Of a DNA stretch of 64,000 bases, positions 1-64,000 are shown piece after piece (position 1 is the stretch's first letter; every line of letters begins with the position of its first letter). The notes under the pieces are model-generated. The model saw only the letters and a program-made list of their open reading frames with translations. It had not been told where the DNA came from and did not search any database. The position numbers were made by a program, and so were the translations under genes. Source of the DNA: Octopus bimaculoides (Eukaryota); the NCBI RefSeq assembly GCF_001194135.2, contig NC_068999.1, positions 50,991,456-51,055,455 on the forward strand, in the 5' to 3' direction.

Positions 1-434
1 TAACTGATATATCAGCAACGAATATCGTGCCTGGTTGTTATGCAAGGCATCTAGTATATATGTATATAAATATATATATACANNNNNNNNNNNNNNNNNN
101 NNNNNNNNNNNNNNNNNNNNNNNNNNNNNNNNNNNNNNNNTATATATATATATGTGTGTATGTATATATATATATATATACGTGTATGTATGTATGTTTT
201 TTGAGTGTGTCTCAGACAATTCTTTGTCTCGTCTCCAAGCAGTGAAGTATATATAAACTCACATTCAAGTTACGGACGAATGAAATTCAATGGAAGATAT
301 AAGATGAAGATGTTGAAAAGAACTACCATATCAACGGTTTCACTTTCATTTGCATACATACATACATGTATACATACAAACATACATACATACATAATAT
401 ATATATATATATACGTGTGTGTGTGTATGAATAT

Positions 435-472
<38 letters not shown>

Positions 473-755
473 TTATATACATATATACATATATACATAC
501 ATACATATATACATACATAGAGAAGGATGTACACATTTGTATATTTATGTGCATTCACGTTTGAGATGTACATTTATTCAACGAATATTTTGGGAAGTGT
601 ATATATACATACACACATATATATATATCAACATATGCTGATGTACTGTAACCTGTTCGTGTGCTCCTCTGTGTGTATGGCTTTGTATGCTTCCGTATGG
701 TTGTGTGACCGAAGTGTGTATATTTGTGTTTGTGATTGTGGGTGTTTGTGTTTGT

Positions 756-796
<41 letters not shown>

Positions 797-871
797 CGTG
801 TGTGTGTGTGTGTGATGGTGATTTTATAATGCTGTGACGTCTGTGTACATTGGTCTTCCATTTTACGTATG

Positions 872-905
<34 letters not shown>

Positions 906-1149
906 TATACATGCGTATATATACGTGTGTGTGTGTGTGTGTGTTTGTGTGTGTATGACTAATTAACTTATCTCCTTTAGACGTCATTCTCAATGGTGAA
1001 TATAAGTGGACTTTTCCTTGAATAGATGGAGTTTATAAAACAGATGTAAACGCCAACGTTTGTTCAGATTCTTAAACAACTTCAAATACTGAATCAATAT
1101 TTCATAATATTTCTATCACGAAGTATTTCGCTAATTTAAATGTCAAAGA

Positions 1150-1520
1150 GACATACCACCAGAGAGAAATGTCGTCTGAAGCAAGAAATATTACTAAACC
1201 AAATACTACACCAACGTGTCTTTTATGTGTCTTCATCGTAGAATCAAGGAAGCTGACGCTCTTTCAGATAGCAACTGAAATTTGGAAGTGTTTGGAAGTG
1301 ACATTGATAATGTTATTTATTACCATGATGGATACATAAACGATAAAACTGTTGGCAGCTTACATACCAAGCCGAGTAAGATCGTAAAAGGATTGAAATT
1401 ATCAAGCGCTGTGATGAATCGCGATAAGGCTACGCGTGAAGCTGAAGAATTGTCTTCAGGGAGACATAGAGTGACAAAAATATGGCACATAGCCAAATCA
1501 CATGTTATTTTGAGAATTAT
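1150..1520 (+). mobile_element. Possible very old mariner-like transposase remnant
   Basis: Manual translation gives IVESRKLTLFQIATEIWK at ~1235-1290, resembling the mariner HTH segment LIEEDRRITIREIAEELG. Downstream similarity is faint and broken by frameshifts. Confidence 0.3.
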
Positions 1521-2555
1521 GAAAGGAGAACTGATTTATGACGAAGAGGAATTAGTACCGTACTAATTTCTATGAGAAATATATTGAAACATGTTCAGAG
1601 CGTATACACTTATTCTTAGTTTATTTTGTATTCATGGTGCTCTGTTATCTGGAAGAGTCCACCTGCAGAATAAATAAAAACATAAAATACTGATGTTTCT
1701 GTCAAAATTAGTTACCTTTGTGTAAACAATGTTTAACCAAAATCTGACATCTGTGTAAAGGCTATGTTAGGGAAATTTCAGTCTCATTATTTTTGTGAAA
1801 ATCATTTTAACAAATAAGAGAATATATCCAAAGATGAGCCTTGGCTCAAACAAACACATAGGCATGCACACACTGAGGCAATACCATTTGCTGGACTGGT
1901 CAATAGAATTCTGAATAAAATTACGAAGTAAATGCAAGCTTGAATGACTGTCCAGGAGGCTGAAGTTATAAAGGAAAATGACTTGACGTGGCGTTGAACG
2001 CACTCAGATCGTCATTGCAAATCGAGTTAACGCTTAAGTAAATATCAATAGTGTCGTGTCTAAAATCATTTTAATAGTGAATTTGAAAGCGACTGGAGAG
2101 GAAAGAGGACGAAAATGGGGAGCGGAGATGTGTATATATAAAATGTAAGATTGAGACAAGTGAACACTAGTGTATATATCGACACCGGGCAAATGAATGA
2201 TACACTAAGACTAATATTAATATTACTAGGTGTCGTAATTGATAACCACTACAGTTTGATGTAGTATTAGAGTAAAAGACTATAAGCTTTGTTGTTGATT
2301 GAATCAATGCCAGTCAGAGATAATGCGGTTTCAGCTAATGTCTTTCTCGATTTCCTCTCATTCCGGTTCATTTCTGGCTCATCCAATTGACGTGTCTGGT
2401 GTCTTAGTGAAGGATTTATCCATTGCAATTAAATGTGAAGAAGAGGGGAAACAACATATACCTATTTGTCCATTTATCTATCTATCTAATTATCTATATA
2501 TCTATCTTCTTCCCTTTTCTCTCGCTCTCCTTCTCTGACTCTGTCGTTCTCTCTC

Positions 2556-2597
<42 letters not shown>

Positions 2598-2803
2598 TAT
2601 ATATGTGTATTCATCTGTGTGTATCTCTGTGTCTATCTATGTGTATGTAGGGTTATATGCACTAATATACATGCACATCATTACATAAGCTCATATGCCG
2701 GCGTTAATACACACACAAACACAATTTATGCCTATTGACACACATACACTCACACACACACAAATAGAAACACGAACACACAAACACATATGCATATATA
2801 CAG

Positions 2804-2920
2804 GACAGGCTTCTTCCAGTTTCCATCTACTACTAAATCCACTCACAACGTTTTGGTGGGCCCGAGGCTATAATTAATGATACTTGCCCAAGTTGACATA
2901 GTGGAACTGAACCTGGAACT
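2804..2920 (-). mobile_element. SINE-A (tRNA-derived, octopus OK/OR-like) 5' fragment
   Basis: Reverse complement matches the head of the copy at 56568 (ggcttc..cagtttcc.tctac..aaatccactcacaa....tggt.ggcc.gaggcta...acttgcccaag). Confidence 0.85.
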
Positions 2921-2951
2921 ATACATACATACATACATATACATACACGTG

Positions 2952-3510
2952 CACAGGGTGCGTAAGGTATTTGAGGACACTTTTTCGGGTAATTGCTGCA
3001 TTTTTTCATTTTTTGCTAACTGTATAATCTTTGTTTCAGAAAATAATAATAGCAGACTCTCAGCTTTCTCCAGAAATGAAGAGGCATGCTGTTATTATGG
3101 TTATAAATGCTGAGCATAGCGATTTAGAAATATCTCAATTGTTTAAGTTGCCAAATCTTTCGTCTTCAAAGTTTGTAAGGAGATAGAGACTGAAGATGGA
3201 AACGTATCGCCGTATCAGAGTATAAAAAGCATTCTAAACGTTCTGAAATCATCAGAATTTATCCAACAAGTTCAACAGACCATTGATTAAAATCCCAGAG
3301 AGTCCATGAGGTAAATTGCAAAAGAGAACTCCATGTGTCAGAAGGAACAATCAGAAATGTTGTCCCCAAAGACATCAGATATAAGTCTTATGTAATGAGG
3401 AAAGGTTTATTTGTCAGAAAAAGCCAAAGAAAATCACTGCATCAGAATTAAATGGCTCTTCAACAAACTGAAAAATCCAGCAGAAGAAGATTTGATTTGG
3501 CTTTTCTCAA
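2952..3510 (+). mobile_element. Decayed Tc1/mariner (maT/DD37D-like) transposon, left end plus transposase N-terminus
   Basis: Begins CAGGGTG (TIR-like). From ATG 3076, allowing frameshifts and stops: MKRHAVIMVINAEHSDLEISQLF / FVFKVCKEIETEDGNVSP / EFIQQVQQTID*NPRESMR*IAKE / LHVSEGTIRNVVPKDIRYKSYVMRKG / EKAKENHCIRIKWLFNKLKNPAEEDLIWLFS. This is a paired-like HTH region followed by the xxFSDE start of the catalytic domain. Confidence 0.8.
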
Positions 3511-4887
3511 GAAGCTTCCGCTTGCCAAATTTATTCACAAAGCATTTGCTGTCATAGTTATGTAATAGAAAGCATTTACCCTCAATTTTGCATATTGGGA
3601 CAAAAGCTGAGAACATGTGGAAGGACAATTATTGCCTCATTTATAAAAAAAAAACATGCATATACTTAAAATTAGCAGGTCTGCCAGATGCATACAGTTG
3701 TTTAACCTCTTGACACCTTTAGGATTACGGCTTTTTCGTCACATTCTTCATGTAGTAATATTCTCAGTGTGGAATAAATAACGTTTCTATATTTCCATTA
3801 ATATTCAAAAGTTCCACGGTCTGGGCGTAGATATGGTTGTATAAAAAGTGATGCACGAGATGGGTCAATGGTAAAAGCAAGAGCGAAAAAATGATTTTCT
3901 GGTTTATTACAGCATTTGCATATGTAGGTAAAAGTGGTATGGAAAGTCATCCACACAACACCAGGAAGAAAACCGTTGAACGTGTTCCTTATTAGTCTTG
4001 TGTGTTTTTTTTTTAATTTAGCTTTAATTAAATTTGTGCTTCAACATTGATTTCTTGTTTTCTATAGCTGGCTTTTAGTGGAAAAGGATTTCACACAAAA
4101 AAATCATGGACCAAGTAGTTGTGCATCGCTGATCTAAAGTACATCGCCTTATGAGAAATTTCAGTAGGTCACTTCACTTTTTTCAATGAAAATGTTTTGC
4201 TTTTATATACACCGGGAATTTTTAAATATAATAATACACAAGGCATACAATTTCATATTAGTTTATTGCATATATGAGTTTATGCATTGTAGTGTAACAA
4301 TTATGGTATATGAAACAGAAAATATTGAATTTCGTATAGCTTAGTGCAGTGAAAAATATTTATTGAATGGCCTTTATCTTAATAATACCTAAGCCACGAA
4401 CAAATTCTGGAGGAGTATAGAGTAGTAAAGATGAATTTTATTGTAAGTTCTTGTTATTCAAGCTAGGCTCAGCGCCGTTTCAATAGCCTTGTGATCAAAG
4501 CAGATAAAGCTGCATATATTTTTTAATTATATCATCCTGAATGCATTCGTATATATTTCCACGACAGGTTTAACGAAGAATAATTCGGTGCTATTTCTAT
4601 CATGTCACTCATATGTAAATATAAAAGAGAAACAAAACTGACTACTTATCAGGGATAGTTCTGATTAAGTTGATTAAGTTCTGATGAAATGAAATTATCT
4701 AAATGGTTCGATAGTTTGTGAAAGGTTGTGGAAGGACCCTGGCCACACCCATGAGATCAAAAAGGAACTGACGAATTTCAATAAAATATAGAAACTGTGT
4801 GAAGTGGAGGCAATTGACAATCAGCAGTTGACAACGTTCATCGTTCGCATTCGATTACTGTGTTAGTTTAATATCGTACTTACATTA

Positions 4888-5090
4888 AGGCGGAGAGCTG
4901 GCAGAAACGTTAGCACGCTGAGCGGTATTTCGTCTGTCTTTCGATCTGAGTTCAAATTCCGCCGAGGTCGACTTTGCCTGTCATCCTTTCGGGGTCGATC
5001 AATTAAATACCACTTGCGTACAGGGGTCGATCTAATCTCACTGGCCCCCTGCCCAAAATTTTCGGGCCTTGTGCCTAGAGTAGAAGAGAA
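4888..5090 (+). mobile_element. SINE-B (tRNA-derived), near full length
   Basis: ggcggagagctggcagaaacgttagcacg (A-box-like), gagttcaaattccgccgagg (B-box GTTCAAATT), then gtcgactttgcc.tcatcctttcggggtcgat. The same sequence recurs at least 6 times in the window. Confidence 0.85.
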
Positions 5091-8000
5091 TATCGTACCT
5101 ATGTTTGATGTAGTACAGAACACGTTCTGTGTGAACATATCAACTCTGCAAAAGGTTATTCTAGATAACCATATCTAGATATTGTGCTGGGTACGCCCCA
5201 ATGTCGTCATAACATTATTAGCAACGAGATATTCGAAATCCCGGAGACATTACATGAAAGGACGATGAAATTTTACAGAACTCTACATAGCATACTACAT
5301 GAATTATTTGTTATATGTTTTCAATGAAACTATATTACGATGACTACCATTCCTCATATCCGTGTGTTTTGGTTGAAATCACCCGAAAATATCCTTGTAT
5401 TTTTTGTATTTGTAAAAAAAAAATACTTAACATTTACAACGATGCCGAAATTTGATTATTGGAATACGTTAACATGTCTTTATCCAGTGCAAAAATGATT
5501 TTACAAAACAAGGTAGAAAACAATTGAATACTGGAATAATGTTGTAAATGTTTTCCTAATGTTACCAATAAATTTTGAGTGTTGTGTATATCGTAAAACA
5601 ACTACTGAATGTAAATATGATATAGTTACTTTTTCATGATGAAATTCTCAGTGCATAGATATTATTGCTTCTGTCATAATAGAAGCAATCTCAAATTTTG
5701 TCATAACTTCAACTAGAACTTTCACAAAGTTTAGCATTAAAATATAATCGAAAACAGCAAAACGATATGTAAGAAATGGAGAAGAGAAAAAATATATTAT
5801 CGCTAGGGACAGAAAAAATGGCAAATCTGTAATTGACAAACAAAGATGAAAATGTTTAAAATGGAGTAACATATTGAATAGTTTCCTTTTATTTCTTTCT
5901 TTCATATATTTACTTTCTTTTTAATTTTCTTTTTCTTTTTTCATCACACTGAATGTCGGAAAATAATTTTACATTAACATTCAAAGCCTTTGAAATGAAC
6001 ATTTAATCATTTATTTTCTTTGTTAATGGAAACACATTACAGCAACTGAAGTAGTAGTTTTACGTAAATACTTGAAGCAAAATAATTTTCAATGGTATAA
6101 AAATGGAGCAAAATTTCTTAATCGCCAACGTGATTCACTCCAATTATCATGTCAAAGATTCAATAACCAAAGCTCACATACATATCTAGCATTAACATTC
6201 ATTAGCATTAACGAGTTAGCACACACACACGCACCCACACACATATAATATACATTTAGATATACATATCCTATCGTACGCATACTCAGGCCTATAAATC
6301 GTAACTCACATCCACGCAAACGCTGAAACAAGGGGCAAATATCGTTGTGTGGTTTCCCATTAACAACGTTAGTGTTAAGTAGCGTCTTGGTCATGTATAT
6401 TGAACTGGAGATTTAAGGCGATGTTTAAAACTTCCGAAGTGATATGGGTGTATATTGTAACTCTCCGTGGTTGGTAGCTATTATCTGGCAGCAACTGGAC
6501 GACAGCGATATATAGCTACCATCAATAAAATTTGCTATATTGTAAGTTTTAGAGTTTGTATTCAACATAATGGTGAAACAATGGCATTCCATTCGTCTAC
6601 TCAAAAAGTCACAGGGAAACTGCGAAGTATAGACGCAAATTGTTATCTATTGACTTATTCATAAACAAATAATAATGCATCTGCAAAGAAATACGCAGAC
6701 GTATCTATTTACTGGCAGGAAAAATACTAAAATGAAGAGAAATAATGGAATTCGTTAAGATAATTATCGACCACTGATGTTTGAAATAAAACTTTAAACA
6801 AGTGAGTGTTACGTAAGCTATACATAGTCAACTGAGTTGTCGCTCCTGCCAAATCTCCGGCGGACAGGCACGGACACAAACACGTGTACAAACACGTATA
6901 TATGCATCTGATAGTATTGATTAAAACTATTTGATTCAACTCTATGATATATAACCCAGACGAGCATACATAACATACAGCATTACAGAGACTAAATACA
7001 TTAAAATACTATTCCTGTAAAATATGGAAGATACAACGTGCAATAAGTCAGACACTAGTCTATTGGGGACCTACAATAATGTTTACTTTTGTCTCACCGT
7101 GAACAATATTTGTCCCTCTCACTTTCTGTAACTTTTTTAGTTCTAGTTCTCTTGGAACACACACACACACACACACACACACANNNNNNNNNNNNNNNNN
7201 NNNNNNNNNNNNNNNNNNNNNNNNNNNNNNNNNNNNNNNNNNNNNNNNNNNNNNNNNNNNNNNNNNNNNNNNNNNNNNNNNNNNNNNNNNNNNNNNNNNN
7301 NNNNNNNNNNNNNNNNNNNNNNNNNNNNNNNNNNNNNNNNNNNNNNNNNNNNNNNNNNNNNNNNNNNNNNNTATATATATATATATATGCGTGAGTGCGT
7401 CCGTACGTGCGCGCGTATGTGTGTCTGTGTGTGCATGCATGTGAGGTAATATTCAAAATGGAGTGGTATACCGACACCCGCATGTGGCACGCTTGAACAA
7501 TTGCAAAGATGCCTTCGCGTGAAACTGGGTTGCCTTGTTAATCCACGTGGTATCACGGCATCGACTTCACTATGGCACGTTGTTATACATCGTTGGTCAC
7601 AATGCATTTAGCATCATTTTAGCTCTCGATCCGGATAGCTAGGCGAGCAGGCCAACATTCCCACTGGTCAGAAGGCTGGTCCATAAAAGGTTTAGGAATT
7701 TACTTACTGAGTGACATGAAGTATTTTGCTCAAGAACACTACGGAGCTGATATGAGAGTCTAAGTCACGATCACATGACTATGAGCGAAACACTACTAGC
7801 CACCAGGCGACGAGCCTTAATATATANNNNNNNNNNATATATATATACGTGTACATCGGTGCATGTTTTGTGTGTCTGTATGTGCCTATGTATTTACGTG
7901 CTTGTATGCGAGAGTGTGTGTGTGTTTGTGTGTGTATGCGTGTGATCATGTGCGTGTGTGCGCGCACGTACACAGGTGCATGCCAATGTGTGTAAATGTA

Positions 8001-9318
8001 TATATTCTACCGTCTATACATATACACACACACACAATATAGTTAGAAAAATTGCAAGATGCAAATGGATATCACTGATACACATTGATCATTGGCAAAT
8101 CCTCCTAATACATAGATCTGTATACTACAGCAGGCAATTCTCTTTTTGTATACGAGATTCCACTTAGGTGGCATTGATCAATTCGAGGTTCCAGCCGAAG
8201 AACTGTCCAGAAGAAAGATCTATAACATCGAAGAATATTGTCACTACTTCAACACACTACTCACGATTGATTTCAAGCGAAATAATATTATTGAGGAAAT
8301 TTGATGAATTATTTAACGTGTTTTAGAACTGTATTAGGTGGCCATAATTCCATCTAAGTATTAAGCATTGTCTGAAGTTCACTATAGGAATTCAATATTT
8401 ATGCCAAGAGCTTTTCTAAACAGCTGTTTCAAATTTATGCATTGAATAGTAAAAACCAGACATCCTATCAATAAATTAATATTCTTGCAGGCAAACTGGC
8501 TTTGTCCTTCGTGGATAAAAGTGCATGTGAAATTCCCCAACGTTTGTCGTTGTCATAATTTGAAAGGATTTGTGTCCGTGTATCTACGGAACAGGCTTCG
8601 TCATTGATGTTTACGATGTTAAGGCGTTTTTAAAATTTGGTAGTTCACCGTGCTTAAGGCTGGACAGGGAATCTAATCAACCGTAGACTTAGTCGTCAAA
8701 GATTTGGACGTCAAAGACTTGAAGAGAATCATAATTTTTAATTCATTTCTCTTTAGGTATTCTCCCAAGCCGGTCTCTAGGCTTTTATCAACATATCACT
8801 TTAATTCTTCCAAATCACATGCATGATCAACTTTCTATTCAATGATTAGCGATGTCATTGACCAATCGAAATTTGTTTACAGGGTTTGTCCTAAATTTTA
8901 TTCAACTAGTTATTTAATGCAGAGTTTATTTAATGCAGAGTTTATTCAACTAGTTATTTAATGCAGAATTTAATTACAAACTTAGAACACGATATACAAT
9001 AGCTGATAATCAAATCTCACTATCCTGTTTTTGTTACCACTTTCACCCTCCGCAAAAAATCCCAAATTTTATTTTATTTGCTTTGCCGGAAGGACTGTTT
9101 TAACGAAGTGGCGTCTTGTCCCTACCTTCGAAACACAGAGTAGATAAAACAAGCGACAACTAATGAAGGGAATGTTCCTTATGTTGCCTGTCTCGTTTCT
9201 CTGTTTGTTTGTTTATTTTGTTGTTCCAAAAACAAAAAACTTCGTTCTTTATGATTTTGTTTTTTTATGCTCTCGTTTCTCATATTGCCTACGTTTTTTT
9301 ATGCCGTGTACACATATA

Positions 9319-9355
<37 letters not shown>

Positions 9356-9766
9356 TTATATGTAGGTATGCACATATATGTATATCTGCATATATTTATA
9401 TATTATTCATATCATATATAGATGTGTGTAGACATATATATATATACATATATAGTAGAATTATACGAAAACATAGACACACATATATAGTTATGTATAT
9501 ATGCATATTCTGTGCTATATTCTATGCTTTTGTATACGTCACATTTCATATCTATTCAGCTCGCATCCCTAAAACATCTTTGACATTTTATAGTTTTATT
9601 ACGTTAATAAAATCTGACAGGGACCGGGTTTAGCTTTTAAATCAGTACGAAGATTCGTAAATATAATAATTACGGGGATAATAATGCATCACGAAGTGTA
9701 ATTGCAAACTTATCATATTTTAAGATGTCTGTCAAACTCACAAAAAATATGTCAAAAGCACTTTCC

Positions 9767-9812
<46 letters not shown>

Positions 9813-10623
9813 NNNNNNNNNNNNNNNNNNNNNNNNNNNNNNNNNNNNNNNNNNNNNNNNNNNNNNNNNNNNNNNNNNNNNNNNNNNNNNNNNNNNNNNN
9901 NNNNNNNNNNNNNNNNNNNNNNNNNNNNNNNNNNNNNNNNNNNNNNNNNNNNNNNNNNNNNNNNNNNNNNNNNNNNNNNNNNNNNNNNNNNNNNNNNNNN
10001 NNNNNNNNNNNNNNNNNNNNNNNNNNNNNNNNNNNNNNNNNNNNNNNNNNNNTATATATACTACTGTGATGTGTTTTATACTTTTCTGCTTTCAAAGTTA
10101 TATATTATCAATGAATATTTGCATATATTTTTTCGATCAAGAATGGTTTTTGCTGCTTTGCGTGATAGTTTTCATTATTATGCGTAATATGCGATTTACG
10201 CATTTTAATTGTGAGTGAAATTGTGATGCTTGGCTACATCATCAATCACTGAATATTGTACGTTGAGTCAGAATTATAAGTAAAGTTGCTAATTAGCACG
10301 ATTGAAGGGCGCTGACATTTCTGAAATGAAGTAAGTGAATTAATCGGGTCACAATAGCTAGATAGATTCACCAATCAATCACATGGACACAAAGCATCGA
10401 AAGAATGTGAGGCTAGTGACTGAGTTTCAGAGTCAACTGTACTTGAGTAACGTCAATAAATAATATATAAGTTTGTACAAGATAAAAATTCCAGTTGTCA
10501 GAACTTTACATCCAAAAACGAAATCGTGTTTACAGTGATTTATAAGACTTAGATGGGATACCTGTTTATATTAAAAATTCAAAATATAAAAAATAATAAA
10601 AGTAGCAGTAGTAATAGTAGTAT

Positions 10624-10684
<61 letters not shown>
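10624..10684 (+). repeat. (TAG)n microsatellite
   Basis: Pure AGT/TAG trinucleotide run. Confidence 0.95.
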
Positions 10685-11315
10685 TGCATTAGCAATAGTA
10701 GTATATGATTATACAAATCGCGAAGTGCCGGACAAACATACACGATAGTCTTTAATTATATCGCCTTACTTCTGAGATTCAAAATTCAGGCCGTGTGACT
10801 TTAAACTACTAAATTTGTGCTACGTTTCAAGAAATTATTATCCGACAATTAGTGTTAGATTTTTCAAATAACTGTACCTCTCACTCCAAATTTATGGATT
10901 TTTGCCAATCACAATGAGAACCATTATTATGATATTAAATCCTAATCAATACATATACATACATACATACATACATATATATANNNNNNNNNNNNNNNNN
11001 NNNNNNNNNNNNNNNNNNNNNNNNNNNNNNNNNNNNNNNNNNNNNNNNNNNNNNNNNNNNNNNNNNNNNNNNNNNNNNNNNNNNNNNNNNNNNNNNNNNN
11101 NNNNNNNNNNNNNNNNNNNNNNNNNNNNNNNNNNNNNNNNNNNNNNNNNNNNNNNNNNNNNNNNNNNNNNNNNNNNNNNNNNNNNNNNNNNNNNNNNNNN
11201 NNNNNNNNNNNNNNNNNNNNNNNNNNNNNNNNNNNNNNNNNNNNNNNNNNNNNNNNNNNNNNNNNNNNNNNNNNNNNNNNNNNNNNNNNNNNNNNNNNNN
11301 NNNNNNNNNNNNNNN

Positions 11316-11348
<33 letters not shown>

Positions 11349-11726
11349 ATGTATATATGTATTTATGTTTTCTTATTTGCTTTCCGTGTCAGGTTCTTTA
11401 CAGACGTTGGTCATTAACTCCTAGAAATAACAAATTTATGATGCTGTGAATTTTGATTATAGGTTTTAGTTTTTGTGCCAGAAGAATTACGTCTGTGTCT
11501 GAGGAGAGATAAAATATATGGGTAACTTCAGAAGGTTAAATAAAAGCATAGTATACACAGTTATTCAATAAGTGTCGAGATAGTGTTTGTAACGTGTCTA
11601 AAGAAAATGATAGGAAGAAACCACCCTTAGTTGTTTCATCACATGAACTTATATGAAATGTCGAATAATTTGCAATGTACTTACGAAACTCGGCACACAT
11701 CCTCCCTATATATGCATATGTATATG

Positions 11727-11779
<53 letters not shown>

Positions 11780-12009
11780 GCGGTGATTTACAATGTTCGT
11801 ATATATACAATAGTCCATCTCTGCTTGAGATATAGAATAGATATTTATGACACAAACACATAGACGGCTAGCTATTATGAATAAATATATCTACATGCCC
11901 CACTTGTTTATACAGTCAGTTTACCTCACTCTCCATAGATATTGGGTCATTCCATAAATAATGCAGTTTTTTTATACTTGTTTTATTTTTCAAAATTAAG
12001 ATAAACAAA

Positions 12010-12566
12010 GTTCTATTTGAATTTAACATACTGTTCATTTTCTACAATTTTCTTCCATCTATCTGGTAGAGTTGCAAGGGCCCTCTGTCAAAATTCACTT
12101 GTCTGTGACGAAAAATACACTTCCAGTACTGTTATGACTTCATCTACACAATTCATATTTTTCTGTCCAAATGATTTTGAAGACTGCAGAATAAATGATA
12201 ATCAGATGGCGCTATATCCGCCGATTATATGGTGGGTGCAGCATAACTTCCTAGTCAAACAGCCTTTGGAATGTCATCCTCGCTGTATATGACCGACCAT
12301 AATCCTGATAGAAGAACACCTTTCGTCTTGAAACCAAAGATGGTCGTTCTTCTTCAAGCGCAGATTTAAGCCACTCAAGCTGCTCCTTTGTTATCGTTTC
12401 GTTTGGGATTAAAAGTTGAAAGTGGATTAAACCAGCAAACAGATAACACCTTACGTGGGTGAAGACTTTCTTTAGCGTAGAGTGCCGTGTTTCGCCTTTC
12501 CCTACCCACTGTCATCGGCGCTTGACATTTTTTATAGAGAACGAGTTTCTCGTCACCAGTCACTAT
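12010..12566 (-). mobile_element. Mariner (DD34D) transposase pseudogene, catalytic domain to C-terminus
   Basis: Minus strand, with frameshifts: DRIVTGDEKLVLYK / ESLHPRKVLSV / IHFQLLIPNETITKE / QLEWLKSALEEERPSLVSRRKVFFYQDYGRSYTAR / EVMLHPPY / DIAPSDYHLFCSLQNHLD / ALATLPDRWKKIVENEQY. These correspond to the canonical mariner motifs TGDEKW, HQDNARPH and HPPYSPDLAPSDY. Confidence 0.92.
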
Positions 12567-12676
12567 TCTATCGATTTCTCTTGCCGAACCGCTAGGTTAC
12601 GGGGACGTAAACACACCAGCATCGGTGGTCAAGTGATGTTGGGGGGGGGGGGACAAATACACACACACACACTGTC

Positions 12677-12724
<48 letters not shown>

Positions 12725-12876
12725 GACAGGCTTCTTTCAATTTCCATCTACCAAATCCACTCACGAGGCTTCAGTCGGCCCGAGGCTATTGCAGAAGACA
12801 CTTGCCCAAGGTACCACGCAGCGGCACTGAACCTTGAATCATGTGGTTTGTAAGCAAGCTACTTACCACACGGCTA
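12558..12876 (-). mobile_element. SINE-A, lacking its 3' tail, with internal (TA)n/(TG)n tract
   Basis: Colinear with the 56568-57022 copy from the head through 'cggttcggcaa.aga..cgatagaata', then abuts the mariner sequence. Confidence 0.9.
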
Positions 12877-12909
12877 TGTCTGTTTACAATATCTACAACA
12901 AGGTCATAA

Positions 12910-13065
12910 CCTTCAGGTTTCGCCGAGTTTGAATTTGCTTTTCATCCTATCGGAGTCGATAAAATAAGTACCATTTGAACAGTGTAGTGGAGGTAATTCC
13001 CTTTCTCCCACCTCCGAAACTGATCACCTGGTACCAAAATTTAAAACTAATATATTACGGAATTC
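12910..13065 (+). mobile_element. SINE-B, degraded 3' part
   Basis: tttcgccgag.ttgaatttgcttttcatcctatcggagtcgataaaataagtacca matches the SINE-B core. Confidence 0.65.
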
Positions 13066-14427
13066 AAGATATCACGTTAACATGTGAAATTCTGATAGTT
13101 AATAAGATTTAAAAAGATAATCATGAAAACTTAATACGATTTGTGACGTCTTTACTTATATCTAAAATAGTTATATGTTTGAATACCATTGGTTTAGTTC
13201 GTTAACATCACTCATTACGAAGTTTCCTCTGTAATATAGTATAAATATATTAATGCTAATAAGATATATATGTTTATTAATGTACGACTACAGCACCAAA
13301 TAAGTTACACGCTGATGCATAAGTCGTACTACAGTTTCACTAATGAAAATAACAATCTTTGTGAGAAATAATATCTTGTGTGTCTAAGTATGTATTGAAA
13401 TCTGGTCAACAACTTTTCTGATGAGATACTAAATCTACTCCAAGGGAATTTGCTACTGATCAAGTATGTCATTATAAGTCAAAGGCCATGTATATTCTTC
13501 ATAATATCGCAACATTAACGTCTCAGAGAACATTAAGTGTTAAACTAATCAGTCAAGTGTACGAAAGTGGGAAAGCATGAACTTGTACTAAGTAATACAG
13601 TGATATTAATTCGTCAATGTCATGAGTGTGATTGATGGCATCGAATCGAAATAATCAGAATTGATAGATCGATATTTCTTAAGGATATCATTTTCAGTAA
13701 ATATCCTGAATTGACATACATTACTCGCAGCTGGTGTTTTCGATATTTTCGATCTGTATACACTATAGCAAGCTTTCCTAGTATATCTTTGGTTATTAGG
13801 AATTATCAAGCCAAATTCTTTTGTATATGATTCCTCTTGTCTATTTGTTTGGGGTGAAAAAGAAGCTCTATGTATTCTTTTTGAATAGTTAATAGTCGAA
13901 GGTTAAATGATAAACTATGTGAAGAGGAATTTGCAGAAGGACAACGATCTGGTTTAGATACAAGGTGGGGTGGTTAGCCATTATTGTGGCGTAAATGAGT
14001 CCGGAAAATCTAACTGGAGACAAGGTGAGAACAACCAGTTACAAAGAAGAAAGTTTAGTACAAAGAACAACAAAGACATGAGAGATCTTAAAAGAGTGCA
14101 TGCCTGTGGACCAGCGACTGTGGACCAAGTCAAATTTTGTACACGATTTTATGCCAATTATTCCATTGCTCATTCTTAGTAGCTAGAGTTCTGTCATAAT
14201 AAATGTTATTATCTTCAATGTTATTATCTTCAATGTTATGTAATGATTCAAGGGGGTATATGAATGACAGAAAGTGCTCGCCAAAGTCTCTATGATAATG
14301 TAATATTTCGTTAGAACACTCTCCTTTACTCTCCATATTATTCCCGCATTACCTCACTTCCCCATCACTAAGGATTATCTCCTACTGCTATCATCCACCT
14401 AATTTATCGAATTTTCTTTACGTTATA

Positions 14428-14807
14428 TTGGCACTCCGTCGGTTACGATGACGAGGGTTCCACTTGATCCGATCAACGGAACAGCCTGCTCGTGAAATTA
14501 ACGTGCAAGTGGCTGAGCACTCCACAGACACGTGTACCCTTAACGTAGTTCTCGAGGAGATTCAGCGTGACACAGAGTGTGACAAGGCTGACCGTTTGAA
14601 TTACAGGTACAACAGAAACAGGAAGAAAGAATGGGAGAAAGTTGTGGTGAAAGAGTACAGCAGGATTCGCCACCATCCCCTGCCGGAGCCTCGTGGAGCT
14701 TTAGGTGTCTTCGCTCAATAAACACTCACAACGCCCAGTCTGGGAATCGAAACCGCGATCCTATGACCGCGAGTCCACTGCCCTAACCACTGGGCCATTG
14801 CGCCTCC
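14428..14807 (-). mobile_element. SINE-C (tRNA-derived), full length
   Basis: Minus-strand head ggaggcgcaatggcccagtggttagggcag... with A-box TGGCCCAGTGG and B-box GGTTTCGATTCC. Highly similar to the copy at 44218-44589 along its length. Confidence 0.92.
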
Positions 14808-15764
14808 CTCCAAATTATATCTCTCTATAATTACGCGTTATTTTTAAACACTTTCCATTAAATACATAACATGCATTAAATCACTGATATGATTTTTTTA
14901 ATGTTTTCTAGTATGCATTGAGTTTGCCCTCAAGTTATATGCAATATTTTAATTATCGGGTTGCAATTAAAGCGGGCAACATGTCTTCGAAAGAATTTTC
15001 CTTAATCACCTTTCATGAATCCGAATAATAAATTTCAATATATCATGAGAAATCTCATGACACTGCGAATGACAGCAATTAAGGAAGATTTAATTAGTTA
15101 ATTGATTAATTAGGGTACTGGTCGGAATTATATGAGCGGGATTGGCTTCTATAATGACATAAGAAACAAACTACACAGTGTACATGTATGAATGTGTTAA
15201 TATATGTATCTATGTATGTATGTATGTATGTATGTATGTATGTATGTATGTATGTATGTATGTATGCATGTTTGTATGTACATATTTATCTATGTATCTC
15301 TGTCTCATTATATATATATATATGATATGCATATATACATACACAAACACAAACACACACACACACATGGATACGTATAAATGGATATATACACGGACAT
15401 AAACGCACACACTCACACACGCACGCACGCACACACACACACACACACAAACACATATATATCTATCTATCTATATATATATATATATATATATAGCATT
15501 TATATTTCTCGACAAGTCTTACCTTGTAAAGCATATATGTGTGCATACACCATTCTTAAAAAAATTGTTCCAAATAAATCCTTTAAAAGGCATACATAAT
15601 TGTTTGTCATAGATATCTTGTATTATATGTTATACGTAGATTAGAATTAATAAGCTAATTAGATAGCTTAAATAATTTCAATAAGGTCTTGCTTTCACAT
15701 ACGTACATCTAGTAATTACGTGTGAAACGAGATTCATATTTCTTCAACTAGCTAGCAATACAAC

Positions 15765-15834
<70 letters not shown>

Positions 15835-15874
15835 TGATGATGATGATAATAATAATAATGATAATGATAATAAT
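15765..15874 (+). repeat. (TAA)n/(TGA)n microsatellite abutting the R4/Dong element
   Basis: Long TAA run with a few TGA variants. Confidence 0.95.
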
Positions 15875-15877
15875 TAA

Positions 15878-16420
15878 GTGGGGGCTATAGAAAGGCAAGG
15901 TGTGGTATGTGCAAAACCACTGAGAGTGGCGGAGTCAGAGACTAGGAAAATTCTTTGGGATTTCCCAATCCAAACAGATCAGGTGCTAGAGAATTACAGA
16001 CCAGACCTAGTGGTGGTGGACAAGGTGCACCACATATGATATATAGTTGATGTTGATGTTGCATACCCCTTTGACCCACGAATATTCAAGAAGGAAGGCA
16101 AAAAAGAAAATAGATACAACCCTCTTAAGTACGGAATAGCTCGGCCATGGAAAATGAAGAAGGTGAAGATTGTGCCAATTATTGTTGGGTCCTTAGGAAG
16201 AGTATCAAAAGGCATCAAGAGGAATATAAAGGAAATTGGAATAGAGTGCCCAGTAGAACTGTTACAAAAGGTTTACCTCCTTGCCACTGACACAATAATC
16301 AAGAAAGTATTAGTTGAAAAGAACGAATAGCATGGTACCGTGGGGTGCAGGTCGTAAGCCCGCTACGCATACAAGACTCCAGGAGTTCAAAAAAATCCTG
16401 TGATAAAGTGAAAGTAATAA
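15878..16420 (+). mobile_element. 5'-truncated R4/Dong-type non-LTR retrotransposon: restriction-like endonuclease (RLE) domain plus 3' UTR
   Basis: Frame from ~15913 to TAG at 16328-16330: KPLRVAESETRKILWDFPIQTDQVLENYRPDLVVVDKVHHI*YIVDVDVAYPFDPRIFKKEGKKENRYNPLKYGIARPWKMKKVKIVPIIVGSLGRVSKGIKRNIKEIGIECPVELLQKVYLLATDTIIKKVLVEKNE*. The ILWDFxIQTD...RPDLVVVDK...IVDV...K...Y...V.IVPIIVGSLG pattern is typical of R4-clade PD-(D/E)xK RLE domains. One internal stop. Not present in the ORF track. Confidence 0.9.
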
Positions 16421-18779
16421 TAGTGATATTACATATATATATAAGGAGCAGTCAAACTCCAAACCACAATTAGGAATAATTTCGAAAGGGAATTAAAAAT
16501 AAAAAACATTTACCATCTATTTCCTGAACATTGGTTTCAAGCTATTTTTAGCAAAATAAAATAATATTTTGCAAGGTCAGCTATCATCAGCAGGAAAACC
16601 ACGATTAACACATAAACACGAGGCACAGCATAGAAACATTCCTCGTGCGTATATGTTATAATATTTCATATTTACCGCGCATGTGCGGTTTTTCTTATCG
16701 GCAGCAAATACAAAAATTCTGATTTTCTTCCAGAAACTAGCCCAAAAATAGGTTTTGCGTGTATGTGTGTATGTATATATATATATGTGTGTGTATGTGT
16801 GAGTGCTATTCTATTTTACTGCGTGCGACTAGATGTGTAATTGTGCTTCTGTATGATTGTACACTGTTGTGGAGCCGGGTGCATCTATCAAGAGGCACAA
16901 CACAAATCCTTTGCGATGAGATCATTTTTAGGCGTACCTTCTGGCTATTTAGAGACAATATCTCGTCACTTTCTTGTCCTCTTTGTTTTAATGTCAAGCA
17001 ATGCAACCTATGACCCCACATTCCGGTTGGGGACTGACACCGGTTTATATTTATCCACACCAGTTAACATTTGCCGTTAGGGAGAACTCTATCCTCTCAT
17101 ATCGCTCCTATATTGTTACGGTAGCTTTTTTTTTTTTTTTTTAGCCGAACCAGACAAAGCTTTATAGAACTTGTTTCCATTCTTTTACACTAACACAGAA
17201 AACTGCCAAGTAAACAGTCAAATTGACTATGAACCATTTACTTGTGTTTTATTTGATGCCTAATTATATCTCGACAGACAGATTGATACTGATGAATTCA
17301 TTCTTTTGTCTTTGGAAACAGAGCATTACCAATGATTTGATATGGACATTGGAACTATAATTTAGAAAGAGAACATCTTATCACTACCGTCATTGTAATA
17401 TTTAACCATATAAGTAAATATGTTAGACACTATTATTTAATTACTAACTCTTGCTGGCATTTCTTATAAATTGTGTATTTAAAGATGATCGTAATTCAGT
17501 GATAGCGTTCGGAATCGCGCATTTATCTTAGTAACGTATTTACTCTGAATTGCATTTACATTGTATCAATTATTCTGATGAGAAACAGTGCTATTTGTTT
17601 CTGCTAAATTGTCTTATAATATTGGTTTTTCTTTCTTGTGGCCGAGAATGGATATTGTTTTTCTTTTCTTTTTTTCGTATCTTTCTCTTTCTTTTTTGTT
17701 TTCTAGAAACATTGGATACGATTGATGGATAAACATAATTGTTTCTATTGCTCTAAGCAAGTGCTTTGTCAGTACAAATAGTTAATAATAGAGATTAACC
17801 GAACATAGAAATCTCATGTTAAGGGTGATCGTTTCATTAGCGTGAAAACTTTACTATCATTTTGCTATAGAGTAAAGAGTTAGATTTGACTCCAATAAAT
17901 TTTGACTTAAAAGTAATACTTTTCAATAGATATCCTATGTGGCTAATATCCTCGGTGGCTAATATCCTCGGTGGCTAATACGGAAATTTTTACAGTAAGA
18001 ATAAATATTTCAATAAATATTTCAACATCTATTGTTTCCATACTTCGAAACCGAGTGCCATGCCACTAATATTCCTCAACTCTATGCAGTGTATTATCCC
18101 TCCTGACCATTTAATTTTCTTTCCTTTTGCGGCCCCTTGCAATTCCTGTCTATCGCTTATTTGACCCAGCTTTCGTCCTTTGTTCCCTGTAAGTGCTTCA
18201 AACAAAAACATTTCTATGTTCTATACACTTCAGGATGTAATGTAATATATTTTATACTTAATGGGGCACACTTCGGTGTTTAATGACCCAAAACACCTTT
18301 TCGAGATATAATTCGATGCTGATCATGGTGAGCTGATCGTAGATTGCACATTAGGTTATGGTCAATGCCTCGGGTCCTAATTATAAATGAATAGTTTGAA
18401 TGACATCTTGCATGTGAAGTCGCCTTTTAACAATTTGCTTTTAAGAATGAAACATAACTTGAGAAGACTTAGCAGCAAATATTATTCATATTACTTAGGG
18501 TTAAAGCAAAGTAAACGTAGTGCAACACTTTAATATGTTAAACACCGTTAATACTGTTGTCATGAGTAAACGAATACATCCAAAGCCGTCTTCCTTGTGT
18601 CACTAGATACAAAAGAGCCTCAAATAAATATTACAGAATCTATATACAGATAAGAAGGCAGTACGACTAAAAATCATCACGAATGAAAAAGGAACGAAAT
18701 AATATTCAACAAACAACACTGAAATGAAATTCCTGATCAACAGATATAAATCATCGAATAGAGACTTCCCTTTAATATG

Positions 18780-19075
18780 TACGAGGAGGTATCCAAAAGT
18801 AACCGAATACGTTCTCTGTGGGAGAAGTCAGTTGTAGTACAAGCTTCCGCCGCTAGAAACCACGTGGTGCGACCCTCAGGCAGAAGCCTACCGACCGACG
18901 TTCTGCTGCGGAGTCGTACTGTCACGTAGTGCGTCTTATTTTGTTTTTGCTGTGCTTTTCTCCTGTTCGTCAACTTTCGTGAAATTCTGTTTTTTGCTGG
19001 GGAAAAACGGCGACCGAAAGCTGCTTGTAAGCTGCTTCCAACAGGTTACAAGGACGCTGCCATGAAGAAAACACA
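18780..19075 (+). mobile_element. Mariner left end plus transposase N-terminus fragment
   Basis: TA-CGAGG..GTATCCAAAAGT TIR-like start and a CpG-rich leader, then FVKFCFLLGK...GYKDAAMKKT, resembling the mariner N-terminus QRxxxKFCFxLGKxxxET...AYxxxAMSKT. Confidence 0.75.
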
Positions 19076-19800
19076 TTGCTATCGCCAAAAATCACTAAAA
19101 TATGTATTGCACAAAGTTTCCCTTTACAATAAAACAAACATATCAGTCAGGGTTTACTACACATTTCATCTTAACAATGTTCTCTCCAGGATTGAACTGG
19201 CAACAAACTACAATAAAAGCAACTGAAAAGAAGCCAGTGAGTGGGGTGTTCAAGGAACTGAACCGTTCACGAGAATTTTGAAATGAATTTTAGAAACCGT
19301 CCATCATATAAAGGAAGAAAGGAATATAAAATCTCATAAATATATATAACCTTAGAAAATATCAAAATATTACAAATGTGACAGCAACTTCCAGTCAGTT
19401 ATGTATTGCAAGTGTCTCTGAAAATAAAATGATTGTTTATTTAATTTTATCGTATATATAAATGTAATTAGTGTTGTTTTATGTCTTTCATGTGAGCCTG
19501 TTATTGTCACAGTGTCTGTGACCAGAGAAACGTGAAAAATGATTATGCCCGTCAAAAATACTATTAAACGCTGTCCATCATTGGGAAAAGGCGACTTGCA
19601 CTATTCAGCCTCACAAATTTCGAAGTGAATGTTTATCTACTGGAAGAATATATTCTTCAAAAAGAAACGAACAAATGTATCAAAATATCTTGCTTAGTCT
19701 TTATCAGATTCAATAATTTATATACACGCTTTTTGCAAACACAAACATGCATACATACATACACATACATACGCGCACACACGAATACTCACACGCAGAC

Positions 19801-19838
<38 letters not shown>

Positions 19839-20142
19839 AGAGAGGGAGAGAGAGAGAGAAAGAGAATAAGAAGACAAATAAAATAGATTAATACATCTTT
19901 AATGATTCGTTACAATTGATTCTGTACTGACTCTACTTCTGACGCCATCTTATGCAAAAATCCGAATTGAAAATTTACGTGATGTTTATGGTTTCAAATA
20001 TTAGAGAGGAACTTCATCACATTCGCATCAAAGCTGTGCTGTAACATTGTGCGTCTTCCAGGCCTTAGGCTTGGCTTATATCGGGTGGGCACACTAGATA
20101 TATAAATAAAACAAACTTAAAAACAAAAATATATACTGATAC

Positions 20143-20143
<1 letters not shown>

Positions 20144-20202
<59 letters not shown>

Positions 20203-20223
20203 GTAGATAGATAGATAGATAGA
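20144..20223 (+). repeat. (GATA)n microsatellite
   Basis: About 20 GATA units. Confidence 0.95.
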
Positions 20224-23200
20224 TGCGTGGCCTCATGATGATGTCATCATGCTTACAGACGTAATATAACGTACAGCTGTCTATCACTCGAGGTTTAAAA
20301 TCCTTAAGGTGCAATTAGTTACATGCATACATGCGGATATCCACATGTAATTACACCTCTACGGAAAAAGAGACATACATACATAGACTCTGGTTCTCTA
20401 CCCAGTTACAAGAATTCCCACTATATACCTCCCACCAATAAGAATATGTTCGCAATCAGAATGTACGAAACCGTTAGTAATGTATTTAAATCTATCACTA
20501 TATATGCAATATTTCATTGCTGCCCTAAATATGAGTTAGATTTGTTACGCTTCCGACACAAAAGATTGGTGATATATAGAAATACAACTATTTATTTTTT
20601 TAAAAATAGACTTAAGTATGTTTTTTCTGTCGGTAATTTGACTTTTCAATTAATCAGTTTCAGTTAATTGTTCATGCTAATTTTATTGACTATGCATTAT
20701 ATGTGTGTTATGTAGCTTACGAACTATACTATAAATACACGATCGTCATTACTGTGAAGATCTGTGTGAACAACATATCATATATATTCATTTTGGCATA
20801 TACATTGTTCTTCAAATTTCATTTAATACGAAATTTTGTGCTTCTACTCTTCCGTCAAATTAAGTTGCTACTTATCACATTCCGTGTAAAAGAAAGTATG
20901 TCCTGTCCTGTGTCAGTGTTTCTATTTAATATTTTTGATACGTGAACAATTGCAGTAGTAACTAGAAATCTTGATTGACATCTTACATGAAAAGATGGTG
21001 ATTGTTTTCAACATTGAGAACTGTAGAATATTCGAGATTATAAAGGAAAGCAGTATGATGTATTGGCTTCAAATGTTTAACCACAGATACTTTCCGCTTC
21101 GGTCGAGATTTCCTCAACGTCCGCAACAAACACTTGTTGAGAAAAGTGAAGATGGATAAGTGAAGATGTGGATAAATATGGCGAATGTGGTTCAAGTGAA
21201 TGGGCTTAAACAGAGGCCGTGCCTATAAACGCATGATCACAACAGAGAGAAGGCACTATTCTGTGATTTATAGGATTCTATGACTGCCTTCAAGGGTGAC
21301 TATTCTGAGCTCGAGCCATTTTTTCAGCTTCTTTTTTTTCACTGCGTCTATTTTTTTCTTTTTCATTTTATAGCTTAATCGCTTATATTCGCTGTGTATA
21401 AAAATTATATTTGGCGGAATACTGCTTCAATCATGCCATATGACCCCTCATAACCGATTAATTTTTTTGAATTGTCAGAAAAGTTTTGCGAATTTATGTT
21501 CTACACAAGTGAATTCATACGATTAGGCAAAAATTAAAAAGCTATACTTGGTACGTGATTTAAGGGTTATTTAGCTGTTATTTCTACCACATCTCATGAC
21601 CACCTCATACCCTCGTTTGTGTTTGTCAATCTGACATATTGACGTGTTTCAATATCTTTCTGCCCATAAACACATTTAATGGTCTATTGCTGGGATTTAA
21701 GCCAAAATTTCAGTCTGTCCATATTTTTAACTGCGGTTTAATAAAAAGAGAAATTAATTTCGTAAAATTGAATTTTTTTTTCGTGGCCATGTTAATTCCT
21801 GTGTGTAGAATATAAACACGCAAAAATTTTTTACAAATTCCAAATAGCAAAAAAAATTCCGTCTTATATTTATGGGGACGGTGCTTATGCGATATATGAC
21901 AGAAAAGGCAGCACAAAGAACATTGAAGCAAACAAGCTCATGTGGTTGTGAAGTATGAAAACGAGAATAGTACGAACGAAAGGAAAAAAGCGAAAAACAG
22001 AAACATATAAATTATTTTTCCTGAATAATAGTATCCAGTAATAACGTTGCTTTATGAAGAACAAAAACAACGAATAATAGTATTACATGAAGGATCATGA
22101 TGTATACACATATACGTATTTTATAAATTTAGCTTCAAGTTTGAATCCTTAATCTATTTCAATGTGTACATTACAAACGTTTATACTGATGGTCGTTTAA
22201 ACATAGCAAGGAAACACGAGAAAAATACACATTGACACATCATAAATCATTCTAGAACCAAATAGGATCAATTAAAAGCAAAATATAAAATATCAAACAA
22301 TACAGATACATATATATACGTAGAGATAACGATATGATTCAATAATTTAAGATTGGTATCAGTATTTTGGCATTGATGTATACGGAATATACGAAAGTGA
22401 AATCCGTCACAAAAATACTGTATCGGCAGAAATAAATGTACGGGTGCATTATGAAAATCATCGAAATGAACTGGATATAGACCATTGCCACCAACAAAAG
22501 AATACAGTTAAAGTCAAGATATGCACAATTTTATAAAAAAAAAACGTACACACATATGAAATCAGTATGCAAACACACGCACACACACACACACAGGTAT
22601 TTCTATACATATACGAATATATATGCCTATACATATTTGTTCTAATAGACCAGGCATGGTTATTGTAGGGGTGAATATTAAGTGTTCTTATTTGTATTTT
22701 CTCTGCTTTCATTTGTTTTACTACTCTAAATGCTTTCTCTTATTTGTAAAAGTTATTTCCTTTGAACCTAGTAATATTCTGCGAATATATATTTGGAGGT
22801 ATCTCCGTACATATGGATTATGAATATGAAAAGTGTTGGTAAATGATATTGTCAATATACTCAGGAATCCCTCGTAAATCTAAATCTAATTTTGTAATAC
22901 CTCAATATTTTAAATATGAATTTAAATGAAGAACGCTCTAGTATTAACTATTATTTACTTAGTATAACACCAGGATAATTTTTATGTTAAAGTAACGGTA
23001 TGATTTACACTACCATTTGAGTTTTATTTTAACACATCCAGGGGGAAATCATACAAGAATCGCTCACAAATCTGCTTTAGTCCAAAGTACTTACCAATTT
23101 GTCACACTCCACACGTTAGCAGAATATTTCTAGCATTTCTGAAAACTGTATGCAAGTTCTTCATTGATTCGCCAAAAGAGTGCCTTTAACATCAATGCAA

Positions 23201-23353
23201 ACGATATGTGTACATACATGTGTATGTATGTATGTATGTATGTATGTATGTATGTATGTATGTATGTATGCATGTATGTATGTATGTATGTATGTATGTA
23301 CGTATGTATGTATGTAGGTATGTATGCACGTATGAGTGAATGTACACATGTAC

Positions 23354-23399
<46 letters not shown>

Positions 23400-23960
23400 G
23401 CATACATACATACAAATGCACTGGCATACACATACACAAACACAAACGGTCGCGCGTACACACATGCACACACACGGAAACACACAAACACACACACACG
23501 CACGCACCCCTACACACATATGTATAAATTCAATTGCAATGGCGCAGATGGGAAGTTGTGGAAATGTTATTTCCGTATTTTTTATACGGTTCAATTCCGT
23601 CTCATAAATAGAATGTAGTTCATAAAATATCCAAATTATCGGTTTTTGTATTGTTTTAATTTATTTATTCATCGTTATCATACAGTAAAAGTTTCTTTTA
23701 TAAAATGTAATAGATTATTTAAGATTCGAGAGATGTGTCAGTATAACTTGATAAATTAATACAAAAAAAAACCACATACAAAAATAACAAATTTCAAGAT
23801 AAACACACACGCAAACAATACGTATATAAAGACACGTACGATTATGAAGCTACTTACAGGCGTATACACATGTCTATTTGTATACTATTGTTCAATACTT
23901 GTGTATATGTCTACGTGTATACATATGTACATACATGCATAATACATACATAAAAACATA

Positions 23961-24000
<40 letters not shown>

Positions 24001-24004
24001 AATA

Positions 24005-24049
<45 letters not shown>

Positions 24050-27000
24050 ATGTATATATGTAAATATTCACTCACTTATCTATACATACATTGATAGATT
24101 GATTGCTTATACTCGTGTATAAACTATTGTATTTACATACGCATTCACACGAGTACGAGTGTATCATACACTAGTACCTCACACTAATTCCTTTATTTTC
24201 TTTACCTGACTCTCCAACCTCCGTTTTTAAATAGACGTACATCTATATATGTCTATGTACCTATCTGCATTCAAACACACACGCAGACACACATATATAC
24301 GTGTTCGTATATATGTATGAATACACGCACAGATAGATGGAGAGAGAGAGGGAGTGTGTGGTGTAAAATATAGATAAATATTCCTGACTGTGTGTTGTAC
24401 ATGTATATAACTGTTGCTTTAAGGGAAGAGGTGAATATTTTATGCTCAGGGAGAAAAAGTGAGAGAGAAAGAGATAGGCAGAGAGTGTCTGTGTGCGTAT
24501 ATATGAGAATATGAGCGAGGAAAATAGAGACTCAGAAAATGAAAGAAGCGAGTGTCAGAGCTTCAGAGCGAGAGATAAAGATAAAGAGAGAGAATAGGAG
24601 AGGGTGGCAGAGAGAGTAAAATTTGAAATATATTTACACATTCACTATTATTATCTATTATTTACTTTCTGGTATAGGAATGAAATATTTCTGGTAATTT
24701 AAACAATAATAAGTGTACTTATCTATCATTTTGTAATGTTTTCTTGTTTTTTGTTTTTCTGTTTGGTTTTTGAAAGTGGAAAGGAAGAAAGATTTATGAT
24801 AAGATCTATCAATACCAGTGTACGCCAGTAAAATATTGATAATAATAATGAAAAAAACAAATTTTGATAAAGCTATCAGCGCGCAACAGTAAGTATAATA
24901 ATAGCAAAAATACAACACCGAAATTAGCAATAATAATAGTTTGAACAAAAAAAACACCGTTTTCATTATCAATGATATACTAATGCCTATGAAAGTCTGA
25001 AAGTGGAAAAAATGAACGATAAAAGACATTGCCACTATAGCAAAATTCAGATTAGTGATTGAAAAGATCGTCTTTTGTCTTTATTGTTATTCGATAAGAG
25101 TTCATTCCAACATCACTCTTTCTAATTGATTTTTGTTTTTCAGAATTTCTGGATGTGTATATGAGTGTGTTTATACAAGTAATCAGTTGTTTGTATGTTT
25201 GTTGGACTGTGTATGTGTATGTGTGAGTGAGTGATGGAGAGAGTGAGTGACTGAGTGAGTGAGTGAGTGAGTGAGTGTGTTTGTTTGTGTACAATTATCT
25301 GCTTGGTGGATTTTTCAAAATGAATCAGTAGACTGTTTTTGTCGTTTTTCCTTAAAGTAATTTTCTACATTTCACACGAGAGATTCGCCATGATATCGAA
25401 ATAGCGAACAAAGATACTGCGTCATTTCATTCTCTTATTATTTTCTTGCCATTGTTCAATGCAAAATTCAGAGGTATTAACTTTACGGTTTGTCGTTTTT
25501 GATGTTATCGATGTTGTTGTCACTGTTGTCGTTGCTTTTGTTAATACTCAGTTGAGTTGTAATTGAGAGGATTCATGAGTAAATACGTCCCACCAATGAT
25601 TTTCTTATCATTCATTCGGATCGAGGATTTAGATACCTTCATTAACTAGCATGATTTTCGTTAAACTTTACAGCCTCCGTCAACTCCCCGAATGTGTATA
25701 TGATGTAATTTCAATTCTTTTATCTATTCACCCTGTATCAAATCCACAAGGATTATTCCTTGATATCAATCAACAGGCACGCGCACCGACTCTGAAGACG
25801 GTCATGCGATCTGCAAGAAATCGGAAACATATCTCTTTCATAACACACCACAATATCGTCAGGAAGGAAGATACAGTGAATAAATTATATAACGATATAT
25901 AATGTATGAAAAGAAAGCTGTTGGATCATACCGACTCTAGTATGATCCGACACTGTTGATATGTGCAGGCCTACACAAGACTGTCTGAGGAAACCAATGC
26001 AAGTAAGATTGCTTTGTCTGTGACACTAATGTTCATACGAAGGAAATATGAATACAGATTAGAACCAGTGTCGCCACGGGTGTGCCTATTGAAAGCACAG
26101 AATCGAAAGTACAAGGCATCTTACTTGAAGCTTTAACAGTTCCACTAATTCCTTGTCCTTGGCTGACAGTTTTATGTCGTTCCGAATCGATAAATTATAC
26201 CGTTGACTTCCATGGTATTTGAAATCAGTAAGGAGAAGATAGGAACAAATACTACGAGGTATTTTAACTTCTCTCTAAGAAGCCTGTCTTTCCACCAACA
26301 TATGTAGTAAAAAGTCGTCTAATTGTTATTGTCTTTAATTACTTAATTATTCGTAAAATGGCTGATGTGAAGCTTAAAGACAACAGCAGCAAATGTAGTT
26401 TATTCAGAATGACGCAATGAATCTGGAACATTACTTTGATCTATAGACAACGTTTCTCTTGGTGATAGGATTAATAGAGAAGGATTATTTGAGCGTCTCG
26501 TTATATTTGTAAGTTTGAACAATCACCTCCAAGTAACATATGATGCAAAATGGATAGTGTACTGGTTAATATGAAGTGTCGAAGAAAATGATTTATTTAT
26601 TAGAATCTATATCAAGCAAAAGGGACGGAAACCGAACTCAAAGAGATTAATGTTTCCCAATTAACAGTTTCAGATTACCCGTCCAATAAATTCACAGTTG
26701 AGATATTTCTAAATGAGAGAATATTCTTAAGAGAGATTATTGCTACTTTTGTGGTTATCTTTGCTACGTGCCTCCAAAAAGCTCCGGACCAAGTACATCT
26801 AGTGTCGCAGTCATCTTGCAGTGAATATGCTGTCTTATTTAGTCATCTGTTTTACGTGTAATCCAATTTTTTGAAAACAAAAGGAGTATGTATTAATGTG
26901 AGAAGCATATGACCTCTGCTTCTTATAACCATAATTTTGGTAGCCTTTCCAATACGATTCAGTATATCAATTATGAAGACATGTAGATTTGCTTTGTAAT

Positions 27001-27790
27001 ATCTTACTATTAACTATTAATAGGAATTGTGACTAGTCGACGTTTCATTTCCGATGGAGGAAAGCTAACATGACAGTCCGAGGTACTCATGGCGACCACT
27101 GCAACATATATATATATATATATATATATTACTAATTATAGCCCTTCACTAAAATTAGATTTTTACAGATAATTGGAAAAATAATGAAGATACTATTTAT
27201 ACTATCGTATGTGCATTATATATTATCGTATGTGAAAAGATGTAATACACTTTATAATATTGCCTGGTTGCATGATCCTGATCATTTGTCTATACCTTCA
27301 AGCTCGACAGCGACGGTATCAATTCCATATGCGTGTTTGTGGGTATGTCAATGAGTGTGTATGGTGTGTTTATGTGGCGTGTGTGTGTGTGTTGTTTTAG
27401 TATGTATGCACATATGTGTGTGTGATGTATGTATATATTAAGTTATAAGATTGATTAGTCTTTTTTAAAACTTATATATAAATGGTTTTCGTGATGAAAT
27501 TCAGAGTAAATAACGCCATATCGTTTTCAAAGAAGATATGAGAACGAGTCCCAGAGGCAGCTGTCGACTGTTTTTTATCCGAGGTTTGTTTTGGCGCATT
27601 GTTATAACTGCTGCGTTTTGTGAATTTGTCCACTTGGAGTTCCCCAATTAAAACGAAATACACACACAAGCGCGCACGAGCATACAGACACACGCACGCA
27701 CGCGCACGCACACAAAACACACACACACACAAGCACACACACACATACACACATATACTATACTATAATAAATATGCAGTTCTAGTATAT

Positions 27791-28560
27791 CTTGTCTTCG
27801 CTTCGCTGACGAAGATTAGGAAGGTTGTTGTTGACGTCGTTGGTACACTCGTTCGTGGGTGATAAGGCCGATGCGGGATCGATGTATGCAACTGCAGTGA
27901 TGAAAAGGGTATGGTTGTTCAGGGTCTGATGATGCAGTTCCATTGTTTTTTCGCTTCTGACGTTTGTCTTCAAGAGAAGCACTGCGAGAAATCTCAAAGG
28001 AGGAAACAACATCGGTGACGGTATAGCGCCAAGCGAAGCGGTCAGCTGTCAGAGTGGACTACACACGATAATCAATGACACAAACACTAAGGGGTCTCCA
28101 GTTGCGGTGGCCGGTGGTGAGTTCACCGTATACGATGATCTAAGGTAGGCGGTGGTCTTTCGTCCTGGCAACGTGCCCTGCACATCGCAGTCGTGTCTTA
28201 AGTAAAATGGCTTCGAGGCTGGTGACTTTTGCTCGCTCGGGCATCTCAATGGTGGTGATGTAGTGACTCCAGTAAATGAAGCGTTGGTGAAAACCTACGA
28301 AGTGTCTGAGATGATAGCTGTAGGGAACCCAGGACTCAGAGTCATATAGGAGTGCCGTGAGATGAGCCTGTAGACGCTCATATCTGTGGTGATCTTAAGA
28401 TGCTTGTTGTACACGCGCTTGTACAGTGTGCCAAATGATTTCGTTGTCTGTTGTCAATTTCTTTGTCGATACTCGCATCTGATGAGATGGTACATAAGTA
28501 AACTGCTTTATCACGTTTCGAGAATGGCGTCCCTTCAGAGAGAGATATTATATTTTCAGT
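27791..28560 (-). mobile_element. RTE-clade LINE, 5'-truncated 3' fragment (end of RT/thumb region, C-terminal Cys/His-rich motif, short 3' tail)
   Basis: Minus strand, 2 frameshifts and 2 stops: YLCTISSDASIDKEIDNR / SFGTLYKRVYNKHLKITTDMSVYR / LTALLYDSESWVPYSYHLRHFVGFHQR...ERAKVTSLEAILLKTRLRCAGHVARTKDHRLP*IIVYGELTTGHR...ADRFAWRYTVTDVVSSFEISRSASLEDKRQKRK...HHCSCIHRSRIGLITHER...PS*. These match the RTE/BovB hallmarks LLYGSESW, QLRWAGHV.RM.D.R.PK..LYGEL, DR..WR and SRIGL..H. Stop at 27816-27818, followed by the tail hairpin cttcg-tcag-cgaag. Confidence 0.93.
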
Positions 28561-29152
28561 TGTTCCCATAGGATTTCTGGAGAAGGATCTGAGCACGTGT
28601 CTATTGAGCTGGAGAAACCCTATTTAGATTCTTTTCGATAAATCTATTTTATGCTGGCCCTTTATACACGGATTTATGTCTTAATCGCAGCGCCAGGAAT
28701 CCTAGTTTGTTTTTCATGCATTTTTATGTAATAGGCGGAATTTGAATTCACAATTCGTGGAGACAGAAAACATATATTGCAAGTCGTCCGATTCCATAAT
28801 GTTATATCTTCACCAATTCATCGCCATCGATTGGTACTTTTTCATCGACCATGAAAGGATGATACCTAAAATTGACCGCATTGAGATTTCATATTAAGAA
28901 GGATGAAATCAAAATAAATACCGCGAGGCATTTTGTTTGAACAGCTAATGGCTCTGCTAATTCGACAATGTAAATAAATATTTCAGCTTTCTATGATGAA
29001 AGTTTCTGCCCCACATGTTGCCCCACACATTGGCTCGGTACCACAAATTAATATAATCTGCTTCTGTAGGGTCCCTCTGTCTACACTTTGCCGATAAAGA
29101 ATTACTAGTTTCACCGGAGTCAAGAGCAAAACATTGTTAATAATGGATTTAA

Positions 29153-29350
29153 GGCTGCGTGCAGGCAGAATTGTTAGCACGCTGGGCAAAATGCTTATCT
29201 TAATTTCGTCACTCTTTACGTTCTGTGTTCAAATTCCACTGAGGTCGACTTTGCGTTTTATCCTTTCGGGGTCGATAAAATGAATATCAGTTGAAGACTG
29301 GATTCAGTTTAATCATCTTATCTCTCCCCAGGCAGTCGCTAGCGCTATGC
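29153..29350 (+). mobile_element. SINE-B
   Basis: ggcagaattgttagcacgctgggcaaaatgctta...tgttcaaattccactgaggtcgactttgcgttttatcctttcggggtcgataaaat. Confidence 0.85.
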
Positions 29351-30102
29351 CAAAATAACAGATCTTCTGCCAGTTACGACGACTCAGTGAGAACCGATTT
29401 TTCCACATCCCTGTAAATAGAGAAACGCATTTAATCCGTTGAAAGATAAAAGAAAATGTATGACATGCTCAATCTTATACCATATTGCTACTCACACTAA
29501 TTATTAGACAATTACTGCTTAATATCATTTTTTATAAGAAAAATACATATCAATTTAAAATTTTGAGAAATAGAATGATAATAAAATGAAAATGTCAAAA
29601 AAAATCAATAATGATTTTAAAAATTAAATTGAAATATTTTTGAAAAATCTTCTTATAACAACATAGACGGAAATTGGTGATTAAGATAATCTTTGTGTAT
29701 ATTGTTTTCTTTTATAAGATTTTAATGTATAATTCTATTATAATTATCTATGAATCTCTACTTGTTGCTTGCTAAAGGCTATAATATAACATCTGCTCTG
29801 TAATAGGGGAAAAAATGCTGAAGCAAACATCACTGATTTATATTGTATTGTGGAATGTCTTCAAGATATTTTATATTTATTTAGTTAAAAAATATATAGT
29901 CATCACACTACTTCAAACCTGCTGGGAAGAACACTATAACATAGCAAAATATATTCTTTTGTTCGACATTTCAATTACAAATATTCGAATGTAAAGTGCT
30001 TCCTCCATTTATTAAATTCAAGTCACGTACAGATCTCGATTTTTGTGTCTATCTGTCTCGGCTGTCTGCGTAATAGACGTTCAATGTCGGGTAGTGTGTG
30101 TG

Positions 30103-30147
<45 letters not shown>

Positions 30148-30192
30148 ATGTGTGTGTGTGTGTGCGTGTGTGTGTGTGTGTGTGTTTGTGTA

Positions 30193-30241
<49 letters not shown>

Positions 30242-30905
30242 GCATATAGAGATACACATATACATACATATATGTAATATGCATACGCACACAGATATAT
30301 ACTGTATGGACGTGTGTATTACGTTTATCTACGTATCCTATCCATTTTTGGGGCGTTATTTGTTTTTTTAATTTTTGTTAGCTTAATTCTTTTTATTAGT
30401 AAATAATTCAATTAGATTTGTCTGATTATTTTTCAAATTACATTATCCATTACGAAAAGTCAAAACAACAAAAGAATATAAACAGACATGTATGTGTACA
30501 TGTCTATCTAAGAATCTCGATACATATGTGCATCTATGTATATTTTGACAAATATATATATATATGTGTGTGAGTGTCTACCGATATATANNNNNNNNNN
30601 NNNNNNNNNNNNNNNNNNNNNNNNNNNNNNNNNNNNNNNNNNNNNNNNNNNNNNNNNNNNNNNNNNNNNNNNNNNNNNNNNNNNNNNNNNNNNNNNNNNN
30701 NNNNNNNNNNNNNNNNNNNNNNNNNNNNNNNNNNNNNNNNNNNNNNNNNNNNNNNNNNNNNNNNNNNNNNNNNNNNNNNNNNNNNNNNNNNNNNNNNNNN
30801 NNNNNNNNNNNNNNNNNNNNNNNNNNNNNNNNNNNNNNNNNNNNNNNNNNNNNNNNNNNNNNNNNNNNNNNNNNNNNNNNNNNNNNNNNNNNNNNNNNNN
30901 NNNNN

Positions 30906-30968
<63 letters not shown>

Positions 30969-31541
30969 TACATACATAGATAGACACGTACATACAGTAT
31001 ACATATATATACAAATATACATACATATATATTAGTGTGTGTGTATGTATGTATGTATGTATGCATATATACATATACGTACGTATCTATAGCATCCAAT
31101 GAAGATAGAGATGCAAGAACAATCTAATTAGTGTTGGAAGACGGAAAGTTAAAAACCGGTAAAATGACAAACTTGTCAAAATAAACCGTCAATGAACGGA
31201 GTGAAAATTCGAGAAACCTGTCCAACTTTTATTGAATTAATCAATTAGAGTAAGTAGTAATTGTAGTTGATAAATCTATATTTGTCTTTTTTGTGTTTTC
31301 GTTTGATATTTTTTGCTTTGAATATTTGTCTTTCTTTCTCTCTTCTTCTGTCTTTCTTTCTTTTTTTTCTCTATATCTGTATGTATGTATTCATTTATTT
31401 ATTACAATAGACTATATATTGTGTACGTAAATATTTGGCAGTCATTTTCTCTTACACTGTGTCCCTGTATATACGTATATGAACACAAACACGTTCATTC
31501 ACACAGAAACACACACACAAACTCACACAAACACACACACA

Positions 31542-31621
<80 letters not shown>

Positions 31622-33016
31622 ACATACACAAATGCACACACAAACACACACACGCATGTAGGAATAGTAGATCTCGAAGCACACACATTAGGTTATAGAT
31701 AATAGCATATAAATATCGGTTTAAAAAACATTCTGAATAGAAAAGTCGAAGTCAGCCATCGTATAATTCCATCCAAAATGTTTTTAAACCGATATTTACA
31801 TACTGATATTTACAGCTTCATGTGTAGGCTTCAAGATATTCTCTTCCAACAGGAAACATTCCACCTTGTTCTTGAATGTTTATAAAATTCTTATAACGTC
31901 AACAACAACATTCACACACACACACACATACATGCACAAGAGCGTATACGAACACGCACGCAAGCGTGCACAAACGTGCTTCTGCACACTCATACACGTA
32001 CACGCATGTATATATGAAGGAATTATATATTTGTATAAAGGAAAGACTTCGGATAGACAAGTATATTGATACATACATACACAAATTCATATCATATTTA
32101 CTTAAAACGTAGTTCAATGTCTCAACTAAGTGTGAGTGTGTGTGTGTGTGTGTGCACGCGCGTCTGTTGTACATGTGAATATATGTGTATGCTTGAGCGC
32201 ATATATTTTTATGCATGAACGTGCATATGATTCTATATGCATATAAACATATTTATAAACATGTTTATATATCTTACACACACACACACACACACGCACA
32301 AACACGTACACACATACAGACACACACACACACACACACACATATGTATATATATATATAGCTCGAGAAAGTGAGTGAGAGACAGAAATGAGAAAGAGTC
32401 GAGTCACATAATTCCAATATGTTGGTCGAATGCACTTTGTTATATTATGCGATATATAATTTGTATAAATAGATTAATTCCTCGATTGGTAATATTTCCG
32501 TTTCATACTAAAATCTGACGCTCCAATTCCGTGTTGATACATTTTGTAAATGTATTATACATTTTGTAAATGTATTATACATTTTGAGATGTGTGTGTGC
32601 GCGTGTGTGTGAGAGCGCGCATATGGTATAAAGGCACATATCCTCATTCACGTATATGCGTTTGCTTATAAGTAAAGATGTTGTCCATATCCATGTAGAT
32701 TTATGTAGATATGGTATCGACATGCGAGACACTAATAAAATATACAGATAATTACAAAGACATACACAATCAACAGCAGATACCCAAAACAAGCGCACAC
32801 ACATGTCACTGTGTGCATTATACCCACCAGAGTTACTCTTTAATAAGGCACAAATTTTTGCTTTATTAACGACATTAAATTTGTTCTAATATTGTAATAG
32901 CATGCTCTTTTTACTTCAAAATTCAAGAATGATTGGCAGTGTGATATGCAAAGTGTTTTATAGCACTCATACAGAGACACACAGTCTTACACAGATATGC
33001 ACACATGCAAACACAC

Positions 33017-33087
<71 letters not shown>

Positions 33088-35574
33088 TTCATATATTTAT
33101 GTGGGTGGACAGAATTGCCTTGTAGTATTTATTCCGGCAATGAAAATCTGACCTTTTTTAAACTTCACCTTCTTCATTTGTGTCAATGAAATGAAATGGC
33201 AGCAAAGTAATGGAATTAATCCTATCCTCGCGAAGTCGTTGGCCACGCGATAGGTTCCAGCCAGGTCCTTTACTTTGCCCCAGATCCCGTTTGGATAGAA
33301 TGAGAAGTCTGACTATCTGCTACTTTTGGAAGGAATGCATTTAACTACCTACATATTCCATTTTTAGTCAACAACCTCTGCATAGCGGACTCTATGTAAT
33401 GAGGATCTTGGAGCGCAGATTCTTGAGGAGGCTATTCCAACTACCCATTTTCCAAGACGATGAAAAGGTATGGTCTCCGATTAAAAGAACCGTTTTCCAA
33501 AGCTCGGATTTTAACTATAGTTCTAGTTCAAGAAATTATCAAGATTGAGCAATGGGCATATGGAATTTCGTTAGGTACTCAGCACCATCTACCATTTGGA
33601 GAATGCGATTGTGGGAAGTTGCACTTTAAGAATATATTAGAGTCTAGTAATAATATTTCTTTTTGATTTATTGGATAAATAAGTATTTTTTATATAATTT
33701 CTTTGATTATTATTCTAATTAAGGTTAAGTTAATAGTATAACATTAAAAAATTTATTTAAAATATAGATTCGATTATATAAGTCTTGCATTTTTTTTCAA
33801 TAATTTTGTTATGCTTTTCTTTTATTTATTGGTGATATAATTATTTTTATATAAATTAATTTTAAATAAATTTAATTAATTTTTGTTAGTTTATATTAAA
33901 ATTAAAGTTATTTATTTTACGTTTATAATTTTAGTTTAACATAAAACTTCGTTTACATTTGCGCAACTTACTCCTGCATGTTTTCTTTTTGTTCTTCTTA
34001 TATAGAAATAGCTAATTAGGGAATACAGCTTCATTCCATTTCGAAGATCAGTAGAAAAAGAAACAAAAAAAAGTGTACTTGAAGGAATTTTGGTTGTTTT
34101 CCTTCGCATGAAAATACTGCAACTTAGAAACTCCCTTTTTAACTCACCACATACACTTATTTATGCTTGGTTAGCGTAACTAGCAATTGGAGAGGATTTA
34201 ATGAGATCCACATGCATACATGGAAAATGTCCATATTTATGATGGATACACCTACGATAACCATGTGGGCCTAACATCACTAAAACATTGCAAACGATAT
34301 ATAGTGAGAATAAATGTGTGCATTCTGGACAGTGACAACTTTTAGATCTCCTTTTATTGAAATCAATATGGATGGTCTATGCATTCCACATTTCCTCATT
34401 TACGCATCGATTTGGTGATATTAAGCAGCATCCATGCATCACGTTTTTGGAATATATTAACTATACAAACTAAACCAAGCTGGCCTTCATAAATATAATT
34501 CATCTATCATTCGGTTTGGAAAGAAGCATAGATATATTTGTTAGAATATATATAACGCGCGCGCGTATGTGTGTGTGAGTGTGTGTGTGTAAGTATATAT
34601 ACACCTACGTATATATATGCTCATAACGTGCAAAATCATGTGCCGCGATGCACGGACAATGCACATGTAAGTATAAATTCAAATAAGAAATAGAAGTAGG
34701 GTTAGTGTAATAAACATTACCAGCCCCATGTACTCAGTTTATAAGCCACGCATATTTTCCCGTAGGCTGCTTCTTGTGTGATGGTGAAAACTCTCTCAAA
34801 TCACCGGGTATTAAAACACGTTAGCATCTTGGGCAGTCGAGCTAACTCACTGTCAATTTCATCTAAAAGTGATGGACGTATTCTTAGATTTCTTAGTGAT
34901 GGATGTTCCTTATTTTTGCCAAACCTGGAAAAATCTCACTATTTGATACCGATTCCGAATATAGATAAAAATTGATCTATTGTTTCCCATATTCAACTTC
35001 CATGATTTTCGAAATCTGCACCTAACCGCCATAAGTAAACTGTGTCATATGGCATATGGTGTACAAAGAGAGCACTTCGATATCGGATATACTGGCACAG
35101 TCCAATATATCTGTTTTTACTTGTATATGTGATGGCCTATAATTCTGTATTTGTGTATGAAGGTCAGTTTCGATGACGGAGTACGCTATTCAATATTGAA
35201 TTGTTTCTGTAATGGAATATATTGATTTGATTGCACTGAAAATACCCAAGCCTTTCACCTTATTACATAATATTGGTTTTTACAATAGGTACACATTTTC
35301 AATAAGTACCAATATTACAATCGATTTAACCGACTTCAGTATTGATTTTGTTTTATGGCACATATTTTAATCGACTGTGGGGTAAACAAAGACAAAGCTA
35401 TCCTTCGTGGGTTTAAGATCGAAGCGTAAATAAACGTAAATAAGTATCGAATGACATATGAGGGATACGAAACGTTTCTACAATATTACATAAATATTGC
35501 TTAACATTTCATCTACACAGATTCAGGCAGTAAAACATGAGACAAAATATGTGACAATGTGTCAAAGCATAGAA

Positions 35575-35920
35575 GCTGACAGAATGGTTAGCACACTGAA
35601 TAAAATGTTTAGCGACATTTCGTCCGTCTGCATGTTAAGAGTTCAAATTTCGCCGAGGTCGACTTTGCTTTTCATCCTTCCAGAGTGAATAAAGAATTGG
35701 ACCAGCTGGACACTGGGGTAGATTTGATCAATTTAGCTGCTGCCCCGCCCTGTTGGCGAGTGCATAGAAGGCAGCGAGCTGGCAGAGTCACCAGTATGCC
35801 GGACAAAATACTTGCCAGCATTTTGTCTGTTGGTATGTTCTGAGTTCAAATTCTGTCGTGGTTAACTTTACGTCTGATAATTTCGGGGTCAATAAAATAA
35901 GCACCAGTCGAGCACTGAGT
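35575..35920 (+). mobile_element. Two adjacent SINE-B copies (~35575-35750 and ~35770-35920)
   Basis: Two successive heads (ctgacagaatggttagcacactg; gagctggcagagtcaccagtatgccggac), each followed by gagttcaaatt and the ggggtc.ata core. Confidence 0.8.
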
Positions 35921-36884
35921 TTCAAAATCTGAAACCAGTATTTGAGTAAGCATGCATTCAGCGTTGAAATCTTTCATGAGTTGATTTTGAGCTTCAAACT
36001 TCAAATTAAATACCAGTTCAAAATTGATCCCATAAAACATACTACACCAATTGCTGATGTTAGTGCGTATATTATAATGCAAAATTACAAAATGAAGAAA
36101 AGAATTCTGTAGAGTACACCATTGACTAATGTAGTTTGTAACGAAATTTTAAATTAGTTAAACTATAATATGGATAATATTGAATTTCAAAACACAATAT
36201 TGTTTTAAGATACGATATGGTTATTATTTTAACTGGTTAAAAGATGGTATTAATCATTTTATGTTTTGTTTATTTTTATATTCATATGTGATCTATAATT
36301 CGCACAAAAATTTCTTTTTCTGATTTGGTTAGTTAATATATTTTAATATCGTGAGTATAAAAGTTAAATTACGAATAATATATTGTTAAACGGATAACAT
36401 ATTGTTTTAAAATATTATTTTCTTTTCTTTGCACGAAGCGAATTCATTTTATCTTCTTTGAAAAGCTAAAAATAATTCAAAATAACATCGAAATACAATA
36501 TAAGGTATGAGATTAAATATGAAGGTGAATTACTTCTAAAAATTTCTAATAAAATCCTAATATGGCGAATGCAAGTATATTTAAAAAAAAAGAAACACTA
36601 GAGAATAGAAAAACAAAAAAAAATCAGAAAACGAGGAAAAACAATATATTTATAAGGAAATTGGAATGTCTGATATGATTAAGTAAAGATGAAATTTTTT
36701 CAAGGAACTACAATGTGAATTGAGAGCTAGAGATGACTTCAACGTAGTAAATATTCTGGTACGTATTTCGTACCAGCAACGAACAAGCAGAAATAGTAAC
36801 ATTGTTAGTCAAATTTTACGCACGTCTTTTACTCGAATCTCTTTACATACAAATTTGTACCTATACATAAATGCATATAAGGGC

Positions 36885-36990
36885 ACCCCGTTGATGTAGT
36901 TGAAATTCCAATGAAGGATCCATCGATCTAGGTTACAAACCGGCTCTTTCTCTATTGGCAAGACATCTCGAAATAAAACTGAATAATGAC
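36885..36990 (-). repeat. ~110-bp interspersed repeat joined to (GTAT)n, copy 3
   Basis: Reverse complement gtcattattcagttttatttcgagatgtcttgccaatagagaaagagccggtttgtaacctagatc... matches the copies at 58133 and 58264. Confidence 0.85.
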
Positions 36991-37161
36991 ATACATACAC
37001 ACACACACACACAGATGTATGTATATATGTATATACATATATGTGTATGTGTGCATGTATGTGGTTGTGTGTGTGTATATTATCCACATTTTATAGTAGT
37101 AGATAGCTCACGCACGTGTATATACATGTTTATGTATATATATATATATATATAAACATGC

Positions 37162-37237
<76 letters not shown>

Positions 37238-37939
37238 TAGAAGTATGTTACAAAAAGAAAATAGATAGATACACGCATGTAAGAGCCTGTGTTTGCGTGT
37301 GTGTGCTGAAGAAAAGGGGGAAGACGGAAAGAAAGGAATATTTTGAGTACTAATACTTTCATACTGGGAATGTGACATTATGCTTAAATGTTATATCTGG
37401 CTTCACACATGATTTTATGTCCAATAATATTTTCCTCTAGCACACACCGTACATTGATGAAGCAACAAAACTAAATCCGAAACCTAATCCTTCACCGTTT
37501 AATTTACTCATGGGCCATGATGTATAGATGGCTCTTGAATATTATGTTAGATCTGTGTAGAATTTAATGTTCTCTGGTTTTAAATCCCTCGGTGTGCAAA
37601 TACATACAAGTCACATACCTACCAGTTTGCCATCGATCCTTTAAACGTGAGTTATGAAATGTTCTATACAAAATCACACAGAAATACATCTTTAAACATG
37701 CGCTGCATTCCAGTACAATCGTTATTTGCACATAGGTAGAAATGCAATATATTAGTTCACAGATATTTATATATGATTATTTCGCATTTATATATAAAGT
37801 CATACATACATTTACGTATAGACATATACACATACGTATTAATTCATGCACATACTGGCATATTGGAAAGAGAGTGATGAAATAGCTACATAGGTAGATG
37901 GATAGATAAATAATCAAATACATACATATATCTATATAC

Positions 37940-37990
<51 letters not shown>

Positions 37991-38040
37991 TATACAGATA
38001 TATACACACATAGATATACATACGTATTAATAATTATTTC

Positions 38041-38301
38041 TTATTAACAGCAAATTAATCATCATCCCTCACAGCTGTTTAAGTTAATACTCAGTAAATA
38101 TTAATTAAATATTGACTTTGTATGACCTGCACATAATATCTTCAGGGTGCCAAAAATATACCCTTGGATGTTTTGTATGTATATATGGATTCATTATAGA
38201 AGATATTATGCTGAGGTCATATAAATTAAATGGTTAATTAATATTTACTGATTATTAATTGAAACAGCTGTAAAGAATGATGATTAATTTGCTGTTAATA
38301 A
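38041..38301. mobile_element. Fold-back element / MITE with ~103-bp imperfect inverted arms and a ~55-bp spacer
   Basis: Left arm 38041-38143 (ttattaacagcaaattaatcatcat..acagctgttt...cagtaaatattaatta...atgacct..cataatatcttc) is the reverse complement of right arm 38199-38301, with scattered mismatches. Confidence 0.85.
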
Positions 38302-40483
38302 TAAACAATTAATTATTATCTTCCCAATCTTCATTCTTTTCTTCTTTTATATGACTGGTATTTGTTTATATATATAGCTATTATTCTAAGGAAATTATTT
38401 TCCCCAAATACCATACATGTATGTATGCATGTATACTCATGTACATGTGTATATCTGCATCATTCGACCTGTTGCGTCAGTACGGAGATTACTTAATCTA
38501 GAACTAGTTCATTTCGCTTGGCACTTTGTTATTTTTGATTTATTTGTGTAGTGGCCAATATCAGAATAAGTTGTGTGTCTGCTGCGTTTATCTGGATTGA
38601 CTCATTATTTCATTTTTTTAAAAAAGGGGGAATTTTTCATCCCTTGCGGCTTCACAAAAACGTGAAAATTTCACAAATGGGTGAGGTATACGGCATAAGC
38701 TGTTCTGTGTGATTTTTCGGTCTTGATTGTAATCTACTACAATTAAAAGTCGACGAGCATCGTAGTTATTTATACCATTAATGTTTTACGACTCTTTGTT
38801 GCCTACTTTTCTGTTATATGCTTCTCGCTTTGTAGACACGTGGTTTCTGATTCAGTGCGGTTGCGCAGCAACTTGGACAAGTATTTTCTTGTATAGTCCA
38901 GAATTTACTGATGTCTTTTGAGTGAATTCGGGTATCAACATTTTTGTGAAACCCGTAATATTTTCATGTGTTCCTGTGTTAGTATTTTCCCACCTACTCG
39001 TTACTAACGATATTAATTAGTTTATGACTCCGTAACTTAGATGATTTGGAAACGTAACTAACAAAATAAGTGCCAGACCTAAATCTAATAAGGACTGGAG
39101 TCCATTTGTTCGGCTTAACACTTGGAAGTGGTGAGCAAGCATGGCCGTTGTACAATAACTTATGCAAGGTAAAGAATAAAAGAAGAAACGAATAAACTAT
39201 TCTAATAACTTTGTGCCTATTTTAATAGCTTTGTGATATGCTCTAGGTATAAGCCCTCTTTTTCTCTGCTCCGGCAGAACAGTTGCTCGATCGAATGGCA
39301 GTTTGTTCACATTTTTTCCTGTCGAGGATAAAGATGAAACTAGTGAGTGATATTTATGTATATTTTTTAGATTTACATTTGAAGGAAATATTAATGTAAT
39401 ATGCGAGTCAGCTTCTTATATTATCGTATCAGTTGCACATTGCTTGAATCTCTTTCATTTATTGCCAAATTATATTTACACTTTCTGCTTGGTTTTTAAT
39501 ATTGAATGTTTCTTTAAAATTCATTTCTCTTCGAAATTTCGTGTTTGTAATTTACAAGTTACAACGTGTATTCTTTTTTTTTAATGCAGGGTGTTACCTA
39601 ACTTATTCGTATACGTTCCATAATTAGACATAAATGTATATATGTTTTATTCTTGTTTTCTTTTTAATATTTCAAATCATTTTCCATAAAAATATATTTT
39701 GGCAGAAAATCAGAGAAATTTTGCATGACATAAACTTTGGCTCGATTCCCCCGGCAAATGCGTTTCATCAGAATAATTTTGCATATAATTGAAGTAAATG
39801 TTGTATCAAGCGAAGCAGTTATTCTAGAAAGATTACATATGTCACGAATCCACTCGGTGCACAAGAAATTTCTTTCGATTTAAAAAAAAGAACAGAGGTT
39901 CGTTCATGTAAAAACATGCACGATTTGTGATTACTTGACAGTGGAAAAGGAATATCATCTTATCTCATGCTGTCTTCGTTCAGGTCTCTTTATGCAAATA
40001 AAATGATTGTGTACTTCGTAAAAAGCATTCTTTGACTGTCTTACAGTATTGTAAGCATTTTCTTTTCTCCCCAAACAAAAAGAAGTGAGGTTTCATTTGA
40101 ATAATACATGTAGTTACACTTTTATAAAATGTTGAATAATTCTGCCTATTAAACTTCAATTTCCGATTCCGGTGAGTTGAATTACGTGGTTGATAAAAAC
40201 TAGATGCATTGAATTACATATACAAAGAGCACATCTTACTTAAATATGCATATGCCCAACCAAACAACTTAACAAAAGAAAGAAGTTTAATAAAATACAA
40301 TATGTCATGATTTAAACTGAAGTCATCTACAGTCTTTATATTTTGTAACTTTTTCTTCCGTGATATAATACGCTTGTATTCTATTTGTTCATGGTCACCT
40401 AGTTTTCAAAAATATATCCATATTTACACTATAAAAAAAAAATCTGATATATTTGAACACAATCATTATATGCATGGAACGCA

Positions 40484-40538
<55 letters not shown>

Positions 40539-40951
40539 TGTATGTGTGTGTGCGTGCGTATGTGTGTGTGTGTGTGTGTGTATGCGTGTACTTGTGTGTG
40601 TAGAAAAATAGATAGACATATGTAAGTATATATATGTGCGTGTTTTTTTGTGTGTGCGTTTGTGTACAACAGAATAAATAGGTGGCTTATTAGCAATTTG
40701 AACCTAAAGGCACAATTAATAGAGGTCACAAAAGTGACGGCGTGTACTGAGCAGCACCAACTATTGCTAGAAACAAGATTTAAAATAATACAAAATCCAC
40801 AAAGCACTGTACTTAATGACTGACAACGGGAGGTAAGGCTCCAGCGTATATAGCCGGATCGAACGATTTCGGATTTTGAATCATAGCATCTTAGACCTTG
40901 TCAGCGACCCTTAACGCCTAGGGTTAAACTCAACTATATTATATACCTACA

Positions 40952-41031
<80 letters not shown>

Positions 41032-41904
41032 ATAATAGACAGGGATATATCAATTGTAAAGGCACAATTTGCGTCTGGGACACTGCTATGTTTATGAAAA
41101 TAAAGCCAACTGAGTTCTGCAAGAAGGAGAAGCGTAATTTTTATTTTACTTCAATGTTCATCGATTTTCATATAACACGACATTAATGGGAAAATAAATT
41201 CTGCTTTGCAGAGGATCATGTTACGTGAAGGTTCTGTGATCTCATTGTATTCAAGGTCAATTTCATCTGGAATAAGTTGAAAACTTATAATAATAGCGTT
41301 CAATAATTAAACATCTTGCGAACTTTAGTAATGCCCTTTCAATTACTGAAGGTTTGTGATAACTATCAGGACTTTATTTTTCATTTTCGAAAATTTTCAA
41401 GATTGCGAAAAAAAAAAAAAAAGAAAAAAGGTGGCAATTAGATACAGGAATCAAATACATATTGTGGCTACGATTCTCATTCAAACTGCATTTAATTATG
41501 CACCGGTTACAGATCAGCATAAATCTGTCAGATTTTTCACAAGATCACAGTATTGAATGCTGAGATAAATCGTGTATACTCCAAGCATATCATTAACCAA
41601 AGAGTTGAAGATCTCGCTCATTAAAAGCTGCTATAAAATATTGCTATAATCGAAATGAAGTTTATTTGGATACTTTAGATATTTGGCTAAATATCAAGGC
41701 ATTACTACATTTATAGAAATTAACATGTCGTTACATCATTAATATTTGCGAACATCAAAAGACATCAATATCAACATTATTAACAGAAAACAACTCATAA
41801 ACGAAATGATAATATTGATATTGCGTATTTTAATTGATTACTGATATTATTGTTATTGTTGTTACATTTATCACCATCATATCAGTTATTTATAATCGGG
41901 AATT

Positions 41905-42025
<121 letters not shown>

Positions 42026-42374
42026 GTTGGTAATCATATTAACAGTTACATGTCCAATGAGCCAAAAAAAAAAAAGTAAAAGCAGACGTTATCTCTTGAA
42101 TGTGAATTTTTTCTTTTTTCTTTATTGCTAAAAGGAAACCAAGAGACACGTCATAGTGCTTTGATAAATCTTTACTGTCATCGCCACATTTCGAAAATTA
42201 TCTAATGATTTTATAACATTCACGTTTATGACATTAATCTAATTAAGTCCGACACGTAATTTTAGTTATCAGATCTTACCCAGCTTCACTCTTTCGTTCT
42301 CACTGTCTTTGTTTACCTTTCCCTCCTTCCTTCTCTTTCTCTCTCGTTTTCTCTTTTCTTTCTCTGCCTCTCTT

Positions 42375-42412
<38 letters not shown>

Positions 42413-43135
42413 TTCGACGTGCAATTCTTGAAGCTAGACATGAAAACTCAAATGAAAATAAAGAGTATAACCACACTCTGTTCCTTCCCAATGAACCTAT
42501 GTACATATTATAGTATAAATGATAATGCCAATTGCCAAATAATTCAGGATATAAATACTACTTTCCACTATAGGTACAAAGCCTGAAATTTTGAGGGAGG
42601 GAGCTGGCAGATAACTCAAATTCACCTTGCGAACGAAAGGGACTAGATCCGGAAAGCAATATATATCAAGAGGAATTAATCATTCAGTGATTCGTAACAG
42701 GAATATACGTACACAGCAAACACAAATTTCAGTCAGCCATTTGTACACATACATGTATAGATCAGAGATATTCTGGTTATAAATTATTTAAGAAAATACA
42801 GTTACTTCGTAATTCTTGTAGCAAAGATAAACAATAAATAGAACATCAATCGCCGATTGATTTCTTCTATTGTCAAGAAGAGATGTTGCAGACATGTCGC
42901 ATTGTACAAAGCCTTATGCAATTTCAACCACAATTAAAATGACGGATTTGTGTTCAAAACACCGACTGAATTATGGAAAACATATTTACACGACGTCTAT
43001 GGTGTTGGACTATGGAATTCTAGCAAAATACTATTATACTATATAATTTAGTACTATATTTTCTAGACAGACAGAAAGACAGATACATACATACATATAT
43101 GCATGAGTATGCATACATATGTGTGTATATGTATA

Positions 43136-43178
<43 letters not shown>

Positions 43179-44217
43179 GTGTGTGTATGTACGTCTGTAA
43201 TCTTATGTACAAGGGACGTCAAAGTATTAGAAACGGTATGACTTGGTTCGTTTGATCTGTGTAGAATCAGACGTATATATAGAAATTGTGAGCTTTTCCA
43301 CCAATATTACTTTAGGATTTTAGATTCAACATATATTTCTAGTTATGTTTACCCCTTAATTTTCAATCACGTTTAGAAACACACTTTATCACAATTTCAG
43401 TCGAATATACCATGTCTATATTGTAATATCTGTTTAAAATAGAGTTGGCGTTAGCGCAGTAGAATTCAAAATTTCAAACATAGTTGGAAATATCACTTAA
43501 ATCAACTTTCCTGGAGTATTTTATGCCTGGATATAAGAAGTCATAGATAATTGTCTCTACTCACTAATTCGTTTATGAAGTTTCATGCGGGAAATTTATC
43601 AAATCATAAATAACTGAATGGAATTTATAATATACAAGCTAAGGTTTTATAAGTGACATCTCCTTTTAATTTTCTTTCCTGTTTCACATATTGAAGAATA
43701 AATAGAAAGAAAATCAAATATCCGTTTATTCTGAATTTATTACCAGTAGACCAGAAGTGGTCGAGTGAGAATAAGTATCAGTTCAGAAGCCACGAAGTAT
43801 ATGATTGCATTACGTACAGAACTGAGCTGTAATATTACAAATTTATTTTGATTTAGTAAAATATCAATTTATTTATGATAGGATGCGTGTATCGCTCTGC
43901 AAAACATAACTTAACGGCTAAGCATAGGTTCCATTTATCGAGCGGACATTGTGATTACATACAAAGTATGTGTTGAGCTTCTGTTTTAAATAGCGTGTAA
44001 TGCTCACATACTTATTGAGAGAGACAGAGGGAGAGATAAATAGATAGATAAATACTGATATACATATATGTTTGTAACATTATGAATTGCTGTGTAAGAG
44101 CAATTATATTGAAACACAATACACTTTACCTCGTTTAAATTCTAAAATCACATGCAAAATGCATAACAGCGAAAAACTTTGTATTTACAATGCAATAACC
44201 TATAATATTTGTTGTTG

Positions 44218-44589
44218 TTGGCACTCCGTCGCTTACGACAGCGAGGGTTCCAGTTGACCCGATCAACGGAACAGCCTGCTCGTAAAATTAACGTGCAAGT
44301 GGCTGAGCATTCCACAGACACGTGTACCCTTAACGTAGTTCTCGGGGATATTCAGCGTGACACAGTATGACAAAGCTGACCCTTTGAATTACAGGCACAA
44401 CAGAAACAGGAAGTAAGAGAAAGTTGTGGTGAAAGAGTACAGCAGGGTTCGCCACCATCCCCTGCCGGAGCCTCGTGGGGCTTTAGGTGTTTTTGCTCAA
44501 TAAACACTCACAACGCTCGGTCTGGGAATCGAAACCGCGATCCTATGACCGCGAGTCCGCTGCCCTAACCAGTGTGCCAATTCGCCTCC
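44218..44589 (-). mobile_element. SINE-C, full length, with (AAC)n 3' tail
   Basis: Colinear with 14428-14807. On the plus strand it is preceded by ttgttgttgttg, which is the (CAA)n tail on minus. The head abuts an N gap. Confidence 0.92.
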
Positions 44590-44798
44590 NNNNNNNNNNN
44601 NNNNNNNNNNNNNNNNNNNNNNNNNNNNNNNNNNNNNNNNNNNNNNNNNNNNNNNNNNNNNNNNNNNNNNNNNNNNNNNNNNNNNNNNNNNNNNNNNNNN
44701 NNNNNNNNNNNNNNNNNNNNNNNNNNNNNNNNNNNNNNNNNNNNNNNNNNNNNNNNNNNNNNNNNNNNNNNNNNNNNNNNNNNNNNNNNNNNNNNNNN

Positions 44799-44831
<33 letters not shown>

Positions 44832-45892
44832 TTACGCACAAACCCACACATATCTAGATGTGATGAATACTCATACTTGTGCACAGGAGGATAAACAAGA
44901 AAAGAAAACTGTTTTCACACGGAAATAGAGGTTCCTTGTTTTCAATCATCTATATGTATTTCTTTAAAATAAAATCTAGTTACTACGACAGCATATTATG
45001 GAAAACAGCATGAAAACAAAAGCATCGCCACGACTAAAATTGGCATCATCAGCAACAACAGCAGCAGATGCAGAAAAAAATATTAGCTTCACCTGAATAA
45101 TATTCGATTCCGATATTGACGGATTTGAAACTTACTTCAAATGAAGATATATTGTATTCTATAATGAAATTAAAAATATCTCTGACTTCGGAAACTTCTT
45201 AACCCCACACACTTCATTTTGAAGGAGGTCAACGGTAGTCTAATGCATTTCTGTTCAAGAGGGTCACTAATATGATATACTTGGCGAGTAGAGATACTTG
45301 GCGAGAAAACAATAAATAGAATGTAGCATGAAAGAATTAAAGATGTATAGGAGAAATATGTAGAAACATACTTATTGTGAAACATATCAATAGAATCTCA
45401 TCAAAGAATGAGGCGACTAGGCACAGCTGTTTTGACGCCGGTGATTGGGCTCGGCTGTCTAAATTTTAAACCTCTTTTGTCGATAGAATCACTTGGCGCT
45501 GGATTCTAACATACTCACAATCGCGGACATGTTCGCATTCGCGCGCACACACACACATACACGCACGCACACACACAAACTCACACACGCACACACACAA
45601 ACGCACACTTACACGCACATCCTTACACATACACATATTCACACACACGTTCATCGTACAGAGAAGTACACAAACGTTTGGTGCTGGATTCTAAAACACA
45701 CACGCACACGCATGCACACATACTCATACACATAGGCATACGCACAAACTCACGAACACACACATGCACATGCACATACTCACACATATGTTCACATGCA
45801 AAGAAATATACACATAAAGGTAGAAAAAGTGAAAGAGATAGGGGGAGAGAGAGAACGTGAGAATCATTAAAATGTCTTATGTCAACTAGAGG

Positions 45893-46002
45893 AGCACTCC
45901 ATCGGTTACGACGACGAGGGTCCCAGCTGATACGATCAACGGAACAGCCTGCTCGTGAAATTAACGTGCCAGTGACTGAGCAATCCACAGGCACGTGTAC
46001 CC
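45893..46002 (-). mobile_element. SINE-C 3' fragment
   Basis: gcactccatcggttacgacgacgagggtcccagctgatacgatcaacggaacagcctgctcgtgaaattaacgtg matches the SINE-C 3' end. Confidence 0.88.
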
Positions 46003-46467
46003 AATGTCAAATATGACAGCATCGAATCAGCAATGCAAAATAGGCGGGAAAAATCGGCTGTGGCCACAACGTCATTTAAGCACCTCACCAATCCCCAAAC
46101 CAAAACTCTGCAATAAATGAATAAATGAAATATGATACCGTAGTATCCCTGTACAATTTGACTGCGTACGATTTTGTTCAGAACGTATGTGCATCCAATT
46201 CAAATAATATGTTTAGCTCTAGCATCACCTCTGATTTCAAAGTATTAAGCTCACCAGTTTCCACATAATTGTTACACACTATTTATGATCTGGTTATATT
46301 CAGAGAAAGCTTACGTTAACTATCGGGTATCTGTATCATACCACGTACATCTGATATATCGTAATTGCATAGTCAATTATATTTAGTAGGTCAATAGAAA
46401 CTTCAATAAAACTTGGTCAACTTTATTCTCATACGGGCAATATAATCAGCATTAACTCTCTTCTATA

Positions 46468-46527
<60 letters not shown>

Positions 46528-46859
46528 TGTATGTATGTATGTATGTATGTATGTATCGGCATTTTTTCTTCCGCCCTCCTCCAATTCTGTTACTACCCGA
46601 AAAATGTTAAAAACCTTTTGGTAAGATTTCTATTTGTGTTAAGATTTGAATTCTCCGATTTGCGCAGACAAAACAGAGTGGTGAAGAATTTGGCTTTGCA
46701 ATTAAATGGTTTCAATTTTGGTCCCAATGTGTGCATCTACGATAAATGGCTTCTACTATATCCTCGGTTCGCTTATTGATTTCTTACTGAAATCTGTAGA
46801 GTGAAACTGTATGGAAAATTGTCATATTTATGTATTTATGTATGTATTTATGTATTTAT

Positions 46860-46879
46860 ACAGATAGCTACAAATAGAT

Positions 46880-46934
<55 letters not shown>

Positions 46935-47037
46935 AACATATTTAGATAGAAAGAGAGAGAGAGTTAGATAGATAGACAGATAGGTAGATCGATAGACAGA
47001 TAAATAGATAGATAAATAGATAGACAGACAGACAGAC

Positions 47038-47095
<58 letters not shown>

Positions 47096-47185
47096 ATAGA
47101 CAGAGAGACAAACAGATAGAGAGAGAGAGTGAGTGAGTGAGATAGATAGATAGACAGACAAACAGTTAAACAGACAGACAGACAA
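46860..47185 (+). repeat. Compound (GATA)n/(GACA)n/(GA)n microsatellite
   Basis: Seen directly. Confidence 0.93.
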
Positions 47186-50144
47186 ATAGATACATAGACA
47201 CATGAATATGGAAAGTTAGCTGTGTTGGTGAAAATATACTACATTTTAGATATGCTTTTACGTATAAGTGTACCATAAAACACATATCTACATATATACA
47301 CACATACCCATATATACACACATCCATATATACACATTGTTAAAACTATATATATATATTCTCTAAGTGACAGTCAGTAGTCACTTAAAAAAACCTAACA
47401 CAAACAAGCCAAAATATATGGACGAAACATATTGAATAGCACTTTATTATATCCAACGATAAGTTGATATCTCTTGCGGCAGAAGCGTATATTGATTATA
47501 GACATTCTATATTCAATTCAGAAATGATTTGTCTATCTGTTGTCGTATTTCTACCCTTTCTCCTTTCTATTTTTCTGTTCTCTTTTTTTTTACATTCTTA
47601 TAACAACTGCTTCTTTTCTGAATTCTCAATTCCGACGCGATTCAACGAAAACCTATGGCTTTGTATGTCACGCTGTAAAGCACTCAAAAATGTTTTACTG
47701 AATTTTAAGTAATCAGATTTATGGAAAAGTAGTTCTCCACGAGGCAAACTTTATCCGTTTTATCGTTTTCAACTACTTCATCGGCAGAGTATTTGGAAAA
47801 CAAAACATTTTACAATACCTAAATGGCTTTCCTACGCTTTAGCACACTTTTCTTTAAACATTTTCTATAACCATGTGCAATACATAATTTTTCTCATTTG
47901 AATCTTTCCTCAATTGGAACTAATTTTATTGCTGAACATGGGATACAGCACATCAGTTCTTCAAATCTTATGAAACAAGGAGAGATATTTACCATACAAA
48001 ATTTAAAATATTTTTGGCGTTGCTCCCATTTAACTATTAAACCTACATTTAAGTAATTTAGGTAATATTACAATCTTACATCTCATTTTAAAAAGTAACA
48101 GCTGTTTGCGGAATTCTCATACTAAACCTTGTCACACAGTTCGATATACATCATGGGTTTAACAGTACATTCCGCTAGTTTAAATAACTAAGAAAGGGTA
48201 TTTATTAATCCTATTATAATTAAGCTATACGTAAATTGTATCCAAATACTGTCCCACTAAAAGCTTCGTCACCGACCTACTCTAAACCGTTTATTTCATA
48301 TATCTTTCTCCAGTGTCACTCATAGGCGGACACCAGTTTACCTGGGGACTTCTGAGAATTGAAAAATAGGACGTACAATTTGACATGTTCACTAAAACTG
48401 AGATAAAGTTGTCAAACGCCTTCATGAAAAGACGGTGGTGCGAAATTATTTCATTGTTATGCACGGAAGTGCTATTTTGTCAGTTTGAGATTCAGTGACT
48501 TTGTTTATAAACTGTTTTGGTGCAATATCGTGTGGATAGCTCTGCATAGTTTTATATATATATNNNNNNNNNNNNNNNNNNNNNNNNNNNNNNNNNNNNN
48601 NNNNNNNNNNNNNNNNNNNNNNNNNNNNNNNNNNNNNNNNNNNNNNNNNNNNNNNNNNNNNNNNNNNNNNNNNNNNNNNNNNNNNNNNNNNNNATATATA
48701 TGACGCGCTTGTTACGGTTGCTGTCTATTAAATTCACTTAGAAATATTTTGTCGGCTCGTCGTTAAAATTATAGCAGAGAGGTTTTTTACAATCAACAGC
48801 TTATGTCTTATAGCATTTAACATATTTGTGTTGTCTAAGTTAAATGTATACCCATTCACACTTACACAGGTGTATATATGTATGCATGTTAGTAGGTTTT
48901 TGTTTTATGTTTCAAGCGAGTTGTATCTTGTAGTATTAGTTGGTGTAATAATAGAGTAAATTAAGCTTCCTAATAACCTGTCATACACTCAATAATCAAC
49001 ATTAGCATCTTGTATAGCATTGCTGTCATTATCACCACATTTATCTGCCGTTCCAATCAACACCTCACTGCTGACGGAAACTAATTCCCTACGATATCCC
49101 AATGGCCGTCCTACTAATTTCAAATTACTTTACTAATTATCTGTATTCCTAAATAGATTGAAACAAAAACGAAAGGCATCACTGGAGCAAAATGAGTCAA
49201 AATACACACACAAACATACAAACATATAACTATGTATGTATGTAAGTGTGTGCGTATGTGTACGTGTGTGTACGCGTGTGTATGTATACGTATATATAAA
49301 TGTATGTATATATATATATATANNNNNNNNNNNNNNNNNNNNNNNNNNNNNNNNNNNNNNNNNNNNNNNNNNNNNNNNNNNNNNNNNNNNNNNNNNNNNN
49401 NNNNNNNNNNNNNNNNNNNNNNNNNNNNNNNNNNNNNNNNNNNNNNNNNNNNNNNNNNNNNNNNNNNNNNNNNNNNNNNNNNNNNNNNNNNNNNNNNNNN
49501 NNNNNNNNNNNNNNNNNNNNNNNNNNNNNNNNNNNNNNNNNNNNNNNNNNNNNNNNNNNNNNNNNNNNNNNNNNNNNNNNNNNNNNNNNNNNNNNNNNNN
49601 NNNNNNNNNNNNNNNNNNNNNNNNNNNNNNNNNNNNNNNNNNNNNNNNNNNNNNNNNNNNNNNNNNNNNNNNNNNNNNNNNNNNNNNNNNNNNNNNNNNN
49701 NNNNNNNNNNNNNNNNNNNNNNNNNNNNNTATATATATATATATATTTATACATATTGTATATAGTATATATTATACACATACCTATCTATATATATATA
49801 TATACACACTCACATCAATATAGCTACACATTATGGATAACCTCATAGTGTGAAGTAGCTACCATAACATATGACAATAGTTGAATCAGTATCACGTAGG
49901 CTGCTGTTAAGTCAAATTATATTCGCAAATGTTGACGAAAATAACAAACATCCACGAAATTGGCCATTTTACAGGAATGCTCAATTGTACTGTCATGTTA
50001 ATCTTAAGTATCAAATCCGCGCGGGAAAGAACAGTCACAATCATATACATATCAGTATATTAGGTGAGATGAAGATATGTGTGTACGTGTGTTTGTGTGT
50101 GTGTCCGTCCGTCTGTATCTGTGTGTGTGTGTATGTATGTATAT

Positions 50145-50303
50145 GCAGGAGCGGGTGTGTGGTGAGAAGCTTGCTTCCCAACCATATGGTTCAGCTTCAG
50201 TCCCATTTTTTGTCACCTTGGTGAGGTTCCTTCTACTAGAGCCTCAGATTAGCCAAAGCCTTGTGAGTGTATTTGGTAGACGGAAACTTAAAGAAGCCAG
50301 TCG
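50145..50303 (+). mobile_element. SINE-A 5' half, diverged
   Basis: gcaggagcgggtgtgtggtgagaagcttgcttcccaaccatatgg..ttcagtccc...ccaaagccttgtgagtgtatttggtagacggaaact.aaagaagcc. Confidence 0.85.
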
Positions 50304-50443
50304 ATTATGTACATAAAGTAAAAACTATTTGCCAACATAATGTGACAGTCCTAGACGGGACGAATAATACTGTTGTTTAGCCCCAGAAAACGTGGTTTCC
50401 AGCTGGATATACGACACAATATATGCGTCTTTATATTTTCGAA

Positions 50444-50690
50444 TATATGAGGGAGTTCAGTACCCACATCCAGCACAAAGCAACATCTGTGGTGCGGTTT
50501 CTGGGTTATTGCTCTTTCTCAGCACAGAGAATTGGCTCGGCTAGACGGCGCTGCTGAAGACCCGTTTGAAAATATAAGGACGCAGATATTGTGTCGTATA
50601 GCCAGCTGGAACGACGTACGTTTCTTGGGGCTAAAGAACAGTAATATTCGTCCTATCGAGGACTGCCGCATTATGAGTAGGTATGTGTGG
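50444..50690 (+). mobile_element. Probable mariner left end and N-terminus (alternatively a 153-158 nt exon)
   Basis: TATGAGGG TIR-like start, GCTAGACGGCGCTG leader, and VRFLGLKN..RPIE...IMSR resembling mariner VIRFLWAKNxxPxEIHR...VMSR. The open frame is also bounded by ctctttctcAG and AG|GTATGT. Confidence 0.45.
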
Positions 50691-50792
50691 ATGAGCAGAA
50701 TGCACATGAGTATGTACAGATATGCATACACATATATACGTGCAAGCATATATGTACATACTCACGTGCACGCCGCTCAACCAAACATACTC

Positions 50793-50848
<56 letters not shown>

Positions 50849-52338
50849 ATATAATCAACATTCATACGGTCGAGAGTTCATGATCTACATCTCCGACTAT
50901 ATAGTCAAAATGTCTTCAACGGTTTTGGGGATGACTGTTGCTTGATACTCACCTTTGATGGATGTACCGATCTTACTTACACTACTTTACTCACCCAGCA
51001 ATAAGACAATGAATTTCAACTCATCACCCTTATTGGTCTTTGTATATTCCACAATGTGGTACGTTAAGAAAGCAGATCTTTACTGTTGTTTGATACAAGA
51101 GTATCACTATGATTAACAATGTATTAAATAGTAAATGCATCATATAAGGATAAAATGTAATGACACGCAGCATTATAATGGAACTTTCGATCTTGTACAT
51201 AAGTGAATTGACGTCTAATATTATCAGACTATTTCGCTTGCATATGCGCAGGCTTTGATGAAAACATAATTTTTTCAAGGTAACGCAGTCACGCATAACG
51301 CTAATCCACCGATTCACCTGAGCTAGTATTAGTCAAACATATGTATGCATATGTCCACAAACTTCGAAGTCGCTGCCAATTCTTTTCCTTTGGGCTTTAC
51401 GTTTAGAAAATGCTTTCTTTCCTCTCTCCTTCTCCCTCTTGCCTCTCTGCATTCTCTGTCTCAGCACACACACACACACACACATATATATGTATTTATG
51501 TATGTATTGATGTATGTATCGATGTATGTATATGTTTATGTACGTATGTATATGTATGTATATATATATTTATATATATTATATATATATATACATATAT
51601 ATATGCAATATAAATATTTATATATATATATATATATACACATATAAATATGTATGTATATACACATATATACATATATTTCGAGAGAAAGAGAGAGAAT
51701 GTAAGTGAGAGCGAGAGAGAATTATTTGATCTTGGCATTCTAGATTATGAAAATGTTTCATATATTGCGCATTGTGTCTGTATTTTTCCCTATACTCCAG
51801 TATAGTAAATTATCGACATCGCTTGGGGTGTGCTATGAATTTAGTACCCTTGATCTTGATCCGAAATTACTAATTCTCCACCTACAAAATGTGATTCATA
51901 CATCACAGGCAATTTATGTTTCGTTTGTTATTCACCAACAGTCTACAGACAGATATATGTGCGTGTGTATGTGTGTGTGTGTATATGTGTGCATGCGTGA
52001 GTGTGTGTTTGTGTGCGTGCGTGTGTCTGTATATATATGAATATATATATATACATGCATGCATTTATGATATAGGTATGTATCTATCAACAGATATATG
52101 TGCGTGCGTTTATATCTATGTATATTTGTATGTATATGATAAATCTATGTATGAATATATGCATGTATGCTTTTTTTACCGGATATATTTTGACGAATAT
52201 ATATATCAGGCTAAAATCAATTACATGAATTGATAAAAGATGGAACTTCTTTACTGTTTTTTTCAACCTATTTTGTTTGCTCTCACTCTCATACATTAAA
52301 ACATACATACATACATACATACATACATACATACGTAC

Positions 52339-52388
<50 letters not shown>

Positions 52389-55300
52389 TGAGCATTAATG
52401 AATATTTTAGAGATGGGAGAAACCTTCCACGTGCTTTCAGCAAGGTTAACCTTCCGAGCATAATGCCTATAAAGAAGTGAATAAAAGCCGAACATAAAAA
52501 TGAAATTGAACATAATCATGAAATTTCATGGCCTTTGGTGTTAACGATATACGAGGGACTATTCTTTGATTAATGTTGCGTCTTCTGTACAAATGCGAAT
52601 GCAAGACCATCCTTTCTTCACTTTTCTAAAAGGATGATGGGAGAAATATAACAAAAATGGTACACATTACCAGGAAGCTAATTATAAACATATATTTACA
52701 TCCAAAGACTTAAGAACAGCTTTAGATCCTTAGTAAACTCACTTATATTCTTCTGCAAATTAATTTAGCCTTGATATATGCATTTTTTGTGCATCAGAAT
52801 AAATCTCAGATGCAACATCATTGTAGTAAATTGGGCGAAAGTATTTTGCTAGCATGTTACCATTTAAACGATGATATAATGGTTATTCCAGTGTCTGTTT
52901 GGTTATGCAATTCAATGAAAATGAACCGAAAATTGAGGCAGTTCCTAACAGACTGCGGTGTGTTTGTGTGTGTGTCAGTGCTTGTGTGTGTTCGCATGTT
53001 TCTGCGTGTGTGTCTGTGTAAGTGTGTACGTGTCCGTATCTATAGCATATATGGATTATATACTACGCATAGGGACACACGCATTCATACAGGAATGCAC
53101 ATCCTCAAACACACATACGCATGTATATGTATATATAAATACATATACATATATGACACACACACACATGTATACTTGGAACAGACGTACACACAGATAT
53201 ATATATATATGTAATGTATTGGTATACATAAGTACTTATGTATATACATGTATATATACATACACACACACATACACACATGTACACATGCACACAAACA
53301 CGCACACACATATACATGTTTCAAGTTTTGCTTTTATGTTAAGTTCTAATAAAAACTGAAGAATTATTCAATATTTTTGCTAAGCGCGTATCGATTGTTC
53401 TTTAACAAGAAGAGTATTTACAGTGACTTCGAAGTTTCGTCCTGCAAAGCAATCCTCAAACAGTCCGGAGACATATATATCATGCGTGTAACGAGTTCGC
53501 AGGCATATGTATCACTTGGGATATATGTGTCTTACGTAATGAAATAAATATCCTTTATTATTTCGTAATTATAATTGAAAATCATGGTGAATATAGTCAG
53601 CTAGCGTTTAGCCGTAGCGTTGAAAGTAGTTGTGATCTAAGAATTTGATATACAATACATAGCGTATAGAAAATACTTACTCAACATCATGGTCCACATG
53701 CTTGGCTATTCTAGAAACAGCTGTAAGAAACTCTGTTTATAATATCTATCTAGATTAAATATTTTTTTTACGGCTGATGCCAAATGTTTTTGGTTTTTCA
53801 ATTTACATTTTTAATCTTTATTCACTTAACAACTAAATGCTCCTCTAAATCGAAAATAGTGTTGAACATTTTTGTACTTTTAATTCCTGGTTCATAATGA
53901 GTTCGTAGTCTTTTCTCAAATTAACATTGAATTTGTTTTTTATTTTATAGATTTCACATATCAAGTTATTTTTCTCTCACCCTGCTTTCTGCCGATCCAT
54001 GTAGGTTGCTTGCTCTACATATTGGAGGATGTGCAAATGAACGTTTGTTGTTCAACCCAAAACATAAGAGTAGAGTTAAATCCAGAAGAAATTCATTGTT
54101 TTCATATTGCATTTCATTTTTCCTTCTCTAACGTGTATTAAATTTTAATGTAAATCACATATTAAAGGTTAATATTTTGCCAGAAGTAGCCGTTATATAA
54201 TGTTTACTGGCATTCGCCTGTTCTAACATTCTTGTGTCTCATTAATAAATGTCATCGCTAACATGTATTTGTTCGTCGAAGAATGTAAGCTAATGTTTAT
54301 CTATTTAATTATTTTTTGTGAAGTTATGTACAAACAATAGTTGACAAACAATATTTAATGAATAAGTAAAGAAAAGATAACGCAGCGTTTGCGATTATTG
54401 GACTTAACAAAAAGCAAATTTCACACAAAAGCTATACATTACATTTATTCCATAACATAAATCAAAACGTTGCTGTATTTAATACGTATAAAATTTTTTG
54501 TCACGCATAGATATATAAACTTAAACGAAACAACACATCACACAGCTGCAATTTTCTACATAACACAGCACCCCACCACTTAACTCCATCAATGTTCTAA
54601 AACGCAAATAATTGAAGCAACGCAACAACTTAAATGCTCAAATACAGCTAAGAGCAATATTATGAAACTTCCCATTCAACTGACAATACCCATACAAGAT
54701 GTTTACAAGATTAAATCCACACTAAAAGAGAAAATGACATTGAAATTGCATTCATATTAAGCAGATCTGAAGATCAGTTTTGCATACATAGAAAATGGTT
54801 GCATGTACAGTCTAACGAACGTTCCCGAATATTTTATTATAAAACAAAACTCTGAAATAATACCTCAACATGACAGTTTCCGTACCACTACTGAAACATG
54901 CTAAAGTGCCCAGTCAACTGAGAGTTTCTACAGAGGAAACATGTTGCCCCCTCATAGACGAATGCAACGTTTTACATCCCATCCACATATCATTCTATCG
55001 ATTTATCATTCTTAAATATTTCGAGAAAATCGGAGACAAAACAGGATAAACATACACGCATATATATATATATATATATATATGCGTGTATGTTCGTATA
55101 CATACATACATGCATACGTACATACATTCATAAATACATACATAGATAAATACATACATACATATACACACATACATACATACACACATACATACACATA
55201 TACACACATACATACACACATGCATACATGCATACACACATACATACATACAAACATACAAACATACATGCATACATACATACATTCATGCATACATACA

Positions 55301-56437
55301 TACATACATACATACATACATACATACATACATACATACATGCTTACATACACACATACATAAATACGTAAATGCACAAATATACACACTTGTATTAAGA
55401 CCGAAGAGTTACAAGAAAAAAATGGATAAATCAGATACCGAAGTAAAAGCAACAACGAATAACAGCAGAAGACGTCGCTTTGTTTTGATCATAACATATT
55501 TTTCCAGGCATAAGAATTAAACTGCTAATATCGCTCACTAATTGAAATAACGATGTTTCTGTGTGATGCACGCTACTATGTTATTCCTAACTCTCGATGG
55601 ATAATTTCATTCTATTTCGATTACATTATTAATATTATTATCAGTGATAGTATTATTATTGCTGCTGTTGTTGTTGTTGTTATTATTGCTTTTGACTTCA
55701 TTTATTTCTAATTATTGTTGTTGTTGTTATCATTATGCCAGAGTTAATGTTATTAAGGTGTTACTGCCCTGTTTGTACTGCTATGCATAATCATTAAATT
55801 ATATTTACTTTGCCCGTTGAAAATGAAAAGAAATTATTTTACACTATATTATGTCCTTTTTTATTGTTTCTTCTTTGTTTTCTTTCTTTTTCGTTTGGAT
55901 TCGTCTTAATTTGTAAACATTACGCCCTAACAGCCGGCCAGTAAATTATAGTTCCTAAATATCACAAATTTTATTTTTCTATTTGTCTCTTAAATTTCAT
56001 ATTTCATTTCTATGCCTGTTCAGTTGCTGGTGATGTTGTCGTTGATGTTGTCATAGTTGTTGCTTTCCTTCGTGTCATCATTTTTGCATCAACAACAAAA
56101 GAAGCAAACAGATACTTTGATATTTGCGTGTAAATCCGAATAATACTCTGCATTGAAATCCCAGTCATGGCAGTCAGATTGCCATATCGACTGCATAAAT
56201 AAGAAGCTTCAGTGTGTGAAAATATTTTCAGATACATCTCCAATACAGATAAAAAGGCGACTATAGGCGAAACACATCATAGTTTCTTATTATTGATAGT
56301 AATATTTTAATATTATATTACATTATATTATATTATAACGTGGATAGGTCGTAAGGAAACTGGGGAAATGCTTGATGGTTCTAAGTTCAAATTCAGCCAA
56401 GGTCGGCTTTACCTGTCATCATTTCGGGATCGATATC

Positions 56438-56557
56438 GCTTACGGTCATATCACGTTGAGAGCACCGGTTCTCGTCCGATCACCGAAGTTAAGCAAGGTC
56501 GAGCCTAGTGAGTACTCAGATGGGTGACCGCTTGGGAAACCTAGGTGCTGTAAGCGT
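56438..56557 (+). rRNA. RNA5S: 5S rRNA, full-length dispersed copy (possibly a retropseudogene)
   Basis: GCTTACGGTCATATCACGTTGAGAGCACCGGTTCTCGTCCGATCACCGAAGTTAAGCAAGGTCGAGCCTAGTGAGTACTCAGATGGGTGACCGCTTGGGAAACCTAGGTGCTGTAAGC. Terminal helix GCTTAC/GTAAGC is perfect, helix arms GCCTAG/CTAGGT pair, and box A (AGTTAAGC) and box C (GATGGGTGACCG) are present. Length is ~118-120 nt. No oligo-T terminator follows. Confidence 0.95.
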
Positions 56558-56567
56558 CACACCCCCA

Positions 56568-56777
56568 GGCGTAGGAGTGGCTGTGTGGTAAGTAGTCTGC
56601 TTACGAACCACATGGTTCCGGGTTCAGTCCCACTGCGTGGCACCTTCGTCAAGTGTCTTCTACTATAGCCTCGGGCTGACCAAAGCATTGTGAGTGGATT
56701 TGGTAGACGGAAACTGAAAGCTGCCCACCGTATATATATATATATATATATATNNNNNNNNNNNNNNNNNNNNNNNN

Positions 56778-56817
<40 letters not shown>

Positions 56818-57022
56818 TCCCCTCATCCCCAACATCGCCTGACAACCGATGGTGGTGTGTTCACGTAACTTAGCGGTTCGGCAAAAGAGACCGGTAGAAT
56901 AAATAAGTACTAGGCTTACGAAGAATAAGTCCAGGGGTTGATTTGCTCGACTAAAGGCGATGCTCCAGCATGGCCACAGTCAAATGACTGAAACAAGTAA
57001 AAGAGTAAAAGTGTAAAAGAGT
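56568..57022 (+). mobile_element. SINE-A, full length, with internal (TA)n-(TG)n tract and (GTAAAAGA)n-like tail
   Basis: tRNA-like head ggcgtaggagtggctgtgtggtaag...ggttccgggttcagtccc. Body is shared with the copies at 2804, 12558, 50145 and 61862. Tail gactgaaacaagtaaaagagtaaaagtgtaaaagagt. Confidence 0.92.
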
Positions 57023-58132
57023 AAAGTAAGTTCTAGTAGTGCGCTGAGGGTGGATGTCAACTTATGTATATCTAGATATATAAAAACATGCGCGCGCACA
57101 CACACGCTCACACTCACACTCAGAAACACGTTCACTACATTCTGTTGCCTGGGACATATCTCTGAAAATCATCAGTGTCACTTTATAGTAAATCTTATAT
57201 TAAAATATTAAAATATACAATGCTGCGTCTGTGGCGTGATATAAGCTCACGACCTTTGGTTCCACAGACTGAAAATTTTGTGCGAATGAGCCAGATAAAT
57301 CTGACATTGATAAACACACAGGTAATAATATCTGAGAAGTAATGTTTAGATAGCAGTGATGTTATTGAAAGTCTATTAAATCAAAGCGATAATTGCCATG
57401 ATATTAGCAGCGTGTACACATGAGTAGGTAAGATGACTATTTAGAGGAATATATCCGGAGATATAGAGAGCGAGAGAGAGAGAGACAGAAAGAGACAGAG
57501 ACGGACAGAGACAGAAAACGAAAGAGACATAAGAAAGGGGAAAAATTGCAAGGGAGGAATGAAGAATGGGAAAGAGAGAATAAGGGATGAAGGAGAGAGT
57601 GAGTGAAAGAAAGAAGACGATAGTTTAATTGAACAATTTCACATTCTCACTGATGGAAATTTCCACTTTAATGAAATTTAATTAAAATATAATTATCGTT
57701 ATTGTAGCGGAATTTATAGATTGCGGATATTAGTCGCTATGTTTATATCCTTTTATATCCTTCTAATAAATTAAGGCTTTACCATTTGATGGTATCTCCT
57801 CCCTCTTTCTCTCATACTCTGATTCTATGTCTATTTCTTTGTTCATATTCTCTCTTCAGACTTCTCCTGCATTCTATTTCTCATCCATTCTTCCTATACC
57901 TACACCCATCCACACGCCATTATTTCATATCTGTATTCCTCGCCAATTAATAATAAGGTAGATCATTTATTAATATGGGAAAATATTGCAAATGGCGTGG
58001 GCTATGAGCGTGATCAACGATATGTATAATTTGTGGTGTCGATAAACTTATACGATAATACGTATGTCATAGACCACTATGTATGTATGTATGTATGTAT
58101 GTATATATGTACGTAAGTATGTATGCATGTAT

Positions 58133-58375
58133 GTCATTATTCGGTTTTATTTCAAGAATTGTTGCCAATAGAGAAAGAGCCGGTTTCTAACCAAGGTCCA
58201 AGGCTCCGTCATTGGAATTTCATAAACATCAACAGGGTATCGGTGTAGGTATGTAGTATCTATGTTATTATTCGGTTTTATTTCCCTATTTCTGGCCAAT
58301 AGAGAAAAAGCCGGTTTCTAATCTGGATCCAAGGCTCCTTCATTGGAATTTGAACATCAACAACAGTGTATTTTT
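58133..58375 (+). repeat. Head-to-tail dimer of the ~110-bp (GTAT)n-linked repeat (58133-58240, 58264-58375)
   Basis: Both units read g.t.attattcggttttatttc...gccaatagagaaa.agccggtttctaa....gg.tccaaggctcc.tcattggaattt..aacatcaaca. The dimer is flanked on both sides by (GTAT)n. Confidence 0.88.
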
Positions 58376-58579
58376 GTTTGTATGTATGTATGTATGTATG
58401 TATGTATGTATGCAGATTTTTGCAGTTCTAGTGATAGAATGGATCTGTAATCTTCGAATTAGCTTTCTCCTTTCTGGTTTTGAGAAGCCTAATTTCAGCA
58501 TCATGCCCTAGCTACAGCATCATGTCTTATCAATAGATAATACCGTGATGACATTTTCGGAGAACTACTTATGATGTGG

Positions 58580-58718
58580 GTCACCACCCCCTACTGGAGC
58601 CTCGTGTAGCTTTAGGTGTTTTTGCTCAATAAACACTCACAACGCCCGGCCTGAGAATCGAAACCACGTCCCTACGACCACGAGTCCGCTGCCTTAACCA
58701 CTGGGCCATTGCATCTCC
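58580..58718 (-). mobile_element. SINE-C 5' (tRNA-like head) fragment
   Basis: ggagcctcgtgtagctttaggtgtttttgctcaataaacactcacaacgcccgg..tgagaatcgaaacc...gagtccgctgccttaaccactgggccattg matches the 14428 copy. Confidence 0.88.
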
Positions 58719-58884
58719 ACGCGTCAAGTCATAGAGCATAGCTGTTTGAGTTTTACTAGCAGTAACTCTGCAGATGTGGAAGTAATTACCTTTCCAATTT
58801 GGAACCTCGTTTGGCTTTTGAAATGAAAGAACAAGAATATAAATTACATAATAGGATGTGATATTAACAAATAGGCGGAGGTAT

Positions 58885-59030
58885 GGTTGTATGTTTACAA
58901 TGTTAGTTGTACAAACACGTAGTTTCAGCTTCAGTCCCATTGCGCGGCGACTTTGGAAAGTGTCCTCTAACATTGACTCAAGCCGATCAATGCCTTGTGA
59001 ATAAATTTGGTTGACGGAATTTGCGTAGAA
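58885..59030 (+). mobile_element. SINE-A, old diverged 5' half
   Basis: ttcagtcccattgcgcggcgactttggaaagtgtc...gccgatcaatgccttgtgaataaatttggttgacggaa. Confidence 0.65.
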
Positions 59031-59139
59031 TAACCAATATCACAACATTACCTCTGGGCGAAACACTCGTCCGTTACAGGGTTTCTGAATCAGCAATTTT
59101 GAATTAGGAGGGGACTTTTATATTACACAAAATACGTAA

Positions 59140-59240
59140 CCTCGGTAGGATTTGAAATTAGAAAGTTAAAAATACTGAAGAAATACCACTAAGTATTTTA
59201 TTCGACGTACGGACGATTCCGCCAGCTCAACGCCTTAGAG
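59140..59240 (-). mobile_element. SINE-B head, diverged
   Basis: Reverse complement aaggcgttgagctggcggaatcgt...aaatacttagtggtatttc...ttcaaatcctaccgagg. Confidence 0.65.
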
Positions 59241-61765
59241 ATATTTAATATGAACAAGAACTTATGTATCTCAGTAACATTGAACGGCTTGTGAAGGTCG
59301 TGAACATTAATTCCTTTCATTCCAACTGAACCTTAAACAAAATTCGACAGCCTGGAATCAACGAATAGTGATTTTAATCAGAAAATTAACTATAAAATTG
59401 TAAAGTAGTGTTTGCGTAGTCTGCAGCGTTTACGTTATATTAAATGCCATATTAATTGCTATCTCGATTACAGATGGCCGGACTCGAAAACTAGAATCAT
59501 ATAATGAGGTGTAGTACACACGAACCGCCGTATCATGCCATGTGAGAGTGTATTTTTCGTCATATTTATAATGGTAACCTTATCTGTATTATTACTATTA
59601 TGAATAGTAATCGACTTTAAAACATTAACAGTAGAAAAATTAGTATTCGTTGTTGTTGTCATAAACTAGTAGTGGTGATAATAAACGTATCACGTTACGA
59701 GCGCTCGCAAAAAATAGAAATATGCATACCATAATTAAAATTTAATCGAAACATAAAATGAAAACAAATCCAGAAATACAAATAAAGATGGCTACTTTGA
59801 TTGATATTCAGTTAAATAGAGATATCGATTAAACAAAGACAGTGTTAAAGACACAGAATTTATCCACAACCATACAACTGCATTAACAACATATATTCAC
59901 ATTCAACAATTAGCGTTTAATTAAACAATCATAATGTTCCGAATTCTAAACTCTATATGGAAGCCGGTTGTAGGAAATATTTTTTATTACATTTAAACAA
60001 TGAATGACTCGGAAAATCAGATTTAGTCAGAAGATCCAATGTGATCTGCTACTAGTGTATCGTGTCTTCTAATAAAGGGTGTTTTATTGTCAAGCCTTTC
60101 GGGATCTAAACTTGCAATTTTGATCTAAGGTCACACACTGGTGTGTGGCACGGGGTAGACACCCTAGCTGAACGAAAGCTACATCATCTATACAAGGGCA
60201 GATGATATTCTAGCATGCCTAGAAATCGTTCAGAATCCCATTGACTGATTAATGAGTTAAGTACTTCTGAATTCTTTCATATCCCTTTACAAAGACGTCT
60301 CACTCTCTCTCATGCATCGACCTTATCTTTCCTATTACCCAGGTACGCCACGTGTGAAATAAAGAACATGATAAGTGCGAAGACCATGAAAGATGGTTCA
60401 AATCGGTCCTGGACAGGAAAATCATATCGCTGTCACTGTCGGATAGAATCGATATTATTCAATATCAGTCGTCAGAAGATTAATCCAGATACTCAATCCC
60501 TCTTCCATAGATCTCCCTCTGCTGGTGAATATATATTTATTTCTCCACAGACAGATTCTGTATGTGTGAAACAAAACAATATCGACTAATGTAATTTCAG
60601 AGCGATATATTAGTACTAAAGCTTATGTAAACCAAGTCCAAAACGGTTTAGTAAATATCATTATCTTACGCGCTTTCTTCAGTCTACAAAGCTTAATTTA
60701 CGAAATATTCGCAAGTTGGAGAAAATTTCCGAAGCTCTAGGTGTGGAATCGAACCCAATATTGTGCAACTTGGGAATAACTCGCTTAAATTGTACGATTA
60801 CCCATACTACAAACATTGAGCATTATGGATAATAAGAGGGAGCAAATTATATATGTAAAGTCAACTGCATGCATATATGTTGAATCAATATATGTAGATA
60901 TGTTGAATCCTTAAAAAATTGTCACAATGCCTAATATTATGAGATAAAAAATAATTAAGCTCTTGCTAATGAAAAGAAAGTACGAATTGTTCGTCCTTTC
61001 TTTTTGCAGAACTCTCATTTAACCTTTATTCGATTCAGGGCTCTCAAACAAGAGACTATACATAAATCCCAGTTCTTTCCGTGCACTTTAATGTTCGCGC
61101 TTTTATGCGCTGGTATAAGCAGCAACTGGCCCGGAAAAACACGAAGAAAAGAAAAGAAATCGGGGAAAACTTTCAATATATCAGCCATTTTGGTGTATGT
61201 CATTCCAATCTAAAGTTCAATTTTTGAGAAAAATTATAATTACTTTTATTTTCATTTTCTTCTGTGTAAACGATTATTTCGAATATATGCAAATACATTC
61301 TTGAATTAGCTTTTCACTGTGAATAAATTTACTTGTAATTATTTCCATCGATGTTGTTAGGGTGTATTGCGGTAAGTGCAAATAGGAAAAACATATTCTT
61401 CAACAACAGATACGAGGAAGAATAGAGTTGAGGGTACAGGAAGTATCATATATCTCTCAGTAAGGGTTGTATATCGCCATTTACGTCGAAGTCTGTGAGT
61501 TAAAAGCTATTTTCTCTGGCACTGAAGAAGATAACATCGAAATATCTTGTGTTTAAGTCATTTGTATCTATTTTTATCAGGAGTGACATTTCTAATTAAC
61601 ATTAATTCCGTGAAATATTCACGGGCCCAACTAGTATGAATAAAAGTACTGACATCATCATATTTACACTCCTAATATGTGTTGTGTATGTGTTGTGTAT
61701 ACGTGTGTGTACTTATGCATGTATATGTATGTAAATATAAAAACATAGATAGATTGATAGATAAG

Positions 61766-61861
<96 letters not shown>

Positions 61862-61862
<1 letters not shown>

Positions 61863-61985
61863 CTTGTACTTGTTACAGGTATTTGATTGCTGCCAGTTTG
61901 GAGCACCACCTTAATCGAACAAACTGACCCCAGAACTTATTCTTTGTAAGCCTAGTACTTATTTTATCACTCGCTTTTACCGATA
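61862..61985 (-). mobile_element. SINE-A 3' part
   Basis: Reverse complement ...ataagtactaggcttacaaagaataagttctggggtcagtttgttcgattaaggtggtgctccaaactggc...aacaagtacaagaa matches 56900-57010. Confidence 0.8.
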
Positions 61986-64000
61986 ACATACAAGGTTGCT
62001 TCACTGCCTGATTAGACATCGACTCCTACAAACTTGTTTTTGTGTGTTCATGTTATTTTATTAGAACAGCTATCATGCATTGTCAATAAGATAAGGGTAT
62101 TATTTTATCGAAGCAATGTGACTTGTGCCTATTAGTACCATCTAGAAAACGAATGCTGAATTTTAGTGATAGGTACCGATAGATACTTTTGACGAGTATA
62201 ATTCTCATTCTCCATTTTACACGGTGTTGTATTGTATTTTCTTGTCTCGTTTATAGAAAGCAACTGCAAAAAACTTGCTGCTGTTTCCTAAAATATTGAC
62301 AAGGCATCATAGCTGTTATAATGTAATAACATGGACGCACAAAAATATGTCTGTCAATGGACATAAGTTACGAGAAAAACAATGGCAATTACCAAAGGAA
62401 AGCAATCCAAATGCATCACCCATTATGCTATGCATATATATATNNNNNNNNNNNNNNNNNNNNNNNNNNNNNNNNNNNNNNNNNNNNNNNNNNNNNNNNN
62501 NNNNNNNNNNNNNNNNNNNNNNNNNNNNNNNNNNNNNNNNNNNNNNNNNNNNNNNNNNNNNNNNNNNTATATATATATATATATATGTATGTATATGTGT
62601 GTGTGTATGTGTATATGTATAAGTGTGTGTATCTGTGAGTGTGTCTTTATGTGCGCGCTAATGGGTATGAATGACGATGAATGCATTTATACATGTACAT
62701 ACGTACAGGCACACATGTATGTATAAATATATATATGCATGTGTACATAATAGATACATACATATATACATACATAAAACAGCATCTGTGCTCGTTAATT
62801 CATTGTTCTGCGTACCGTATAAGGGAAACAATTTCACGGATGTTTTCGTTCGGAGTATAATCAATTTCGGATCACGAATCAAGGCAAGTAAAGGGTTAAT
62901 TTGATTGCTATTATAGAAAATGAATAGTATACATACGCAGAGGCTGATATTGAAAGTTGGCTGTCTAAAAAGAACTCGATTAATATCCAAATCACAATTA
63001 TCGGGAAAACGCCCAGCAGTAACCACAGGAAAATCTTATACATGTGCACGCGCGTATGTGTTCGTGTTTGAGTGTCTATTTTTGCGTATATCTTTTCGTT
63101 CATATTTTATTCTGTTGTCCGTGCCAGTCATTGATTTGTGGTCATACTGGGACATAAGCTGTAAGGTTTTAGTCGAACGAATCGCCCTAGGACTTACTTT
63201 TGTGTCAAAGCTATCCACATTGTTTTCCATTTTTTGTTAAACTGATAATGTTACTACGAAGCAAAGCAAAAGAACACCGTTTGGTCGTCGAGTGGTATGA
63301 GACACATCACAAATAAATGGCGTTCGCGAACCTCCGCAAACACAGCTCCAAACCTAGCATTGCACACATTTTAATCTGACAAGACAAGGGACAGATTTGC
63401 ACACAAACGCTTGTTACTGCCATCGTTAATCTGTTGGTATGTCAGTGTTTTCTGTTTGGAGAAGAACAAAAGCATGCCATGTCCTTGAAAGCTTTTGAGT
63501 TTGATAAGTAACCGCTGGGTGCAGACGAATCGATTCACCTGTATCTTTGCAGATATGGATTGACCCAATCACATATGTAGAGACAATTTGCGTCGATTAC
63601 CTTCGTACACTACGATTCTAATAGTACCTTCTGAGAATATTTGTGGTGATGGCCCTGTTGGATAAAATCCCAGTGATTTTAATACTGTTTTCTCTCCAAT
63701 AGAGCTGGAAAATTCCAGCCAGGGCTCACCTCCCCATCCCAAATTTACGCAGAAAATATTTTGCAATACTTAGAAAACTGACAATATTTAATGACTACGT
63801 TCCGCACATAGGCAACAATCAATATCTATACATTTCATTTCTTGCATTAGCATTATATCTACGTGAAACAATTATAAACAATTTAATTAGTTTGAAGAGA
63901 GTAATACACTAATAAAATTTTCTCAAATACCCTTCACATGCTTCATATCCGATCGCTGTTCAAATCTGTGCTTGTGTGCTTCTGCTTCCATTATATATAT

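What the first reader, a model, noticed from the sequence alone, without database searches (positions are those of the whole stretch)
56345..57065. Full-length 5S rRNA fused head-to-tail to a full-length tRNA-SINE and inserted as one unit inside another SINE
Seen: the order is SINE-B 5' part, complete 5S rRNA starting at nt 1, a ~10-12 nt linker (gtcacaccccca), complete SINE-A with tail, then the apparent continuation of SINE-B. All parts are in the same orientation, and no SINE-B sequence lies between the 5S and SINE-A. Established: non-LTR reverse transcriptases can switch templates during target-primed reverse transcription, giving 5'-[full small RNA]-[retroelement]-3' chimeras such as U6/L1. 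5S-headed SINE3 families also exist in several animals. Inference: this is either a one-off 5S/SINE template-switch chimera or a member of a composite 5S-headed SINE family in this lineage. I do not know of such a family being described in cephalopods, but cannot check. Two independent insertions at the same spot remain possible.
Basis: partly seen in the sequence, partly recalled or inferred. Interest (0 to 1): 0.75.

Follow-up and report, generated by a model that had tools for sequence, protein, structure and literature searches.

The report
5S-headed composite SINE copy in octopus-like genome
A complete 5S rRNA copy joined by a short linker to a complete short retroelement is one member of a low-copy family of such composite mobile elements, found in at least five related species, so it is a real but fairly ordinary kind of SINE rather than a unique accident.

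Summary
Window 56438-56556 is a full-length 5S rRNA (Rfam 105.9 bits). A 10-nt linker follows, then a full SINE-A: tRNA-like head, internal (TA)n/(TG)n holding the N gap, 3' body and (GTAAAAGA)3 tail, ending near 57023. The unit splits an older SINE-B exactly (model positions 19-124 at 56350-56435, 125-168 at 57024-57064) with no target-site duplication. Single-copy contigs from three independent runs confirm both outer junctions.

It is not a one-off. The 5S/linker/SINE-A junction occurs in roughly 50-200 diverged copies in the source organism, and in many contigs of four other organism labels (about 200-300 copies in one). Other copies start at 5S nucleotide 1 with unrelated flanks. They share the TCACAC linker and carry A at 56539, where about 60% of all 5S-like reads have C. 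The unit has no T4 terminator.

Best reading: a member of a 5S-headed composite SINE family, probably transcribed from the 5S internal promoter and mobilised through the SINE-A tail. That part is inferred; no RNA data were examined.

5S plus tRNA composite SINEs are known, a 5S-headed SINE exists in a scaphopod mollusc, and a 2026 Octopus vulgaris annotation lists four '5S' SINE families. So this is a new member of a known kind, of moderate interest.

The parts
56350..56435 (+). SINE-B, 5' part (older, diverged copy), cut off at model position 124
   Evidence: nhmmer with a profile of 5 other window copies: model 19-124, E 5.9e-12. BLAST gives 76-87% identity to copies at 4945, 29220 and 35837.
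56436..56437 (+). Two extra bases (TC) between SINE-B and 5S nucleotide 1
   Evidence: They are not in the SINE-B consensus (TCGATA|AAAT). They are not part of the 5S. Most other copies diverge from this locus exactly at 56438.
56438..56556 (+). Full-length 5S rRNA-derived head (the mature 5S probably ends at 56555)
   Evidence: Rfam RF00001, 105.9 bits, model 1-120. It differs from the majority 5S reads at 5S nucleotides 9, 23, 60, 61, 73, 80 and 102.
56557..56566 (+). Linker TCACACCCCC; TCACAC is shared by the family and the rest varies
   Evidence: 100-142 reads per run carry 5S plus [G/A]TCACAC. Variants at 56563-56566 appear in junction-spanning reads and contigs.
56567..56729 (+). SINE-A head: tRNA-like region with box A-like motif (56578 TGGCTGTGTGG) and box B-like motif (56621 GGTTCAGTCC)
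   Evidence: Other window copies at 12874, 50147, 2922 and 58874. Tens of thousands of reads. ARAGORN -ps80 gives a weak tRNA-like fold at 56565-56641.
56730..56813 (+). Internal (TA)n / assembly gap 56754-56777 / (TG)n microsatellite of SINE-A
   Evidence: The same arrangement occurs in window copy 12729-12657 and in the read consensus after 56720, AAGCCCGTCGTATATATAT...GTG.
56814..56996 (+). SINE-A 3' body
   Evidence: Contiguous with the head in copy 12874-12564. 56878-57004 is present in the 5'-truncated copy 61983-61862. Read depth is in the thousands at >=95% identity.
56997..57023 (+). SINE-A tail, about three units of GTAAAAGA
   Evidence: the repeat finder family D1. Depth falls to single copy directly after it (bin 57028-57063).
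57024..57064 (+). SINE-B, 3' continuation (model positions 125-168)
   Evidence: Local alignment score 13 against a window background of 6.4 +/- 1.2; 2 of 3358 control segments reach it. nhmmer does not detect it, so support is moderate.

Best explanation
The stretch 56438 to about 57023 is one old copy of a composite SINE family. The family unit is a complete 5S rRNA sequence, an 11-nt linker of the type (A/G)TCACAC..., and a complete SINE-A (tRNA-like head, internal microsatellite, 3' body, GTAAAAGA-repeat tail). This copy landed inside an older SINE-B and split it cleanly, with two extra bases at the 5' junction and no target-site duplication.

Proposed mechanism: the founder arose once, when a 5S sequence came to lie directly upstream of a SINE-A. 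That could have happened by reverse-transcriptase template switching from SINE-A RNA to 5S rRNA, or by chance adjacency in the genome followed by read-through. RNA polymerase III, directed by the internal control region of the 5S part, then starts at 5S nucleotide 1. It reads through the linker and the whole SINE-A, which contains no T4 terminator. The SINE-A 3' end and tail recruit the reverse transcriptase of the partner LINE, which inserts the whole unit at new sites.

Shown here: the anatomy, the multi-copy and multi-species junction, 5' ends at 5S nucleotide 1 with unrelated flanks, one base linked to the junction that differs from most 5S-like reads, and the absence of terminators. Inferred: Pol III transcription from the 5S promoter, the LINE partner, and how the founder arose.
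For: 1. Full-length 5S with all highly conserved model columns matched.

2. The junction is multi-copy. With the 58-nt junction query at >=85% identity, about 36-39 reads per run cover the linker and SINE-A head in two raw-read runs (X21, X22), with about 1.9 Gb of reads sampled per run, which I take as roughly 0.7x coverage. At least 7-8 distinct single-copy-depth contigs per run span 56533-56589 with 3-8 differences. Contig depth at the linker is 2300-7700 against about 50 for single copy in X1. 100-142 reads per run carry 5S plus TCACAC.

3. The copies are dispersed. Depth over the SINE-B flank 56424-56432 is single copy (47 and 58) and rises only from 56438. 14-16 contigs per run enter a 5S-like sequence exactly at 56438 from long, unrelated AT-rich flanks. 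Contigs such as X1 record 1 (1744 nt) hold 56438-56562 inside unique sequence. X1 record 4, X18 records 21 and 22 and X3 record 26 span from within the 5S (56450-56468) to 56591-56594.

4. Single origin. All junction-spanning reads keep A at 56539, while about 55-65% of all 5S-like reads have C. Most 5S-like reads are followed by a gene-type flank ATTCTTTTTC. The window haplotype G56460 / GG56497-8 / G56510 accounts for 20-27% of 5S-like reads, close to the 18% share of the linker class.

5. Four other organism labels carry the junction in many contigs. Depth is about 10,500 against about 50 for single copy in X18.

6. There is no TTTT on the + strand in 56438-57030.

7. 5S-headed SINEs, and 5S added in front of tRNA-derived SINE heads, are established (PMC4494074, PMC4824008, PMC4758252, PMC5804259).
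Against: - No RNA evidence was examined, so transcription from the 5S promoter is inferred only.
- Copy number in the source organism (about 50-200) is at or below the 100-copy convention for a SINE family.
- Short reads and short contigs rarely link 5S nucleotide 1, the linker and the SINE-A tail in one molecule, so the proportion of full-length family members is unknown.
- Part of the 'starts at nucleotide 1' signal may come from plain 5S retropseudogenes.
- No target-site duplication flanks this copy.
- Many contigs match only to 56562 and then diverge from this copy. I attribute that to this copy's private CCCC stretch, but some could be followed by something other than SINE-A.
- Continuity across the N gap is not shown by reads.
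Confidence: 0.8

Rival explanations
1. Recurrent but independent template-switch chimeras: the LINE reverse transcriptase copying SINE-A RNA repeatedly jumps onto abundant 5S rRNA, giving many unrelated 5S/SINE-A fusions that never propagate themselves.
For: Template switching to small RNAs is the accepted origin of such chimeras and of composite SINE heads (PMC4824008, PMC4758252). Copies end at 5S nucleotide 1, as expected when the reverse transcriptase runs to the end of a mature 5S RNA.
Against: Independent events would not share a roughly 10-nt linker starting TCACAC. They would carry the sequence of the functional 5S, but junction-linked reads all have A at 56539, where most 5S-like reads have C. 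The same junction, with the same linker, is present in five organism labels.
Confidence: 0.07
2. A one-off chimera, or two independent insertions (a 5S retropseudogene and a SINE-A) that happen to abut at this locus.
For: Only one 5S lies in the window. The exact CCCC form of the linker seems private to this copy.
Against: The junction is present in tens to hundreds of diverged copies and in other species. SINE-B is interrupted once and resumes at the next model position, as expected for a single insertion.
Confidence: 0.03
3. Assembly artefact: the N gap hides a mis-join between a locus with SINE-B 5' part, 5S and SINE-A head and another locus with SINE-A 3' part and flank.
For: No read or contig spans 56754-56777 at this locus. 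The gap lies in a microsatellite, and no long-read run was available.
Against: Both sides are colinear with the SINE-A family and in the same orientation. The SINE-B halves on the two sides fit together exactly at model positions 124 and 125, which a random mis-join would not restore. The 5S/linker/SINE-A junction itself lies left of the gap and does not depend on it.
Confidence: 0.04
4. Part of a 5S rDNA array or a variant 5S gene unit with a SINE-A in its spacer, spread by DNA-level duplication rather than retrotransposition.
For: One read class shows 5S, then a gene-type T-rich terminator, then a SINE-A head about 17 nt downstream (X23, 30 reads). So 5S genes with a neighbouring SINE-A may exist.
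Against: This locus has a single 5S and no gene-type 3' flank (ATTCTTTTTC), and its flanks are at single-copy depth. Other copies have unrelated flanks on long single-copy contigs. Junction copies differ from this one by 5-14%, unlike homogenised arrays.
Confidence: 0.04

Closest known systems
AmnSINE1-type Deu-SINEs (Nishihara, Smit and Okada 2006, as cited in PMC4824008, PMC4758252 and PMC4494074)
   Same: [quoted passage not shown] Template switching is the proposed origin.
   Different: In those families the tRNA part is partial and a Deu central domain follows. Here both the 5S and the SINE-A appear complete, joined by a short linker. No Deu domain was tested. The lineage is a different phylum.
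SINE3 (5S rRNA-derived SINEs; Kapitonov and Jurka 2003; further families in Lepidoptera, PMC10886601)
   Same: A 5S-derived head at the 5' terminus, with the internal Pol III promoter region conserved, followed by a body and a LINE-related tail.
   Different: Typical SINE3 heads are followed by a non-tRNA body. Kojima 2015 (PMC4494074) gives the distribution of SINE3 as vertebrates and insects. Here the body is an entire pre-existing SINE.
Ante, a 5S-headed SINE with CORE and V domains in the scaphopod Antalis entalis (PMC5804259)
   Same: A mollusc SINE with a 5S rRNA-derived head.
   Different: It comes from a different class of molluscs and has a different body.
'5S' SINE families in the 2026 Octopus vulgaris repeat annotation (PMC13282606, Table 1 and Table S1: 4 families, 9.83 Mb)
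   Same: An octopus SINE class named for a 5S head. It may be the same family or relatives of it.
   Different: Only an automated class label and totals are published there, with no structure or sequence. Identity with the family seen here could not be tested.
Dimeric or complex SINEs and U6/L1-type chimeric retrogenes (SINEBase definitions, PMC3531059; Buzdin et al. 2003 as cited in PMC4824008)
   Same: Two Pol III-type modules fused head to tail. The architecture is a full small RNA at the 5' end and a retroelement at the 3' end.
   Different: U6/L1-type chimeras are single events. Here the fusion has itself multiplied.

Membership tests
SINE (SINEBase working definition, PMC3531059) | Short (<1 kb), interspersed, non-tandem repeat | tested here: met
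   The unit is about 586 bp plus an unknown gap length. There is a single 5S in the window. Other copies sit on single-copy contigs with unrelated flanks.
SINE (SINEBase working definition, PMC3531059) | [quoted passage not shown] | tested here: inconclusive
   About 50-200 copies in the source organism, from read and contig depth. About 200-300 in organism D. These are depth-based estimates only.
SINE (SINEBase working definition, PMC3531059) | At least 60% identity to tRNA, 5S rRNA or 7SL RNA over at least 60 nt | tested here: met
   Full-length Rfam 5S match at 105.9 bits. It differs at 7 of 119 positions from the majority 5S reads.
SINE (SINEBase working definition, PMC3531059) | Distinct from an RNA pseudogene: extra body sequence, or substitutions shared among copies but not with the cellular gene | tested here: met
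   Shared linker and SINE-A body. A at 56539 in all junction-linked reads against C in most 5S-like reads.
SINE3 / 5S-headed SINE | The 5S-derived head forms the 5' terminus of the element | tested here: met
   14-16 contigs per run diverge from this locus exactly at 56438 (5S nucleotide 1), and more at 56439-56441. X1 record 1 holds 56438-56562 within unique sequence.
SINE3 / 5S-headed SINE | Internal Pol III control region (box A, intermediate element, box C) conserved, and the element transcribed by Pol III | tested here: inconclusive
   The conserved Rfam columns across 5S nucleotides 45-100 are matched and there is no T4 run in the unit.
SINE3 / 5S-headed SINE | 3' tail shared with a partner LINE | not tested
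   The tail (GTAAAAGA)3 is defined. No LINE with this 3' end was looked for, and no genome-wide search tool was available.
AmnSINE1-type Deu-SINE | Deu central domain downstream of a 5S plus partial tRNA head | not tested
   No Deu consensus was available. I do not file the element under this family and use it only as the closest analogue in architecture.
tRNA-derived SINE (for the SINE-A module) | Head recognisably derived from a tRNA, with box A and box B | tested here: inconclusive
   Box A-like motif at 56578 and box B-like motif at 56621. ARAGORN calls a tRNA-like fold only at -ps80. The Rfam tRNA model gives no hit at E <= 10, and ARAGORN at default settings finds none.
CORE-SINE (octopus OR1/OR2 are listed as CORE-SINEs in PMC4824008 and PMC4758252) | Conserved CORE central domain | tested here: inconclusive
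   Alignment to a MIR consensus written from memory: for the SINE-A head, 22 of 1000 shuffles reach the score; SINE-B is not significant. No database CORE consensus was available.
One-off template-switch chimeric retrogene (U6/L1 type) | Unique junction present at a single locus | tested here: not met
   The junction is present in many diverged copies and in five organism labels.
5S rDNA gene or tandem array | Tandem units with a gene-type spacer and T-rich terminator | tested here: not met
   One 5S in 64 kb. The gene-type 3' flank ATTCTTTTTCTTTTT found in 415-471 reads per run is absent here. Flanks are at single-copy depth.

The most novel reading that the evidence does not exclude
An octopod-wide SINE lineage that still carries a complete, well-folded 5S and a complete tRNA-type SINE in tandem, giving two Pol III promoters in one unit. 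It would be a living example of the intermediate stage proposed for promoter replacement in AmnSINE1-type elements. It would also be the first structurally characterised 5S-headed SINE of cephalopods, and possibly still active in some species, since copy number is higher in organism D.
Probability: 0.3. Interest if true: 0.5.

Novelty: new member of a known kind. Interest (0 to 1): 0.38.

Why it matters
It shows how new SINE families arise by bolting a second Pol III-transcribed RNA onto an existing SINE, in a lineage whose genomes are dominated by SINEs. Because the 5S and the tRNA-type module are both intact, the family could serve to test which promoter drives transcription. It could also test how head replacement proceeds.

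Copies shared or not shared among octopus species could serve as presence/absence markers.

For annotation it is a caution. A consensus containing 5S plus SINE-A will pull ordinary SINE-A copies into a '5S' class. This may explain the 9.8 Mb assigned to four '5S' families in O. vulgaris (PMC13282606), but that is my inference and was not tested.

Tried and rejected
- First BLAST of the parts against the window was swamped by microsatellite hits. I repeated it with the simple repeats trimmed.
- ARAGORN at default settings and the Rfam tRNA model do not recognise the SINE-A or SINE-B heads. Other low-scoring Rfam hits (SCARNA7, mir-3149 and similar) are microsatellite or N-gap artefacts.
Read depth, two other window copies and the profile coordinates show that this stretch is SINE-A, and that SINE-B resumes at 57024.
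- nhmmer failed to detect the SINE-B 3' part. Only a lenient alignment with an empirical background did.
- CORE-domain membership, tested against a MIR sequence written from memory, was inconclusive.
- No PacBio or Nanopore runs were served, so the gap and full-length copies could not be read directly.
- A scan of metagenome contigs for the junction found nothing.
- A full-text search for three SINE-A sequence strings found no paper. Searches for SINE3 or 5S-Deu-L2 together with cephalopod or octopus gave no description of such a family. PMC4795812 (Albertin 2015) is not held.
- In the 5' boundary test on raw reads, the top of the loose-end list was filled by a different class. I repeated the test on contigs.
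- No target-site duplication of 5 nt or more flanks the unit.
- No protein-coding ORF is evident anywhere in the window.
Full report
**Observation**

Rfam finds one family above threshold in the whole 64 kb window. It is a full-length 5S rRNA at 56438-56556 on the + strand, at 105.9 bits against a gathering score of 38, with model positions 1-120 uncut (repeated). ARAGORN finds no tRNA gene.

Reading the sequence and comparing it with the rest of the window gives this order of parts:
- SINE-B 5' part, 56350-56435
- two extra bases, TC
- 5S, 56438-56556
- linker TCACACCCCC, 56557-56566
- SINE-A head, 56567-56729
- (TA)n, the N gap at 56754-56777, then (TG)n
- SINE-A 3' body, 56814-56996
- a tail of three GTAAAAGA units, 56997 to about 57023
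- SINE-B 3' part, 57024-57064

**Where SINE-A ends and SINE-B resumes**

This needed care, because 56901-56913 inside the SINE-A body resembles SINE-B (12 of 13). Three results assign 56814-57023 to SINE-A:
- Window copy 12874-12564(-) joins the head, the microsatellite and the equivalent of 56814-56901.
- The 5'-truncated copy 61983-61862(-) covers 56878-57004 and is followed by unrelated (CT)n.
- At >=95% identity the whole of 56816-57027 attracts thousands of reads, like the head. The SINE-B 5' fragment attracts only 5-18, so the two differ in age.

A profile built from five other SINE-B copies in the window places 56350-56435 at model positions 19-124 (E 5.9e-12). nhmmer does not report a 3' half. 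A lenient local alignment of model consensus 125-174 to 57011-57080 aligns positions 125-168 to 57024-57064. Its score is 13, against 6.4 +/- 1.2 for 3358 control segments of the same window, of which two reach it. SINE-B therefore resumes at the very next model position after the break. That is what a single clean insertion predicts. No direct repeat of 5 nt or more flanks the unit.

**The assembly gap and the reality of the locus**

The gap lies between (TA)n and (TG)n. This is the normal internal microsatellite of SINE-A, seen in window copy 12729-12657 and in the read consensus after 56720. Both sides are in the same orientation and in register with the family. The two SINE-B halves fit together across the insert.

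No read or contig spans the gap at this locus, and no long-read run was served. Continuity is therefore inferred, not shown.

The outer junctions are solid. Contigs at single-copy depth (47, 14 and 58) from three runs of different samples and studies run from 56200 to 56471-56476 without a mismatch. Others run from 56995-56997 to 57250. The 5S/linker/SINE-A junction lies left of the gap and does not depend on it.

**One-off or family**

With a 58-nt query centred on the linker (56533-56590, >=85% identity), about 36-39 reads cover the linker and SINE-A head in each of two raw-read runs. About 1.9 Gb of reads was sampled per run, which I take as roughly 0.7x coverage. At least 7-8 distinct single-copy-depth contigs per run span the whole query with 3-8 differences.

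With a query that ends in the linker, 100-142 reads per run carry the 5S 3' end plus (G/A)TCACAC. By comparison, 415-471 reads run from the 5S into a gene-type flank ATTCTTTTTCTTTTTAATTT. Contig depth at the linker is 2300-7700 in X1, against about 50 for single copy. These figures put the family at about 50-200 copies.

The flank next to the 5S (56424-56432) stays at single-copy depth, so the copies do not share this locus's surroundings. Instead, 14-16 contigs per run enter a 5S-like sequence exactly at 56438 from long, unrelated AT-rich flanks. Further contigs do so at 56439-56441.

Individual contigs link the parts. X1 record 1 (identical to X3 record 25, 1744 nt) holds 56438-56562 inside unique sequence. 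X1 record 4 spans 56450-56591. X18 records 21 and 22 and X3 record 26 span from 56461-56468 to 56591-56594.

The same junction is present in many contigs of four other organism labels. Depth is about 10,500 against about 50 for single copy in X18, which implies 200-300 copies there.

**Single origin**

All junction-spanning reads keep A at 56539. About 55-65% of all 5S-like reads carry C there, a share similar to that of reads with the gene-type 3' flank.

The window haplotype (G at 56460, GG at 56497-8, G at 56510) is found in 20-27% of 5S-like reads. That is close to the 18% share of the linker class.

The shared linker and the shared base at 56539 argue for one founder that multiplied, and against many independent captures of 5S rRNA. 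This copy also has private changes: T at 56446, C at 56517, and CCCC in the linker, where most copies have A at 56563 and T at 56566, with A or T at 56565.

**Mechanism**

Copies that begin at 5S nucleotide 1 and include everything down to the SINE-A tail require a template RNA that starts at 5S +1. The SINE-A promoter cannot supply that. The 5S internal control region can.

The conserved 5S columns are intact. The unit has no run of four or more T on the + strand, and the first such run downstream is at 57276. I therefore propose three steps:
- Pol III transcription starts from the 5S promoter.
- It reads through the linker and SINE-A.
- A partner LINE reverse-transcribes the RNA through the SINE-A 3' end and tail.

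These three steps are inferred.

How the founder arose is open. Template switching from SINE-A RNA to 5S rRNA is the textbook route (PMC4824008, PMC4758252), but it does not predict a 10-nt linker. Chance adjacency in the genome followed by read-through would explain the linker. A read class showing 5S, a T-rich terminator and then a SINE-A head about 17 nt downstream (X23) shows that such neighbourhoods exist.

**Comparison with what is known**

- 5S-headed SINEs (SINE3) and the addition of 5S in front of tRNA-derived SINE heads (AmnSINE1-type Deu-SINEs) are established (PMC4494074, PMC4824008, PMC4758252).
- SINEBase treats a combination of two complete modules as a new family (PMC3531059).
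- A 5S-headed SINE is described in a scaphopod mollusc (PMC5804259).
- Kojima 2015 gave the range of SINE3 as vertebrates and insects (PMC4494074).
- For octopus I found no structural description. A 2026 repeat annotation of O. vulgaris does list a SINE class '5S' with four families and 9.83 Mb (PMC13282606, Table S1).

The kind is therefore known, and automated pipelines have probably already captured it. Still apparently undescribed are the anatomy (complete 5S, linker, complete SINE-A), the copy number and the distribution across species.

I could not confirm from tool results that the window is cephalopod. Run names are coded. The tRNA origin of SINE-A and CORE-domain membership were tested and remain inconclusive.

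**Verdict**

This is a new member of a known kind, of moderate interest.

Noticed in passing
reads laid on window 56488-56491 and 56546-56552 (runs X21-X23): A 5S-related read class leaves the 5S at these two places and runs into a perfect 28-nt palindrome, AGGTTCGTCCATCGATCGATGGACGAACCT. It has 10-36 reads per run and place, with agreement up to 1.0. It could be an inverted 5S-derived repeat or a library artefact.
   Followed up: no
reads leaving the 5S at window 56554 (run X23): 30 reads continue as TATTCTTTTTGTTTATATGCGTAGGAGTGT, which is 5S, a gene-type T-rich terminator, then a SINE-A head about 17 nt downstream. This is a second kind of 5S/SINE-A neighbourhood and could resemble the progenitor arrangement.
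   Followed up: no
window 50336-50675: Nested inverted repeat with arms of 58 nt (84% complementary) and 47 nt (91%), directly 3' of a truncated SINE-A head at 50147-50298. It looks like a foldback or MITE-like element.
   Followed up: partly
window 12564-13059: A SINE-A copy (-, 12874-12564) and a SINE-B copy (+, 12911-13059) lie head to head 37 bp apart.
   Followed up: no
window 56424-56432, contigs of run X15 (organism C): Contig depth of about 28 over the SINE-B flank next to the 5S in organism C, but 0 in organism D. This may be an orthologous copy of this very insertion in organism C, which would date it.
   Followed up: no
whole window: There are eleven N gaps, and those I looked at sit inside or next to (TA)n, (TG)n or similar microsatellites. 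No ORF of 110 aa or more exists that is not microsatellite or gap read-through. The window looks non-coding and repeat-rich.
   Followed up: partly
window 57064-57130: Just after the SINE-B 3' part comes a degenerate (TA)n-like and then (CA)n-like stretch that is complementary to the internal (TG)n and (TA)n of SINE-A, with 39-nt arms at 77%. This is probably a coincidence of simple repeats.
   Followed up: no
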